Part shown: positions 1-64,000 of the stretch, one piece after another
How the letters are laid out: each line of letters begins with the position of its first letter
Numbering within the stretch: the first letter of the stretch is position 1
DNA from: Escherichia coli
GTDB lineage: Bacteria > Pseudomonadota > Gammaproteobacteria > Enterobacterales > Enterobacteriaceae
Assembly (NCBI RefSeq): GCF_024700885.2
Contig: NZ_CP117016.1
Length of the DNA: 64,000 nt
Direction: 5' to 3' (one strand)
Translations under genes and position numbers: made by a program
The notes under the pieces: model-generated
What the model was told of the DNA's origin: nothing
The model's input: only the letters and a program-made list of their open reading frames with translations
Database searches by the model: none

Positions 1-18201: not shown

Positions 18202-18945
18202 ATGACCACACCAAATCCACTGGCAAAAACGAAAGGTGCGGGAACGACGTTCTGGATGTACACCGGCAAGGGCGATGCGTTTGCGAACCCTTTATCGGAC
18301 ACTGACTGGCTGCGTCTTGCGATGGTGAAGGATCTGCAACCTGGCGAAATGACCGCTGATGCAGAAGATGACACTTATCTCGATGATGAAGATGCAGACT
18401 GGAAAACGACAACCCAGGGGCAGAAATCCGTCGGTGATACTTCGGCGACGCTGGCCTGGCGTCCGGGTGACAGCGGACAGAAAAAACTGGTTCAGTTGTT
18501 CGACTCCGGTGAAGTCTGCGCGTTTCGTATCAAATATCCCAACGGCACTGTTGATGTTTTCCGTGGCTGGCTGAGCTCACTGGGTAAAACCATTGCCTCA
18601 AAAGACGTGATGACCCGCACCGTGAAAATCAGCGGTGTGGGGCGTCCGTATCTGGCAGAGGAAGGCACTGAAACAGTGAGCGTTACCGGGCTGACGGTGG
18701 CACCGGCATCTGCCAGTGTAAAAGTGGGAGCAACCACCACGCTGACCTTTACAGTAAAACCTGACGGAGCCAGTGACAAAGCGATCAGTGTGCATTCGAC
18801 AGATCCACAGACTGCCACGGTGACCCTGAACGGGCTTGTGGCCACGGTGAAAGGCGTGAAGCAGGGCAGTGTCAGCATTGTGGGCATGACTTCTGACGGC
18901 GATTTTGTGGCAGTGGCTGCGGTGGCTGTCAGCGCCGCAGGTTAA
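18202..18945 (+). CDS. Major tail protein V with C-terminal Ig-like domain
   Basis: RBS AGGAGGTGG; gpV-like N-terminal region; C-terminal Big_2-like segment (VTGLTVAPASASVKVGATTTLTFTVKP). Confidence 0.8.
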   Translation: MTTPNPLAKTKGAGTTFWMYTGKGDAFANPLSDTDWLRLAMVKDLQPGEMTADAEDDTYLDDEDADWKTTTQGQKSVGDTSATLAWRPGDSGQKKLVQLFDSGEVCAFRIKYPNGTVDVFRGWLSSLGKTIASKDVMTRTVKISGVGRPYLAEEGTETVSVTGLTVAPASASVKVGATTTLTFTVKPDGASDKAISVHSTDPQTATVTLNGLVATVKGVKQGSVSIVGMTSDGDFVAVAAVAVSAAG

Positions 18946-18966
18946 CAGGACGCTACTCATCATTTG

Positions 18967-18990
18967 CCCCGGTTATCCGGGGCTTTTTTG
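18967..18990 (+). terminator. Hairpin plus T-run between V and G (partial terminator candidate)
   Basis: CCCCGGttatCCGGGG followed by CTTTTTTG. Confidence 0.5.
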
Positions 18991-19005
18991 CAGGTGGAGA
19001 ACATG

Positions 19006-19392
19006 ATGTTTCTGAAACAGGGCACGTTTAATTATGAAAAGCAGTCCGTGGTGCTCAGTGAGCTGTCCGGGCTGCAGAGAATTGAATATCTGGCGTTTGT
19101 TCAGCAGCGAACGGCAAAGTTTGATGCCGAAGAGGGAGAACTGCCGGAGGCTGAACGACAGATTGCTTTTCTGCGGATGGGGATGGATATCAATGCCTGG
19201 CTGGTTTCCCGCTCACTGTGGAATGCGGAACAGTCTCAGGATGTTGAGACGCTTTGCGCATCCGTTATTACAACATGGTCGTATGATGCCCTGGGAGCGG
19301 GGGCGGAGATGGTTCTGTCGCTGAGCGGTATGGGAGCCATTGAGAATGCCGGGGATTTGGAGCATGAGGTGCTGACGCCGGAAAAGTCCTGA
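19006..19392 (+). CDS. Tail assembly chaperone G
   Basis: MFLKQ...VVLSELSGLQRIEYLAF parallels the lambda G N-terminus (MFLKTE...VTLSELSALQRIEHLAL). Confidence 0.7.
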   Translation: MFLKQGTFNYEKQSVVLSELSGLQRIEYLAFVQQRTAKFDAEEGELPEAERQIAFLRMGMDINAWLVSRSLWNAEQSQDVETLCASVITTWSYDALGAGAEMVLSLSGMGAIENAGDLEHEVLTPEKS

Positions 19393-19730
19393 CGCGGGAA
19401 ATGCAGTTTGTCATGCGGCTTGCCCGGGAGTTCCGGCGGGCAGACTGGCGGCGGATGCTGTCGGAAATGTCGGCCACTGAGCTTGGTGAGTGGGGCGATT
19501 ATTTCCGGATGCAGAGCTTCAGTGATGTGTGGATGGATGCGCAGTTTGCCTCGCTGAAGGCATTGATCGTGAGAATGGTGTCCGGTAGCAGTGATGCTGC
19601 GGTGGCTGATTTCAGCCTTTTACCGGAAGAGAACGGGATACCGGAGCGAACGGACGAAGAACTGATGCATCTTGGGGAAGGTATTTCCGGAGGTGTGCGT
19701 TATGGACCAGATAGCCAACCTGGTCATTGA
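19006..19730 (+). CDS. Tail assembly chaperone GT (G-T fusion by -1 programmed frameshift near 19380-19386)
   Basis: T-frame ORF is open in the -1 frame across the end of G; candidate slippery heptamer GGAAAAG just before the G stop. Confidence 0.5.
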
Positions 19731-22700
19731 TTTGGGGATTGATGCGGCAGAGTTTAAAAATGAAATTCCCCGTATCAAAAACCTTCTGAATGGTGCAGCC
19801 AGCGATGCAGAACGGTCTTCTGCCCGTATGCAGCGTTTTATGGAGCGTCAGACTCAGGCCGCCCGGCAGACAATGCAGGCGGCTTCTTCGGCTGCAACAG
19901 CCGCATCCGTCCATGCGCAGACGGTGGAGAAGAGCGCACAGGCTCATGAACGCATGGCCCGCGAGGTGGAGCAAACCCGCCAGCGTATGGAGGCACTGAG
20001 CCAGAAAATGCGCGAGGAACAGGCGCAGGCCATGGCTCTGGCGGAGGCTCAGGATAAAGCGGCTGCCGCGTTTTATCGTCAGATTGACAGTGTGAAACAG
20101 GCCAGTGCGGGGCTGCAGGAATTACAGCGTATTCAGCAGCAGATCCGACAGGCCAGAAACAGTGGCGGGATTGGTCAGCAGGATTATCTGGCGCTGATTT
20201 CTGAGGTTACGGCGAAAACCCGTGTTCTTACGCAGGCTGAGGCAGAGGCTACCCGACAGAAAGTGGCGTTTATCCGTCAGCTTAAAGAGCAGGCAACCCG
20301 CCAGAATCTTTCTTCTTCTGAGTTGCTTCGTGCTAAGGCTGCCCAGCTGGGGGTAAGCAGTGCTGCAGAAGTGTATATCCGCAAAATGGAGCAGGCAGGA
20401 AAAGCCACACATTCGCTGGGTCTGAAAAGTGCAGCGGCCCGCCAGGAGATAGGCGTTCTGATAGGTGAACTGGCTCGCGGCAATTTAGGTGCGCTGAGGG
20501 GATCCGGGATAACGCTGGCTAACCGTGCCGGATGGATAGACACACTGATGTCACCGAAAGGCATGATGCTGGGCGGGGTTATTGGCGGTATTGCCGCGGC
20601 CGTCTATGGTCTGGGTAAAGCCTGGTATGATGGTCAGAAGGAGGGGGAAGAATTTAACCGCCAGTTGTCGCTGACGGGGCATTATGCCGGAGTCACTGCC
20701 GGGCAGCTGTGGACGCTCAGTCGTGCTATTTCCGGGAATGGTATTACGCAACATGCTGCAGCCGGTGCGCTGGCTCAGGTGGTGGGGAGTGGTGCATTTC
20801 GTGGAAACGATATCGGTATGGTGGCGAGAGCTGCCGCACAGATGGAGCGATCGGTTGGCCAGTCGGTCAGCGATACCATAAATCAGTTTAAGCGGCTGAA
20901 GGATGATCCTGTAAATGCCGCGAAGGCTCTGGACAATGAGCTGCATTTTCTTACTGCCACTCAGCTTGAGCAGATACGCGTCCTTGGGGAACAGGGGCGG
21001 TCCAGTGATGCGGCACGGATAGCCATGTCTGCACTGGCAGAGGAAACCGGTCGGCGTACTGCGGATATTGATAATAACCTCAATGCGCTGGGCAGTACGC
21101 TGAAGTATCTGTCTGATTTATGGAGTCGTTTCTGGGATGCGGCCATGAATATTGGTCGTGAAGACTCGCTGGATGAACAGATTGCCGCTTTACAGGAGAA
21201 AGTGTCGCGGGCGAAAAGACTCCCCTGGACGGCATCATCTTCTCAGGTTGAATACGATCAGCAGCGTCTTAACGATCTTCAGGAGAAAAAACGCCAGAAG
21301 GATTTGCAGGATGCAAAAGAGCAGGCAGAGCGGAATTATCAGGAGCAACAGAAACGCCGTAATGCTGAAAATGCTGCACTGAACCGGATGAATGAAACGG
21401 AAGCAGCACGACATCAGCGTGAAATTGCGCGTATTAATGCCATGCAGTACGCCGATCAGGCTGTCAGGGATGCGGCGATACAACGTGAAAATGAACGTTA
21501 CGAGAAAGCCCTGGCATCCGGTAAGAAAAAAACACGCGAACCCCGTAATGATGAGGCCACCCGGTTATTGCTGCAGTACAGTCAGCAACAGGCACAGGTG
21601 GAAGGACAGATTGCTGCTGCCAGACAGTCAGCAGGCATTGCCACGGAAAGGATGACAGAAGCGCATAAACAGCTTCTGGCTCTGCAGCAGCGCATCAGCG
21701 ACCTGGACGGGAAAAAACTGACGGCAGATGAAAAGAGTGTGCTGGCCCGTAAAGATGAACTGATTCAGGCACTGACGCTGCTGGATGTAAAACAGCAGGA
21801 GCTTCAGAAACAGACGGCACTCAACGAGCTGAAGAAAAAAACAATTCAGCTGACCAGTCAACTGGCTGAAGAAGAGCGCGCTCAGCGTCAGCAACATGAC
21901 CTGGATATCGCCACGGTGGGTATGGGTGATCAGCAGCGGCAGCGATATCAGGTACAACTGAGTCTTCGCCAGAAATACCAGCAACAGCTGGAGCAGTTGA
22001 GGCGGGATAGTGAGCAGAAAGGAACATATAACACGGATGACTACAGAAAGGCCGAGCAGGCGCTGACGGAGAGCCTGAACCGACAACTGAATGAGAATCG
22101 CCGTTACTGGCAACAGCTTGAAGTTGTGCAGGGTAACTGGAAAAACGGAGTCCTGCGTGCATTTCAGGATTTTACCGTGGATGCAGATAATACGGCAGGA
22201 ACAGCAGAACAGGTGTTCTCGTCAGCCTTCAGCAACATGGGAAATGGCCTGGCAACTTTTGTCACTACCGGCAAACTCAATTTCAAATCCTTCACCTCTT
22301 CTGTGCTGTCAGATATGGCGAAAATCCTGGCGCAGGCAACCATGATGAAATCGATAAAAGGGATTGGCAGTGTACTGGGATTTGATCTCAGCAGCCTTTC
22401 CCTGAATGCCAATGGGGGGATTTATCAGTCTGCTGATTTGAGTCGTTACAGTGGCACGGTGGTTAACCGTCCGACGTTTTTTGCTTTTGCAAAAGGCGCG
22501 GGTGTGATGGGGGAAGCTGGACCTGAAGCCATTCTGCCACTGCGTCGTGATGCTGACGGTAAGCTGGGGGTTGTGGCGGATATTGGTGGTTCAGGTATGG
22601 CGATGTTTGCCCCGCAGTACAACATAGAGATCAATAACGATGGCACGAACGGGCAGATAGGTCCGGCTGCCCTGAAGGTGGTTTATGACCTCGGGAAAAA

Positions 22701-22767
22701 AGCAGCAGCGGACTTTATGCAACAGCAGGCCCGTGATGGTGGTCGGTTAAGTGGAGCATATCGGTAA
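19702..22767 (+). CDS. Tail tape measure protein H
   Basis: 1021 aa, coiled-coil-rich Ala/Gln/Arg sequence; RBS GGAGG; position after G/T. Confidence 0.85.
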   Translation: MDQIANLVIDLGIDAAEFKNEIPRIKNLLNGAASDAERSSARMQRFMERQTQAARQTMQAASSAATAASVHAQTVEKSAQAHERMAREVEQTRQRMEALSQKMREEQAQAMALAEAQDKAAAAFYRQIDSVKQASAGLQELQRIQQQIRQARNSGGIGQQDYLALISEVTAKTRVLTQAEAEATRQKVAFIRQLKEQATRQNLSSSELLRAKAAQLGVSSAAEVYIRKMEQAGKATHSLGLKSAAARQEIGVLIGELARGNLGALRGSGITLANRAGWIDTLMSPKGMMLGGVIGGIAAAVYGLGKAWYDGQKEGEEFNRQLSLTGHYAGVTAGQLWTLSRAISGNGITQHAAAGALAQVVGSGAFRGNDIGMVARAAAQMERSVGQSVSDTINQFKRLKDDPVNAAKALDNELHFLTATQLEQIRVLGEQGRSSDAARIAMSALAEETGRRTADIDNNLNALGSTLKYLSDLWSRFWDAAMNIGREDSLDEQIAALQEKVSRAKRLPWTASSSQVEYDQQRLNDLQEKKRQKDLQDAKEQAERNYQEQQKRRNAENAALNRMNETEAARHQREIARINAMQYADQAVRDAAIQRENERYEKALASGKKKTREPRNDEATRLLLQYSQQQAQVEGQIAAARQSAGIATERMTEAHKQLLALQQRISDLDGKKLTADEKSVLARKDELIQALTLLDVKQQELQKQTALNELKKKTIQLTSQLAEEERAQRQQHDLDIATVGMGDQQRQRYQVQLSLRQKYQQQLEQLRRDSEQKGTYNTDDYRKAEQALTESLNRQLNENRRYWQQLEVVQGNWKNGVLRAFQDFTVDADNTAGTAEQVFSSAFSNMGNGLATFVTTGKLNFKSFTSSVLSDMAKILAQATMMKSIKGIGSVLGFDLSSLSLNANGGIYQSADLSRYSGTVVNRPTFFAFAKGAGVMGEAGPEAILPLRRDADGKLGVVADIGGSGMAMFAPQYNIEINNDGTNGQIGPAALKVVYDLGKKAAADFMQQQARDGGRLSGAYR

Positions 22768-23096
22768 TGGAGACGTTTCACTGGAAAGTGCGCCCGGATA
22801 TGAATGTGGTATCAGAGCCGAAAGTGGTGACAGTGAAGCTGGGCGATGGTTATGAACAGCGTCGTGCGGCGGGACTGAATAACCAGTTGTCGACTTACAG
22901 CGTGACGATACGTGTTCGTAAATGTGAACACCCATCTTTAAAAGCCTTTCTGGAACGGCACAGTGGCGTCCGCGCATTTCAGTGGACGCCACCTTATGAC
23001 TGGAAGCCGATCAGGGTGGTTTGTCGTAAATGGTCGGCAAGCGTGGGGGCGCTGTGGGTAACCATAACGGCAGATTTTGAACAGGTCGTGGCATAG
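22767..23096 (+). CDS. Minor tail protein M
   Basis: 109 aa, lambda gpM-like size and position. Confidence 0.8.
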   Translation: METFHWKVRPDMNVVSEPKVVTVKLGDGYEQRRAAGLNNQLSTYSVTIRVRKCEHPSLKAFLERHSGVRAFQWTPPYDWKPIRVVCRKWSASVGALWVTITADFEQVVA

Positions 23097-23105
23097 GAGG
23101 CCCTG

Positions 23106-23804
23106 ATGCAGGATATTCCACAGGAAACACATCATGAGACGACACGCCTCACTCAGTCAGCCCAGGTGGTGCTCTGGGAAATCGATCTGACAGAGGTCGG
23201 TGGTGAACGTTATTTTTTCTGTAATGAGCAGAACGAAAAAGGTGAGCCGGTCACCTGGCAGGGGCGGCAGTATCAGGCATACCCCATTCAGGGGACAGGA
23301 TTTGAACTGAACGGCAAGGGCAGTGCTGCCCGTCCGACACTGACGGTTTCTAACCTGCACGGTATGGTCACCGGTATGGCGGAAGATCTGCAGAGTCTGG
23401 TCGGCGGAACGGTGGTCCGGCGTAAGGTTTACGCCCGTTTTCTGGATGCGGTGAACTTCGTCAACGGAAACAGTGATGCCGACCCGGAGCAGGAGGTGAT
23501 CAGCAGCTGGCGCATCGAGCAGTGCAGTGAACTGAGTGCGGTCAGTGCTTCTTTTGTACTGTCCACGCCGACGGAAACGGATGGCGCTGTTTTTCCGGGG
23601 CGTATCATGCTGGCCAACACCTGCACCTGGACCTATCGCGGTGATGAGTGCGGTTATAACGGTCCGGCTGTCGCGGATGAATATGACCAGCCGACGTCCG
23701 ATATCACGAAGGATAAATGCAGCAAATGCCTGAGCGGCTGTAAGTTTCGCAATAACGTCGGCAACTTTGGCGGTTACCTTTCCATTAACAAACTTTCGCA
23801 GTAA
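23106..23804 (+). CDS. Minor tail protein L
   Basis: 232 aa with C-terminal Cys cluster (CTWTYRGDECGY...CSKCLSGCKFRNN) as in lambda L. Confidence 0.8.
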   Translation: MQDIPQETHHETTRLTQSAQVVLWEIDLTEVGGERYFFCNEQNEKGEPVTWQGRQYQAYPIQGTGFELNGKGSAARPTLTVSNLHGMVTGMAEDLQSLVGGTVVRRKVYARFLDAVNFVNGNSDADPEQEVISSWRIEQCSELSAVSASFVLSTPTETDGAVFPGRIMLANTCTWTYRGDECGYNGPAVADEYDQPTSDITKDKCSKCLSGCKFRNNVGNFGGYLSINKLSQ

Positions 23805-23809
23805 ATCCC

Positions 23810-24553
23810 ATGACAGAGACAGAATCAGCGATTCTGGCGCACGCCCGGCGATGTGCGCCAGCGGAGTCGTGCGGCTTCGTGGTGAGAACGCCGGAGGGAG
23901 AAAGATATTTTCCCTGCGTGAATATCTCCGGTGAGCCGGAGGCGTATTTCCGGATGGCTCCGGAGGACTGGCTGCGGGCAGAAATGCAGGGTGAGATTGT
24001 GGCGCTGGTCCACAGTCACCCCGGTGGTCTGCCCTGGCTGAGTGAGGCCGATCGGCGGCTGCAGGTGCAGAGTGATTTGCCGTGGTGGCTGGTCTGCCGC
24101 GGGGCGATTCACAAGTTCCGCTGTGTGCCACATCTTACCGGGCGGCGCTTTGAGCACGGGGTGACGGACTGTTACACGCTGTTCCGGGATGCATACCATC
24201 TGGCGGGAATTGAGATGCCGGATTTTCATCGCGGAGATGACTGGTGGCGTAACGGCCAGAATCTCTATCTTGACAATATGGAGGCGACTGGTTTTTACCG
24301 TGTCGCACTGACAGAGGCGCAGCCGGGCGATGTGCTGCTGTGCTGTTTTGGTTCATCGGTGCCGAATCATGCCGCCATTTACTGTGGTGATGGCGAGCTG
24401 CTGCACCATATTCCTGAACAACTGAGCAAACGAGAGAGGTATACCGACAAATGGCAGCGACGCACACACTCCCTCTGGCGTCACCGGGCATGGCACGCAT
24501 CTGCCTTTACGGGGATTTACAACGATTTGGCCGCCGCATCGACCTTCGTGTGA
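23810..24553 (+). CDS. Tail assembly protein K (JAB/MPN + NlpC/P60)
   Basis: JAMM motif VALVHSHPGG...SEAD and NlpC/P60-like Cys/His region (DCYTLF...HAAIY). Confidence 0.8.
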   Translation: MTETESAILAHARRCAPAESCGFVVRTPEGERYFPCVNISGEPEAYFRMAPEDWLRAEMQGEIVALVHSHPGGLPWLSEADRRLQVQSDLPWWLVCRGAIHKFRCVPHLTGRRFEHGVTDCYTLFRDAYHLAGIEMPDFHRGDDWWRNGQNLYLDNMEATGFYRVALTEAQPGDVLLCCFGSSVPNHAAIYCGDGELLHHIPEQLSKRERYTDKWQRRTHSLWRHRAWHASAFTGIYNDLAAASTFV

Positions 24554-25098
24554 AAACGGGGGCTGAAGCCATCCGGGCGCTGGCCACGCAGCTTCCGTCG
24601 TTTCGCCAGAAACTGAATGAGGGCTGGTATCAGGTGCGCATTGCCGGGCGTGATGCAGGCGAAAATGAATTATCTGCCCGTCTTAATGAGCCGCTGGAAA
24701 ATGGTGCCGTGATTCACATCGTGCCGCGTATGGCGGGAGCTAAAAGTGGCGGTGTGTTTCAGGTGGTGCTGGGGGCGGCGCTGATTGCGGTGGCATGGTG
24801 GAACCCTGTGGGCTGGCTGGGTGCTGCGGCTGTATCGGGCATGTATGCGGCAGGGGCCAGTATGATTCTGGGTGGTGTGGCCCAGATGCTGGCACCGAAA
24901 GCCAGGACGCCCACGGCAGCCAGTACAGATAACGGCAAACAGAACACCTATTTCTCCTCACTGGATAACATGGTTGCTCAGGGCAATGTTCTGCCTGTTC
25001 TGTACGGTGAAATGCGTGTGGGGTCGCGGGTGGTTTCTCAGGAGATCAGCACGGCAGACGAAGGTGACGGTGGTCAGGTTGTGGTGATTGGTCGCTGA
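24451..25098 (+). CDS. Tail assembly protein I
   Basis: MAATHTLPLASPGMARICLYGDLQRFGRRIDLRV... and C-terminus ...NGKQNTYFSSLDNMVAQGNVLPVLYGEMRVGSRVVSQEI match lambda I; overlaps K as in lambda. Confidence 0.75.
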   Translation: MAATHTLPLASPGMARICLYGDLQRFGRRIDLRVKTGAEAIRALATQLPSFRQKLNEGWYQVRIAGRDAGENELSARLNEPLENGAVIHIVPRMAGAKSGGVFQVVLGAALIAVAWWNPVGWLGAAAVSGMYAAGASMILGGVAQMLAPKARTPTAASTDNGKQNTYFSSLDNMVAQGNVLPVLYGEMRVGSRVVSQEISTADEGDGGQVVVIGR

Positions 25099-25158
25099 TG
25101 CAAAATGTTTTATGTGAAACCGCCTGCGGGCGGTTTTGTCGTTTATGGAGCATGACGA

Positions 25159-28100
25159 ATGGGTAAAGGCAGCAGTAAGGGGCATACCCCGCGCGAAGCG
25201 AAGGACAACCTGAAGTCCACGCAGTTGCTGAGTGTGATCGATGCCATCAGCGAAGGGCCGGTTGAAGGTCCGGTGGATGGGTTAAAAAGCGTGCTGCTGA
25301 ACAGTACGCCGGTGCTGGACAGTGAGGGGAATACCAATATCTCCGGTGTCACGGTGGTGTTCCGGGCAGGTGAGCAGGAGCAGACACCGCCGGAGGGGTT
25401 TGAATCCTCCGGTTCCGAGACGGTGCTGGGTACGGAAGTGAAATATGACACGCCGATCACCCGCACCATCACGTCGGCAAACATCGACCGTCTGCGCTTT
25501 ACTTTCGGCGTGCAGGCACTGGTGGAAACCACCTCAAAGGGTGACAGGAATCCGTCGGAAGTCCGTCTGCTGGTTCAGATACAACGTAACGGTGGCTGGG
25601 TGACGGAAAAAGACATCACCATTAAGGGCAAAACCACCTCGCAGTATCTGGCCTCGGTGGTGGTGGATAATCTGCCGCCGCGCCCGTTTAATATCCGGAT
25701 GCGCAGGATGACGCCGGACAGCACCACAGACCAGCTGCAGAACAAAACGCTCTGGTCGTCATACACCGAAATCATCGATGTGAAACAGTGCTACCCGAAC
25801 ACGGCACTGGTCGGCGTGCAGGTGGATTCGGAGCAGTTCGGCAGCCAGCAGGTGAGCCGTAATTATCATCTTCGCGGGCGCATTCTGCAGGTGCCGTCGA
25901 ATTATAACCCGCAGACGCGGCAATACAGCGGTATCTGGGACGGAACGTTAAAACCGGCATACAGCAACAACATGGCCTGGTGTCTGTGGGATATGCTGAC
26001 CCACCCGCGCTACGGCATGGGGAAACGTCTTGGTGCGGCAGATGTGGATAAATGGGCGCTGTATGTCATCGGCCAGAATTGCGACCAGTCAGTGCCGGAC
26101 GGCTTTGGCGGCACGGAGCCGCGCATCACCTGTAATGCGTACCTGACCACACAGCGCAAGGCGTGGGATGTGCTCAGTGATTTCTGCTCGGCGATGCGCT
26201 GTATGCCGGTATGGAACGGGCAGACGCTGACGTTCGTGCAGGACCGACCGTCGGATAAGGTGTGGACCTATAACCGCAGTAATGTGGTGATGCCGGATGA
26301 TGGCGCGCCGTTCCGCTACAGCTTCAGCGCCCTGAAGGACCGCCATAATGCCGTTGAGGTGAACTGGATTGACCCGAACAACGGCTGGGAGACGGCGACA
26401 GAGCTTGTTGAAGATACGCAGGCCATTGCCCGTTACGGTCGTAACGTCACGAAGATGGATGCCTTTGGCTGTACCAGCCGGGGGCAGGCGCACCGCGCCG
26501 GGCTGTGGCTGATTAAAACGGAACTGCTGGAAACGCAGACCGTGGACTTCAGCGTGGGTGCGGAAGGGCTTCGCCATGTACCGGGGGATGTCATTGAAAT
26601 CTGCGATGATGACTATGCGGGTATCAGCATCGGCGGGCGCGTGCTGGCGGTGAACAGCCAGACCCGGACGCTGACGCTCGACCGTGAAATCACGCTGCCA
26701 TCCTCCGGTACCACGCTGATAAGCCTGGTTGACGGAAGTGGCAATCCGGTCAGCGTGGAGGTCCAGTCCGTCACCGACGGCGTGAAGGTAAAAGTGAGCC
26801 GTGTTCCTGACGGCGTTGCCGGATACAGCGTGTGGGGGCTGAAGCTGCCGACGCTGCGCCAGCGCCTGTTCCGCTGCGTGAGTATCCGTGAGAACGATGA
26901 CGGCACGTATGCCATCACCGCCGTGCAGCATGTACCGGAAAAAGAGGCCATCGTGGATAACGGGGCGCACTTTGACGGCGACCAGAGCGGCACGGTGAAT
27001 GGTGTCACGCCGCCAGCAGTGCAGCATCTGACCGCCGAAGTCACTGCAGACAGCGGGGAATATCAGGTGCTGGCGCGATGGGACACGCCGAAGGTGGTGA
27101 AGGGCGTGAGCTTCCTGCTTCGCCTGACCGTGGCAGCGGATGACGGCAGTGAGCGGCTGGTCAGCACGGCCCGGACGGCGGAAACCACATACCGCTTCAC
27201 GCAACTGGCGCTGGGACGGTACACGCTGACAGTCCGGGCGGTAAATGCGTGGGGACAGCAGGGCGATCCGGCGTCGGTATCGTTCAGGATTGCCGCACCG
27301 GTAGCACCGTCGCGGATTGAGCTGACGCCGGGCTATTTTCAGATAACTGCCACGCCGCATCTTGCGGTTTATGATCCGACGGTACAGTTTGAGTTCTGGT
27401 TCTCGGAAAAGCGGATTGCGGATATCAGGCAGGTTGAAACCACAGCCCGCTATCTTGGCACGGCGCTGTACTGGATAGCTGCCAGTATCAATATCAAACC
27501 GGGCCATGATTATTATTTTTACATCCGCAGTGTGAACACCGTTGGCAAATCGGCATTTGTGGAGGCTGTTGGCCAGCCGAGTGATGATGCATCCGGCTAT
27601 CTGGATTTTTTCAAAGGCGAGATAGGGAAAAGCCATCTGGCTCAGGAGCTGTGGACGCAGATTGATAACGGTCAGCTTGCGCCTGACCTGGCTGAAATCA
27701 GGACGTCCATTACGGATGTCAGCAATGAAATCACGCAGACCGTCAATAAGAAACTGGAAGACCAGAGTGCGGCAATTCAGCAGATACAGAAGGTTCAGGT
27801 TGATACAAATAATAACCTGAACAGCATGTGGGCTGTGAAGCTGCAGCAGATGCAGGACGGACGCCTTTATATCGCGGGTATTGGTGCCGGTATTGAGAAC
27901 ACCCCTGACGGCATGCAGAGTCAGGTGCTGCTGGCGGCGGACAGGATTGCGATGGTTAATCCTGCGAATGGCAACACAAAGCCGATGTTTGTTGGTCAGG
28001 GCGATCAGATATTCATGAACGAAGTGTTCCTGAAATATCTGACGGCTCCCACCATTACCAGCGGCGGTAATCCTCCGGCATTTTCCCTGACACCGGACGG

Positions 28101-28638
28101 GCGGCTGACGGCGAAAAATGCCGATATCAGCGGTAGCGTGAATGCGAACTCCGGGACGCTCAACAACGTCACGATTAACGAGAACTGTCGGGTTCTGGGA
28201 AAACTGTCCGCGAACCAGATTGAAGGCGATCTCGTTAAAACAGTGGGCAAAGCTTTCCCCCGGGACTCCCGTGCACCGGAGCGGTGGCCATCAGGGACCA
28301 TTACCGTCAGGGTTTATGACGATCAGCCGTTTGACCGGCAAATTGTTATTCCAGCGGTGGCTTTCAGCGGTGCCAGACATGAACGGGAGAATAGCGATAC
28401 TTATTCGTCATGCCGCCTGATAGTGAAGAAAAACGGGGCTGAAATTTATAACCGAACGGCTCTGGATAATACTCTGATTTACACGGGTGTTATTGATATG
28501 CCTGCAGGCAGTGGCGTAATGACACTGGAGTTTTCTGTATCAGCATGGTGGGTAAATGGCTGGTATCCCACAGCAAGTATCAGCGATTTGCTGGTTGTTG
28601 TGATGAAGAAAGCCACTGCAGGCATCACGATTAGCTGA
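25159..28638 (+). CDS. Host specificity / central tail fibre protein J
   Basis: 1159 aa, lambda J-like size and position. Confidence 0.85.
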
Positions 28639-28656
28639 ATTTTATAACCCAGATAC

Positions 28657-28684
28657 GGGCGCCAGAAATGGCGCCTTTTTTATT
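28657..28684 (+). terminator. Rho-independent terminator after J
   Basis: GGCGCCagaaatGGCGCC followed by TTTTTTATT. Confidence 0.6.
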
Positions 28685-28705
28685 GCAGAAAAGCGAGAGG
28701 TAATT

Positions 28706-29305
28706 ATGCGTAAATTATGTGCTGTTATTCTGTCCACAGTAGTCTGGCTGGTCGCCGCTGGTACGCCAGCGAGCGCAGCAGAGCATCAGTCCACACTAAG
28801 CGCCGGGTATCTTCAGACCCATACTGATATGCCCGGCAACGATGACCTGAAGGGCATTAACGTGAAATACCGTTATGAATTTACGGACACGCTGGGGCTG
28901 GTGACGTCATTCAGTTATGCCAATGCCAAAGATGAGCAAAAAACGCATTACAGCGATACCCGCTGGCATGAAGATTCAGTGCGTAACCGCTGGTTCAGCA
29001 TGATGGCGGGGCCGTCTGTACGCGTGAATGAATGGTTCAGTGCTTATGCGATGGCAGGTGTGGCTTACAGCCGTGTTTCGACTTTTTCCGGGGATTATCT
29101 CCGCGTAACTGACAGCAAGGGGAAAACGCACGATGTGCTGACCGGAAGTGATGACGGTCGCCACAGCAACACGTCTCTGGCGTGGGGGGCTGGCGTGCAG
29201 TTTAACCCGACCGAATCCGTGGCCATTGATATTGCTTATGAAGGCTCCGGCAGTGGTGACTGGCGCACTGACGGTTTCATCGTGGGTGTCGGTTATAAAT
29301 TCTGA
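28706..29305 (+). CDS. lom: Lom outer-membrane protein (Ail/Lom family)
   Basis: Signal peptide then beta-barrel pattern, C-terminal aromatic residue (GVGYKF). Confidence 0.8.
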   Translation: MRKLCAVILSTVVWLVAAGTPASAAEHQSTLSAGYLQTHTDMPGNDDLKGINVKYRYEFTDTLGLVTSFSYANAKDEQKTHYSDTRWHEDSVRNRWFSMMAGPSVRVNEWFSAYAMAGVAYSRVSTFSGDYLRVTDSKGKTHDVLTGSDDGRHSNTSLAWGAGVQFNPTESVAIDIAYEGSGSGDWRTDGFIVGVGYKF

Positions 29306-29331
29306 TTAGCCAGGTAACACAGTGTTATGAC

Positions 29332-29358
29332 AGCCCGCCGGTTCAGGCGGGCTTTTTT
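29332..29358 (+). terminator. Rho-independent terminator after lom
   Basis: AGCCCGCCggttcaGGCGGGCT followed by TTTTTTG. Confidence 0.6.
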
Positions 29359-29369
29359 GTGGAGTGGAT

Positions 29370-31769
29370 ATGGCAGCAGTAAAAATCTCAGGTGTGCTGA
29401 AAGATGGTGCGGGAAAACCAATACAGAACTGCACTATTCAACTGAAGGCAAAGCGTAACAGCACCACGGTACTGGTGAACACGGTGGCCTCTGAAAATCC
29501 TGATGAAGCCGGGCGTTACAGCATGGATGTTGAGTATGGCCAGTACAGCGTCACCCTGCTGGTTGAAGGTTTTCCGCCTTCACATGCCGGGACCATTACC
29601 GTCTATGAAGGCTCCAGACCAGGTACGCTGAATGATTTTCTCGGTGCCATGACGGAAGATGATGTCATGCCGGAGGCATTGCGTCGTTTTGAGGCAATGG
29701 TGGAAGAAGTGGCACGCAACGCCGAAGCCGCCTCTCAGAGCGCAGCGGCGGCAAAGAAATCCGAAACTGCAGCGGCATCATCAAAGAACGCGGCGAAAAC
29801 CTCAGAAACGAATGCAGCTAATAGTGCACAGGCGGCAGCGACCTCAAAGACTGCATCGGCAAACTCCGCGACAGCAGCCAAAAAATCAGAAACCAACGCG
29901 AAAAATAGCGAGACAGCCGCAAAGACGAGCGAAACCAACGCAAAGTCCAGCCAGACGGCAGCGAAAACCAGCGAAACGAATGCCAAAGCCAGTGAAACTG
30001 CGGCAAAAAACAGCCAGGTTGCAGCAGCCCAAAGCGAGAGCGCGGCAGCCGGTTCTGCGACTTCAGCAGCTGGATCAGCAACTGCTGCGGCTAACAGCCA
30101 GAAAGCTGCGAAGACGAGTGAAACTAACGCAAAGTCCAGCCAGACGGCAGCGAAGACCAGCGAAACGAATGCCAAAACCAGCGAAACTGCGGCGAAAAAC
30201 AGTCAGGATGCAGCAGCCCAAAGCGAGAGTGCCGCAGCTGGTTCTGCAAGTGCGGCGGCTTCTTCTGCCACTGCATCAGCCAACAGTCAAAAAGCTGCAA
30301 AAACCAGTGAAACCAACGCAAAGGCGAGCGAGACTGCGGCGGCTAACTCGGCGAAAGCATCCGCTGCAAGCCAGACGGCAGCTAAAGCAAGTGAAGATGC
30401 AGCCAGAGAGTACGCAAGCCAGGCTGCGGAGCCGTATAAACAAGTTTTGCAGCCGCTTCCCGATGTGTGGATACCGTTTAACGATTCACTGGATATGATT
30501 ACGGGCTTTTCGCCGTCATATAAAAAGATTGTTATTGGTGATGATGAAATAACGATGCCTGGCGATAAGGTTGTAAAGTTTAAACGCGCATCAACTGCCA
30601 CATATATCAATAAATCAGGCGTATTTAGTGTTGCTAAAATTGATGAGCCACGATTTGAAAAAGAAGGTTTATTGATTGAAGGACAGCGCACTAACTATTT
30701 TGTTAAATCCAATATCCCCGCTGAATGGACGAGTACCAGCAATATCGATAAAACTAATAATGGTGTTGATGAATTTGGTTTTTCATATGCCAAAATGCGA
30801 ACAAAAGATAATATGACAGGACAATCATCTGCACTTAGTCTGCATACATGCAGTGCATCCCGGGGGATTGATGTTAGTGGCGATAATAAGTATTGCACTG
30901 TTTCATGCAGGGTTAAAGCTCCTGATGGTCTTCGTTGTCGTTTGCGTTTTGAAAAATACGATGGGTCGGTTTATACATTTTTAGGAGATGCTTATTTAAC
31001 TTTCGGAACTCTGATAATAGAAAAAACTGGCGGAGCAGCCAATAGAATAGCAGCTACTGCAACTAAAGATCCGGTTACAGGGTGGATTTTCTATGAGGCA
31101 ACTATAGAAGCTGTTGAAGGTGAAACCTTAATTGGCGCAATGATTCAGTATGCGCCGAAAAAAGGTGGTGTAACTGAAGCGGGAGATTATATTTACCTTG
31201 CAACACCACAATTTGAAAACGGCGGATGTGCTTCATCTTTTGTTATTACGACAACTGTACCCGCAACCCGCTCCAGTGATATGGTGACGATCCCAACTGA
31301 AAATAATATCTATAATAGACCGCTTACGTGCCTGGTCGAGGTTAATAGAAATTGGGGCGATATTCCTCCTAATGTAGCACCGCGTATTTTTGATTTTTCT
31401 GGTGTGCCACCTATTGAGTCAATTACATACGCTTTTAACACAACTGAGAAATATTACGGTCAGCTTTATATGCAAACTTATAAAGCGTCGACAAGTACTT
31501 ACGTTTCTAGTGTGTTTGCTGGTCGAACTGATGTTCGAAAATTCATTGGTGGTTTTAATATTTATTCTGATGGTACTAAACGAGTAGTTTCTAACGGTGA
31601 GGCTACTAAAACTATGAAAACGGAGTGGACGGGCGTAAAAACACGGACCTTTATTCGAATTGGAGGTCAAGCCACATCGGGAACTCGTCATCTATTCGGC
31701 CATTTGAGAAATCTTCGTCTCTGGCATAAAGAATTAACTGATGCGCAAATGGGGGAGAGTATTAAATGA
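29370..31769 (+). CDS. Side tail fibre protein with repetitive Ala/Lys/Thr/Ser shaft and low-GC C-terminal domain
   Basis: N-terminal conserved tail-fibre start (AAVKISGVLKDGAGKPIQNCTIQLKA); repeats AAKTSETNAK; C-terminal ~400 aa markedly AT-rich. Confidence 0.7.
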   Translation: MAAVKISGVLKDGAGKPIQNCTIQLKAKRNSTTVLVNTVASENPDEAGRYSMDVEYGQYSVTLLVEGFPPSHAGTITVYEGSRPGTLNDFLGAMTEDDVMPEALRRFEAMVEEVARNAEAASQSAAAAKKSETAAASSKNAAKTSETNAANSAQAAATSKTASANSATAAKKSETNAKNSETAAKTSETNAKSSQTAAKTSETNAKASETAAKNSQVAAAQSESAAAGSATSAAGSATAAANSQKAAKTSETNAKSSQTAAKTSETNAKTSETAAKNSQDAAAQSESAAAGSASAAASSATASANSQKAAKTSETNAKASETAAANSAKASAASQTAAKASEDAAREYASQAAEPYKQVLQPLPDVWIPFNDSLDMITGFSPSYKKIVIGDDEITMPGDKVVKFKRASTATYINKSGVFSVAKIDEPRFEKEGLLIEGQRTNYFVKSNIPAEWTSTSNIDKTNNGVDEFGFSYAKMRTKDNMTGQSSALSLHTCSASRGIDVSGDNKYCTVSCRVKAPDGLRCRLRFEKYDGSVYTFLGDAYLTFGTLIIEKTGGAANRIAATATKDPVTGWIFYEATIEAVEGETLIGAMIQYAPKKGGVTEAGDYIYLATPQFENGGCASSFVITTTVPATRSSDMVTIPTENNIYNRPLTCLVEVNRNWGDIPPNVAPRIFDFSGVPPIESITYAFNTTEKYYGQLYMQTYKASTSTYVSSVFAGRTDVRKFIGGFNIYSDGTKRVVSNGEATKTMKTEWTGVKTRTFIRIGGQATSGTRHLFGHLRNLRLWHKELTDAQMGESIK
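29740..30330. repeat. Coding tandem repeats in tail fibre gene
   Basis: Two imperfect ~200-bp tandem units (about 29920-30110 and 30122-30310) plus shorter ~24-bp sub-repeats encoding AAKTSETNAK. Confidence 0.6.
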
Positions 31770-32047
31770 AAGATTTAACACTCAAATTTGCAGACAGGGC
31801 CGACTTTTCGGCCTTTATGGAGAGTATTGGCTATTATGATGACGAGTCGATGCAGGATGATATTCTTATTGACGTGATAGGTAACGTGTACAAAGAAACC
31901 GGAGAACTGACTGAAGATGGCGAACCGGTATGTGTTAAGGAAGACGGATATTTTGTAAACGTGCGCATCATTAATGATGTGAAAACACCGTCAATATTCG
32001 ATGAATACGTGGTTGCTGTTGAGCATCAACTTCGTGGCTGGATGTGA
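31766..32047 (+). CDS. Hypothetical acidic protein in tail-fibre module
   Basis: 93-aa ORF, start overlaps stf stop, AT-rich. Confidence 0.3.
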   Translation: MKDLTLKFADRADFSAFMESIGYYDDESMQDDILIDVIGNVYKETGELTEDGEPVCVKEDGYFVNVRIINDVKTPSIFDEYVVAVEHQLRGWM

Positions 32048-32056
32048 GGAAGAAAA

Positions 32057-32761
32057 ATGGCTACATCGACAGTAATTCCAGGAGATATCACCACGCTAAA
32101 GGGAGATGTCAGTAAAACTAAGGAAGATATTTCCTCAATTAACGGAAAAGTATCAACGCTTCAGACTGATATGACCAGTGCAAAGCAGGATATCAGCACC
32201 AGATACACAAAAACTGAAGTTGATAATAAGCTGAAAAACAAAGTGGAAGTGAACGATCTGGAAAGTGGTCGTTATGGCGGAGATTTTTATCCACTGACAG
32301 GTCGTGAAGCGTTTTATTTATGGAATTTGGCCACGACTACAGCGGCGGCAAACCTTTATCTTAATCCTGACCCCGCAATTTCGTCTGTGCTGCGGTCAAC
32401 ATCGTCTATCCGCTATAAACATTCAGTAGAGACAATAGATTCAGAGCACGCTGATCTCATTTTCAGGATGCGCCCTGTGTGGTACAGGTCACAATGCGAA
32501 AATGACAGGCGTGACTGGGGATTCTACGGATTGATTGCCGAGGAAGTAGGAGAAATTGCCCCTCAGTTTGTACACTGGCGACCAGCTAACGAAGATGATG
32601 CTCCTGAAGCTATTTCCAGCAATGGCCTTGTTGCCGAAGGTGTAATGTACGAACGTCTGGTTGTTCCACTGATTCACCATATCCAGAAGCTGACTGAAAG
32701 AGTTGATGAACTTGAGTCAGAATTAAAGTTGTTATTAACTTCCCGAAGCGATATCGGATAA
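32057..32761 (+). CDS. Tail-fibre-type protein with S74-like intramolecular chaperone domain
   Basis: N-terminal coiled coil then S74-like segment (SSIRYKHSVETID...MRPVWY...DWGFYGLIAEEVGEIAPQFVH...LVAEGVMYERLVVPLIHHIQKL). Confidence 0.5.
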   Translation: MATSTVIPGDITTLKGDVSKTKEDISSINGKVSTLQTDMTSAKQDISTRYTKTEVDNKLKNKVEVNDLESGRYGGDFYPLTGREAFYLWNLATTTAAANLYLNPDPAISSVLRSTSSIRYKHSVETIDSEHADLIFRMRPVWYRSQCENDRRDWGFYGLIAEEVGEIAPQFVHWRPANEDDAPEAISSNGLVAEGVMYERLVVPLIHHIQKLTERVDELESELKLLLTSRSDIG

Positions 32762-32771
32762 AGGAGGAATA

Positions 32772-33059
32772 ATGGATATAACACCTTTCCTTCATGCACT
32801 TTGTGCTGTGGCTGCGCAGGTACTGGTTGGTCTTTTTACCGGAAACTGGGCTTACGGGGCGATAGCCGGTTGTACGTTCTTCATTGCGCGTGAACACACC
32901 CAGGCAGAATATCGCTGGATCGAAATGTTCGGGCATGGCAAGCGAATGAATATGCCGTGGTGGGGCGGTTTTGATACACGTGCATGGGATGTGGCAAGCC
33001 TGATGGATTTTGCTGTGCCGGTGGTGGCGTGTCTGCTGATCTGGCTGTTGATCCGTTAA
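32772..33059 (+). CDS. Small membrane protein, unknown function
   Basis: 95 aa with 2-3 hydrophobic segments; RBS AAGGAGG. Confidence 0.3.
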   Translation: MDITPFLHALCAVAAQVLVGLFTGNWAYGAIAGCTFFIAREHTQAEYRWIEMFGHGKRMNMPWWGGFDTRAWDVASLMDFAVPVVACLLIWLLIR

Positions 33060-33061
33060 AT

Positions 33062-33110
33062 ATAAAAAGCCGCAGTAACTTGCCATGGCAGGATACTGCG
33101 GCTGGTTTGT
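33062..33110. terminator. Bidirectional terminator between tail-fibre module and RT gene
   Basis: 10-bp stem AGCCGCAGTA/TACTGCGGCT (33068-33103) with A-run before and T-rich run after. Confidence 0.45.
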
Positions 33111-33166
33111 GAGTTTAAATAGTGTGTTTATTGCGGTATATTTAAAGGACTTAATGGATTACATAT

Positions 33167-34537
33167 CTATGATATTCCTGAGATATCCTCTTCAAGCTCT
33201 TTTACTGATTTCGCAATTTTAAATTTAAACTTCCTCTCTATTTCACTATTGCTAAGTTTTTTTTCCTTCTCTTTACCTATCCACATAGAAACAAGTTCTC
33301 GTTTCTGAGATATATGTAAATTATCAAAGTTAGGTATGTATTTAAAAGTCTCCGCTCTACCTCTGCGGAGTTCATAGAAAGTTTTAATCAAAGACTTTGG
33401 TTTTATTTCTGATGAAAGGCCGAATCGGTGGATAAGATTATTGATAGTATGATTAACAGAGCGAAGTTGAGCTGTTGAGGTTATTTGTGAGAAGTACGAT
33501 ACCCATCCCAATCGTTTACCTTCAAACACACATCCCGTAATTCTGAGATTTAGTTTCCACTGACAATATGCAACAGCTCGTTCTTTATCACGCTTACTTT
33601 TAGCTTGTAGTAGAGCGTGCCTGTATGCAGTAAAAATCCTTGCTAAAGATGACTCAAATCTAAGAATGCTCTCATGTTTTATCAATAATTCTCGATTTTC
33701 TATGTGGTATCCCAAAAAGTTAAAACTTTCATCCAAGCTGCCTACTTTGGATTTTGAGTTCTCTTCATTTAATGGATGTGGGTTTAAATTTAATGATTGA
33801 AGCTTATCAATGATATGAGAAGCTATTTTTGTTGCTTGATATTTTGGTGTTAAAATAAGAATGTCATCAACGTATCGCATGTACCATATGTCATGCATTT
33901 TATTGATTTCATCATCAAAATTAGATAGTGATATTTCAGCTAAAATGTTTGATATCGCTAATCCCTGAGGTACCCCTCTGGTATTATTCGGGATACCTTT
34001 GCTTCCTGTTGTTCCACTTACAGTAGGCACGATTAATGATGATGTTATTAACTGTCTAATTTCTTTTTTTCTAATTTTATTTTTTATTGTATTAATTATC
34101 AATTTATGTTCAATTGAAGGATAGAAACTTTTAAGATCTATTTTTGCATATTCAGCATAAAGACTGCTGTTTAATGCTTCTTTCAATGAGTCAATTACTG
34201 TATGTGGTAGTTTTAATCTGGAGTTAGGATATATTTCCGTAAGGCATTCACAGAGAGTTCTAAGAGTAATTCTGTCCCTAGCAGTTGGTATGGAAATCTG
34301 TCTGGGTGTAGAGTTAGCGCCTTTAGATATTAATTTTTCTTTATATGCTGTAAATTTGTAATTGCCAGAGTTAACCTTTTCAAAAATGAAAGCGATCTCA
34401 TTTTTTATTGTCAAATCAAGTTTTGATGGGCGAATCCGATCTATGCCAATCGCTCCTGATTCTTTGATTTTTTCAGTGTATACTTTTAGAAGGTTTTTTT
34501 TCGAGAATGACTTTTTAAAAATTCTGCTTGCAGTCAT
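33167..34537 (-). CDS. Reverse transcriptase (defence-associated type, unclassified)
   Basis: Ordered RT motifs: RQISIPTARDRITLRTL, KIDLKSFYPSIEH, GVPQGLAISNILAEISLS, YMRYVDDILIL, FNFLGYHI; ~30% GC; alternative TTG start at 34543. Confidence 0.8.
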   Translation of the reverse strand: MTASRIFKKSFSKKNLLKVYTEKIKESGAIGIDRIRPSKLDLTIKNEIAFIFEKVNSGNYKFTAYKEKLISKGANSTPRQISIPTARDRITLRTLCECLTEIYPNSRLKLPHTVIDSLKEALNSSLYAEYAKIDLKSFYPSIEHKLIINTIKNKIRKKEIRQLITSSLIVPTVSGTTGSKGIPNNTRGVPQGLAISNILAEISLSNFDDEINKMHDIWYMRYVDDILILTPKYQATKIASHIIDKLQSLNLNPHPLNEENSKSKVGSLDESFNFLGYHIENRELLIKHESILRFESSLARIFTAYRHALLQAKSKRDKERAVAYCQWKLNLRITGCVFEGKRLGWVSYFSQITSTAQLRSVNHTINNLIHRFGLSSEIKPKSLIKTFYELRRGRAETFKYIPNFDNLHISQKRELVSMWIGKEKEKKLSNSEIERKFKFKIAKSVKELEEDISGIS

Positions 34538-35066
34538 AGTCAATCCAAAGATATATTAATGGGAGTATATAAAGGGCGGCAGTAGTAAATATTCGAAGTA
34601 ATATCCATAAAATAACAATTATTTTTTCTTTTTGTGTGGGGATCCTCGTCGTAAGTCCAACTTGAGTTACCCTTGAAATTTTATCATCTATGTCACGGTG
34701 ATTCTCAACCTCATTGAGCAAATTAAAATATTTTTCTTTCTGTTCAAGAGTTAACTGTTGACTGGTGGTAATGTCAAAATAGAGTCGCTGTAGTGCAATA
34801 TAATTCCTTCTCATGGCTATTGCTCGACCACGAAAATCTAGGTTAGATACGATCAGCGAAATACCCAGTAGGGCCACCGAAAGTATTGCCGCAACGATAT
34901 CTGTGTTATCTCCTAGAACTTTTGGAAATCGCAACGTTACAATTGAAAGTACCGCACTCAATATAGCATACCAAACGAGGATAAATTGAGAGTGCTTTTC
35001 AAGCCATTCTAGTCGATGGTGCGCTTGGATACGGGCTTTATATGTAAACCAAATATTGTCATGCAT
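34515..35066 (-). CDS. Small multi-TM membrane protein, candidate effector partner of RT
   Basis: 183 aa; hydrophobic helices FILVWYAILSAVLSIVTL, IVAAILSVALLGISLIVSNL, IIVILWILLRIFTTAALYILPLIYLWI; 3' end overlaps RT start; RBS AAGGA. Confidence 0.6.
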   Translation of the reverse strand: MHDNIWFTYKARIQAHHRLEWLEKHSQFILVWYAILSAVLSIVTLRFPKVLGDNTDIVAAILSVALLGISLIVSNLDFRGRAIAMRRNYIALQRLYFDITTSQQLTLEQKEKYFNLLNEVENHRDIDDKISRVTQVGLTTRIPTQKEKIIVILWILLRIFTTAALYILPLIYLWIDYDCKQNF

Positions 35067-35288
35067 AAAAGATCCTTTTTAAAAGCGGAAGGGGCAGGAT
35101 ATATTGGAATCATTGAACATCCTGCCCGGCAGGATCAGTGAGCATAAGCTCAACAGTAAAATATTACTGTTCATTATCAGAGCCGCCCTTGCATGCACAA
35201 GAGGAAAAACCTGCCCCATCCTTTTGAATTATTACAATTTAATGATCTTAAAGTCAATACAAGTGAATGGTGTCCAGAGATGATGAAC
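35067..35288 (-). promoter_or_regulatory. Structured leader upstream of membrane-protein/RT operon
   Basis: Three copies of GGGGCAGG/CCTGCCCC in alternating orientation; hairpin ending ~25 nt before start codon. Confidence 0.3.
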
Positions 35289-35537
35289 TTAATGAACAAA
35301 CCACTCGTCAGCAGACTCCCAGGTATCTTTCAGAGTTTCCTGAACAAAAGTTTTAGCTGAATCTTTATCGGCGGTGCGCGTAACAGAAAGGCCATCGTTG
35401 CTGGTGGCTTTTACGATCACCTCTACATCGTCATAACGCTTACTGATGCGTCGAGTTAATTCTTCCTTTAACGCATCCACAGCACCGCTTGGCATTTTAG
35501 TCATTTTCTCTTTAGCTATGCAGATCTCAATACGCAT
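35289..35537 (-). CDS. DinI-like protein
   Basis: 82 aa; MRIEI...AKEK...LPAGA-DAL--EL-RRI...[10 protein letters not shown] pattern of the DinI family. Confidence 0.75.
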
Positions 35538-35550
35538 AAAAATCCCTCTA

Positions 35551-35598
35551 CACTGTGTTTGTATACAGTGTTATTTTTAACTGTATGAATAAACAGTG
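35551..35598 (-). promoter_or_regulatory. Two tandem LexA (SOS) boxes in dinI-like promoter
   Basis: CACTGTgtttgtatACAGTG (35551-35570) and AACTGTatgaataaACAGTG (35579-35598), both CTGT-N8-ACAG, 14-61 nt upstream of the start codon. Confidence 0.6.
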
Positions 35599-35617
35599 TC
35601 AATAGAACAAAGATTGC

Positions 35618-35740
35618 TGCATGTACAAATGTTCTTTGGCTACAAATACACCTACTGATCATGTTCTGCTATGCTCTGATACCTCCAAAATGTACAATCA
35701 GCGGCATGAATTTTTCTTTGTACATATGATTGTACATAAT
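35618..35740. repeat. TGTACA hexamer array in phage-derived prfC upstream region
   Basis: TGTACA at 35622, 35691, 35719, 35731; last two as direct repeat TTGTACATA separated by 3 nt. Confidence 0.4.
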
Positions 35741-35756
35741 TAAAGAGACAACAATT

Positions 35757-35830
35757 ATGACAAGCCTTTTGGCCGCAGAGGTAGCGAAAAGAAGAACCTT
35801 TGCAATTATTTCTCACCCGGACGCCGGTAA
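35757..35830. other. Inferred attR / prophage-chromosome junction within 5' end of prfC
   Basis: prfC N-terminus reads [15 protein letters not shown], differing from the canonical RF3 N-terminus as I recall it, then converges on conserved sequence. Confidence 0.4.
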
Positions 35831-37343
35831 GACTACCATCACCGAGAAGGTGCTGCTGTTCGGACAGGCCATTCAGACCGCCGGTACAGTAAAAGGCCGT
35901 GGTTCCAACCAGCACGCTAAGTCGGACTGGATGGAGATGGAAAAGCAGCGTGGGATCTCCATTACTACTTCTGTGATGCAGTTTCCGTATCACGATTGCC
36001 TGGTTAACCTGCTCGACACCCCGGGGCACGAAGACTTCTCGGAAGATACCTATCGTACCCTGACGGCGGTGGACTGCTGCCTGATGGTTATCGACGCTGC
36101 AAAAGGTGTTGAAGATCGTACCCGTAAGCTGATGGAAGTTACCCGTCTGCGCGACACGCCGATCCTCACCTTTATGAACAAACTTGACCGTGATATCCGC
36201 GACCCGATGGAGCTGCTCGATGAAGTTGAGAACGAGCTGAAAATCGGCTGCGCACCGATCACCTGGCCGATTGGCTGCGGCAAGCTGTTTAAAGGCGTTT
36301 ACCACCTTTATAAAGATGAAACCTATCTCTATCAGAGCGGTAAAGGCCACACGATTCAGGAAGTCCGCATTGTCAAAGGGCTGAATAACCCGGATCTCGA
36401 CGCTGCGGTTGGTGAAGATCTGGCACAGCAGCTACGTGACGAACTGGAACTGGTGAAAGGCGCGTCTAACGAGTTCGACAAAGAGCTGTTCCTTGCGGGC
36501 GAAATCACTCCGGTATTCTTCGGTACTGCGCTGGGTAACTTCGGCGTTGATCATATGCTGGATGGCCTGGTGGAGTGGGCCCCTGCGCCGATGCCGCGTC
36601 AGACTGATACCCGTACCGTAGAGGCGAGCGAAGACAAATTTACCGGCTTCGTATTTAAAATTCAGGCCAACATGGACCCGAAACACCGCGACCGCGTGGC
36701 GTTTATGCGCGTGGTATCCGGTAAATATGAAAAAGGCATGAAGCTGCGCCAGGTGCGCACTGCGAAAGATGTGGTGATCTCCGACGCGCTGACCTTTATG
36801 GCGGGTGACCGTTCGCACGTTGAAGAAGCGTATCCTGGCGATATCCTTGGTCTGCACAACCACGGCACCATTCAGATCGGCGACACCTTTACCCAGGGTG
36901 AGATGATGAAGTTCACCGGTATTCCGAACTTCGCACCAGAACTGTTCCGTCGTATCCGCCTGAAAGATCCGCTGAAGCAAAAACAGCTACTCAAAGGGCT
37001 GGTACAGCTTTCCGAAGAGGGCGCGGTGCAGGTGTTCCGTCCGATCTCCAACAACGATCTGATCGTTGGTGCAGTTGGTGTGCTGCAGTTTGATGTGGTG
37101 GTAGCGCGTCTGAAGAGCGAATACAACGTTGAAGCAGTGTATGAGTCAGTCAACGTTGCCACTGCCCGCTGGGTAGAATGTGCGGACGCGAAGAAATTCG
37201 AAGAGTTCAAGCGTAAGAACGAAAGCCAACTGGCGCTTGATGGCGGCGATAACCTCGCTTACATCGCTACCAGCATGGTCAACCTGCGCCTGGCGCAGGA
37301 ACGTTATCCGGACGTTCAGTTCCACCAGACCCGCGAGCATTAA
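35757..37343 (+). CDS. prfC: Peptide chain release factor 3 (RF3), 5' end phage-supplied
   Basis: 528 aa; GTPase G1 motif [17 protein letters not shown]; full-length RF3. Confidence 0.9.
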
Positions 37344-37354
37344 TTCTTGCCTCC

Positions 37355-37379
37355 AGGGCGCGGTAGCCGCTGCGCCCTG
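37355..37379 (+). terminator. Candidate prfC terminator hairpin
   Basis: CAGGGCGCggtagccgctGCGCCCTG immediately after stop. Confidence 0.4.
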
Positions 37380-37735
37380 TCAATTTCCCTTCCTTATTAG
37401 CCGCTTACGGAATGTTCTTAAAACATTCACTTTTGCTTATGTTTTCGCTGATCTCCCGAGCGGTTTCAAAATTGTGATCTATATTTAACAAAGTAATGAC
37501 ATTTCTGGCGGCGTTAAATACCGTTCAATGCGTAGATATCAGTATCTAAAGCCGTCGATTGTCATTCTACCGATATTAATAACTGATTCAGAGGCTGTAA
37601 TGGTCGTTATTCATCACCCATCGCTTTTGTGATGGCGACCATTGACTTCTGTAGAGGGTGAAGTCTCTCCCTATTCAGCAATGCAACCTCGTGTTGCCAG
37701 GCTCAAATTACGAGCAAACATACAGGAATAAATCG

Positions 37736-38341
37736 ATGACTATGACAAGACTGAAGATTTCGAAAACTCTGCTGGCTGTAATGTTGACCTCTGCCGTCGC
37801 GACCGGCTCTGCCTACGCGGAAAACAACGCACAGACTACCAATGAAAGCGCAGGGCAAAAAGTCGATAGCTCTATGAATAAAGTCGGTAATTTCATGGAT
37901 GACAGCGCCATCACCGCGAAAGTGAAGGCGGCGCTGGTGGATCATGACAACATCAAGAGCACCGATATCTCTGTCAAAACCGATCAAAAAGTCGTGACCC
38001 TGAGCGGTTTCGTTGAAAGCCAGGCTCAGGCCGAAGAGGCAGTGAAAGTGGCGAAAGGCGTTGAAGGGGTGACCTCTGTCAGCGACAAACTGCACGTTCG
38101 CGACGCTAAAGAAGGCTCGGTGAAGGGCTACGCGGGTGACACCGCCACCACCAGTGAAATCAAAGCCAAACTGCTGGCGGACGATATCGTCCCTTCCCGT
38201 CATGTGAAAGTTGAAACCACCGACGGCGTGGTTCAGCTCTCCGGTACCGTCGATTCCCAGGCACAGAGCGACCGTGCTGAAAGTATCGCCAAAGCGGTAG
38301 ATGGTGTGAAAAGCGTTAAAAATGATCTCAAAACTAAGTAA
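37736..38341 (+). CDS. osmY: Osmotically inducible periplasmic protein OsmY (two BON domains)
   Basis: [28 protein letters not shown] signal peptide, two BON repeats. Confidence 0.9.
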
Positions 38342-38467
38342 TTCGTCGTAATTCGTCCTCCCGAACTTTGTCGGGAGGCGCGATGTGCACCACACTAAAA
38401 ATATCGCATTGAGTGATTTTCACGCTCATATCAAGCGGTGACATTAACTATGGTAAAGGAGACGCTT

Positions 38468-38629
38468 ATGTTTCGTTGGGGCATCATATTTCTGGTTATC
38501 GCGTTAATCGCCGCCGCACTTGGGTTTGGTGGTCTGGCCGGTACCGCTGCAGGCGCAGCTAAAATTGTCTTTGTCGTCGGGATTATTCTGTTCCTGGTGA
38601 GTTTGTTCATGGGCCGAAAACGACCCTAG
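38468..38629 (+). CDS. ytjA: Small membrane protein YtjA (DUF1328)
   Basis: 53 aa [53 protein letters not shown]. Confidence 0.8.
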
Positions 38630-38660
38630 ATTTCAGACCATTAAGAAAATTTTATCCAAA

Positions 38661-38690
38661 GCCAGTCCAGCGGACTGGCTTTTGCGGTTT
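38661..38690 (+). terminator. Rho-independent terminator after ytjA
   Basis: GCCAGTCCagcGGACTGGC followed by TTTTGCGGTTTT. Confidence 0.6.
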
Positions 38691-38750
38691 TAGCGAATAA
38701 TAAATTGCGTTACTTTGTCATTCTTTCACAACAAAAACAGGAAGGCAGAG

Positions 38751-39824
38751 GTGGGGCAGCGAATACCTGTAACGCTTGGTAATATTGCGCCGTTGTCGCT
38801 AAGGCCGTTCCAGCCTGGACGAATAGCTCTGGTGTGCGAAGGCGGCGGACAGCGTGGAATTTTCACGGCTGGCGTGCTGGATGAGTTTATGCGCGCGCAG
38901 TTTAATCCTTTCGATCTTTATCTCGGCACATCTGCCGGGGCGCAGAACCTCTCGGCGTATATCTGCAATCAGCCCGGTTACGCGCGCAAAGTCATCATGC
39001 GCTATACCACAAAACGCGAATTTTTCGATCCATTGCGCTTTGTCCGTGGAGGAAATCTTATCGATCTCGACTGGCTGGTGGAGGCCACTGCAAGCCAGAT
39101 GCCGTTGCAAATGGATACCGCCGCGCGGTTGTTTGACAGCGGCAAATCGTTTTATATGTGCGCCTGTCGTCAGGATGACTATGCGCCGAATTACTTTTTA
39201 CCAACCAAACAAAACTGGCTGGATGTGATTCGCGCCTCCAGTGCGATACCTGGCTTTTATCGTAGCGGAGTGTCGCTGGAAGGCATTAACTACCTGGATG
39301 GCGGGATCAGTGATGCGATTCCGGTTAAAGAGGCGGCAAGGCAGGGAGCAAAAACCTTGGTCGTCATCCGCACCGTGCCGTCGCAAATGTACTACACGCC
39401 GCAGTGGTTCAAACGCATGGAACGCTGGCTGGGTGACAGTAGCCTGCAGCCGCTGGTCAATCTGGTGCAGCATCATGAAACCAGCTATCGTGACATTCAG
39501 CAATTTATTGAGAAACCACCGGGCAAACTGCGGATATTCGAAATTTATCCGCCGAAGCCATTGCATAGTATCGCGCTTGGCAGTCGGATTCCGGCGCTGC
39601 GTGAAGACTATAAACTTGGGCGTTTATGCGGTCGTTATTTCCTAGCAACGGTTGGCAAGCTATTAACTGAAAAAGCGCCGCTAACCCGCCATCTGGTGCC
39701 AGTGGTGACGCCGGAATCGATTGTCATTCCGCCTGCGCCAGTCGCCAACGATACGCTGGTTGCCGAAGTGAGCGATGCTCCGCAGGCGAACGACCCGACA
39801 TTTAACAATGAGGATCTGGCTTGA
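38751..39824 (+). CDS. yjjU: Patatin-like phospholipase YjjU
   Basis: GGGQRG and GTSAG patatin motifs; GTG start with RBS AGGAAGG. Confidence 0.8.
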   Translation: MGQRIPVTLGNIAPLSLRPFQPGRIALVCEGGGQRGIFTAGVLDEFMRAQFNPFDLYLGTSAGAQNLSAYICNQPGYARKVIMRYTTKREFFDPLRFVRGGNLIDLDWLVEATASQMPLQMDTAARLFDSGKSFYMCACRQDDYAPNYFLPTKQNWLDVIRASSAIPGFYRSGVSLEGINYLDGGISDAIPVKEAARQGAKTLVVIRTVPSQMYYTPQWFKRMERWLGDSSLQPLVNLVQHHETSYRDIQQFIEKPPGKLRIFEIYPPKPLHSIALGSRIPALREDYKLGRLCGRYFLATVGKLLTEKAPLTRHLVPVVTPESIVIPPAPVANDTLVAEVSDAPQANDPTFNNEDLA

Positions 39825-40600
39825 TTTGCCGTTTTATCGACACCCACTGCCATTTTGATTTCCCGCCGTTTAGTGGCGATGAAGAGGCCAGCCTGCAACG
39901 CGCGGCACAAGCGGGCGTAGGCAAGATCATTGTTCCGGCGACAGAGGCGGCAAATTTTGCCCGTGTGTTGGCATTAGCGGAAAATTATCAACCGCTGTAT
40001 GCCTCGTTAGGGTTGCATCCGGGGATGTTAGAAAAACATAGCGATGCATCGCTGGAGCAGTTACAGCAGGCGCTGGAAAGGCATCCGGCGAAGGTGGTGG
40101 CGGTGGGGGAGATCGGCCTGGATCTCTTTGGCGACGATCCGCAATTTGAGAGGCAGCAGTGGTTACTCGACGAACAACTGAAACTGGCGAAACGCTACGA
40201 TCTGCCGGTGATCCTGCATTCACGGCGCACGCACGACAAACTGGCGATGCATCTTAAACGCCACGATTTGCCGCGTACTGGCGTGGTTCACGGTTTTTCC
40301 GGCAGCCTGCAACAGGCTGAACGGTTTGTACAGCTGGGCTACAAAATTGGCGTAGGCGGCACTATCACCTATCCACGCGCCAGTAAAACCCGCGATGTCA
40401 TCGCAAAATTACCGCTGGCATCGTTGTTGCTGGAAACCGATGCGCCGGATATGCCGCTCAACGGCTTTCAGGGGAAGCCTAACCGCCCGGAACAGGCTGC
40501 GCGGGTGTTTGCCGTACTTTGCGAGTTACGCCCGGAACCAGAAGATGAGATTGCCGAAGTGTTGCTTAATAATACGTATGCGTTGTTTAACGTGCCGTAG
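39821..40600 (+). CDS. yjjV: TatD-family metal-dependent hydrolase YjjV
   Basis: MICRFIDTHCHFDF TatD N-terminus; TTG start overlapping yjjU stop. Confidence 0.8.
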   Translation: MICRFIDTHCHFDFPPFSGDEEASLQRAAQAGVGKIIVPATEAANFARVLALAENYQPLYASLGLHPGMLEKHSDASLEQLQQALERHPAKVVAVGEIGLDLFGDDPQFERQQWLLDEQLKLAKRYDLPVILHSRRTHDKLAMHLKRHDLPRTGVVHGFSGSLQQAERFVQLGYKIGVGGTITYPRASKTRDVIAKLPLASLLLETDAPDMPLNGFQGKPNRPEQAARVFAVLCELRPEPEDEIAEVLLNNTYALFNVP

Positions 40601-40633
40601 GCAGGACAAGGCGTTTACGCCACATCCGGCATG

Positions 40634-41497
40634 TCACAAATACAGCGCCGGAAATATCAACCGGCTCACCCCGCGCTCCCGTAACGCATCAGCCAACTGC
40701 TCAACATCTTCCGGTGTGGCGCTCGGCCAGCTTTGCGCTTCGCCATACACGCCGTGGGCATGAAACGCGTTCAGGCGTACCGGAACATCGCCAAGTCCCT
40801 TGATAAACGCCGCCAGTTCTTCGATGTGTTGCAAATAATCCACCTGGCCAGGGATTACCAGCAAACGCAGTTCCGCCAGCTTGCCGCGCTCTGCCAGCAA
40901 ATAGATGCTGCGCTTAATCTGCTGATTATCGCGTCCGGTTAACTGTTGATGACATTCGCTACCCCACGCTTTGAGATCGAGCATCGCGCCGTCGCACACC
41001 GGGAGCAATTTTTCCCAGCCGGTTTCGCTCAACATACCGTTACTGTCCACCAGACAGGTGAGATGGCACAGTTGCGGATCATTTTTGATAGCAGTAAACA
41101 GCGCCACCACAAACGGTAGCTGGGTCGTGGCTTCGCCGCCGCTTACCGTTATCCCTTCGATAAACAGCACTGCTTTGCGGATATGGCTAAGCACCTCATC
41201 CACGCTCATGGACTGCGCCATTGGCGTGGCATGTTGCGGACACATCTTCAGGCAGGTATCACATTGCTCGCAGACCACAGCGTTCCACACCACTTTGCCG
41301 TCAACAATCTGCAACGCCTGATGCGGACACTGTGGCACGCACTCTCCACAGTCATTGCAGCGTCCCATCGTCCACGGATTGTGACAATTTTTGCAACGCA
41401 GATTGCAGCCCTGCAAAAACAGAGCCAGACGACTGCCTGGCCCGTCAACGCAGGAGAAGGGGATAATCTTACTGACTAAAGCGCATCTGCTGTTCAT
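40634..41497 (-). CDS. yjjW: Glycyl-radical enzyme activating protein YjjW (radical SAM)
   Basis: CxxxCxxC radical-SAM cluster ([11 protein letters not shown]) plus ferredoxin-like Cys motifs. Confidence 0.8.
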
Positions 41498-43019
41498 GGC
41501 TTATCACGCGCGGCTGGCGTTCCAGAATACGAGTGTTACGTGCGGCTTCTTCTCCCAGCCAGGTGGTGTTGGTACGTGAGCCTTCGGCACGATATTTTTC
41601 CAGATCCGACAAACGCACCATATAACCAGTAACGCGAACCAGGTCGTTACCGCTGATATTGGCGGTAAATTCACGCATTCCGGCTTTAAAGGCACCGAGG
41701 CAAAGCTGTACCAGCGCCTGCGGATTACGTTTGATGGTTTCGTCGAGCGTCAGAATGTCGCTGATGCCGGAATAATAATAAGCATGATGCGGGGCGACGG
41801 TTTGCAGATGGGTGATCGGATCTGGCTCATCACCATACGGCAAACGTGCGCCCGGCGTGGTGCCGACATCGGAACTTATCCCCGACTGTGCGTGTAACAT
41901 GGCGCGTTTTTGCCAGCCATATTTCACGGGGGTATTGGCGACAAACTCCGCCAGTTGCGCGCTGATGCGATAACCCACTTCATTTGCGGCGGCCTCTTTA
42001 CCGTAGCGCGCGGCAATCCCTTCGTTTTCACACAGCAAGTTAACCGCTTCCGCCAGCCCATACATGCCAAACATTGGCACAAAACGTTCAGGGTTAATCA
42101 GCCCTTCTTTCACCAGGAAGCTATTCTCAAAGAAGTGTGATTGTTGATAGAGGAATTCACACCGCGCATCGATGATGGCGATCTGCTGCTGGCAGTAGTG
42201 CGGTAGAGTGCGCGTAAAGAAGTCATCCAGCGATTCGCTGCGCTCGGCAATGGCTTTCAGGTTAAGGCGTACCAGCGTGCTGCCACCACCCGCCAGCGGC
42301 AGTGAGTTGTAACAGCTCACAATCCCGTAGCCCCCTTTTGTGAAAATTTTATCATGCACCGGAGCGTTGGCGATGTGCGGTTTGCTACATTCACAGATGT
42401 TCTTCGCCACTTCCAGCAGTAGGTCATCAGGGGTGATTTCAGGATCGTAGATAAAGGTCAGGTTCGGTGAAACCTGCTTCAACTCTGCGTCTGCACGTAA
42501 GATCGCGCGGGTAATGGGCGAATCAGACGGGCCGATATTGGCGTGCATAAAGGCGTCTGGCAGGGTTCTGTCGAGGTAACGCCAGAAACGTTTTATTCGA
42601 ATATCGATCTCGTCTTGTGTTAGAATTCTAACATACGGTTGCAACAACGCATCCAGTTGCCCCAGGTAGACCGGCATCGATGTGACCGACGGTACGTGGT
42701 GGTAAAGAATGGTCAGCAGAGAGAGTGCATCATCAAGATCTTTCGCGCCTTCCAGCTCCAGCCATTCGGAACCGTTCGCCAGAAAACGGGCGTAATCGGG
42801 TAAGACATAGCGCGGTTTGTACGGCGCATGACCTTCAAACATATCGCAGATTACACCCTCATCCAGCGCGCGGCGGGCTTCGGCAGGAAGCTGCGGATAA
42901 GGCAGATTGTTTTCTGCTTCCAGTGCCAGAAAATGGCGCTTCTGCTCCGGGCTAAGCACTGGGCTGGTGACAATTTGCAGGCAACGTTGTTGCAGTGCAT
43001 TTTCATGAGAAGTGGGCAT
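41469..43019 (-). CDS. yjjI: YjjI glycine-radical-enzyme-like protein
   Basis: 516 aa, co-oriented and overlapping with yjjW activase. Confidence 0.8.
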
Positions 43020-43276
43020 CTTCTTTTCCTTTTATGCCGAAGGTGATGCGCCATTGTAAGAAGTTTCGTGATGTTCACTTTGATCCTGATGCGTTTGCCA
43101 CCACTGACGCATTCATTTGAAAGTGAATTATTTGAACCAGATCTCATTACAGTGATGCAAACTTGTAAGTAGATTTCCTTAATTGTGATGTATATCGAAG
43201 TGTGTTGCGGAGTAGATGTTAGAATACTAACAAACTCGCAAGGTGAATTTTATTGGCGACAAGCCAGGAGAATGAA

Positions 43277-44056
43277 ATGACTGATCTGAAAGCAAGCAGC
43301 CTGCGTGCACTGAAATTGATGGACCTGACCACCCTGAATGACGACGACACCGACGAGAAAGTGATCGCCCTGTGTCATCAGGCCAAAACTCCGGTCGGCA
43401 ATACCGCCGCTATCTGTATCTATCCTCGCTTTATCCCGATTGCTCGCAAAACGATGAAAGAGCAGGGTACCCCGGAAATCCGTATTGCTACGGTAACCAA
43501 CTTCCCACACGGTAACGACGACATCGAAATCGCGCTGGCAGAAACCCGTGCGGCAATCGCCTACGGTGCCGATGAAGTTGACGTGGTGTTCCCGTACCGC
43601 GCGCTGATGGCGGGTAACGAGCAGGTTGGTTTTGACCTGGTGAAAGCCTGTAAAGAGGCTTGCGCTGCGGCTAACGTACTGCTGAAAGTGATCATCGAAA
43701 CCGGCGAACTGAAAGACGAAGCGCTGATCCGTAAAGCGTCTGAAATCTCCATCAAAGCGGGTGCTGACTTCATCAAAACCTCTACCGGTAAAGTGGCAGT
43801 GAACGCGACGCCGGAAAGCGCGCGCATCATGATGGAAGTGATCCGCGACATGGGAGTAGAAAAAACCGTTGGTTTCAAACCGGCAGGCGGCGTGCGTACT
43901 GCGGAAGATGCGCAGAAATATCTCGCCATCGCCGATGAACTGTTCGGCGCTGACTGGGCCGATGCGCGTCACTACCGCTTTGGCGCTTCCAGCCTGCTGG
44001 CAAGCCTGCTGAAGGCTCTGGGCCACGGCGACGGTAAGAGCGCCAGCAGCTACTAA
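43277..44056 (+). CDS. deoC: Deoxyribose-phosphate aldolase
   Basis: 259 aa, [33 protein letters not shown]; first gene of deo operon. Confidence 0.95.
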
Positions 44057-44133
44057 GGCTTGATTTGCCGGATGACGCAGCGATGCTCATCCGGTTCCCC
44101 GATTACCTCGTCTCTTTTCCACGGGAGGTTACC

Positions 44134-45456
44134 TTGTTTCTCGCACAAGAAATTATTCGTAAAAAACGTGATGGTCATGCGCTGAGCGATGAAGAAATTC
44201 GTTTCTTTATCAACGGCATTCGCGACAACACTATCTCCGAAGGGCAGATTGCCGCCCTCGCGATGACCATTTTCTTCCACGATATGACAATGCCTGAGCG
44301 TGTCTCGCTGACCATGGCGATGCGAGATTCAGGAACCGTTCTCGACTGGAAAAGCCTGCATCTGAATGGCCCGATTGTTGATAAACACTCCACCGGTGGC
44401 GTCGGCGATGTGACTTCGCTGATGTTGGGGCCGATGGTCGCAGCCTGCGGCGGCTATATTCCGATGATCTCCGGTCGCGGCCTCGGTCATACTGGCGGTA
44501 CGCTCGACAAACTGGAATCCATCCCTGGCTTCGACATTTTCCCGGATGACAACCGTTTCCGCGAAATTATTAAAGACGTCGGCGTGGCGATTATCGGTCA
44601 GACCAGTTCACTGGCTCCGGCTGATAAACGTTTCTACGCGACCCGTGATATTACCGCAACCGTGGACTCCATCCCGCTGATCACTGCCTCGATCCTGGCG
44701 AAGAAACTGGCGGAAGGTCTGGATGCGCTGGTGATGGACGTGAAAGTGGGTAGCGGTGCATTTATGCCGACCTACGAACTCTCTGAAGCCCTTGCCGAAG
44801 CGATTGTTGGCGTGGCTAACGGCGCTGGCGTGCGTACCACCGCGCTGCTCACCGATATGAATCAGGTACTGGCCTCCAGTGCAGGTAACGCGGTTGAAGT
44901 TCGTGAAGCGGTGCAGTTCCTGACGGGTGAGTATCGTAACCCGCGTCTGTTTGATGTCACGATGGCGCTGTGCGTAGAGATGCTTATCTCCGGCAAACTG
45001 GCGAAAGATGACGCCGAAGCGCGCGCGAAATTGCAGGCGGTGCTGGACAACGGTAAAGCGGCAGAAGTCTTTGGTCGTATGGTAGCGGCACAAAAAGGCC
45101 CAACCGACTTCGTTGAGAACTACGCGAAGTATCTGCCGACAGCGATGCTGACGAAAGCAGTCTATGCTGATACCGAAGGTTTTGTCAGTGAAATGGATAC
45201 CCGTGCGCTGGGGATGGCAGTGGTTGCAATGGGCGGCGGACGCCGTCAGGCATCTGACACCATCGATTACAGCGTCGGCTTTACTGATATGGCGCGTTTG
45301 GGCGACCAGGTAGACGGTCAGCGTCCACTGGCGGTTATCCACGCGAAAGACGAAAACAGCTGGCAGGAAGCGGCGAAAGCGGTGAAAGCGGCAATTAAAC
45401 TTGCCGATAAAGCACCGGAAAGCACACCAACTGTCTATCGCCGTATCAGCGAATAA
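44134..45456 (+). CDS. deoA: Thymidine phosphorylase
   Basis: 440 aa from TTG start ([14 protein letters not shown]) with RBS GGGAGG. Confidence 0.9.
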
Positions 45457-45486
45457 CGGTATACTGATCTGATCATTTAAATTTGA

Positions 45487-46731
<1,245 letters not shown>

Positions 46732-46810
46732 TAATGGGTGCGGCTTGATGCCCTCACCCCGGCCCTCTCCCACAGGGAGAGGGTGAAAACATGTTGATAA
46801 GGATAAAACA

Positions 46811-47530
46811 ATGGCTACCCCACACATTAATGCAGAAATGGGCGATTTCGCTGACGTAGTTTTGATGCCAGGCGACCCGCTGCGTGCGAAGTATATTGCT
46901 GAAACTTTCCTTGAAGATGCCCGTGAAGTGAACAACGTTCGCGGTATGCTGGGCTTCACCGGTACATACAAAGGCCGCAAAATTTCCGTAATGGGTCACG
47001 GTATGGGTATCCCGTCCTGCTCCATCTACACCAAAGAACTGATCACCGATTTCGGCGTGAAGAAAATTATCCGCGTGGGTTCCTGTGGCGCTGTTCTGCC
47101 ACACGTAAAACTGCGCGACGTCGTTATCGGTATGGGTGCCTGCACCGATTCCAAAGTTAACCGCATCCGTTTTAAAGACCATGACTTTGCCGCTATCGCT
47201 GACTTCGACATGGTGCGTAACGCGGTAGACGCGGCTAAAGCACTGGGCATTGATGCTCGCGTTGGTAACCTGTTCTCCGCTGACCTGTTCTACTCTCCGG
47301 ACGGCGAAATGTTCGACGTGATGGAAAAATACGGCATCCTCGGCGTGGAAATGGAAGCGGCTGGTATCTACGGCGTCGCTGCAGAATTTGGCGCGAAAGC
47401 CCTGACCATCTGTACCGTGTCTGACCACATCCGCACTCACGAGCAGACCACTGCCGCTGAGCGTCAGACCACCTTCAACGACATGATCAAAATCGCACTG
47501 GAATCCGTTCTGCTGGGCGATAAAGAGTAA
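46811..47530 (+). CDS. deoD: Purine nucleoside phosphorylase
   Basis: 239 aa, [31 protein letters not shown]. Confidence 0.95.
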
Positions 47531-47560
47531 TTGTGTTTTGCTGAAAGGCGATTGCCTTGT

Positions 47561-47594
47561 GAAGCCGGAGCGGGAGACTGCTCCGGCTTTTTAG
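47561..47594 (+). terminator. Rho-independent terminator after deoD
   Basis: GCCGGAGCgggagactGCTCCGGC followed by TTTTT. Confidence 0.7.
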
Positions 47595-47690
47595 TATCTA
47601 TTCATCAATAGCAACTGATTTATAGATTTACTATTATTTTTCATATGGATAGAAAATAAAATCCATTCAAGTATCTATTCACGAATCTAT

Positions 47691-47954
47691 TCATTTATGT
47701 TCAGCCGTCATCCAGGAAGGGCATATCAGCAACTCTGGTGGACAACCATAAATTCCTGCCATTTTGCTTTTGATGTTTGAACTAAGCCGTTCCGTCTTTT
47801 CGATCTGTTTTAGAGAATTAATGGAGATACCTAACATTTTACTTACTTCAGCAAGTGATAGTTTATGCCTGATACGCACGGCGGTTAGCCAGGATATACC
47901 CTGGCTGAACATTAAATTGATAATCTCCCGTTCCTGGTTTTCCAGATCGCTCAT
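47691..47954 (-). CDS. Hypothetical small HTH-like protein (occupies the position of yjjJ in K-12)
   Basis: 87-aa ORF with HTH-like LSLAEVSKMLGISINSLKQIE; AT-rich flanking repeats AGTATCTATTCA. Confidence 0.3.
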   Translation of the reverse strand: MSDLENQEREIINLMFSQGISWLTAVRIRHKLSLAEVSKMLGISINSLKQIEKTERLSSNIKSKMAGIYGCPPELLICPSWMTAEHK

Positions 47955-47985
47955 ATTTCCTTCCCTGGATATTTAAATCAGCGAG

Positions 47986-49002
47986 TTACCTTACCGCCCC
48001 CGCTATCCACGCAGACAACTCCCGTAGCTCTTTTTCCTGTTCCGGGAAGTCAACCAACAGCGCTTCGCACTCCTGTTGCAGCATATCCGCGCGGTACAGG
48101 CAGCCTTGCAGTCGCCCGGCGAGGGCTTCCAGCGGCGCGGGGTTGAGGCTGTCGGTAAACACCTGGGCGCGGGTGATATGGCCTTTTTCAACGTCGAAAT
48201 GCAGTTCCACACCGCCCCAGGTAAAGCGTTCATCCAGCAGATGCGAGAATGCCGGAGCCTGACCGAAGTTCCATTCCCAGCTACTCTGGCGGGCAAAGGT
48301 TTCGGCGAAGTTTGGCAAGTCTGGCGTTTTGTCCGGGGAGATGATTTCTGCTTCCACGCGCTCGCCATAATGGGCGAAAAAGGCCTCGGTTATGGCCTCG
48401 CAAACCTGCTCATGGGTGATCCCCGGCAGCAGCTCGGTGAGGTTGGTCACTCGGGAACGTACCGACGTAATGCCTTTCGCCGCCAGTTTCTTTTTATCCG
48501 GATTGAGATAGTTTGCCAGGCGGCTAAGGTCGGCATTGAGCAGCAAGGTGCCGTGGTGGAAGCCGCGATCTTTGGTTTCGCGATAGGCCGAGCCTGAGAC
48601 TTTGCGGTCGCCTTCGGCGGTTTTCACCACCAGATCGTTACGTCCGGACGCTTCGGCGCTGACGCCGAGCGCGTTCAGCGCATTAAGCACAATCGACGTG
48701 GAGATAGTTTTATCGTACTCCGGCTTGCCAGCCATAAAGGTAAAGCAGGTATTACCGAGATCGTGGAACACCGCGCCGCCACCGCTACTGCGCCGCGCCA
48801 GGCGGACGTTATCTTCTTCCATCCGCCGGGTATTACACTCTTTCCACGGGTTCTGTGCGCGACCAATCACTACCGTGTCGGCATTGCGCCAGAGAAACAG
48901 AACGCGCTGCGTGGCGGGCATCTGGCGAAAAATACACTCCTCCACCGCCAGGTTAAACCACGGATCGTAAGAGTCAGAGATGAGCAGGCGTAATGTGGAC
49001 AT
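47986..49002 (-). CDS. lplA: Lipoate-protein ligase A
   Basis: 338 aa, [25 protein letters not shown]. Confidence 0.9.
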
Positions 49003-49029
49003 AACGATTTCCTTTCTTGTAGTAATGGG

Positions 49030-49674
49030 TCACTCTTTTTTCTCGCTTTCTTCCTCTTCCGGCACCGGTTTGCTGGCGGTTAACAGGAAGGGCGATTGCT
49101 GCCAGCGGGTGCGTTTACCCTGTAGCAGCGTGCGGGTCAGCACAACGCCGATTGCCAGTGAGAGCAGCAACATCAGGCGTAAAATGTTAGTGGTGTTATC
49201 CACCTGTTGGGCTTCGGTGGCGAGCGTATGGGTGTCGAGCGTCAGGCGCAGATAGCCGAGCGGTCCGTTTTTCCCGGCAATAGGTTCGACAATCTGCTGG
49301 TTAAAATAGCCGCCCGCTTTTTTGCCGTCGAGCGCCAACCGGTCGCGCACTTCGACGCTTTCGCCAGAACGGGCGATAAGATCGCCTTGTTCGTCATACA
49401 CGCCCGCGTCGAGGATGCGGCTTTCATCCGTTAACTGATCGAGGATCGCCTGAATGCGTTTTTCATCCGGTGAGTCGGTACGCATCAGCGGTGCAACGTT
49501 CAGCGTCACCTGACGCGCCAGGGTGCGGGCCAGTTCTTCCAGCTGTGGATTACGCTGTCGCTGGTGGTTTTGACTAAACCATGACGCTCCCTGCATCAGC
49601 GCCACTAACAAGGCAAGACAGAACAGGACAATCACTGCCCGATGCAGCCGGAATTTCAGTTTTGTGCGAGCCAT
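49030..49674 (-). CDS. ytjB: Inner membrane protein YtjB (Smp)
   Basis: 214 aa with N-terminal TM, conserved position between lplA and serB. Confidence 0.8.
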   Translation of the reverse strand: MARTKLKFRLHRAVIVLFCLALLVALMQGASWFSQNHQRQRNPQLEELARTLARQVTLNVAPLMRTDSPDEKRIQAILDQLTDESRILDAGVYDEQGDLIARSGESVEVRDRLALDGKKAGGYFNQQIVEPIAGKNGPLGYLRLTLDTHTLATEAQQVDNTTNILRLMLLLSLAIGVVLTRTLLQGKRTRWQQSPFLLTASKPVPEEEESEKKE

Positions 49675-49779
49675 CTTCCACCCTTTGAAAATTTGAGACT
49701 TAATGTTGCCAGAAGCAATGGATACAAGGTAGCCTCATGCGTTATTTTCCCTGCTTCGAACGATTTTACAGGAGCCTTA

Positions 49780-50748
49780 ATGCCTAACATTACCTGGTGC
49801 GACCTGCCTGAAGATGTCTCTTTATGGCCCGGTCTGCCTCTTTCATTAAGTGGTGATGAAGTGATGCCACTGGATTACCACGCAGGTCGTAGCGGCTGGC
49901 TGCTGTATGGTCGTGGGCTGGATAAACAACGTCTGACCCAATACCAGAGCAAACTGGGCGCGGCGATGGTGATTGTTGCCGCCTGGTGCGTGGAAGATTA
50001 TCAGGTGATTCGTCTGGCAGGTTCACTCACCGCGCGGGCTACGCGCCTGGCCCACGAAGCGCAGCTGGATGTCGCGCCGCTGGGGAAAATCCCGCACCTG
50101 CGCACGCCGGGTTTGCTGGTGATGGACATGGATTCCACCGCCATCCAGATTGAATGTATTGATGAAATTGCCAAACTGGCCGGAACGGGCGAGATGGTGG
50201 CGGAGGTAACCGAACGGGCGATGCGCGGCGAACTCGATTTTACCGCCAGCCTGCGCAGCCGCGTGGCGACGCTGAAAGGCGCTGACGCCAATATTCTGCA
50301 ACAGGTGCGTGAAAATCTGCCGCTGATGCCAGGCTTAACGCAACTGGTACTCAAGCTGGAAACGCTGGGCTGGAAAGTGGCGATTGCCTCCGGTGGCTTT
50401 ACTTTCTTTGCTGAATACCTGCGCGACAAGCTGCGCCTGACAGCCGTGGTAGCCAATGAACTGGAGATCATGGACGGTAAATTTACCGGCAATGTGATCG
50501 GCGACATCGTAGACGCGCAGTACAAAGCGAAAACTCTAACTCGCCTCGCGCAGGAGTATGAAATCCCGCTGGCGCAGACTGTGGCGATTGGCGATGGAGC
50601 CAATGACCTGCCGATGATCAAAGCGGCAGGGCTGGGGATTGCCTACCATGCCAAGCCAAAAGTGAATGAAAAGACGGAAGTCACCATCCGTCACGCTGAC
50701 CTGATGGGGGTATTCTGCATCCTCTCTGGCAGCCTGAATCAGAAGTAA
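49780..50748 (+). CDS. serB: Phosphoserine phosphatase
   Basis: 322 aa, HAD motif DMDST. Confidence 0.9.
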   Translation: MPNITWCDLPEDVSLWPGLPLSLSGDEVMPLDYHAGRSGWLLYGRGLDKQRLTQYQSKLGAAMVIVAAWCVEDYQVIRLAGSLTARATRLAHEAQLDVAPLGKIPHLRTPGLLVMDMDSTAIQIECIDEIAKLAGTGEMVAEVTERAMRGELDFTASLRSRVATLKGADANILQQVRENLPLMPGLTQLVLKLETLGWKVAIASGGFTFFAEYLRDKLRLTAVVANELEIMDGKFTGNVIGDIVDAQYKAKTLTRLAQEYEIPLAQTVAIGDGANDLPMIKAAGLGIAYHAKPKVNEKTEVTIRHADLMGVFCILSGSLNQK

Positions 50749-50796
50749 TTGCTCGCCCGTCATCCTGCGGGCGGCACAGCATTAACGAGGTACACC

Positions 50797-52179
50797 GTGG
50801 CAAAAGCTCCAAAACGCGCCTTTGTTTGTAATGAATGCGGGGCCGATTATCCGCGCTGGCAGGGGCAGTGCAGTGCCTGTCATGCCTGGAACACCATCAC
50901 CGAGGTGCGTCTTGCTGCGTCGCCAACGGTGGCGCGTAACGAGCGTCTCAGTGGCTATGCCGGTAGCGCCGGGGTGGCAAAAGTCCAGAAACTCTCCGAT
51001 ATCAGCCTTGAAGAGCTGCCGCGTTTTTCCACCGGATTTAAAGAGTTCGACCGCGTACTAGGCGGCGGCGTGGTGCCGGGAAGCGCCATTCTGATTGGCG
51101 GTAACCCAGGTGCGGGGAAATCCACGCTGCTACTGCAAACGCTGTGCAAACTGGCCCAGCAGATGAAAACGCTGTATGTCACTGGCGAAGAGTCGCTGCA
51201 ACAGGTGGCAATGCGCGCTCATCGCCTTGGCCTGCCGACTGACAATCTCAATATGTTGTCGGAAACCAGCATCGAACAGATCTGCCTGATTGCCGAAGAA
51301 GAGCAACCGAAACTGATGGTAATTGACTCGATCCAGGTGATGCATATGGCGGATGTACAATCATCGCCTGGTAGCGTGGCGCAGGTGCGTGAAACGGCGG
51401 CTTATCTGACGCGCTTCGCCAAAACGCGCGGCGTGGCGATTGTCATGGTCGGGCACGTAACCAAAGATGGCTCGCTGGCTGGCCCTAAAGTGCTGGAACA
51501 CTGTATTGACTGTTCGGTGCTTCTGGACGGCGATGCCGACTCCCGTTTCCGCACCTTGCGTAGCCATAAAAACCGCTTCGGCGCGGTGAATGAACTGGGC
51601 GTCTTCGCGATGACCGAACAGGGTCTGCGTGAAGTCAGCAACCCTTCGGCAATCTTTTTAAGCCGCGGTGATGAAGTGACCTCCGGTAGCTCAGTGATGG
51701 TAGTGTGGGAAGGAACGCGTCCGCTGCTGGTGGAGATCCAGGCGCTGGTCGATCACTCGATGATGGCGAATCCACGCCGCGTGGCGGTAGGGCTGGAGCA
51801 AAACCGTCTGGCGATCCTGCTGGCTGTCTTGCACCGTCACGGTGGTCTGCAAATGGCCGATCAGGATGTATTTGTGAACGTGGTCGGCGGCGTGAAGGTA
51901 ACCGAAACCAGCGCCGACTTGGCGTTACTGCTGGCGATGGTTTCCAGCCTGCGTGACAGACCGCTGCCGCAGGATCTGGTGGTGTTTGGTGAAGTCGGGC
52001 TGGCAGGGGAGATCCGCCCGGTGCCCAGCGGTCAGGAACGTATCTCAGAAGCGGCGAAACACGGTTTTCGCCGGGCGATTGTTCCGGCGGCTAACGTACC
52101 GAAAAAAGCGCCGGAAGGGATGCAGATTTTTGGCGTTAAAAAACTCTCCGACGCGCTTAGCGTGTTCGACGACTTATAA
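50797..52179 (+). CDS. radA: DNA repair protein RadA
   Basis: 460 aa from GTG start; zinc finger CNECGADYPRWQGQCSAC, Walker A GNPGAGKST. Confidence 0.9.
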   Translation: MAKAPKRAFVCNECGADYPRWQGQCSACHAWNTITEVRLAASPTVARNERLSGYAGSAGVAKVQKLSDISLEELPRFSTGFKEFDRVLGGGVVPGSAILIGGNPGAGKSTLLLQTLCKLAQQMKTLYVTGEESLQQVAMRAHRLGLPTDNLNMLSETSIEQICLIAEEEQPKLMVIDSIQVMHMADVQSSPGSVAQVRETAAYLTRFAKTRGVAIVMVGHVTKDGSLAGPKVLEHCIDCSVLLDGDADSRFRTLRSHKNRFGAVNELGVFAMTEQGLREVSNPSAIFLSRGDEVTSGSSVMVVWEGTRPLLVEIQALVDHSMMANPRRVAVGLEQNRLAILLAVLHRHGGLQMADQDVFVNVVGGVKVTETSADLALLLAMVSSLRDRPLPQDLVVFGEVGLAGEIRPVPSGQERISEAAKHGFRRAIVPAANVPKKAPEGMQIFGVKKLSDALSVFDDL

Positions 52180-52199
52180 TGAGAGATACGGAGGGAGAT

Positions 52200-53432
52200 A
52201 TGTCGTCATTTGATTACCTGAAAACTGCCATCAAGCAACAAGGCTGCACGCTACAGCAGGTAGCTGATGCCAGCGGTATGACCAAAGGGTATTTAAGCCA
52301 GTTACTGAATGCCAAAATTAAAAGCCCCAGCGCGCAAAAGCTGGAGGCGTTGCACCGTTTTTTGGGGCTTGAGTTTCCCCGGCAGAAGAAAACCATTGGT
52401 GTCGTATTCGGTAAGTTCTACCCGCTGCATACCGGACATATCTACCTTATCCAGCGCGCCTGTAGCCAGGTTGACGAGCTGCATATCATTATGGGCTTTG
52501 ACGATACCCGTGACCGTGCGTTGTTTGAAGACAGCGCCATGTCGCAGCAGCCCACGGTGCCGGATCGTCTGCGCTGGTTATTGCAAACCTTTAAATATCA
52601 GAAAAATATCCGTATTCATGCCTTCAACGAAGAGGGCATGGAGCCGTATCCGCACGGCTGGGATGTGTGGAGCAACGGCATCAAAAAGTTTATGGCTGAA
52701 AAGGGGATCCAGCCGGACCTGATCTACACCTCGGAAGAAGCCGATGCGCCACAGTATATGGAACATCTGGGGATCGAGACGGTGCTGGTCGATCCGAAAC
52801 GCACCTTTATGAGTATCAGCGGTGCGCAGATCCGCGAAAACCCGTTCCGCTACTGGGAATATATTCCCACCGAAGTGAAGCCGTTCTTTGTGCGTACCGT
52901 GGCGATCCTTGGCGGCGAGTCGAGCGGTAAATCAACCCTGGTAAACAAACTTGCTAATATCTTCAACACTACCAGTGCATGGGAATATGGTCGCGATTAT
53001 GTCTTTTCACACCTTGGCGGTGATGAGATCGCATTGCAGTATTCCGACTACGATAAAATCGCGCTGGGACACGCTCAATACATTGATTTTGCAGTGAAAT
53101 ATGCCAATAAAGTGGCGTTTATCGACACTGATTTTGTCACTACCCAGGCGTTCTGCAAAAAGTACGAAGGGCGGGAGCATCCGTTCGTGCAGGCGCTGAT
53201 TGATGAATACCGTTTTGATCTGGTGATCCTGCTGGAGAACAACACCCCGTGGGTGGCGGATGGTTTACGCAGCCTCGGCAGTTCGGTGGATCGCAAAGAG
53301 TTCCAGAACTTGCTGGTGGAGATGCTGGAAGAGAACAATATCGAATTTGTGCGGGTTGAAGAGGACGATTACGACAGCCGTTTCCTGCGCTGTGTGGAGC
53401 TGGTGCGGGAGATGATGGGCGAGCAGAGATAA
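52200..53432 (+). CDS. nadR: NadR trifunctional regulator/NMN adenylyltransferase/ribosylnicotinamide kinase
   Basis: 410 aa; N-terminal HTH, HxGH-type motif (YPLHTGH), Walker A GGESSGKST. Confidence 0.9.
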   Translation: MSSFDYLKTAIKQQGCTLQQVADASGMTKGYLSQLLNAKIKSPSAQKLEALHRFLGLEFPRQKKTIGVVFGKFYPLHTGHIYLIQRACSQVDELHIIMGFDDTRDRALFEDSAMSQQPTVPDRLRWLLQTFKYQKNIRIHAFNEEGMEPYPHGWDVWSNGIKKFMAEKGIQPDLIYTSEEADAPQYMEHLGIETVLVDPKRTFMSISGAQIRENPFRYWEYIPTEVKPFFVRTVAILGGESSGKSTLVNKLANIFNTTSAWEYGRDYVFSHLGGDEIALQYSDYDKIALGHAQYIDFAVKYANKVAFIDTDFVTTQAFCKKYEGREHPFVQALIDEYRFDLVILLENNTPWVADGLRSLGSSVDRKEFQNLLVEMLEENNIEFVRVEEDDYDSRFLRCVELVREMMGEQR

Positions 53433-53465
53433 CCGTGACGAAACGGCTCAAAGGCGAGGTATAAA

Positions 53466-53669
53466 ATGAGTTTTTTTGATAAGTTGAAAACCTCTCTGGA
53501 AGAGGCTGTTGAGATTAAACAAGGTTTAAAAGAACCTGCACGGGTGACCCGCTACGAAATTGCGGATGCTAAGGCTATTCGTGAGCAACTTCATACTCCA
53601 ACTGACCGGTTGCGTAGCCAGAATGCAATCAAATCTGACAGTCCGCTTCGAGCGAAAATCGGAAGTTAG
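53466..53669 (+). CDS. Hypothetical small protein
   Basis: 67-aa ORF convergent with GNAT gene; no motif recognised. Confidence 0.25.
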   Translation: MSFFDKLKTSLEEAVEIKQGLKEPARVTRYEIADAKAIREQLHTPTDRLRSQNAIKSDSPLRAKIGS

Positions 53670-53672
53670 TAG

Positions 53673-54221
53673 CTAGTTACCCAATAACTGCTCCCACTCT
53701 TTCTTGAGTAGAGCGAAAATAAATGTATCATCATATTTTTCTACACCATTATCATGTGTGAACGAGACAAACTCTTTAAAACATCCCTCCTGTCGCATAT
53801 GGAGACGAGCACATAGTTTCTGAGAGGCAAAATTATAGTCTTCAACATATGCATAAAGACGTCTGGCTTCTTTTTCAAAAAACAAATATTGAAATAACGC
53901 AGTGACAGATTCTGTAGCATAGCCTTTACCTTCATACCTCTTGTTAAAATGCCAGCCAACTGACCAGGTATTTCTGTCAGACTCCCCCTTATTATCAGCA
54001 AAGAGATGACCAATTAATTCATCAGTCTCTTTAAGGCAAACGGCAAACTGGCTGTTATCAAGGATTCTGCTGTCTATTTCTTTTATCGCATCTTCCAGGG
54101 AGTTGAGTTTTTCGTCCTGAAAACAAGGTGTGCGAGGTGAAGACAGATAATCGAAAAGTGCAGATGCATCTTTATTTTTGAATGCGCGAATAATGAGTCG
54201 CTCTGTAGTCATGAAGATCAT
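53673..54221 (-). CDS. GNAT family N-acetyltransferase (RimJ/RimL-like)
   Basis: 182 aa; ERLIIR N-terminal motif and acetyl-CoA-binding-like region (KRYEGKGYATESVTAL). Confidence 0.7.
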   Translation of the reverse strand: MIFMTTERLIIRAFKNKDASALFDYLSSPRTPCFQDEKLNSLEDAIKEIDSRILDNSQFAVCLKETDELIGHLFADNKGESDRNTWSVGWHFNKRYEGKGYATESVTALFQYLFFEKEARRLYAYVEDYNFASQKLCARLHMRQEGCFKEFVSFTHDNGVEKYDDTFIFALLKKEWEQLLGN

Positions 54222-54299
54222 GGAAACCTTATGTTATCTGGAGAACTTTTTGTGCATTCTACTAAATAATGATGCTTAGTCATATTAAGCTCATTCTGA

Positions 54300-54590
54300 T
54301 GTGATCAATGTCTACTTTTGGCACTATACGGACGACCAAACCCAATCAGATCCGACCAGCCGTTAGCCAGTGCCAGTTCGGCGCGCGCTTTGGTGTATTT
54401 TCCGGAGTAAATCAGCGTGCCGTGGAAAATTATGCGCAGCGCTTCTGCTGATTTGCGTACCTTCGCAGATGATAAGTCCAGCACTGGCGCGCTGCGCGTA
54501 ATAGGCCGCCATTATGTCAGTCGCAACGTCACCCGCGCGGGAACGCGTCGTCGGTGGCATTACAATACGGTTTATTAATGGCAACGCATT
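54300..54590 (-). pseudogene. Relic of Old-Yellow-Enzyme-family NADH:flavin oxidoreductase (NemA-like), internally deleted
   Basis: ORF 54363-54584 encodes DIMAAYYAQRASAGLIICEGTQIS (OYE N-terminal signature); another frame at 54301-54362 encodes GWSDLIGFGRPYSA (OYE C-terminal signature); the rest of the ~365-aa enzyme is absent. Confidence 0.45.
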
Positions 54591-54632
54591 CAGCGCATAT
54601 TTAGCAAATTACGTAATGGGTCCCTCGCGCGA

Positions 54633-54845
54633 TTATTTATACAGTTCGGCACTCATGGTGACGGTATTGCCCATGCGAGCGCTGGTAATTTTGTATTCAG
54701 AGGCGTTCATCTCTTTCGCTTTCTGCGCAATAACCGCTTCAGCGGAATCCAGTGTTGTACCGGTTGCTGTCACGCTTTGCGCCGATGCGTTAAACGCCGC
54801 GACAGAGAAAAGAGAAGCCGTAAAAATTGCGATGATCGTTTTCAT
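54633..54845 (-). CDS. DUF1471-family small periplasmic protein (YdgH/BhsA/McbA-like)
   Basis: 70 aa with signal peptide, C-terminal SEYKITSA...ELYK pattern. Confidence 0.6.
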   Translation of the reverse strand: MKTIIAIFTASLFSVAAFNASAQSVTATGTTLDSAEAVIAQKAKEMNASEYKITSARMGNTVTMSAELYK

Positions 54846-55002
54846 GTTTATATTCCAGAGTGTCTTAATTGTTTGGCGTTTATTAACGCGATGGGGAGAG
54901 AATACGCCTGCTGCCTGATAACATAAATGATACAAATGACAATAGACTATTCTGATTTTGTTAATAATCAGACGCCGGACGTTCCGACGCCTGTCGATTG
55001 CA

Positions 55003-55419
55003 TCAGGCAACAAAGTTGTCCTTCAGCGCCTTGAGACCATCCCGATAGATGCCGGTAAACAGCGCTTCGGCCTCTTCGTTCGTCACATTCACCGGGGTGA
55101 ATTCACCGAACCATTCCACACGGGAAACCTGGCTGTCGGCGGTTTCATGAACGGTAATGGTGGAGAGGTAATCCACCACCGGGAACGGTGCCTGAATAAT
55201 GGAATAGGTATAACTGCGTTGACGGTTATCAAACGCTTCCAGACGTTCAACCACAGTGCCGCCGTCAGAGGTTGTCAGCGAACGAACGCGACCGCCTTCT
55301 GTCACTACGCTTTTCGGGATGAACGGCAGCCAGTCTGGCAGCGCATCAAAGCCGCCCATCAATTGCCATACGGCGTCGGTAGAAGCCGGAATTTCGATCG
55401 ATACAGTTGTTTTAGCCAT
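55003..55419 (-). CDS. SRPBCC-family protein (polyketide cyclase/dehydrase-like fold)
   Basis: 138 aa, MAKTTVSIEIPASTDAVWQLM pattern. Confidence 0.55.
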   Translation of the reverse strand: MAKTTVSIEIPASTDAVWQLMGGFDALPDWLPFIPKSVVTEGGRVRSLTTSDGGTVVERLEAFDNRQRSYTYSIIQAPFPVVDYLSTITVHETADSQVSRVEWFGEFTPVNVTNEEAEALFTGIYRDGLKALKDNFVA

Positions 55420-55444
55420 GATAATTTTCTCTTAATTTATAGGG

Positions 55445-56242
55445 TTACATAGTCAGGGTGTCGACGACACCGCCATCGACGCGCAGGGCTGCCCCTGTGG
55501 TTGCCGAGGAAAGCGGTGACGCGAGATAAACCGCCAGATTCGCTACTTCTTCCACATCCGCCGCACGCTGGATGATGGAGCTCGGACGCGAGGTTTTAAC
55601 AAACTCATCGGCCTGTTCACGCGCACTGCGTCCCGATTGTGCAGCGGCATCCGCCAGCATCTCTTTCAGGCCATCGGTAAAGGTTGGCCCTGGCAGAATG
55701 GCGTTGACGGTCACACCGGTCCCCGCCAGTCGTTTCGCCAGACCATGAGAAACCGCCAGATTCGCGGCTTTGGTGACGCCGTAGTTGATCATGTCGCCAG
55801 GGATTGCCACGCCGGATTCGGACGAGACAAAAATAATCCGCCCCCAGCCCTGTTCCGTCATGCCTGGCGCATAGTGACGCGCCAGACGAACGCCGGAGAG
55901 GACGTTGACGTTATAGAAGTGCATCCACTCATCATCCGGAACGCTAAAGAAATCTTTATCGTTAAAAATGCCCAGATTATTGACCAGCACATCAGCCGTT
56001 GGGACTGCAGCGATCAGCGCAGCCACGCCGTCTTCGGTGCTGAGATCCGCCACCACGCCGCGCAGTGACGCTGTGGGGGTTTGTGCCGCAATCGCAGCCA
56101 TGGCGTCATCAACGCCGCTCTGTTTACGGCCGACGACAACCACCGTTGCGCCTGCTTTTGCCAGTCCGGCGGCGATACCCTGCCCAATGCCGGAGGTTGA
56201 GCCGCTGACCACCGCGACTTTACCTGTCAGATCCAGTTTCAT
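55445..56242 (-). CDS. Short-chain dehydrogenase/reductase (SDR)
   Basis: TGKVAVVSGSTSGIGQGIA NAD(P)-binding motif; start chosen at MKLDLTGK. Confidence 0.8.
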   Translation of the reverse strand: MKLDLTGKVAVVSGSTSGIGQGIAAGLAKAGATVVVVGRKQSGVDDAMAAIAAQTPTASLRGVVADLSTEDGVAALIAAVPTADVLVNNLGIFNDKDFFSVPDDEWMHFYNVNVLSGVRLARHYAPGMTEQGWGRIIFVSSESGVAIPGDMINYGVTKAANLAVSHGLAKRLAGTGVTVNAILPGPTFTDGLKEMLADAAAQSGRSAREQADEFVKTSRPSSIIQRAADVEEVANLAVYLASPLSSATTGAALRVDGGVVDTLTM

Positions 56243-56261
56243 CGTTTTCTCACCAGGTTGA

Positions 56262-57272
56262 TTAACGGGTCGGCAGCGGAGCGTTTTCCGCAACCAGATT
56301 TTGACGGCGCATTTCTGCCCAGAATTCAGCCGGAACAGGCGCATTCAGTGCAGCCAGATCTTCTGCCATACGGCCAGGACGGCTGGAGCCAGGAATAACC
56401 GCTGCAACGGCCGGGTTTGCCAGCGCGAACTGCAGCGCAGCCGCTTTAACGTTCACATTGAAACGTGTGGCAATGGCGTTAATTTGCGCCACTTTCTGCT
56501 GGATGGCCGCAGAAGCTTTCTGATATTCAAAGTGCTCGCCGCCTGCCAGTACGCCAGAGCTGTACGGACCGCCCACAACAATATCCACGTTCTGTTCCAG
56601 TGCTTCTGGCATCAGGCGTTGCAGCGCACGTTCGTGATCCAGCAGGGAATAACGCCCCGCCAGCAGGAACGCATCTGGCTTCGGTTCGTCCAGCGCCAGC
56701 GTCAGTTCACAAGGTTCGACGCGGTTCACACCCAGTCCCCAGGCTTTAATCACACCTTCGTCACGCAAACGTGTCAGTGCACGAAACGCACCGGTACGGG
56801 CTATGTTGAACTGTTCCAGCCAGCTGTCACCGTAGAAGTCCTGTGCCGGGTCGTGGATCCAGACAATATCCAGACGGTCTGTTTTCAGGCGTTTCAGGCT
56901 GTCTTCAATCGAGCGCAGCGTGGCGTCAGCAGAGTAGTCATTCAGAATTTTGTTTTTCAGGCCGTATTCGAACAGGCCACCTTTTTCACCGAAATCACGT
57001 TTTGCCGGATCTTCCATTTCGTCCAGCATGATGCGACCGACTTTGCTGCTCAGAACGTATTCATCACGTGGATACTGAGACAGCGCTTCGCCTATGCGGA
57101 TTTCAGAAAGGCCAGAGCCGTACAGCGGCGCGGTATCAAAGTAACGCACGCCCAGGTTCCAGGCTTCGCTCACGGTGGCGTGGGCCTCGTCTTCCAGAAT
57201 GGCACGGAACATGTTGCCGAGTGGTGCGCCGCCTAAGCCAATTTTGCCGGGAAGTAAATTTTTGATGCTCAT
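56262..57272 (-). CDS. Aldo-keto reductase family oxidoreductase
   Basis: 336 aa, IGLGGAPLGNMF AKR N-terminal signature. Confidence 0.75.
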   Translation of the reverse strand: MSIKNLLPGKIGLGGAPLGNMFRAILEDEAHATVSEAWNLGVRYFDTAPLYGSGLSEIRIGEALSQYPRDEYVLSSKVGRIMLDEMEDPAKRDFGEKGGLFEYGLKNKILNDYSADATLRSIEDSLKRLKTDRLDIVWIHDPAQDFYGDSWLEQFNIARTGAFRALTRLRDEGVIKAWGLGVNRVEPCELTLALDEPKPDAFLLAGRYSLLDHERALQRLMPEALEQNVDIVVGGPYSSGVLAGGEHFEYQKASAAIQQKVAQINAIATRFNVNVKAAALQFALANPAVAAVIPGSSRPGRMAEDLAALNAPVPAEFWAEMRRQNLVAENAPLPTR

Positions 57273-57405
57273 AAGATGTCCTCAATTATTCGGTTTGGGT
57301 TAGGGCATTTTTTTGCTATCGCCCTGTGACGTGGATCACAATACCTTGCGAGGTTGTGACTTGATAGGACATAATTCGTCTGACTTAAGTCCTTTGAGGT
57401 CTAAC

Positions 57406-58293
57406 ATGATTGATTTACGCCAACTGAAGTACTTCGTGGTGGTCGCAGAAGAAGAGCACGTGGGACGCGCAGCCGAGCGATTACATATCTCGCAATCACC
57501 GCTGAGCCGCCAGATTGCACAACTGGAAGAACGGCTGGGGCTGACGCTGTTTGAGCGTAATCAGCAGCGCATTCGCCTGACCGCTGATGGACAGACATTC
57601 CTTGCCGAAACACGTTCGTTGCTGACACACGCCAACCGCCTGGAGTCGTTAGGCAAACGCCTGGGACGGGGGGAAGATGGTGGCTTGTGTATTGGCTATA
57701 TCGAAAACGCCATGCATTCCGGTGTGCTTTCTACGGCGCTACGTACGTTACGTGTATCGCGTCCGAATGTGCATATTGCACTTTACAGCCAACCACCGGC
57801 GACCCAGATTGAAGGCCTGCGCCAGCGCAGTCTCGATTTTTCTCTGGTCGATACGCCGCCCACCGACAGCGAGCAGGATCTGGAATATATTCAGGTTCTG
57901 GATGATCGAATGTTGTTGGCCTTACCGCAAAATCATCCTCTGGCGCAGGAGGAAAACCTTGTCGCGTCACAACTTGGCGATGAGCAGTGGATTGCGGTGA
58001 TTCATAACGACGATGCGCATTCTCGCGATCATTTTGTCGCCGCCTGTGTTAACGCCGGGTTTAATCCTGATATTCGCCTGGAAGCGGGTGAACCCCTCAC
58101 GGCATTAGGTCTGGTCGCTGCGGGATTAGGTCTGGCCTTAATTCAACATAGTCTGCGTCATAATGCGCCGGAAGGGGTGGTATTACGTGAATTGCCGTGG
58201 ATGAATTATTCAACGCAATTATGGGCAGCCTGGCATAAAGCCAACCAACGTCCGCTGGTTTCCCATTTCCGCCAGATTTTGCGCGGTGAATAA
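57406..58293 (+). CDS. LysR-family transcriptional regulator
   Basis: N-terminal HTH LRQLKYFVVVAEEEHVGRAAERLHISQSPLSRQIAQLE; divergent from oxidoreductase genes. Confidence 0.8.
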   Translation: MIDLRQLKYFVVVAEEEHVGRAAERLHISQSPLSRQIAQLEERLGLTLFERNQQRIRLTADGQTFLAETRSLLTHANRLESLGKRLGRGEDGGLCIGYIENAMHSGVLSTALRTLRVSRPNVHIALYSQPPATQIEGLRQRSLDFSLVDTPPTDSEQDLEYIQVLDDRMLLALPQNHPLAQEENLVASQLGDEQWIAVIHNDDAHSRDHFVAACVNAGFNPDIRLEAGEPLTALGLVAAGLGLALIQHSLRHNAPEGVVLRELPWMNYSTQLWAAWHKANQRPLVSHFRQILRGE

Positions 58294-58447
58294 AACGTTA
58301 AGCGGGAACCATGAGTTCCCGCTTGATTTGAGATGTCAGTCCGCATCTGAGCTAATACGCTTAAAGAAAATTCTGCCTTTTCCGGGGACTCATCATTTAA
58401 CTAATACCGGCTGCGATGCTGGCGCGCCGCATCCGGCATTTTACGCA

Positions 58448-60115
58448 TTACTTCGCAATGCGCTTGTACTTGATACGCTTCGGCTCCAGCGCGTCTGCGC
58501 CCAGCGTGCGTTTCTTGTACTCTTCGTACTCGGTAAAGTTACCTTCGAAGAACTCAACTTTACCTTCATCCTGGTAGTCCAGGATGTGCGTGGCGATACG
58601 GTCGAGGAACCAACGGTCGTGCGAGATAACCATCGCGCAGCCCGGGAACTCCAGCAGGGCGTTTTCCAGCGCACGCAGGGTTTCGATATCCAGGTCGTTG
58701 GTTGGTTCGTCGAGCAGCAGCATGTTGCCGCCAACTTGCAGCAGCTTCGCCAGATGCAGACGACCGCGCTCACCGCCGGAGAGTTCACCAACGCGTTTAC
58801 CCTGATCAACCCCTTTAAAGTTAAAGCGGCCAACGTAGGCGCGGCTTGGCATCTCGGTGTTGCCGATTTTCATGATATCCAGCCCGCCGGAAACTTCTTC
58901 CCAAACGGTTTTGCTGTTATCCATTGAGTCACGGAACTGATCAACCGATGCCAGTTTCACCGTTTCACCCAAAGTGATGGTGCCGCTGTCCGGCTGTTCC
59001 TGACCAGAGATCATACGGAACAGCGTCGATTTACCCGCACCGTTCGGACCGATGATCCCGACGATCGCCCCTTTCGGGATCGAGAAACTCAGATCATCAA
59101 TCAGCAGACGATCGCCATAGGATTTACGCAGATTGCTGACTTCCAGCACTTTGTCGCCCAGACGCGGTCCAGGTGGAATAAACAGTTCGTTGGTTTCGTT
59201 ACGTTTCTGATATTCGGTGCTGTTCAGCTCTTCAAAGCGTGCCAGACGTGCTTTACCTTTCGACTGACGGCCTTTAGTTCCCTGACGTACCCACTCCAGC
59301 TCTTTCTCAATCGACTTACGACGCGCCGCTTCTTGTGAAGCTTCCTGCGCCAGGCGCTGATCTTTCTGCTCCAGCCAGGAGGAGTAGTTGCCTTCCCACG
59401 GAATACCTTCACCGCGGTCCAGTTCGAGGATCCAGCCTGCAACGTTATCGAGGAAGTAACGGTCGTGAGTAATCGCTACAACGGTGCCTTCGAAGTCGTG
59501 CAGGAAGCGTTCCAGCCACGCCACGGATTCGGCATCCAGGTGGTTCGTCGGTTCGTCGAGCAGCAGCATGTCTGGTTTTTCCAGCAGCAGGCGGCACAAC
59601 GCCACGCGACGACGCTCACCACCGGAGAGGTTAGCGATTTTCGCGTCCCAGTCCGGCAGACGCAGCGCATCCGCCGCACGCTCCAGCTGAACGTTCAGGT
59701 TGTGACCGTCGTGAGCCTGAATGATCTCTTCCAGACGGCCCTGTTCAGCGGCCAGTTTGTCAAAATCGGCATCCGGATCGGCGTACAGCGCATACACTTC
59801 ATCCAGACGTTTCAGAGCGTTAACCACTTCAGAAACCGCTTCTTCAATGGACTCACGTACGGTGTGTTCCGGGTTGAGCTGAGGTTCCTGCGGCAGATAA
59901 CCAATCTTGATATCCGGTTGCGGACGCGCTTCGCCTTCGATGTCTTTATCAATGCCCGCCATAATGCGCAGCAGGGTGGACTTACCCGCGCCGTTCAGAC
60001 CCAGGACACCAATTTTTGCCCCAGGGAAGAAACTCAGAGAGATGTTTTTCAAAATATGACGTTTCGGCGGAACAACTTTGCCGACACGATGCATGGTATA
60101 AACGAATTGAGCCAC
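58448..60115 (-). CDS. ettA: Energy-dependent translational throttle protein EttA (ABC-F)
   Basis: 555 aa, two ABC domains (GLNGAGKST, GPNGAGKST). Confidence 0.9.
   Translation of the reverse strand: MAQFVYTMHRVGKVVPPKRHILKNISLSFFPGAKIGVLGLNGAGKSTLLRIMAGIDKDIEGEARPQPDIKIGYLPQEPQLNPEHTVRESIEEAVSEVVNALKRLDEVYALYADPDADFDKLAAEQGRLEEIIQAHDGHNLNVQLERAADALRLPDWDAKIANLSGGERRRVALCRLLLEKPDMLLLDEPTNHLDAESVAWLERFLHDFEGTVVAITHDRYFLDNVAGWILELDRGEGIPWEGNYSSWLEQKDQRLAQEASQEAARRKSIEKELEWVRQGTKGRQSKGKARLARFEELNSTEYQKRNETNELFIPPGPRLGDKVLEVSNLRKSYGDRLLIDDLSFSIPKGAIVGIIGPNGAGKSTLFRMISGQEQPDSGTITLGETVKLASVDQFRDSMDNSKTVWEEVSGGLDIMKIGNTEMPSRAYVGRFNFKGVDQGKRVGELSGGERGRLHLAKLLQVGGNMLLLDEPTNDLDIETLRALENALLEFPGCAMVISHDRWFLDRIATHILDYQDEGKVEFFEGNFTEYEEYKKRTLGADALEPKRIKYKRIAK

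Positions 60116-64000: not shown

Follow-up and report, generated by a model that had tools for sequence, protein, structure and literature searches.

We consider it probable that, in the commoner allele of the Escherichia coli deoD-lplA interval, the coding sequence of the toxin gene hipH (yjjJ) was exchanged for a small gene on the opposite strand, here termed ORF87, and that the control module of hipH was kept. This module contains an array of 12-bp boxes, which would be operators at a rightward promoter, HipH itself being their likeliest binder where it is present. We analysed the interval within a 64-kb stretch of E. coli DNA (64,000 nucleotides; the window), where it spans positions 47531-47985 (455 bp, as read from the sequence and the list of open reading frames) and has a GC content of 34-42%, as against 50-60% in its flanks. 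A preliminary description, made from the letters alone, had reported such a short AT-rich interval, with an 87-aa minus-strand reading frame containing an HTH segment and with repeated motifs, at the position of yjjJ in K-12. All of this stands, apart from details of the repeats: the copy at 47670-47681 was placed correctly, the first copy lies one base lower than described (47593-47604), the third copy is real (CGAATCTATTCA, 47682-47693), and a fourth (AAAATCCATTCA, 47658-47669) had been missed. The interval and its flanks are composed as follows:

46811-47530, plus strand: deoD (purine-nucleoside phosphorylase), the left conserved flank, from the open-reading-frame list; 100% identical to WP_000224877.1 (RefSeq annotation, strain KE21)
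47562-47592 including the T run (hairpin 47562-47589), plus strand: predicted deoD or deo-operon terminator hairpin, an inverted repeat, AAGCCGGAGC-8 nt-GCTCCGGCTT
47593-47604 (9-mer 47596-47604), plus strand: box 1, AGTATCTATTCA (AGT-ATCTATTCA), directly after the terminator
47605-47657, plus strand: 53-bp spacer carrying a putative relic of the hipH promoter
47658-47669, plus strand: tandem box a, AAAATCCATTCA (AAA-ATCCATTCA)
47670-47681, plus strand: tandem box b, AGTATCTATTCA (AGT-ATCTATTCA)
47682-47693, plus strand: tandem box c, CGAATCTATTCA (CGA-ATCTATTCA)
47691-47954, minus strand: ORF87, a small Xre-family HTH protein, WP_001281310.1, from the open-reading-frame list, Pfam and RefSeq annotation
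47955-47985, minus strand: 31-bp gap between lplA and ORF87, with a purine-rich ribosome-binding site (AGGGAAGGAAAT) ahead of the ORF87 ATG
47986-49002, minus strand: lplA (lipoate-protein ligase), the right conserved flank, from the open-reading-frame list

The hairpin behind deoD has a perfect 10-bp stem and an 8-nt loop, followed by TTTTT if the last bases of the stem are counted; a simple terminator scan gave no call, and the terminator function is read from this structure, which is identical in the K-12-like allele. One isolated box directly behind it and three tandem boxes with a 12-bp period make up the array (spacings of 65, 12 and 12). All three exact copies of its 9-mer, ATCTATTCA, in the 64-kb window fall inside the same 100 bp; with one mismatch allowed, there are 10 occurrences compared with 11.8 in shuffled sequences. 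The non-random feature is thus the clustering of the boxes and not the word as such. ORF87 reaches into the array from the right: its TGA stop is formed, on the minus strand, by the final three bases of the last box. Three nucleotides beyond this box, at 47697-47699, an ATG persists at the old position of the hipH start and opens a frame of only 27 codons; we rejected this frame as a plus-strand gene, as it is not conserved in Superficieibacter or in the uncultured Enterobacteriaceae genome UBA3516. The window matches strain KE21 at 100% identity.

How common is this arrangement? In MG1655 and K-12-like genomes, the same chromosomal slot between deoD and lplA is filled by hipH (b4385; 443 aa), a plus-strand gene whose stop codon abuts that of lplA. 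The placement of yjjJ in the preliminary description was accurate, and K-12 does not share the short interval of the window. The K-12 gene is monocistronic; its product, a Ser/Thr kinase toxin of the HipA family, carries an HTH at the N-terminus. From the window hipH is absent: YjjJ and a plasmid-borne paralogue, searched by tblastn against its entire length, gave a best E value of 0.49, and the locus encodes no HipA_C kinase with an N-terminal winged HTH, of the kind that K-12 YjjJ exemplifies with 675 bits on NCBIfam NF007297. What the window has in its place is an unrelated small gene on the other strand. We rejected the notion that ORF87 is an inverted or decayed piece of hipH, since there is no protein similarity and since blastn-short and tblastx comparisons with nine hipH genes were negative. 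In the loci examined the two genes never occur together. The short form is present in 4062 of 5426 complete E. coli genomes, where its gene is annotated as "helix-turn-helix domain-containing protein"; it is the majority allele of the species, already annotated and not peculiar to the window strain, at odds with the rarity that the preliminary description had implied. The remaining genomes, about 1360, match the flanks only, and all eight that we sampled are annotated with yjjJ/hipH. The hipH form was sampled in human clinical and laboratory strains, for example the ST131 strain ZH063 and J53; it is likewise present in E. albertii and, with a patchy distribution, elsewhere in Enterobacterales.

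Aligning the two E. coli forms locates the exchange to the base. They are identical through the deoD terminator and box 1; the spacer of about 50 bp that follows cannot be aligned except for a TTTTCA; the tandem boxes (two or three copies among E. coli) differ between the window and K-12 by one base; and homology ends exactly at the yjjJ ATG, to resume exactly at the lplA stop codon. Window positions 47531-47696 are hence the counterpart of the DNA upstream of hipH in K-12, with terminator, box 1 and tandem boxes. The repeats are not a scar of the replacement, because they are identical, and in the same positions, in genomes that carry yjjJ, right in front of its ATG. The boxes belong to the conserved control region of hipH and not to the junction of the replacement.

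To place the locus in a wider frame, we scored the lplA neighbourhoods of 80 Enterobacteriaceae species for deoD, hipH, ORF87 and boxes. In most genera the interval is bare, measuring 60-100 bp and devoid of boxes. Boxes are always present with hipH (six genera, 60-95% identity) and with ORF87 (three genera, 46-85% identity); decaying remnants were seen in three more, and the cargo of other loci is unrelated (fimbrial operons or REP-associated transposases, for example). One E. coli has IS200C and IS1A in the interval. The box module precedes hipH in E. albertii, Citrobacter, Kosakonia, Pseudocitrobacter, Leclercia and Silvania, and the same module in the same neighbourhood accompanies further homologues of 48-58% identity in Salmonella, Erwinia, Cedecea and Pantoea. 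It stands, in fact, in front of every hipH homologue examined, including a 434-aa paralogue, 35% identical, that 26 E. coli genomes carry on plasmids of 90-100 kb, with lysozyme and SSB genes as neighbours. A convergent 102-aa reading frame next to this paralogue was rejected as a second ORF87-like gene, having neither a Pfam match nor similarity.

From 17 loci, we defined the upstream control module of hipH as a box 0-3 nt after the T run of the terminator, a spacer of about 56 bp with a promoter, and two to three tandem boxes with a 12-bp period that end 1-3 nt short of the hipH ATG. The 62 boxes collected with a regular expression that permits variation at positions 3, 4 and 8 vary little even there (C in 54/62, T in 54/62 and C in 59/62, respectively). 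For the majority of loci, 65 bp (63-66) separate box 1 from the first tandem box; where the latter has decayed, the distance is 76-78 bp. The window has the box right after the terminator and, some 65 bp on, the tandem boxes at 12 bp, with spacings that match those of K-12, E. albertii and Salmonella; what it lacks is a hipH start codon 1-3 nt behind the boxes, as the gene downstream is ORF87 on the other strand. The spacers are 50-70% identical, about background for AT-rich DNA, and their clustering by allele type is uninformative. When the ORF87 alleles of three genera are compared, conservation is confined to box 1, TTTTCA and the tandem boxes. The N-terminus of HipH is a winged helix of the ArsR/MarR type, a class of HTH different from that of ORF87, and its recognition helix (SQ-A/P-T-x-SR) is conserved far better than the remaining protein. 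That the boxes might be a motif common in phages or hosts was rejected after a search of viral contigs, 89 of which contained the tandem pattern, against 46 and 17 for permuted controls, the 46 partly overlapping the same arrays in another register. Only four of the viral loci have a HipH-type HTH nearby, namely those that encode the hipH paralogue, and we take the remaining matches as chance 12-bp tandem repeats.

Published data connect the array to a promoter. RNA-polymerase genomic SELEX assigned the promoter TTTTCA-18-TCTATT to the deoD-yjjJ spacer of K-12 (PMC3946193), and its -10 element falls in the first tandem box. The window counterpart is TTTTCA at 47638-47643, 18 bp, and TCCATT at 47662-47667, which suggests a relic of the hipH promoter in the spacer; a scan for consensus promoters found none in the interval of the window on either strand. 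Reg-Seq of K-12 yjjJ described two repressor sites, one for MarA and one for an unnamed factor at +30 to +45, as counted from an assumed, computationally predicted start site (4621716) and with the repressor site cut by the end of the mutagenised region (PMC7567609 supplement). On MG1655, the site of the unnamed factor is tctattcacgaatcta, which corresponds to tandem boxes 2-3; that work made no mention of a repeat structure, of the distal box or of the conservation, and the spacer that holds the MarA site in K-12 is replaced by unrelated sequence in the window. Expression of hipH is controlled by c-di-GMP via the promoter region, and the HTH is needed for toxicity, according to a 2024 study that left the operator undefined (PMC11452175). 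ChIP-exo of tagged YjjJ in K-12 gave zero binding sites (PMC8464067), a result that speaks against autoregulation by HipH, provided that expression was high enough.

The suggestion that the repeats are binding sites is thus probably right, given their deep conservation and the published repressor footprint on them in K-12, and we treat them as candidate sites. In the literature we searched, no paper describes the box array; its motif strings and guessed O157 and CFT073 locus tags led to unrelated papers only. To that extent, the array is a previously undescribed, conserved candidate operator for the HipH toxin family.

What kind of gene is ORF87? Residues 25-76 of its 87 codons match Pfam HTH_3 (PF01381) with 25.4 bits against a threshold of 23. 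It also exceeds the threshold of Sigma70_r4 (PF04545; 26.8 versus 24.1 bits), which we treat as cross-matching among HTH domains: a sigma factor was rejected at 87 aa, with no other sigma region and with NCBIfam sigma models far below cut-off. An AF2 model (pLDDT 88.4, from only five sequences) shows an Xre-type helical domain, whose best Foldseek matches are the small Xre repressors CylR2, P22 c2 (N-terminal domain), DdrO and C.BclI, with SinR among the top (probability about 1.0, TM up to 0.77 on the target, rmsd 1.5-2.1 Å over 53-60 columns). Sequence identity to the four best matches is 18-30%, and ORF87 has two additions that they lack, a further helix at the N-terminus and a conserved CPxxLLxxPxWM tail at the C-terminus. 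Orthologues of 46-51% identity occupy the same site in Superficieibacter and UBA3516, retaining length, frame, HTH and C-terminal motif, and in all three genera the stop codon lies inside the last box. With a dN/dS of 0.15-0.40 (dS being saturated), the gene appears to be under moderate purifying selection across these genera. Its family is small: a word-indexed search returned relatives in Escherichia and Shigella only, and an exhaustive profile search of 1.8 billion representatives yielded two full-length clusters, the remainder being fragments or generic HTH domains. Together, these features point to a small predicted DNA-binding regulator.

Within E. coli, ORF87 is dispensable, because a large lineage carries a stop at Q50, in the predicted recognition helix, and another strain a frameshift. 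The Q50-stop allele is widespread: of 40 records taken at even spacing along the ranking, the first six matched it at 100% identity over the interval, which implies some 700-830 genomes. Where intact, ORF87 is probably co-transcribed with lplA, as the 31-bp gap leaves no room for a promoter of its own; having its own ribosome-binding site, it would ride on the lplA transcript. A conserved palindromic operator at its 5′ side was rejected: E. coli has a palindrome at 47887-47906 and CCWGGATAT repeats, but nothing corresponds to either of them in the other genera. Tests for a type II toxin-antitoxin system found no second supported small reading frame, and PADLOC and NCBIfam gave weak generic HTH matches only.

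The closest well-known system is hipBA, in which the Xre-type HTH protein HipB autoregulates the operon by binding several operators across its promoter, each a palindrome of the form TATCC-N8-GGATA. The hipH locus resembles it in encoding a HipA-family toxin, in having repeated sites that span a promoter, and in an HTH that could repress. Unlike the hipBA palindromes, the putative sites of the hipH module are direct repeats that recur every 12 bp, with one distal box 65 bp upstream of them. ORF87 and HipB are of nearly the same size (87 and 88 aa) and both of the Xre type, with no detectable sequence similarity; we rejected ORF87 as a HipB relative, as BLASTP against K-12 HipB gave no alignment at E ≤ 100 and as HipB is outside the top 50 fold matches. 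Nor is its context that of a HipB-type antitoxin: the neighbours are deoD and lplA, no HipA-family kinase lies beside it, and it is its 3′ end that faces the repeats.

How did the short allele arise? That hipH with its module is the older occupant of the slot is well supported, because the gene is syntenic across Enterobacteriaceae and Erwiniaceae, the direction resting on this wider synteny and not on a rooted phylogeny. It is likewise well supported, by the identical junction with the stop codon within the last box in three genera, that ORF87 replaced the hipH coding sequence once, in the lineage from which most E. coli descend and in a few other genera. The stretch exchanged would run from the hipH ATG to the lplA stop codon, and the unrelated newcomer points the opposite way, parallel to lplA.

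What, then, binds the boxes? Like operators, they flank and overlap the promoter; they also follow hipH over 35-100% protein identity, even onto plasmids, and a repressor footprint falls on them. A repressor bound there would hold down the rightward promoter, whose -10/start region the tandem boxes overlap. In hipH-bearing loci, the best candidate for this repressor, and the most economical one, is the winged helix of HipH itself, in an autoregulation like that of other toxin-antitoxin loci. In the window allele, the relic promoter would fire antisense into ORF87 and lplA, and the boxes would still be used by some factor, be it a host protein or, less likely, ORF87, because boxes and TTTTCA have stayed conserved across ORF87 alleles although the synonymous sites of these alleles have reached saturation. 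Their conservation in genomes without hipH at the locus is not explained by an operator for HipH only.

It is this conservation, with and without hipH, that favours a host transcription factor binding the boxes whatever gene lies downstream, for example a mediator of the c-di-GMP control, with HipH not binding at all. The negative ChIP-exo result, the failure of Reg-Seq to put a name to the repressor and the action of c-di-GMP at promoter level agree with such a factor. A protein that brings its own operator nevertheless fits better than a host regulon with the boxes that accompany the plasmid paralogue in an unrelated gene context, and neither the 64-kb window nor some 1 Mb of related loci contained a further box cluster. 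We also know of no E. coli factor with a ATCTATTCA motif. We regard a host factor as the sole binder as possible, yet somewhat doubtful.

The preliminary description had asked whether the small protein binds the repeats. ORF87 always adjoins the boxes, with one and the same junction in three genera, its fold model is confidently that of a DNA-binding domain, and the boxes stay conserved where hipH is gone, all of which would suit a self-contained unit of a regulator and its operator. The boxes, however, predate ORF87, being identical upstream of every hipH, whose HTH belongs to another class; they sit at the 3′ end of ORF87 and not at its promoter; the predicted recognition-helix positions vary (SINSLKQ versus TPDALKR and TPESLAR), whereas the boxes are invariant; and E. 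coli lineages with the Q50 stop keep four perfect boxes. Binding by ORF87 is thus conceivable but, in our view, unlikely.

A bolder version of the exchange is that the box array is an undescribed operator of the HipH family and that, in three-quarters of sequenced E. coli, the toxin was swapped for a small Xre repressor which took over the operator or the promoter. We think this quite unlikely. If true, it would represent an exchange of a toxin for a regulator at a fixed control module, and the relic promoter would yield a regulated antisense transcript over ORF87 and lplA.

Could the repeats act in RNA instead? No purine-rich ribosome-binding site precedes the hipH ATG, and, whichever promoter assignment is used, little of the mRNA leader lies outside the tandem boxes, so that they might serve translation or stability of a Shine-Dalgarno-less message and be a mere leftover in the window allele; since Reg-Seq reads RNA abundance, an effect of the leader would mimic a repressor site. 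On the other hand, the distance of about 65 bp at which box 1 sits, upstream of the promoter, is fixed, which suggests cooperation at the level of DNA, and the boxes are conserved in ORF87 alleles, where the hipH message is absent. An Rfam search of the box region matched no family, and folding gave no convincing structure besides the deoD terminator hairpin, the source of the low folding energy. A role in RNA appears decidedly improbable to us. That ORF87 is a chance open frame in AT-rich filler is more improbable still: the internal stop of a common allele, the frameshifts in others and a family of two full-length clusters would fit, but the orthologues preserve frame, length and HTH under purifying selection, and the E. 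coli gene passes the Pfam gathering threshold, is modelled confidently (pLDDT 88) and has a good ribosome-binding site. Hardly credible, finally, is the insertion scar that had been proposed, in which the boxes would be target duplications or end remnants of a mobile element from a deletion of yjjJ or an insertion, for although the varied cargo of the interval marks it as a hot spot in Enterobacteriaceae, intact hipH alleles across many genera carry the same boxes in the same number, order and spacing, and no transposase, integrase or inverted terminal repeat lies alongside the boxes in the window.

Our preferred reading remains that of putative operators kept through the exchange, with HipH the likeliest binder where present. 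About 75% of complete E. coli genomes are without hipH at the locus, among them O157:H7, at least one ST131 strain and the window strain, so mechanisms worked out in K-12 or UPEC16 cannot be species-wide. The boxes have outlived the toxin over long evolutionary time, which implies a user other than the HipH of the locus itself. The overall significance is modest. Yet hipH is under study as a toxin in persistence and genome stability with c-di-GMP control at its promoter, and the candidate operator described here bears on the regulation of this gene and offers a lead for the HipH operator.

ORF87, the 87-codon Xre-type helix-turn-helix gene on the minus strand, is inactivated in many E. coli. 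A widespread allele, typified by M217, is annotated as a pseudogene: a CAG-to-TAG change in the part encoding the recognition helix places a premature stop at codon 50 (Q50). Roughly 700–830 complete genomes match this allele at 100% identity across the interval. In strain EC488 (L085), ORF87 is instead frameshifted and one 12-bp box is also lost. When the M217-type allele L090 was used as the query over the 460-bp interval, ORF87-type alleles ranged from 92.6% to 100% identity. Only 22 of 5424 matching genomes reach at least 99% identity to the window over 47331-48185 (855 bp), and the ORF87 product of the window begins with MSD, as opposed to MID in all other sampled alleles. The sites in and around ORF87 are:

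47805-47807, equivalent position of the Q50 stop in the M217-like alleles (L090-L092 and L248)
47887-47906, near-perfect 20-bp palindrome AGCCAGGATA/TACCCTGGCT within the 5′ part of ORF87
47964-47972, recurrence of CCWGGATAT just upstream of the ORF87 ribosome-binding site

Neither the palindrome nor CCWGGATAT is conserved in the other genera. At the opposite end of the gene, because the 12-nt period of the boxes (47658-47693, minus strand) equals four codons, the ORF87 stop is followed by two further in-frame TGA codons, giving three in all, 12 nt apart.

How are these alleles distributed? The O25b:H4-ST131 strain 5392 (L250) bears an ORF87 allele with 93.9% identity to the common one, and strain ZH063 (L093), which we take to be ST131 as well, has hipH at the locus. 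If that assignment is right, hipH and ORF87 alleles are swapped by recombination within lineages. In the 'empty' 82-bp interval of Escherichia whittamii (L003 7015-7096), ATTCATCAAT is kept directly after the terminator and joins the end of box 1 to five bases that typically begin the spacer of ORF87-type alleles. This interval seems to derive from an ORF87 allele by deletion rather than to be an ancestral empty site.

The same ATCTATTCA boxes as at hipH also lie upstream of a second HipH-type kinase of 434 aa, which shares only 35% identity with K-12 HipH and has a winged helix of the ArsR/MarR type. The gene for this kinase resides on 90-100 kb plasmids, where it adjoins lysozyme and SSB genes, and was found in 26 of the 5426 E. 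coli genomes. Its sampled copies are:

L246 4139-5443, plasmid pEC12-3
L137, L140, L143 and L147, contigs classified as viral

Viral contigs often contain 9-mer-NNN-9-mer patterns by background alone: across the IMG/VR contigs L095-L174, the real motif yielded 89 such stretches, as against 17 and 46 for two permuted controls. Raw counts of short tandem matches in IMG/VR should not be taken as evidence of function.

In K-12, hipH and lplA point towards each other and their stop codons abut (L001 4190-4210). Since a 2025 RNA-seq survey lists the pair as a convergent 'excludon' (PMC12288877), overlapping transcription may matter for lplA.

Across Enterobacteriaceae, the contents of the deoD-lplA interval extend from a bare 60-100 bp up to chaperone-usher fimbrial operons of ~5.5 kb, and include:

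L011, L058 and L060, fimbrial operons
L032 and L082, REP-associated transposase
L027 and L065, lipoprotein-like ORFs
L084 3263-4854, IS200C and IS1A between the deoD terminator and hipH in E. coli XJ5.2

The match of XJ5.2 to the window stops at 47592, immediately 5′ of box 1. The deoD-lplA interval is a hot spot for unrelated cargo throughout the family.

Follow-up and report, generated by a model that had tools for sequence, protein, structure and literature searches.

Introduction

In Escherichia coli, NemA-like Old Yellow Enzymes (OYEs), small periplasmic DUF1471 proteins of the RclB/BhsA family and NAD(P)H-dependent reductases occur in the nemRA-gloA and rclABC operons, which respond to electrophiles and reactive chlorine, each under one dedicated regulator (the TetR-type NemR and the AraC-type RclR, respectively). 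Divergent LysR-type transcriptional regulator (LTTR) systems, such as BenM/CatM, AlsR and OxyR-type, combine HTH_1 and LysR_substrate domains and are transcribed away from their presumed target. RelE/ParE-HTH toxin-antitoxin (TA) loci have a HigBA-like gene order, in which the toxin gene precedes the HTH gene, and integrase-less islets of varying cargo, atypical GC and alternative alleles are found in hot spots between core genes of E. coli.

Here, we analysed a 64,000-nucleotide stretch of the E. coli chromosome (the window), in which a cluster of oxidoreductase genes lies between nadR and ettA. By family membership, this cluster appears to share the pattern of nemRA-gloA and rclABC, but its regulator is of the LysR type, its core consists of an aldo-keto reductase (AKR), a short-chain dehydrogenase (SDR) and an SRPBCC protein, and its OYE is a dead relic. 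It also resembles the integrase-less islets, with an insertion point inside a decayed antitoxin gene and a cassette whose location differs among three Escherichia lineages. Overall, the locus is probably best explained as a horizontally acquired, non-self-mobile islet in a decayed TA locus that carries a LysR-controlled reductase module.

Insertion site and boundaries

The interval extends exactly from the nadR stop codon (53430–53432) to the ettA stop (58448) and measures 5,015 bp (53433–58447), compared with only 307 bp in K-12, where the gap contains a nadS truncated to 55 aa along with REP/BIME sequence. The enlargement relative to K-12, which the first-pass annotation had proposed, is therefore real. 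E. coli strain 1190 matches the window at 100% identity, and PGAP calls the same genes in it (Table 1).

The insertion boundaries, which had been left to be defined, were set by base-level alignment to nadS. Foreign DNA proper amounts to 4,770 bp (53591–58360) and replaces nt 126–241 of nadS, while the remainder of the interval consists of TA remnants. In the comparison with the full-length gene, whose product scores 182.6 bits against NF041265, the mismatch run first begins at offset 125. The small ORF after nadR, labelled 'NadS, missing C-terminus' by PGAP, is one part of this split antitoxin gene, which the first-pass annotation overlooked. The toxin gene encodes a 110-aa protein (PF06296) in strain JNE120442 and is intact in 673 of 5,426 complete E. 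coli genomes, where it lies upstream of an uninterrupted nadS, an HTH_3 antitoxin-like gene. In contrast, only 29 nt of it persist in the window, with a deletion junction identical in K-12. With so little of the toxin gene left and nadS broken into pieces of 125 and ~35 nt, no TA function can persist.

Table 1. Features of the nadR-ettA interval and its flanks (positions within the window).
Feature	Position	Strand	Basis or remark
nadR, left core flank	52200..53432	+	PGAP annotation of strain 1190; ORF list
RelE-family toxin gene remnant, last 29 nt	53436..53464	+	Aligns to 3' end of JNE120442 toxin gene
nadS 5' fragment	53466..53590	+	nt 1–125 of 285-nt HTH antitoxin-like gene; base-by-base comparison
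Left-end segment of islet	53591..53667		Common to all cargo variants
Variable cargo slot, here GNAT (Acetyltransf_3), CDS 53673–54221	53668..54314	-	Pfam; GC ~40%
OYE (NemA-like) relic	54315..54620	-	Internal ~686-bp deletion and lost 3' end
DUF1471 / YdgH-BhsA-McbA small secreted protein	54633..54845	-	PF07338
SRPBCC (Polyketide_cyc2), ligand-binding fold	55003..55419	-	PF10604, 1e-29
Classical SDR oxidoreductase	55445..56242	-	PF13561 (151 bits) / PF00106
AKR, first operon gene	56262..57272	-	PF00248, 3e-44
Divergent lysR/AKR control region	57273..57405		Alignment of 64 intergenic regions
LysR-type transcriptional regulator	57406..58293	+	PF00126 (85.7 bits) and PF03466 (133.8 bits)
11-bp-stem hairpin after lysR, terminator-like; cassette end mark	58300..58324		Terminator-like site prediction
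Right-end segment of islet	58325..58360		In E. coli carriers; absent from E69 and E. whittamii
nadS 3' fragment, from nt 242, small internal deletion	58361..58395	+	Local alignment to JNE120442 nadS
ettA, right core flank	58448..60115	-	PGAP annotation; ORF list

The GC content is ~40% in the GNAT segment and 55–60% in the cassette, compared with ~50–52% in the adjacent nadR, and departs from the E. coli mean in both directions. The left-end segment is found in strains 1190, ST2747 and 48, and in THO-008 only to position 53650; its last ~34 nt resemble sequence of the divergent Escherichia lineage E69 that lies 562 bp past the OYE homology. No integrase or recombinase domain was found in the interval ORFs (Pfam) or the PGAP annotation, no tRNA or tmRNA was detected in 52000–60500 by ARAGORN and no RNA by Rfam, and both ends share just one 8-mer (CAGTCCGC, E about 0.2), in agreement with the reported absence of integrase or repeat boundaries. 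Among the classical features of a genomic island, the locus thus displays variable presence and atypical composition, but has no integrase, tRNA site or direct repeats.

Distribution and mosaic structure in E. coli

The cluster is present in 481–482 of the 5,426 complete E. coli genomes (8.9%), in every case as one chromosomal copy, and the carriers are diverse strains. Because K-12 and most other strains lack the cluster and hold only a nadS remnant, the genes are accessory, as initially proposed, and not part of a core shared by all E. coli. The accessory region is real but fairly ordinary. Alternatively, the cluster could be ancestral at nadR-ettA and have been deleted, and not inserted, in the ~90% of strains that lack it. 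Among E. coli carriers, dS is 0.03–0.09 in the islet (up to 0.155 in DUF1471) and 0.09–0.18 in the nadR/ettA flanks; these values are of the same order, which indicates long residence in E. coli, and the diversity of carriers also agrees with ancestral presence. However, the 673 genomes with uninterrupted toxin-nadS include 116 bp that are missing from islet carriers, so that their state cannot be derived from the islet state, and the nadS allele is intact in B2-type strains such as CFT073. Further, sister Escherichia lineages have the cassette at other loci, GC deviates both above and below the E. coli mean, and other Escherichia GTDB species representatives are absent from the close AKR matches. 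We consider such a history of loss very unlikely.

In sequence comparisons, the islet is a mosaic: one part is a conserved cassette laid out as lysR<->AKR-SDR-SRPBCC-DUF1471-OYE relic, the other a cargo slot whose content varies. Between the same breakpoints, ST2747 has TauE and wHTH genes and strain 48 has DUF2846. The GNAT segment occupies the slot in only 19 of the 5,426 genomes, TauE in 21 and DUF2846 in one, and ~91% of carriers have none of these three known cargos. THO-008 illustrates that the cargo-less form can be a deletion that also takes part of the OYE relic. Both the mosaic build and the rare, swappable nature of the GNAT cargo were overlooked in the first-pass annotation.

The GNAT protein (53673–54221, minus strand) matches PF13302 (1.4e-20, 74.8 bits) and PF00583 (41.4 bits), both above the Pfam cut-off, and its best resemblance, to RimJ/RimL-type acetyltransferases, is weak (36 bits against an equivalog cut-off of 190). 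GNAT toxins are known in some TA families. Together with the RelE/NadS pair originally at the site and the swappable cargo, their existence might suggest an anti-phage defence or TA hot spot in which GNAT and its neighbours form such a system. This reading is hardly credible, since PADLOC models match none of the islet proteins, no partner gene lies next to GNAT, which only weakly resembles RimJ/RimL-type enzymes, and the original pair has lost its toxin gene and has a split nadS.

Enzymes of the cassette

Pfam upheld all seven gene calls made at first sight (GNAT, OYE relic, DUF1471, SRPBCC, SDR, AKR and LysR), and no islet enzyme reached an equivalog cut-off in the NCBIfam search. The AKR matches PF00248 across residues 10–322 (151.7 bits) and has the catalytic D46, Y51, K77 and H140, in DxAxxY, SxKxG and WxHD motifs, which place it in the superfamily. 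It shares this Asp-Tyr-Lys-His set with YdjG, DkgA/DkgB, YghZ and plant L-galactose dehydrogenase. Unlike them, it belongs to a separate, large and uncharacterised clade, with >7,000 relatives at E<=1e-60 and ~70% identity kept across phyla, and in NCBIfam it reaches none of the named equivalogs YdjG, DkgA, DkgB and KidO (best YdjG, 71 bits vs 550; DkgB, 39 bits vs 327). The SDR has intact classical motifs (GSTSGIG at 14, G14xxxGxG; NNLG at 88; S140...Y154GVTK). The SRPBCC protein matches PDB 3cnw ('XoxI') and 3f08 (E ~1e-52), and the DUF1471 protein has weak NCBIfam matches to BhsA, RclB and YhcN.

Among solved structures, the AKR comes closest to plant L-galactose dehydrogenases (E 7e-30; distant, partial matches), and the automatic names from JGI, NCBI and UniRef include 'D-threo-aldose 1-dehydrogenase'. 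These matches and names would point to sugar oxidation over detoxification. The cassette could then be a small catabolic or oxidative module, sugar-induced via LysR, with the AKR as an NAD(P)+-dependent aldose/hemiacetal 1-dehydrogenase and the SDR responsible for a second oxidation. We regard this as unlikely, as we do its candidate AKR types (L-fucose, L-galactose or D-threo-aldose dehydrogenases). No transporter, lactonase, dehydratase or aldolase accompanies the cassette, the neighbours differ per taxon, and in Enterobacterales it is accompanied by a NemA-like OYE and a stress protein resembling BhsA/RclB.

The OYE fragment ORF (54363–54584, minus strand) matches PF00724 only at profile positions 12–68 of 342, and 54447–54672 and 54318–54446 align to opposite sides of the intact L005 OYE gene (365 aa); a complete ~365-aa FMN oxidoreductase domain of the OYE/NemA kind is absent from the window. 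This destruction, which also occurred independently in E. whittamii, raises the question of whether the whole islet has become a non-functional remnant in decay that survives only through hitch-hiking at a recombination hot spot. The many carriers without known cargo, the THO-008 deletion that also hits the OYE relic, and one assembly with frameshifts and an IS200-type insertion would agree with decay. However, in the genomes inspected, AKR, SDR, SRPBCC and LysR all retain their full length and undisrupted motifs, and dN/dS is 0.03–0.1 for the cassette (0.03–0.1 for SDR, about 0.04–0.1 for AKR), which indicates purifying selection. The LysR protein accession is identical in four E. coli strains although the DNA diverges by 1–2%. 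We therefore give very little credence to wholesale decay.

LysR regulator and control region

The regulator has the N-terminal HTH_1 and C-terminal LysR_substrate domains that define an LTTR, and reaches no NCBIfam equivalog (best AlsR, 223 bits vs 430). A conserved operator-like block of ~55 nt (57351–57405) adjoins lysR, is kept across phyla and overlaps the predicted -10 box of the lysR promoter (57346–57375). G(A/T)C triplets recur in it with helical phasing: those at offsets 1, 11, 22, 32 and 42 are present in 59, 58, 33, 58 and 57 of 60 sequences, respectively. As in the BenM/CatM, AlsR and OxyR-type systems, a candidate operator lies over the regulator's own promoter, and its ~45–55 bp would fit a tetramer footprint. 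In contrast to these systems, the block has five phased triplets and not a single obvious T-N11-A dyad, and the regulator falls below every NCBIfam equivalog cut-off. Promoter prediction found no sigma-70-like promoter on the AKR side of the control region, which fits activator dependence but proves nothing.

Occurrence in other taxa

In E69, the cassette lies beside yhiN and its OYE gene is intact; in E. whittamii, it lies beside glyS. The cassette therefore occupies three sites in three Escherichia lineages (nadR-ettA, yhiN side and glyS side), and mobility genes were found at none of them. The cassette DNA is 97.7% identical to that of E69, whose neighbouring core genes are ~92.5% identical to those of E. 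coli, and alignment with the copies of E69 and E. whittamii ends at 58324–58326. Beyond Escherichia, taxa from Enterobacterales to Streptomyces share the lysR<->AKR+SRPBCC core, with neighbours that change from taxon to taxon. Among 80 species-level loci, a divergent lysR lies within 400 bp of the AKR gene in 64, SRPBCC is downstream of AKR in 64, and the identities of AKR and LysR rise and fall together (r = 0.96). The conserved divergence, this co-variation and the operator-like block kept across phyla lend comparative support to the LysR control that was first proposed from the gene layout. The intact OYE counterpart in a sister lineage and the wide spread of the core cassette had escaped the first-pass annotation.

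Proposed origin and function

A RelE-family toxin/NadS antitoxin pair would first have lain downstream of nadR, and deletion of the toxin gene would have left an orphan nadS. The foreign DNA would then have taken the place of the middle part of nadS. The OYE gene of the cassette was probably destroyed later, by losing an internal stretch and its 3' end. In this strain, the cargo slot contains the low-GC GNAT acetyltransferase gene.

The companion genes fall in families of electrophile, oxidant and chlorine stress (NemA-like OYE; BhsA/RclB/YhcN-like DUF1471), and we infer that the cassette serves to reduce a carbonyl or electrophilic compound with NAD(P)H under activation by LysR. LysR may bind the candidate operator over its own promoter and repress itself and, with a small-molecule inducer, activate the AKR-SDR-SRPBCC operon. 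The AKR and SDR would reduce a carbonyl or electrophilic compound with NAD(P)H, and SRPBCC probably binds a hydrophobic substrate or product. A literature search found no experiment or paper on the cassette.

More tentatively, lysR<->AKR(+SDR)+SRPBCC could possibly represent an undescribed, self-contained module that senses and reduces one particular small molecule of wide occurrence, perhaps a carbonyl or quinone from plants or microbes. If so, regulator, operator and enzymes would have stayed linked over the whole range from Enterobacterales to Streptomyces, and the module would move among chromosomal sites, three of them in Escherichia, and onto plasmids without mobility genes of its own.

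Gene content and distribution of the nadR-ettA interval

Between serB-radA-nadR on the plus strand and ettA on the minus strand, itself followed by slt on the plus strand, lies an interval of 5,015 bp (53433-58447). Its sequence matches that of E. coli strain 1190 at 100% identity, and the PGAP annotation of that strain lists the genes of our first-pass annotation; Pfam searches confirmed each of these genes. The aldo-keto reductase (AKR) retains its catalytic residues Asp46, Tyr51, Lys77 and His140, and the SDR retains both its cofactor motif and its Ser...YxxxK motif. Long open reading frames run antisense to the AKR (56301-57236, plus strand, 311 aa) and to the SDR (55637-56068, plus strand, 143 aa); these are expected for GC-rich coding DNA, and nothing suggests that they are genes.

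The near-adjacency of nadR and ettA in K-12 corresponds to a spacing of 307 bp. The cluster had been proposed to be accessory rather than core, and this is what its distribution indicates: among 5,426 complete E. coli genomes, 481 cover at least 80% of the whole interval and 482 contain the operon core (54633-58324). Every carrier has a single chromosomal copy with 98.3-100% identity. O145:H28 strains are among the carriers, and the sampled O157:H7 genomes show the nadS stub only.

Features of the nadR-ettA interval and related loci
Feature	Coordinates (window unless stated)	Basis or remark
Decayed toxin/nadS locus	53436-53590 and 58361-58395; JNE120442 2697-3315
Toxin gene remnant (last 29 nt)	53436-53464	Alignment
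nadS 5' part (nt 1-125)	53466-53590	Match to full-length gene
nadS 3' part (from nt 242)	58361 onward (58361-58395)	Match to full-length gene
Inverted-repeat sites of cargo slot	53650-53667, 54300-54320; ST2747 6550-6568, 8060-8075; strain 48 7486-7500; E69 about 14209-14242
GNAT	53673-54221	PF13302 (Pfam)
Old Yellow Enzyme (OYE) gene fragment		PF00724, profile positions 12-68 of 342 only (Pfam)
DUF1471/YdgH-BhsA	54633-54845	Pfam
SRPBCC	55003-55419	Pfam
SDR	55445-56242	Pfam
AKR	56262-57272	Pfam
Operator-like block	57351-57405	Holds predicted lysR -10 box CATAAT (57370-57375) and lysR Shine-Dalgarno (by inspection)
LysR regulator, divergent	57406-58293	Pfam

Insertion into a decayed toxin/nadS locus

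The small ORF directly after nadR is nadS, and the nadR-ettA gap is a decayed RelE-family toxin/NadS antitoxin locus. Strain JNE120442 has in this interval a toxin gene of the RelE family (PF06296, 110 aa), with the gene for the 94-aa HTH protein NadS (182.6 bits against NF041265) one base further on. Both genes, in this toxin-first order, are intact in 673 of the 5,426 complete genomes, including CFT073, and the toxin gene has been deleted at the same junction in K-12 and in the window. In K-12, palindromic sequence of the REP/BIME type stands in place of the 3' part of nadS, and the reading frame enters it (K-12 locus 3140-3300); this is another route to disruption of nadS, distinct from the islet. 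The K-12 remnant is reported to be expressed (PMC12350097), the only mention of nadS found in the literature. In the window, the nadS match breaks at nt 125 and resumes at nt 242, and the islet is therefore a replacement within the orphan antitoxin gene, in which 116 nt have given way to 4,770 bp of foreign DNA (53591-58360). Compared with the intact nadS allele, the islet allele is the derived state. At least three alleles of the gap exist in E. coli: the intact pair, the REP/BIME-truncated nadS of K-12 and the islet-split nadS.

As the first-pass annotation had stated, no integrase or repeat boundaries were seen, and neither tRNA genes nor Rfam RNAs occur in the interval. A repeat search and short-word BLAST of both ends for att sites or boundary repeats returned one shared 8-mer at chance level. 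This word, CAGTCCGC, occurs close to each end of the foreign DNA (53639-53646 and 58337-58344) with loosely similar flanks (E about 0.2), and its recurrence is probably due to chance. No PADLOC defence-system model matched at the islet, and no mobility genes accompany the cassette. Plasmid or chromid records with an AKR relative number 53; 14 are predicted to be mobilizable or conjugative, and none comes from E. coli. The islet is an accessory, integrase-less element that split an orphan antitoxin gene; it combines a swappable cargo gene with a LysR-AKR-SRPBCC cassette that is widespread but uncharacterised.

A swappable cargo slot

Four states of the cargo slot share a left junction to about 53667 and common sequence again from about 54315: a GNAT gene (window), a TauE/SafE exporter with a wHTH gene (ST2747), a DUF2846 gene (strain 48) and a deletion form (THO-008) in which 53651-54376 has been removed at a TTCG microhomology. 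The three unrelated cargos have identical breakpoints. In the 5,426 genomes, GNAT was counted 19 times, TauE 21 times and DUF2846 once, so that the GNAT-bearing form is rare (about 4% of carriers, 0.35% of genomes), and about 440 carriers match none of these cargos. Among 25 sampled matches, carriers with none of these cargos end at the left breakpoint of THO-008. Because some 60 bp of the OYE relic with homology to the intact gene are missing from THO-008 as well, its form is a secondary deletion and not an empty ancestor. The GC content of the GNAT segment is about 40%, and that of the cassette 55-60%.

A perfect inverted repeat of 9-11 bp (AAGCGGAAGTT / AACTTCCGCTT) flanks the cargo in ST2747 and strain 48; only the left arm is present in E69, and both arms are degenerate in the window. 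As a general cassette end this repeat was rejected, being absent in E. whittamii and Yokenella, with the 9-mer at chance frequency. One genome with the GNAT form, GCA_900450425.1, carries an IS200-type (Y1_Tnp) transposase gene between ettA and lysR (1290-1748 of its locus), and its nadR, SDR and SRPBCC genes, among others, are split; either the lineage is degrading or the assembly is rich in frameshifts.

Other Escherichia copies and exchange between lineages

'E. coli E69', whose core genes are only about 92.5% identical to those of E. coli, carries lysR-AKR-SDR-SRPBCC-DUF1471 together with an intact 365-aa NemA-like OYE gene (396 bits against a cut-off of 403). Its cluster lies downstream of yhiN-pitA-uspA, away from nadR and ettA (flanks identified by NCBIfam and BLAST), and the E. 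whittamii cassette lies downstream of glyQS, adjoining ghrB-yiaD-bisC. Homology of the three Escherichia copies stops at a hairpin after lysR (58300-58324), and between E69 and E. whittamii it also stops 5 bp past the OYE stop codon, which defines the mobile unit as lysR to OYE. The hairpin itself, 3' of the lysR stop, has a strong 11-bp stem and scores as a minus-strand terminator; it would halt read-through from ettA.

The internal deletions of OYE differ (E69 coordinates 12833-13518 in E. coli and 12785-13422 in E. whittamii), and the two inactivations are therefore independent. The relics were compared over 12778-13116 of the E. whittamii locus and 54318-54620 of the window. E69, and apparently also Yokenella, has an intact OYE gene. 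The pattern suggests repeated loss of the OYE gene while the remainder of the cassette was kept. Cassette DNA of the window and E69 is 97.7% identical (dS 0.05-0.09), as close as between E. coli carriers, and the core genomes differ by about 7.5%. This indicates recent exchange between lineages. The intact OYE gene of E69 cannot have come from present-day E. coli. The AKR encoded on a 1,397-bp contig of a Collinsella sp. MAG (JAIJJM010000794.1) shares 99% identity with the E. coli protein; the contig is most likely a misbinned Escherichia fragment.

A conserved module and its possible function

An AKR protein scan of one genome per species yielded 80 loci. A divergent lysR lies within 400 bp of the AKR gene in 64 of these, and likewise 64 have an SRPBCC gene downstream of AKR on the same strand. 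The SDR stands between them in 22, mostly gamma-proteobacteria, and DUF1471 is present in nine, all Enterobacterales. Homologues of the lysR-AKR-SRPBCC cassette number in the thousands. AKR averages 72% identity and LysR 65% at distant loci (Pseudomonas, Burkholderiales, Streptomyces, Saccharopolyspora), and the two identities co-vary over loci (r = 0.96). No conserved extra genes were found beside the cassette in distant taxa; neighbours differ in every taxon and offer no functional clue, which indicates that the module is self-contained.

A block of about 55 nt that adjoins the lysR start codon shows conservation across phyla (consensus gT.AGACCTc.aaGGACTcAAGT..G.C.aAtTAtGTCtTggacaGTCt). Offsets 1, 11, 22, 32 and 42 carry a G(A/T)C triplet in 59, 58, 33, 58 and 57 of 60 sequences, respectively, a helical spacing. 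The dN/dS values of AKR, SDR, SRPBCC and LysR are 0.03-0.1. The regulator, the operator-like element and two or three enzymes are co-inherited and under purifying selection.

We propose that LysR would bind the conserved block and autoregulate and, with an inducer, would activate AKR-SDR-SRPBCC. The substrate of the enzymes may be a small carbonyl or electrophilic compound, reduced at the expense of NAD(P)H, and the hydrophobic ligand may be bound by the SRPBCC protein. The Enterobacterales companions belong to stress families (NemA-like OYE; BhsA/RclB/YhcN-like DUF1471), which point the same way. The main rival, an aldose-1-dehydrogenase role for AKR, draws on distant PDB matches to L-galactose dehydrogenase and on automatic names, but no transporter or downstream catabolic gene accompanies the cassette. 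The earlier observation of the cluster is confirmed and its interpretation as an accessory module under LysR control is supported, with details sharpened and with detoxification or carbonyl reduction as the putative role.

None of AKR, SDR, LysR, GNAT and SRPBCC reached an NCBIfam equivalog cut-off. The PDB sequence search returned only distant AKRs and, for SRPBCC, two unnamed structural-genomics structures, its close solved relatives 3cnw and 3f08, both without assigned function. Literature searches found nothing with the six RefSeq protein accessions, nothing joining SRPBCC, aldo-keto reductase and LysR, and nothing joining nadR, yjjK and hotspot.

Significance

The islet is an accessory region of an ordinary type with a cleaner evolutionary history than usual, and it does not overturn current understanding. 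It represents an experimentally tractable putative regulon, with little to surprise a specialist. For E. coli biology, the nadR-ettA gap becomes a defined strain-variable locus, whose islet allele brings a regulator and a reductase set to about 9% of strains, O145:H28 Shiga-toxin producers among them. The lysR-AKR-SRPBCC cassette is common, strongly conserved and entirely uncharacterised, and it is easy to test because of its conserved operator and single dedicated regulator. An inducer found for it could hold for the whole cross-phylum family.

Follow-up and report, generated by a model that had tools for sequence, protein, structure and literature searches.

A 297-bp stretch on the minus strand of the window (the whole 64,000-nucleotide piece of Escherichia coli DNA analysed here), at 54614-54318, is almost certainly a non-functional pseudogene of a 365-codon gene of the Old Yellow Enzyme (OYE; PF00724) family, the last gene of a redox cluster. 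Only 99 of the 365 codons are left, and these are split over two reading frames. An earlier reading, made from the sequence alone, had described an internally deleted OYE relic that had collapsed to about 0.3 kb, and this description holds: two blocks align to an intact, syntenic 365-aa gene, and they meet at one clean 686-bp junction. That account recognized the internal deletion; a base-by-base comparison with the intact copy (locus L019; Table 1) brought the lesions to five, adding four that had been overlooked: a missing start codon, a stop at codon 2, a 6-bp deletion and the absence of the final 35 codons. We have filed the relic as a pseudogene of the OYE family, and not as a functional member, because the flanking cluster is 97.7% identical to that of L019 and an intact ORF of 365 aa stands there in the place of the relic. 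The relic combines disabling lesions, relative to an intact ortholog, with relaxed constraint, and it presumably makes no functional product.

Table 1. Positions of the OYE relic, its lesions and the surrounding island in the window.
Feature	Position	Strand	Basis and remarks
N-terminal OYE fragment	54447..54614	-	Parent codons 1-58, 56 left; 93.2% DNA identity to L019 7955-8174; codon-by-codon comparison; PF00724 E=1.9e-7
C-terminal OYE fragment	54318..54446	-	Codons 288-330, in a frame different from that of the N-terminal fragment; 92.2% DNA identity to L019 8861-8989; SYE1 residues 285-327; PF00724 positions 282-325
Mechanical 73-aa ORF, TTG start	54363..54584	-	Reads the N-terminal fragment, then out of frame past the junction; contains DIMAAYYAQRASAGLIICEGTQIS
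Mechanical 59-aa ORF, GTG start	54305..54484	-	Reads the C-terminal fragment; ends ...ANGWSDLIGFGRPYSAKSRH
Lost start codon, ATG to ACG	54612..54614	-	Comparison with L019; common to 6/6 aligned E. coli alleles
Premature stop at codon 2, TTA (Leu) to TAA	54609..54611	-	Comparison with L019; common to 6/6 aligned E. coli alleles
Site of 6-bp in-frame deletion, Ala27-Gly28 of RAGAGD lost	54536..54537	-	Alignment to L019; polymorphic among E. coli carriers
Junction of 686-bp internal deletion	54446..54447	-	L019 8175-8860 removed (codons 59-286 and 2 nt of codon 287), frame shifted; BLAST blocks and junction sequences
3' truncation point of relic	54315..54318	-	Homology to the intact gene stops at 54318 (after codon 330), last 35 codons gone; sequence common to class A and class B stops at 54315
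Accessory island, relic as terminal gene	53580..58422	.	Between nadR/nadS' and ettA, 4.8 kb, in ~9% of complete E. coli genomes; K-12 has ~135 bp of REP-like sequence instead
Rest of cluster, intact	54633..58293	.	Annotation of identical genomes; 97.7% identity to L019
DUF1471/YdgH-BhsA gene	54633-54845	-	Annotation of identical genomes
SRPBCC gene	55003-55419	-	Annotation of identical genomes
SDR gene	55445-56242	-	Annotation of identical genomes
Aldo/keto reductase gene	56262-57272	-	Annotation of identical genomes
LysR regulator gene, divergent	57406-58293	+	Annotation of identical genomes
Low-GC (37-41%) segment, 647 bp, abutting the cut 3' end of the relic	53668..54314	.	GNAT acetyltransferase gene at 53673-54221 (-); in only 19/5,426 genomes

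By profile match, the relic belongs to the OYE family. The N-terminal piece scored 31.1 bits against the Pfam profile (cut-off 27) at positions 12-68 of 342, and the 73-aa ORF in which the sequence-only reading had seen an OYE N-terminal signature was recovered with that signature in it. The C-terminal piece alone reached only 15.1 bits (E=0.015), which is below the same cut-off, although at collinear positions of the profile. Such a score would suit the view that the OYE likeness is chance or low-complexity sequence and that no OYE gene ever stood here. However, the probability of this view is close to nil: the two pieces concatenated matched SYE1 (2GOU) with E=1.8e-26 in a phmmer search of the PDB, in two collinear stretches (SYE1 residues 9-65 and 285-327 of 365); the DNA is 92-93% identical to an intact OYE gene, with synteny kept; and the DUF1471-OYE gene pair is also kept in a Kluyvera ascorbata locus (L005/L006). 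Chance similarity, which had been named beforehand as a finding that would overturn the assignment, therefore does not apply. What the relic lacks is a complete (beta/alpha)8 barrel of ~340-365 residues, encoded in one frame with a start codon.

The intact counterpart came from a scan of one genome per species, as a 365-codon ORF (L019 8001-9098) in CP089930.1, which is labelled 'Escherichia coli strain E69'. This ORF is preceded by the cluster seen in the window (LysR, aldo/keto reductase, SDR, SRPBCC and DUF1471 (YdgH/BhsA)), and window 58324-54447 is 97.7% identical to L019 4291-8174 over ~3.9 kb, up to the break. The N-terminal BLAST block extends from window 54660 to 54447 and the C-terminal block from 54446 to 54318 (129 bp), after which homology stops. 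Synteny with an intact gene thus establishes descent from a member of the OYE family. These block boundaries are those of local BLAST; a global MAFFT alignment to the Kluyvera locus put the C-terminal fragment in the wrong place.

The L019 cluster adjoins yhiN and not nadR-ettA, and its core flank (uspA-pitA-yhiN) is only ~94% identical to E. coli, with 5,422 of the 5,426 best matches in the 90-95% band. The host is for this reason regarded as a divergent Escherichia, and CP089930.1 (4.44 Mb) is probably a cryptic Escherichia lineage under an E. coli label. Furthermore, the 97.7% identity of the island beside yhiN, as against ~94% for the core flank, suggests that the cluster has moved horizontally. 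The 4 kb downstream of the L019 OYE gene, including the 3' part of a 1,965-aa ORF, had no megablast match in E. coli. Beyond Escherichia, a query derived from the Kluyvera ascorbata ortholog gave full-length matches, with 70-84% protein identity, in Kluyvera, Yokenella, Citrobacter amalonaticus, Kosakonia, Pseudocitrobacter, Trabulsiella and Serratia. Identity to a Yokenella regensburgei locus (L011) is 81.6%, again from the LysR side as far as the break. For the loci of other relatives (Kluyvera, Citrobacter amalonaticus), the match covers the DUF1471 region and what follows it. It was the genome contig scan that yielded the full-length copies; a word-indexed protein search returned nearly all short family fragments, with no full-length ortholog among the top matches.

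The largest lesion is the 686-bp deletion, at which the relic reads CAAATCAGC joined directly to AGAAGCGCTG; the string ...CAAATCAGC joined to AGAAGCGCTGCG can be used to search for this junction. Residues 59-287 (229 residues) are missing as a result, and with them 63% of the (beta/alpha)8 barrel. The sequence-only reading had estimated a loss of roughly 300 residues, and had placed a C-terminal OYE signature in a second frame. The motif is indeed present (GWSDLIGFGRPYSA, 54320-54361), but the homology already begins at 54446, 84 nt farther upstream, and the gap is smaller than estimated for this reason. No convincing microhomology or direct repeats were seen at the junction in the alignment to L019. 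The HGANGY motif, with His183, Asn186 and Tyr188 of the intact ortholog, falls within the deleted residues. We take it as established knowledge that in OYE enzymes His183/Asn186 are the substrate-binding pair and Tyr188 is the catalytic proton donor; the relic has neither an active-site His/Asn (or His/His) pair nor the proton-donor Tyr. At the other end of the gene, the last 35 codons have been replaced by the low-GC GNAT acetyltransferase segment. The 6-bp deletion is present in the window and in alleles L004, L086 and L085, and is absent in L003 and L087.

The relic was found in 482 of the 5,426 complete E. coli genomes, and among the matches listed the match crosses the junction in one piece in every carrier. 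Base-by-base alignment of six carrier alleles, drawn from all three downstream arrangements (classes A, B and C, described below), showed that the ACG start, the TAA stop and the deletion junction are identical in each. A search of the 5,426 complete genomes for the deleted 686 bp gave no close match, only paralogous alkene reductases at ~70% identity. Moreover, 18 independently assembled complete genomes, strain 1190 among them, match window 53400-55500 (2.1 kb) at essentially 100% identity. Taken together, these results leave practically no room for the alternative that an intact gene merely looks collapsed through a sequencing or assembly error in a single genome, and so dispose of the second objection that the sequence-only reading had raised against itself. 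The identical junction could serve as a marker of the island lineage. In strain 1190, which is otherwise 99.99% identical over window 47573-61500, we noted that window 1-35776 has no match to the corresponding stretch, which carries an hsd/mrr/symE restriction region there, and that there is an IS1397 insertion which the window lacks at ~47573-47580. The window thus derives from another class A strain (classes are described below).

Comparison with L019 also indicated how the relic has changed relative to its neighbours. Across its 99 codons there were 12 nonsynonymous and 5 synonymous codon changes, whereas the four upstream genes (54633-57272: DUF1471, SRPBCC, SDR and aldo/keto reductase) showed 7 nonsynonymous changes as against 39 synonymous ones, and dN/dS in these four cluster genes was 0-0.1. 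Similarly, identity among E. coli alleles was 94-98% for the relic and mostly 98-100% for island genes. On these counts the relic drifts freely, its constraint relaxed. Strong purifying selection acts on the four measured neighbours, and the rest of the cluster therefore appears functional, with only its last gene dead. Further damage is specific to particular strains: L003 and L087 carry ATG>CTG in the allele alignment, and one E. coli protein on record (P0001, 77 aa) reads MNALPLKNRIIMPPMTRSRAGDVTTDMMADYYAQRASAGL followed by SSAKVRKSAEALRIIFHGTLIYSGKYTKARAE..., where a further small indel puts the N-terminal fragment in the frame of the C-terminal fragment. This fusion is another sign of free drift.

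A rival reading gives the remnant a new role, with the 73-aa or 59-aa ORF as a functional small protein, or the relic as a 3'-UTR regulatory RNA of the DUF1471 gene or the aldo/keto reductase operon. A terminator scan found no terminator-like site between the DUF1471 stop and the relic, and read-through is therefore plausible; for this reason the relic may still be transcribed passively, as the tail of the upstream genes. The relic has also been kept in 482 genomes, and a 14-nt inverted repeat (54429-54442/54489-54502; 93% complementary, 46-nt spacer) straddles the 686-bp junction. The two arms of this repeat are the codons for YYAQRA in the N-terminal fragment and those for EALRII in the C-terminal fragment, and we judged the repeat to be chance because a repeat scan of 1.3 kb returned six pairs of like length and quality. 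The ORFs, however, vary in length: the 73-aa ORF has a 61-aa form on record (P0009), and the ORF that is 59 aa in class A is cut to 42 aa in class B by TGG>TAG in the C-terminal fragment and is mostly deleted in class C strains. The substitutions are mainly nonsynonymous, the relic changes faster than its flanks, and an Rfam scan gave no match in the relic. Re-use of the remnant is thus very unlikely, and simple decay of the OYE gene is the reading that we prefer.

The parent of the relic can be placed within the OYE family through its intact ortholog. The closest solved relative is SYE1, the Shewanella oneidensis OYE homologue (2GOU, 4AWS), which matches the ortholog over residues 2-364 and scores 464 bits, as against 344 for the best chain named NemA. 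SYE1 is a complete 365-residue FMN-binding barrel, whereas the relic retains its 99 codons in two frames without a start codon. E. coli NemA (N-ethylmaleimide reductase, b1650) is also a PF00724 protein of 365 aa with the same N- and C-terminal signature motifs, and the sequence-only reading had called the relic 'NemA-like'. This is right at the level of the OYE family, but the relic is no copy of nemA: NemA is a paralog and not the parent, the intact ortholog is only 48% identical to it, and the score of this ortholog against the NCBIfam NemA subfamily profile NF007899 (396.4 bits) falls just below the curated cut-off of 403. In K-12, nemA lies elsewhere, beside nemR and gloA. The L019 ortholog, by comparison, is full length and follows the same upstream cluster as the relic.

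A literature search returned nothing specific to the OYE relic locus between nadR and ettA. The relic is an ordinary pseudogene that RefSeq annotation has already flagged. For the same locus and sequence, PGAP/RefSeq gives the label 'alkene reductase, incomplete; partial in the middle of a contig; missing C-terminus' to the N-terminal piece (e.g. AC9VRU_RS07680, NZ_OZ547143.1), and calls the C-terminal 59-aa ORF 'oxidoreductase' (WP_024195856.1) or 'hypothetical protein'. The two pieces are kept as separate features, and the annotation makes no statement of a 686-bp deletion joining the ends of one gene, of the lost start or of the stop at codon 2. The value for annotation is that two short ORFs and an 'incomplete alkene reductase' should become one pseudogene feature. 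The relic is a textbook example of how a gene decays at the margin of an accessory island, and its significance is small.

The relic lies at the edge of the island, which is absent from K-12, where the order is nadR, truncated nadS, ~135 bp of REP-like sequence and ettA. Three arrangements were found on this side of the relic in E. coli. Class A, that of the window, comprises 19 genomes, in which nadS' is followed by the 647-bp GNAT segment (53668-54314) and then by the relic. Class B (21 genomes, e.g. PCN033) has a 1,502-bp TauE/SafE and winged-helix segment at exactly the same two boundaries (L004 3269-4770). Class C, the other 442 genomes by subtraction, carries a further 726-bp deletion (53651-54376) with TTCG microhomology, which leaves only 70 bp of the C-terminal fragment. 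Two unrelated segments, one GNAT and the other TauE/SafE plus winged-helix, thus occupy identical boundaries (53667/53668 and 54314/54315) in different E. coli lineages. Neither segment had a match, at the DNA or protein level, in related loci of other genera, and no cassette-free undeleted junction, with 53667 joined straight to 54315, was found in E. coli genomes. In class B, an 11-bp inverted repeat (AAGCGGAAGTT and AACTTCCGCTT) lies exactly at both segment junctions (L004 3258-3268 and 4763-4773); the window, as class A, has only the left arm, in the variant form AATCGGAAGTT (53657-53667). One could imagine the gap between nadS' and the OYE gene as a small cassette-exchange site, and not a random scar, where site-specific or hairpin-mediated exchange cost the OYE gene its 3' end, but we consider this improbable.

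The neighbouring nadS (53466-53669, +) is itself a truncated pseudogene, with a match to only residues 1-44 of the 94-residue NadS profile, and PGAP marks it as incomplete. In K-12, only the 5' part of nadS is kept, as far as the equivalent of window 53579, and is followed by the REP-like sequence. Related sequence matched in up to four places per genome at lower identity, and the matches listed fall under NadS family protein annotations.

We propose the following history for the relic. The parent would have been a 365-residue, SYE1-like/NemA-like FMN-dependent alkene reductase, encoded last in a five-gene cluster of aldo/keto reductase, SDR, SRPBCC, DUF1471 and OYE genes. It would have been inactivated and later eroded through the loss of the start codon, the stop at codon 2 and the single frameshifting 686-bp deletion, which took the His/Asn pair and the catalytic Tyr. 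Since nadS and the OYE gene are convergent, one rearrangement between them would explain the loss of both 3' ends, the gap now being filled by the GNAT-bearing segment. The order of the early lesions is the part of this history that we infer; the lesions themselves, the homology, the synteny, the presence in six alleles and the relaxed constraint were observed directly.

A variant of this history, compatible with the main explanation, is that the island entered E. coli with the gene already dead, after decay in a donor lineage from which the relic was then transferred horizontally. Three founding lesions are common to all six E. coli alleles, no intact copy was found in any E. coli genome searched, and the sole intact Escherichia copy is at the other locus, beside yhiN, where the difference in identity between island and core flank was noted above. 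However, the same pattern would follow if the gene had decayed once, early, in an E. coli ancestor and had since been inherited vertically, with recombination. The 3' truncation, moreover, took in nadS, which is resident at the E. coli site, and at least this lesion would therefore have occurred in place. We put the chance of arrival as a dead gene at somewhat less than even.

Damage to this gene is also seen outside E. coli. One Kluyvera ascorbata assembly, with flanks 99% identical to ATCC 33433, has a separate 166-bp frameshifting deletion in the OYE ortholog after the DUF1471 gene (L005 8413/8414 versus L006 8414-8579), which would make it an independent inactivation of the OYE gene in at least one further genus. 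Several family fragments in the protein database (P0005, P0011; 125 aa) also leave the frame right after AGWKK. The Kluyvera deletion and these frameshifted fragments could represent either recurrent inactivations or sequencing errors.
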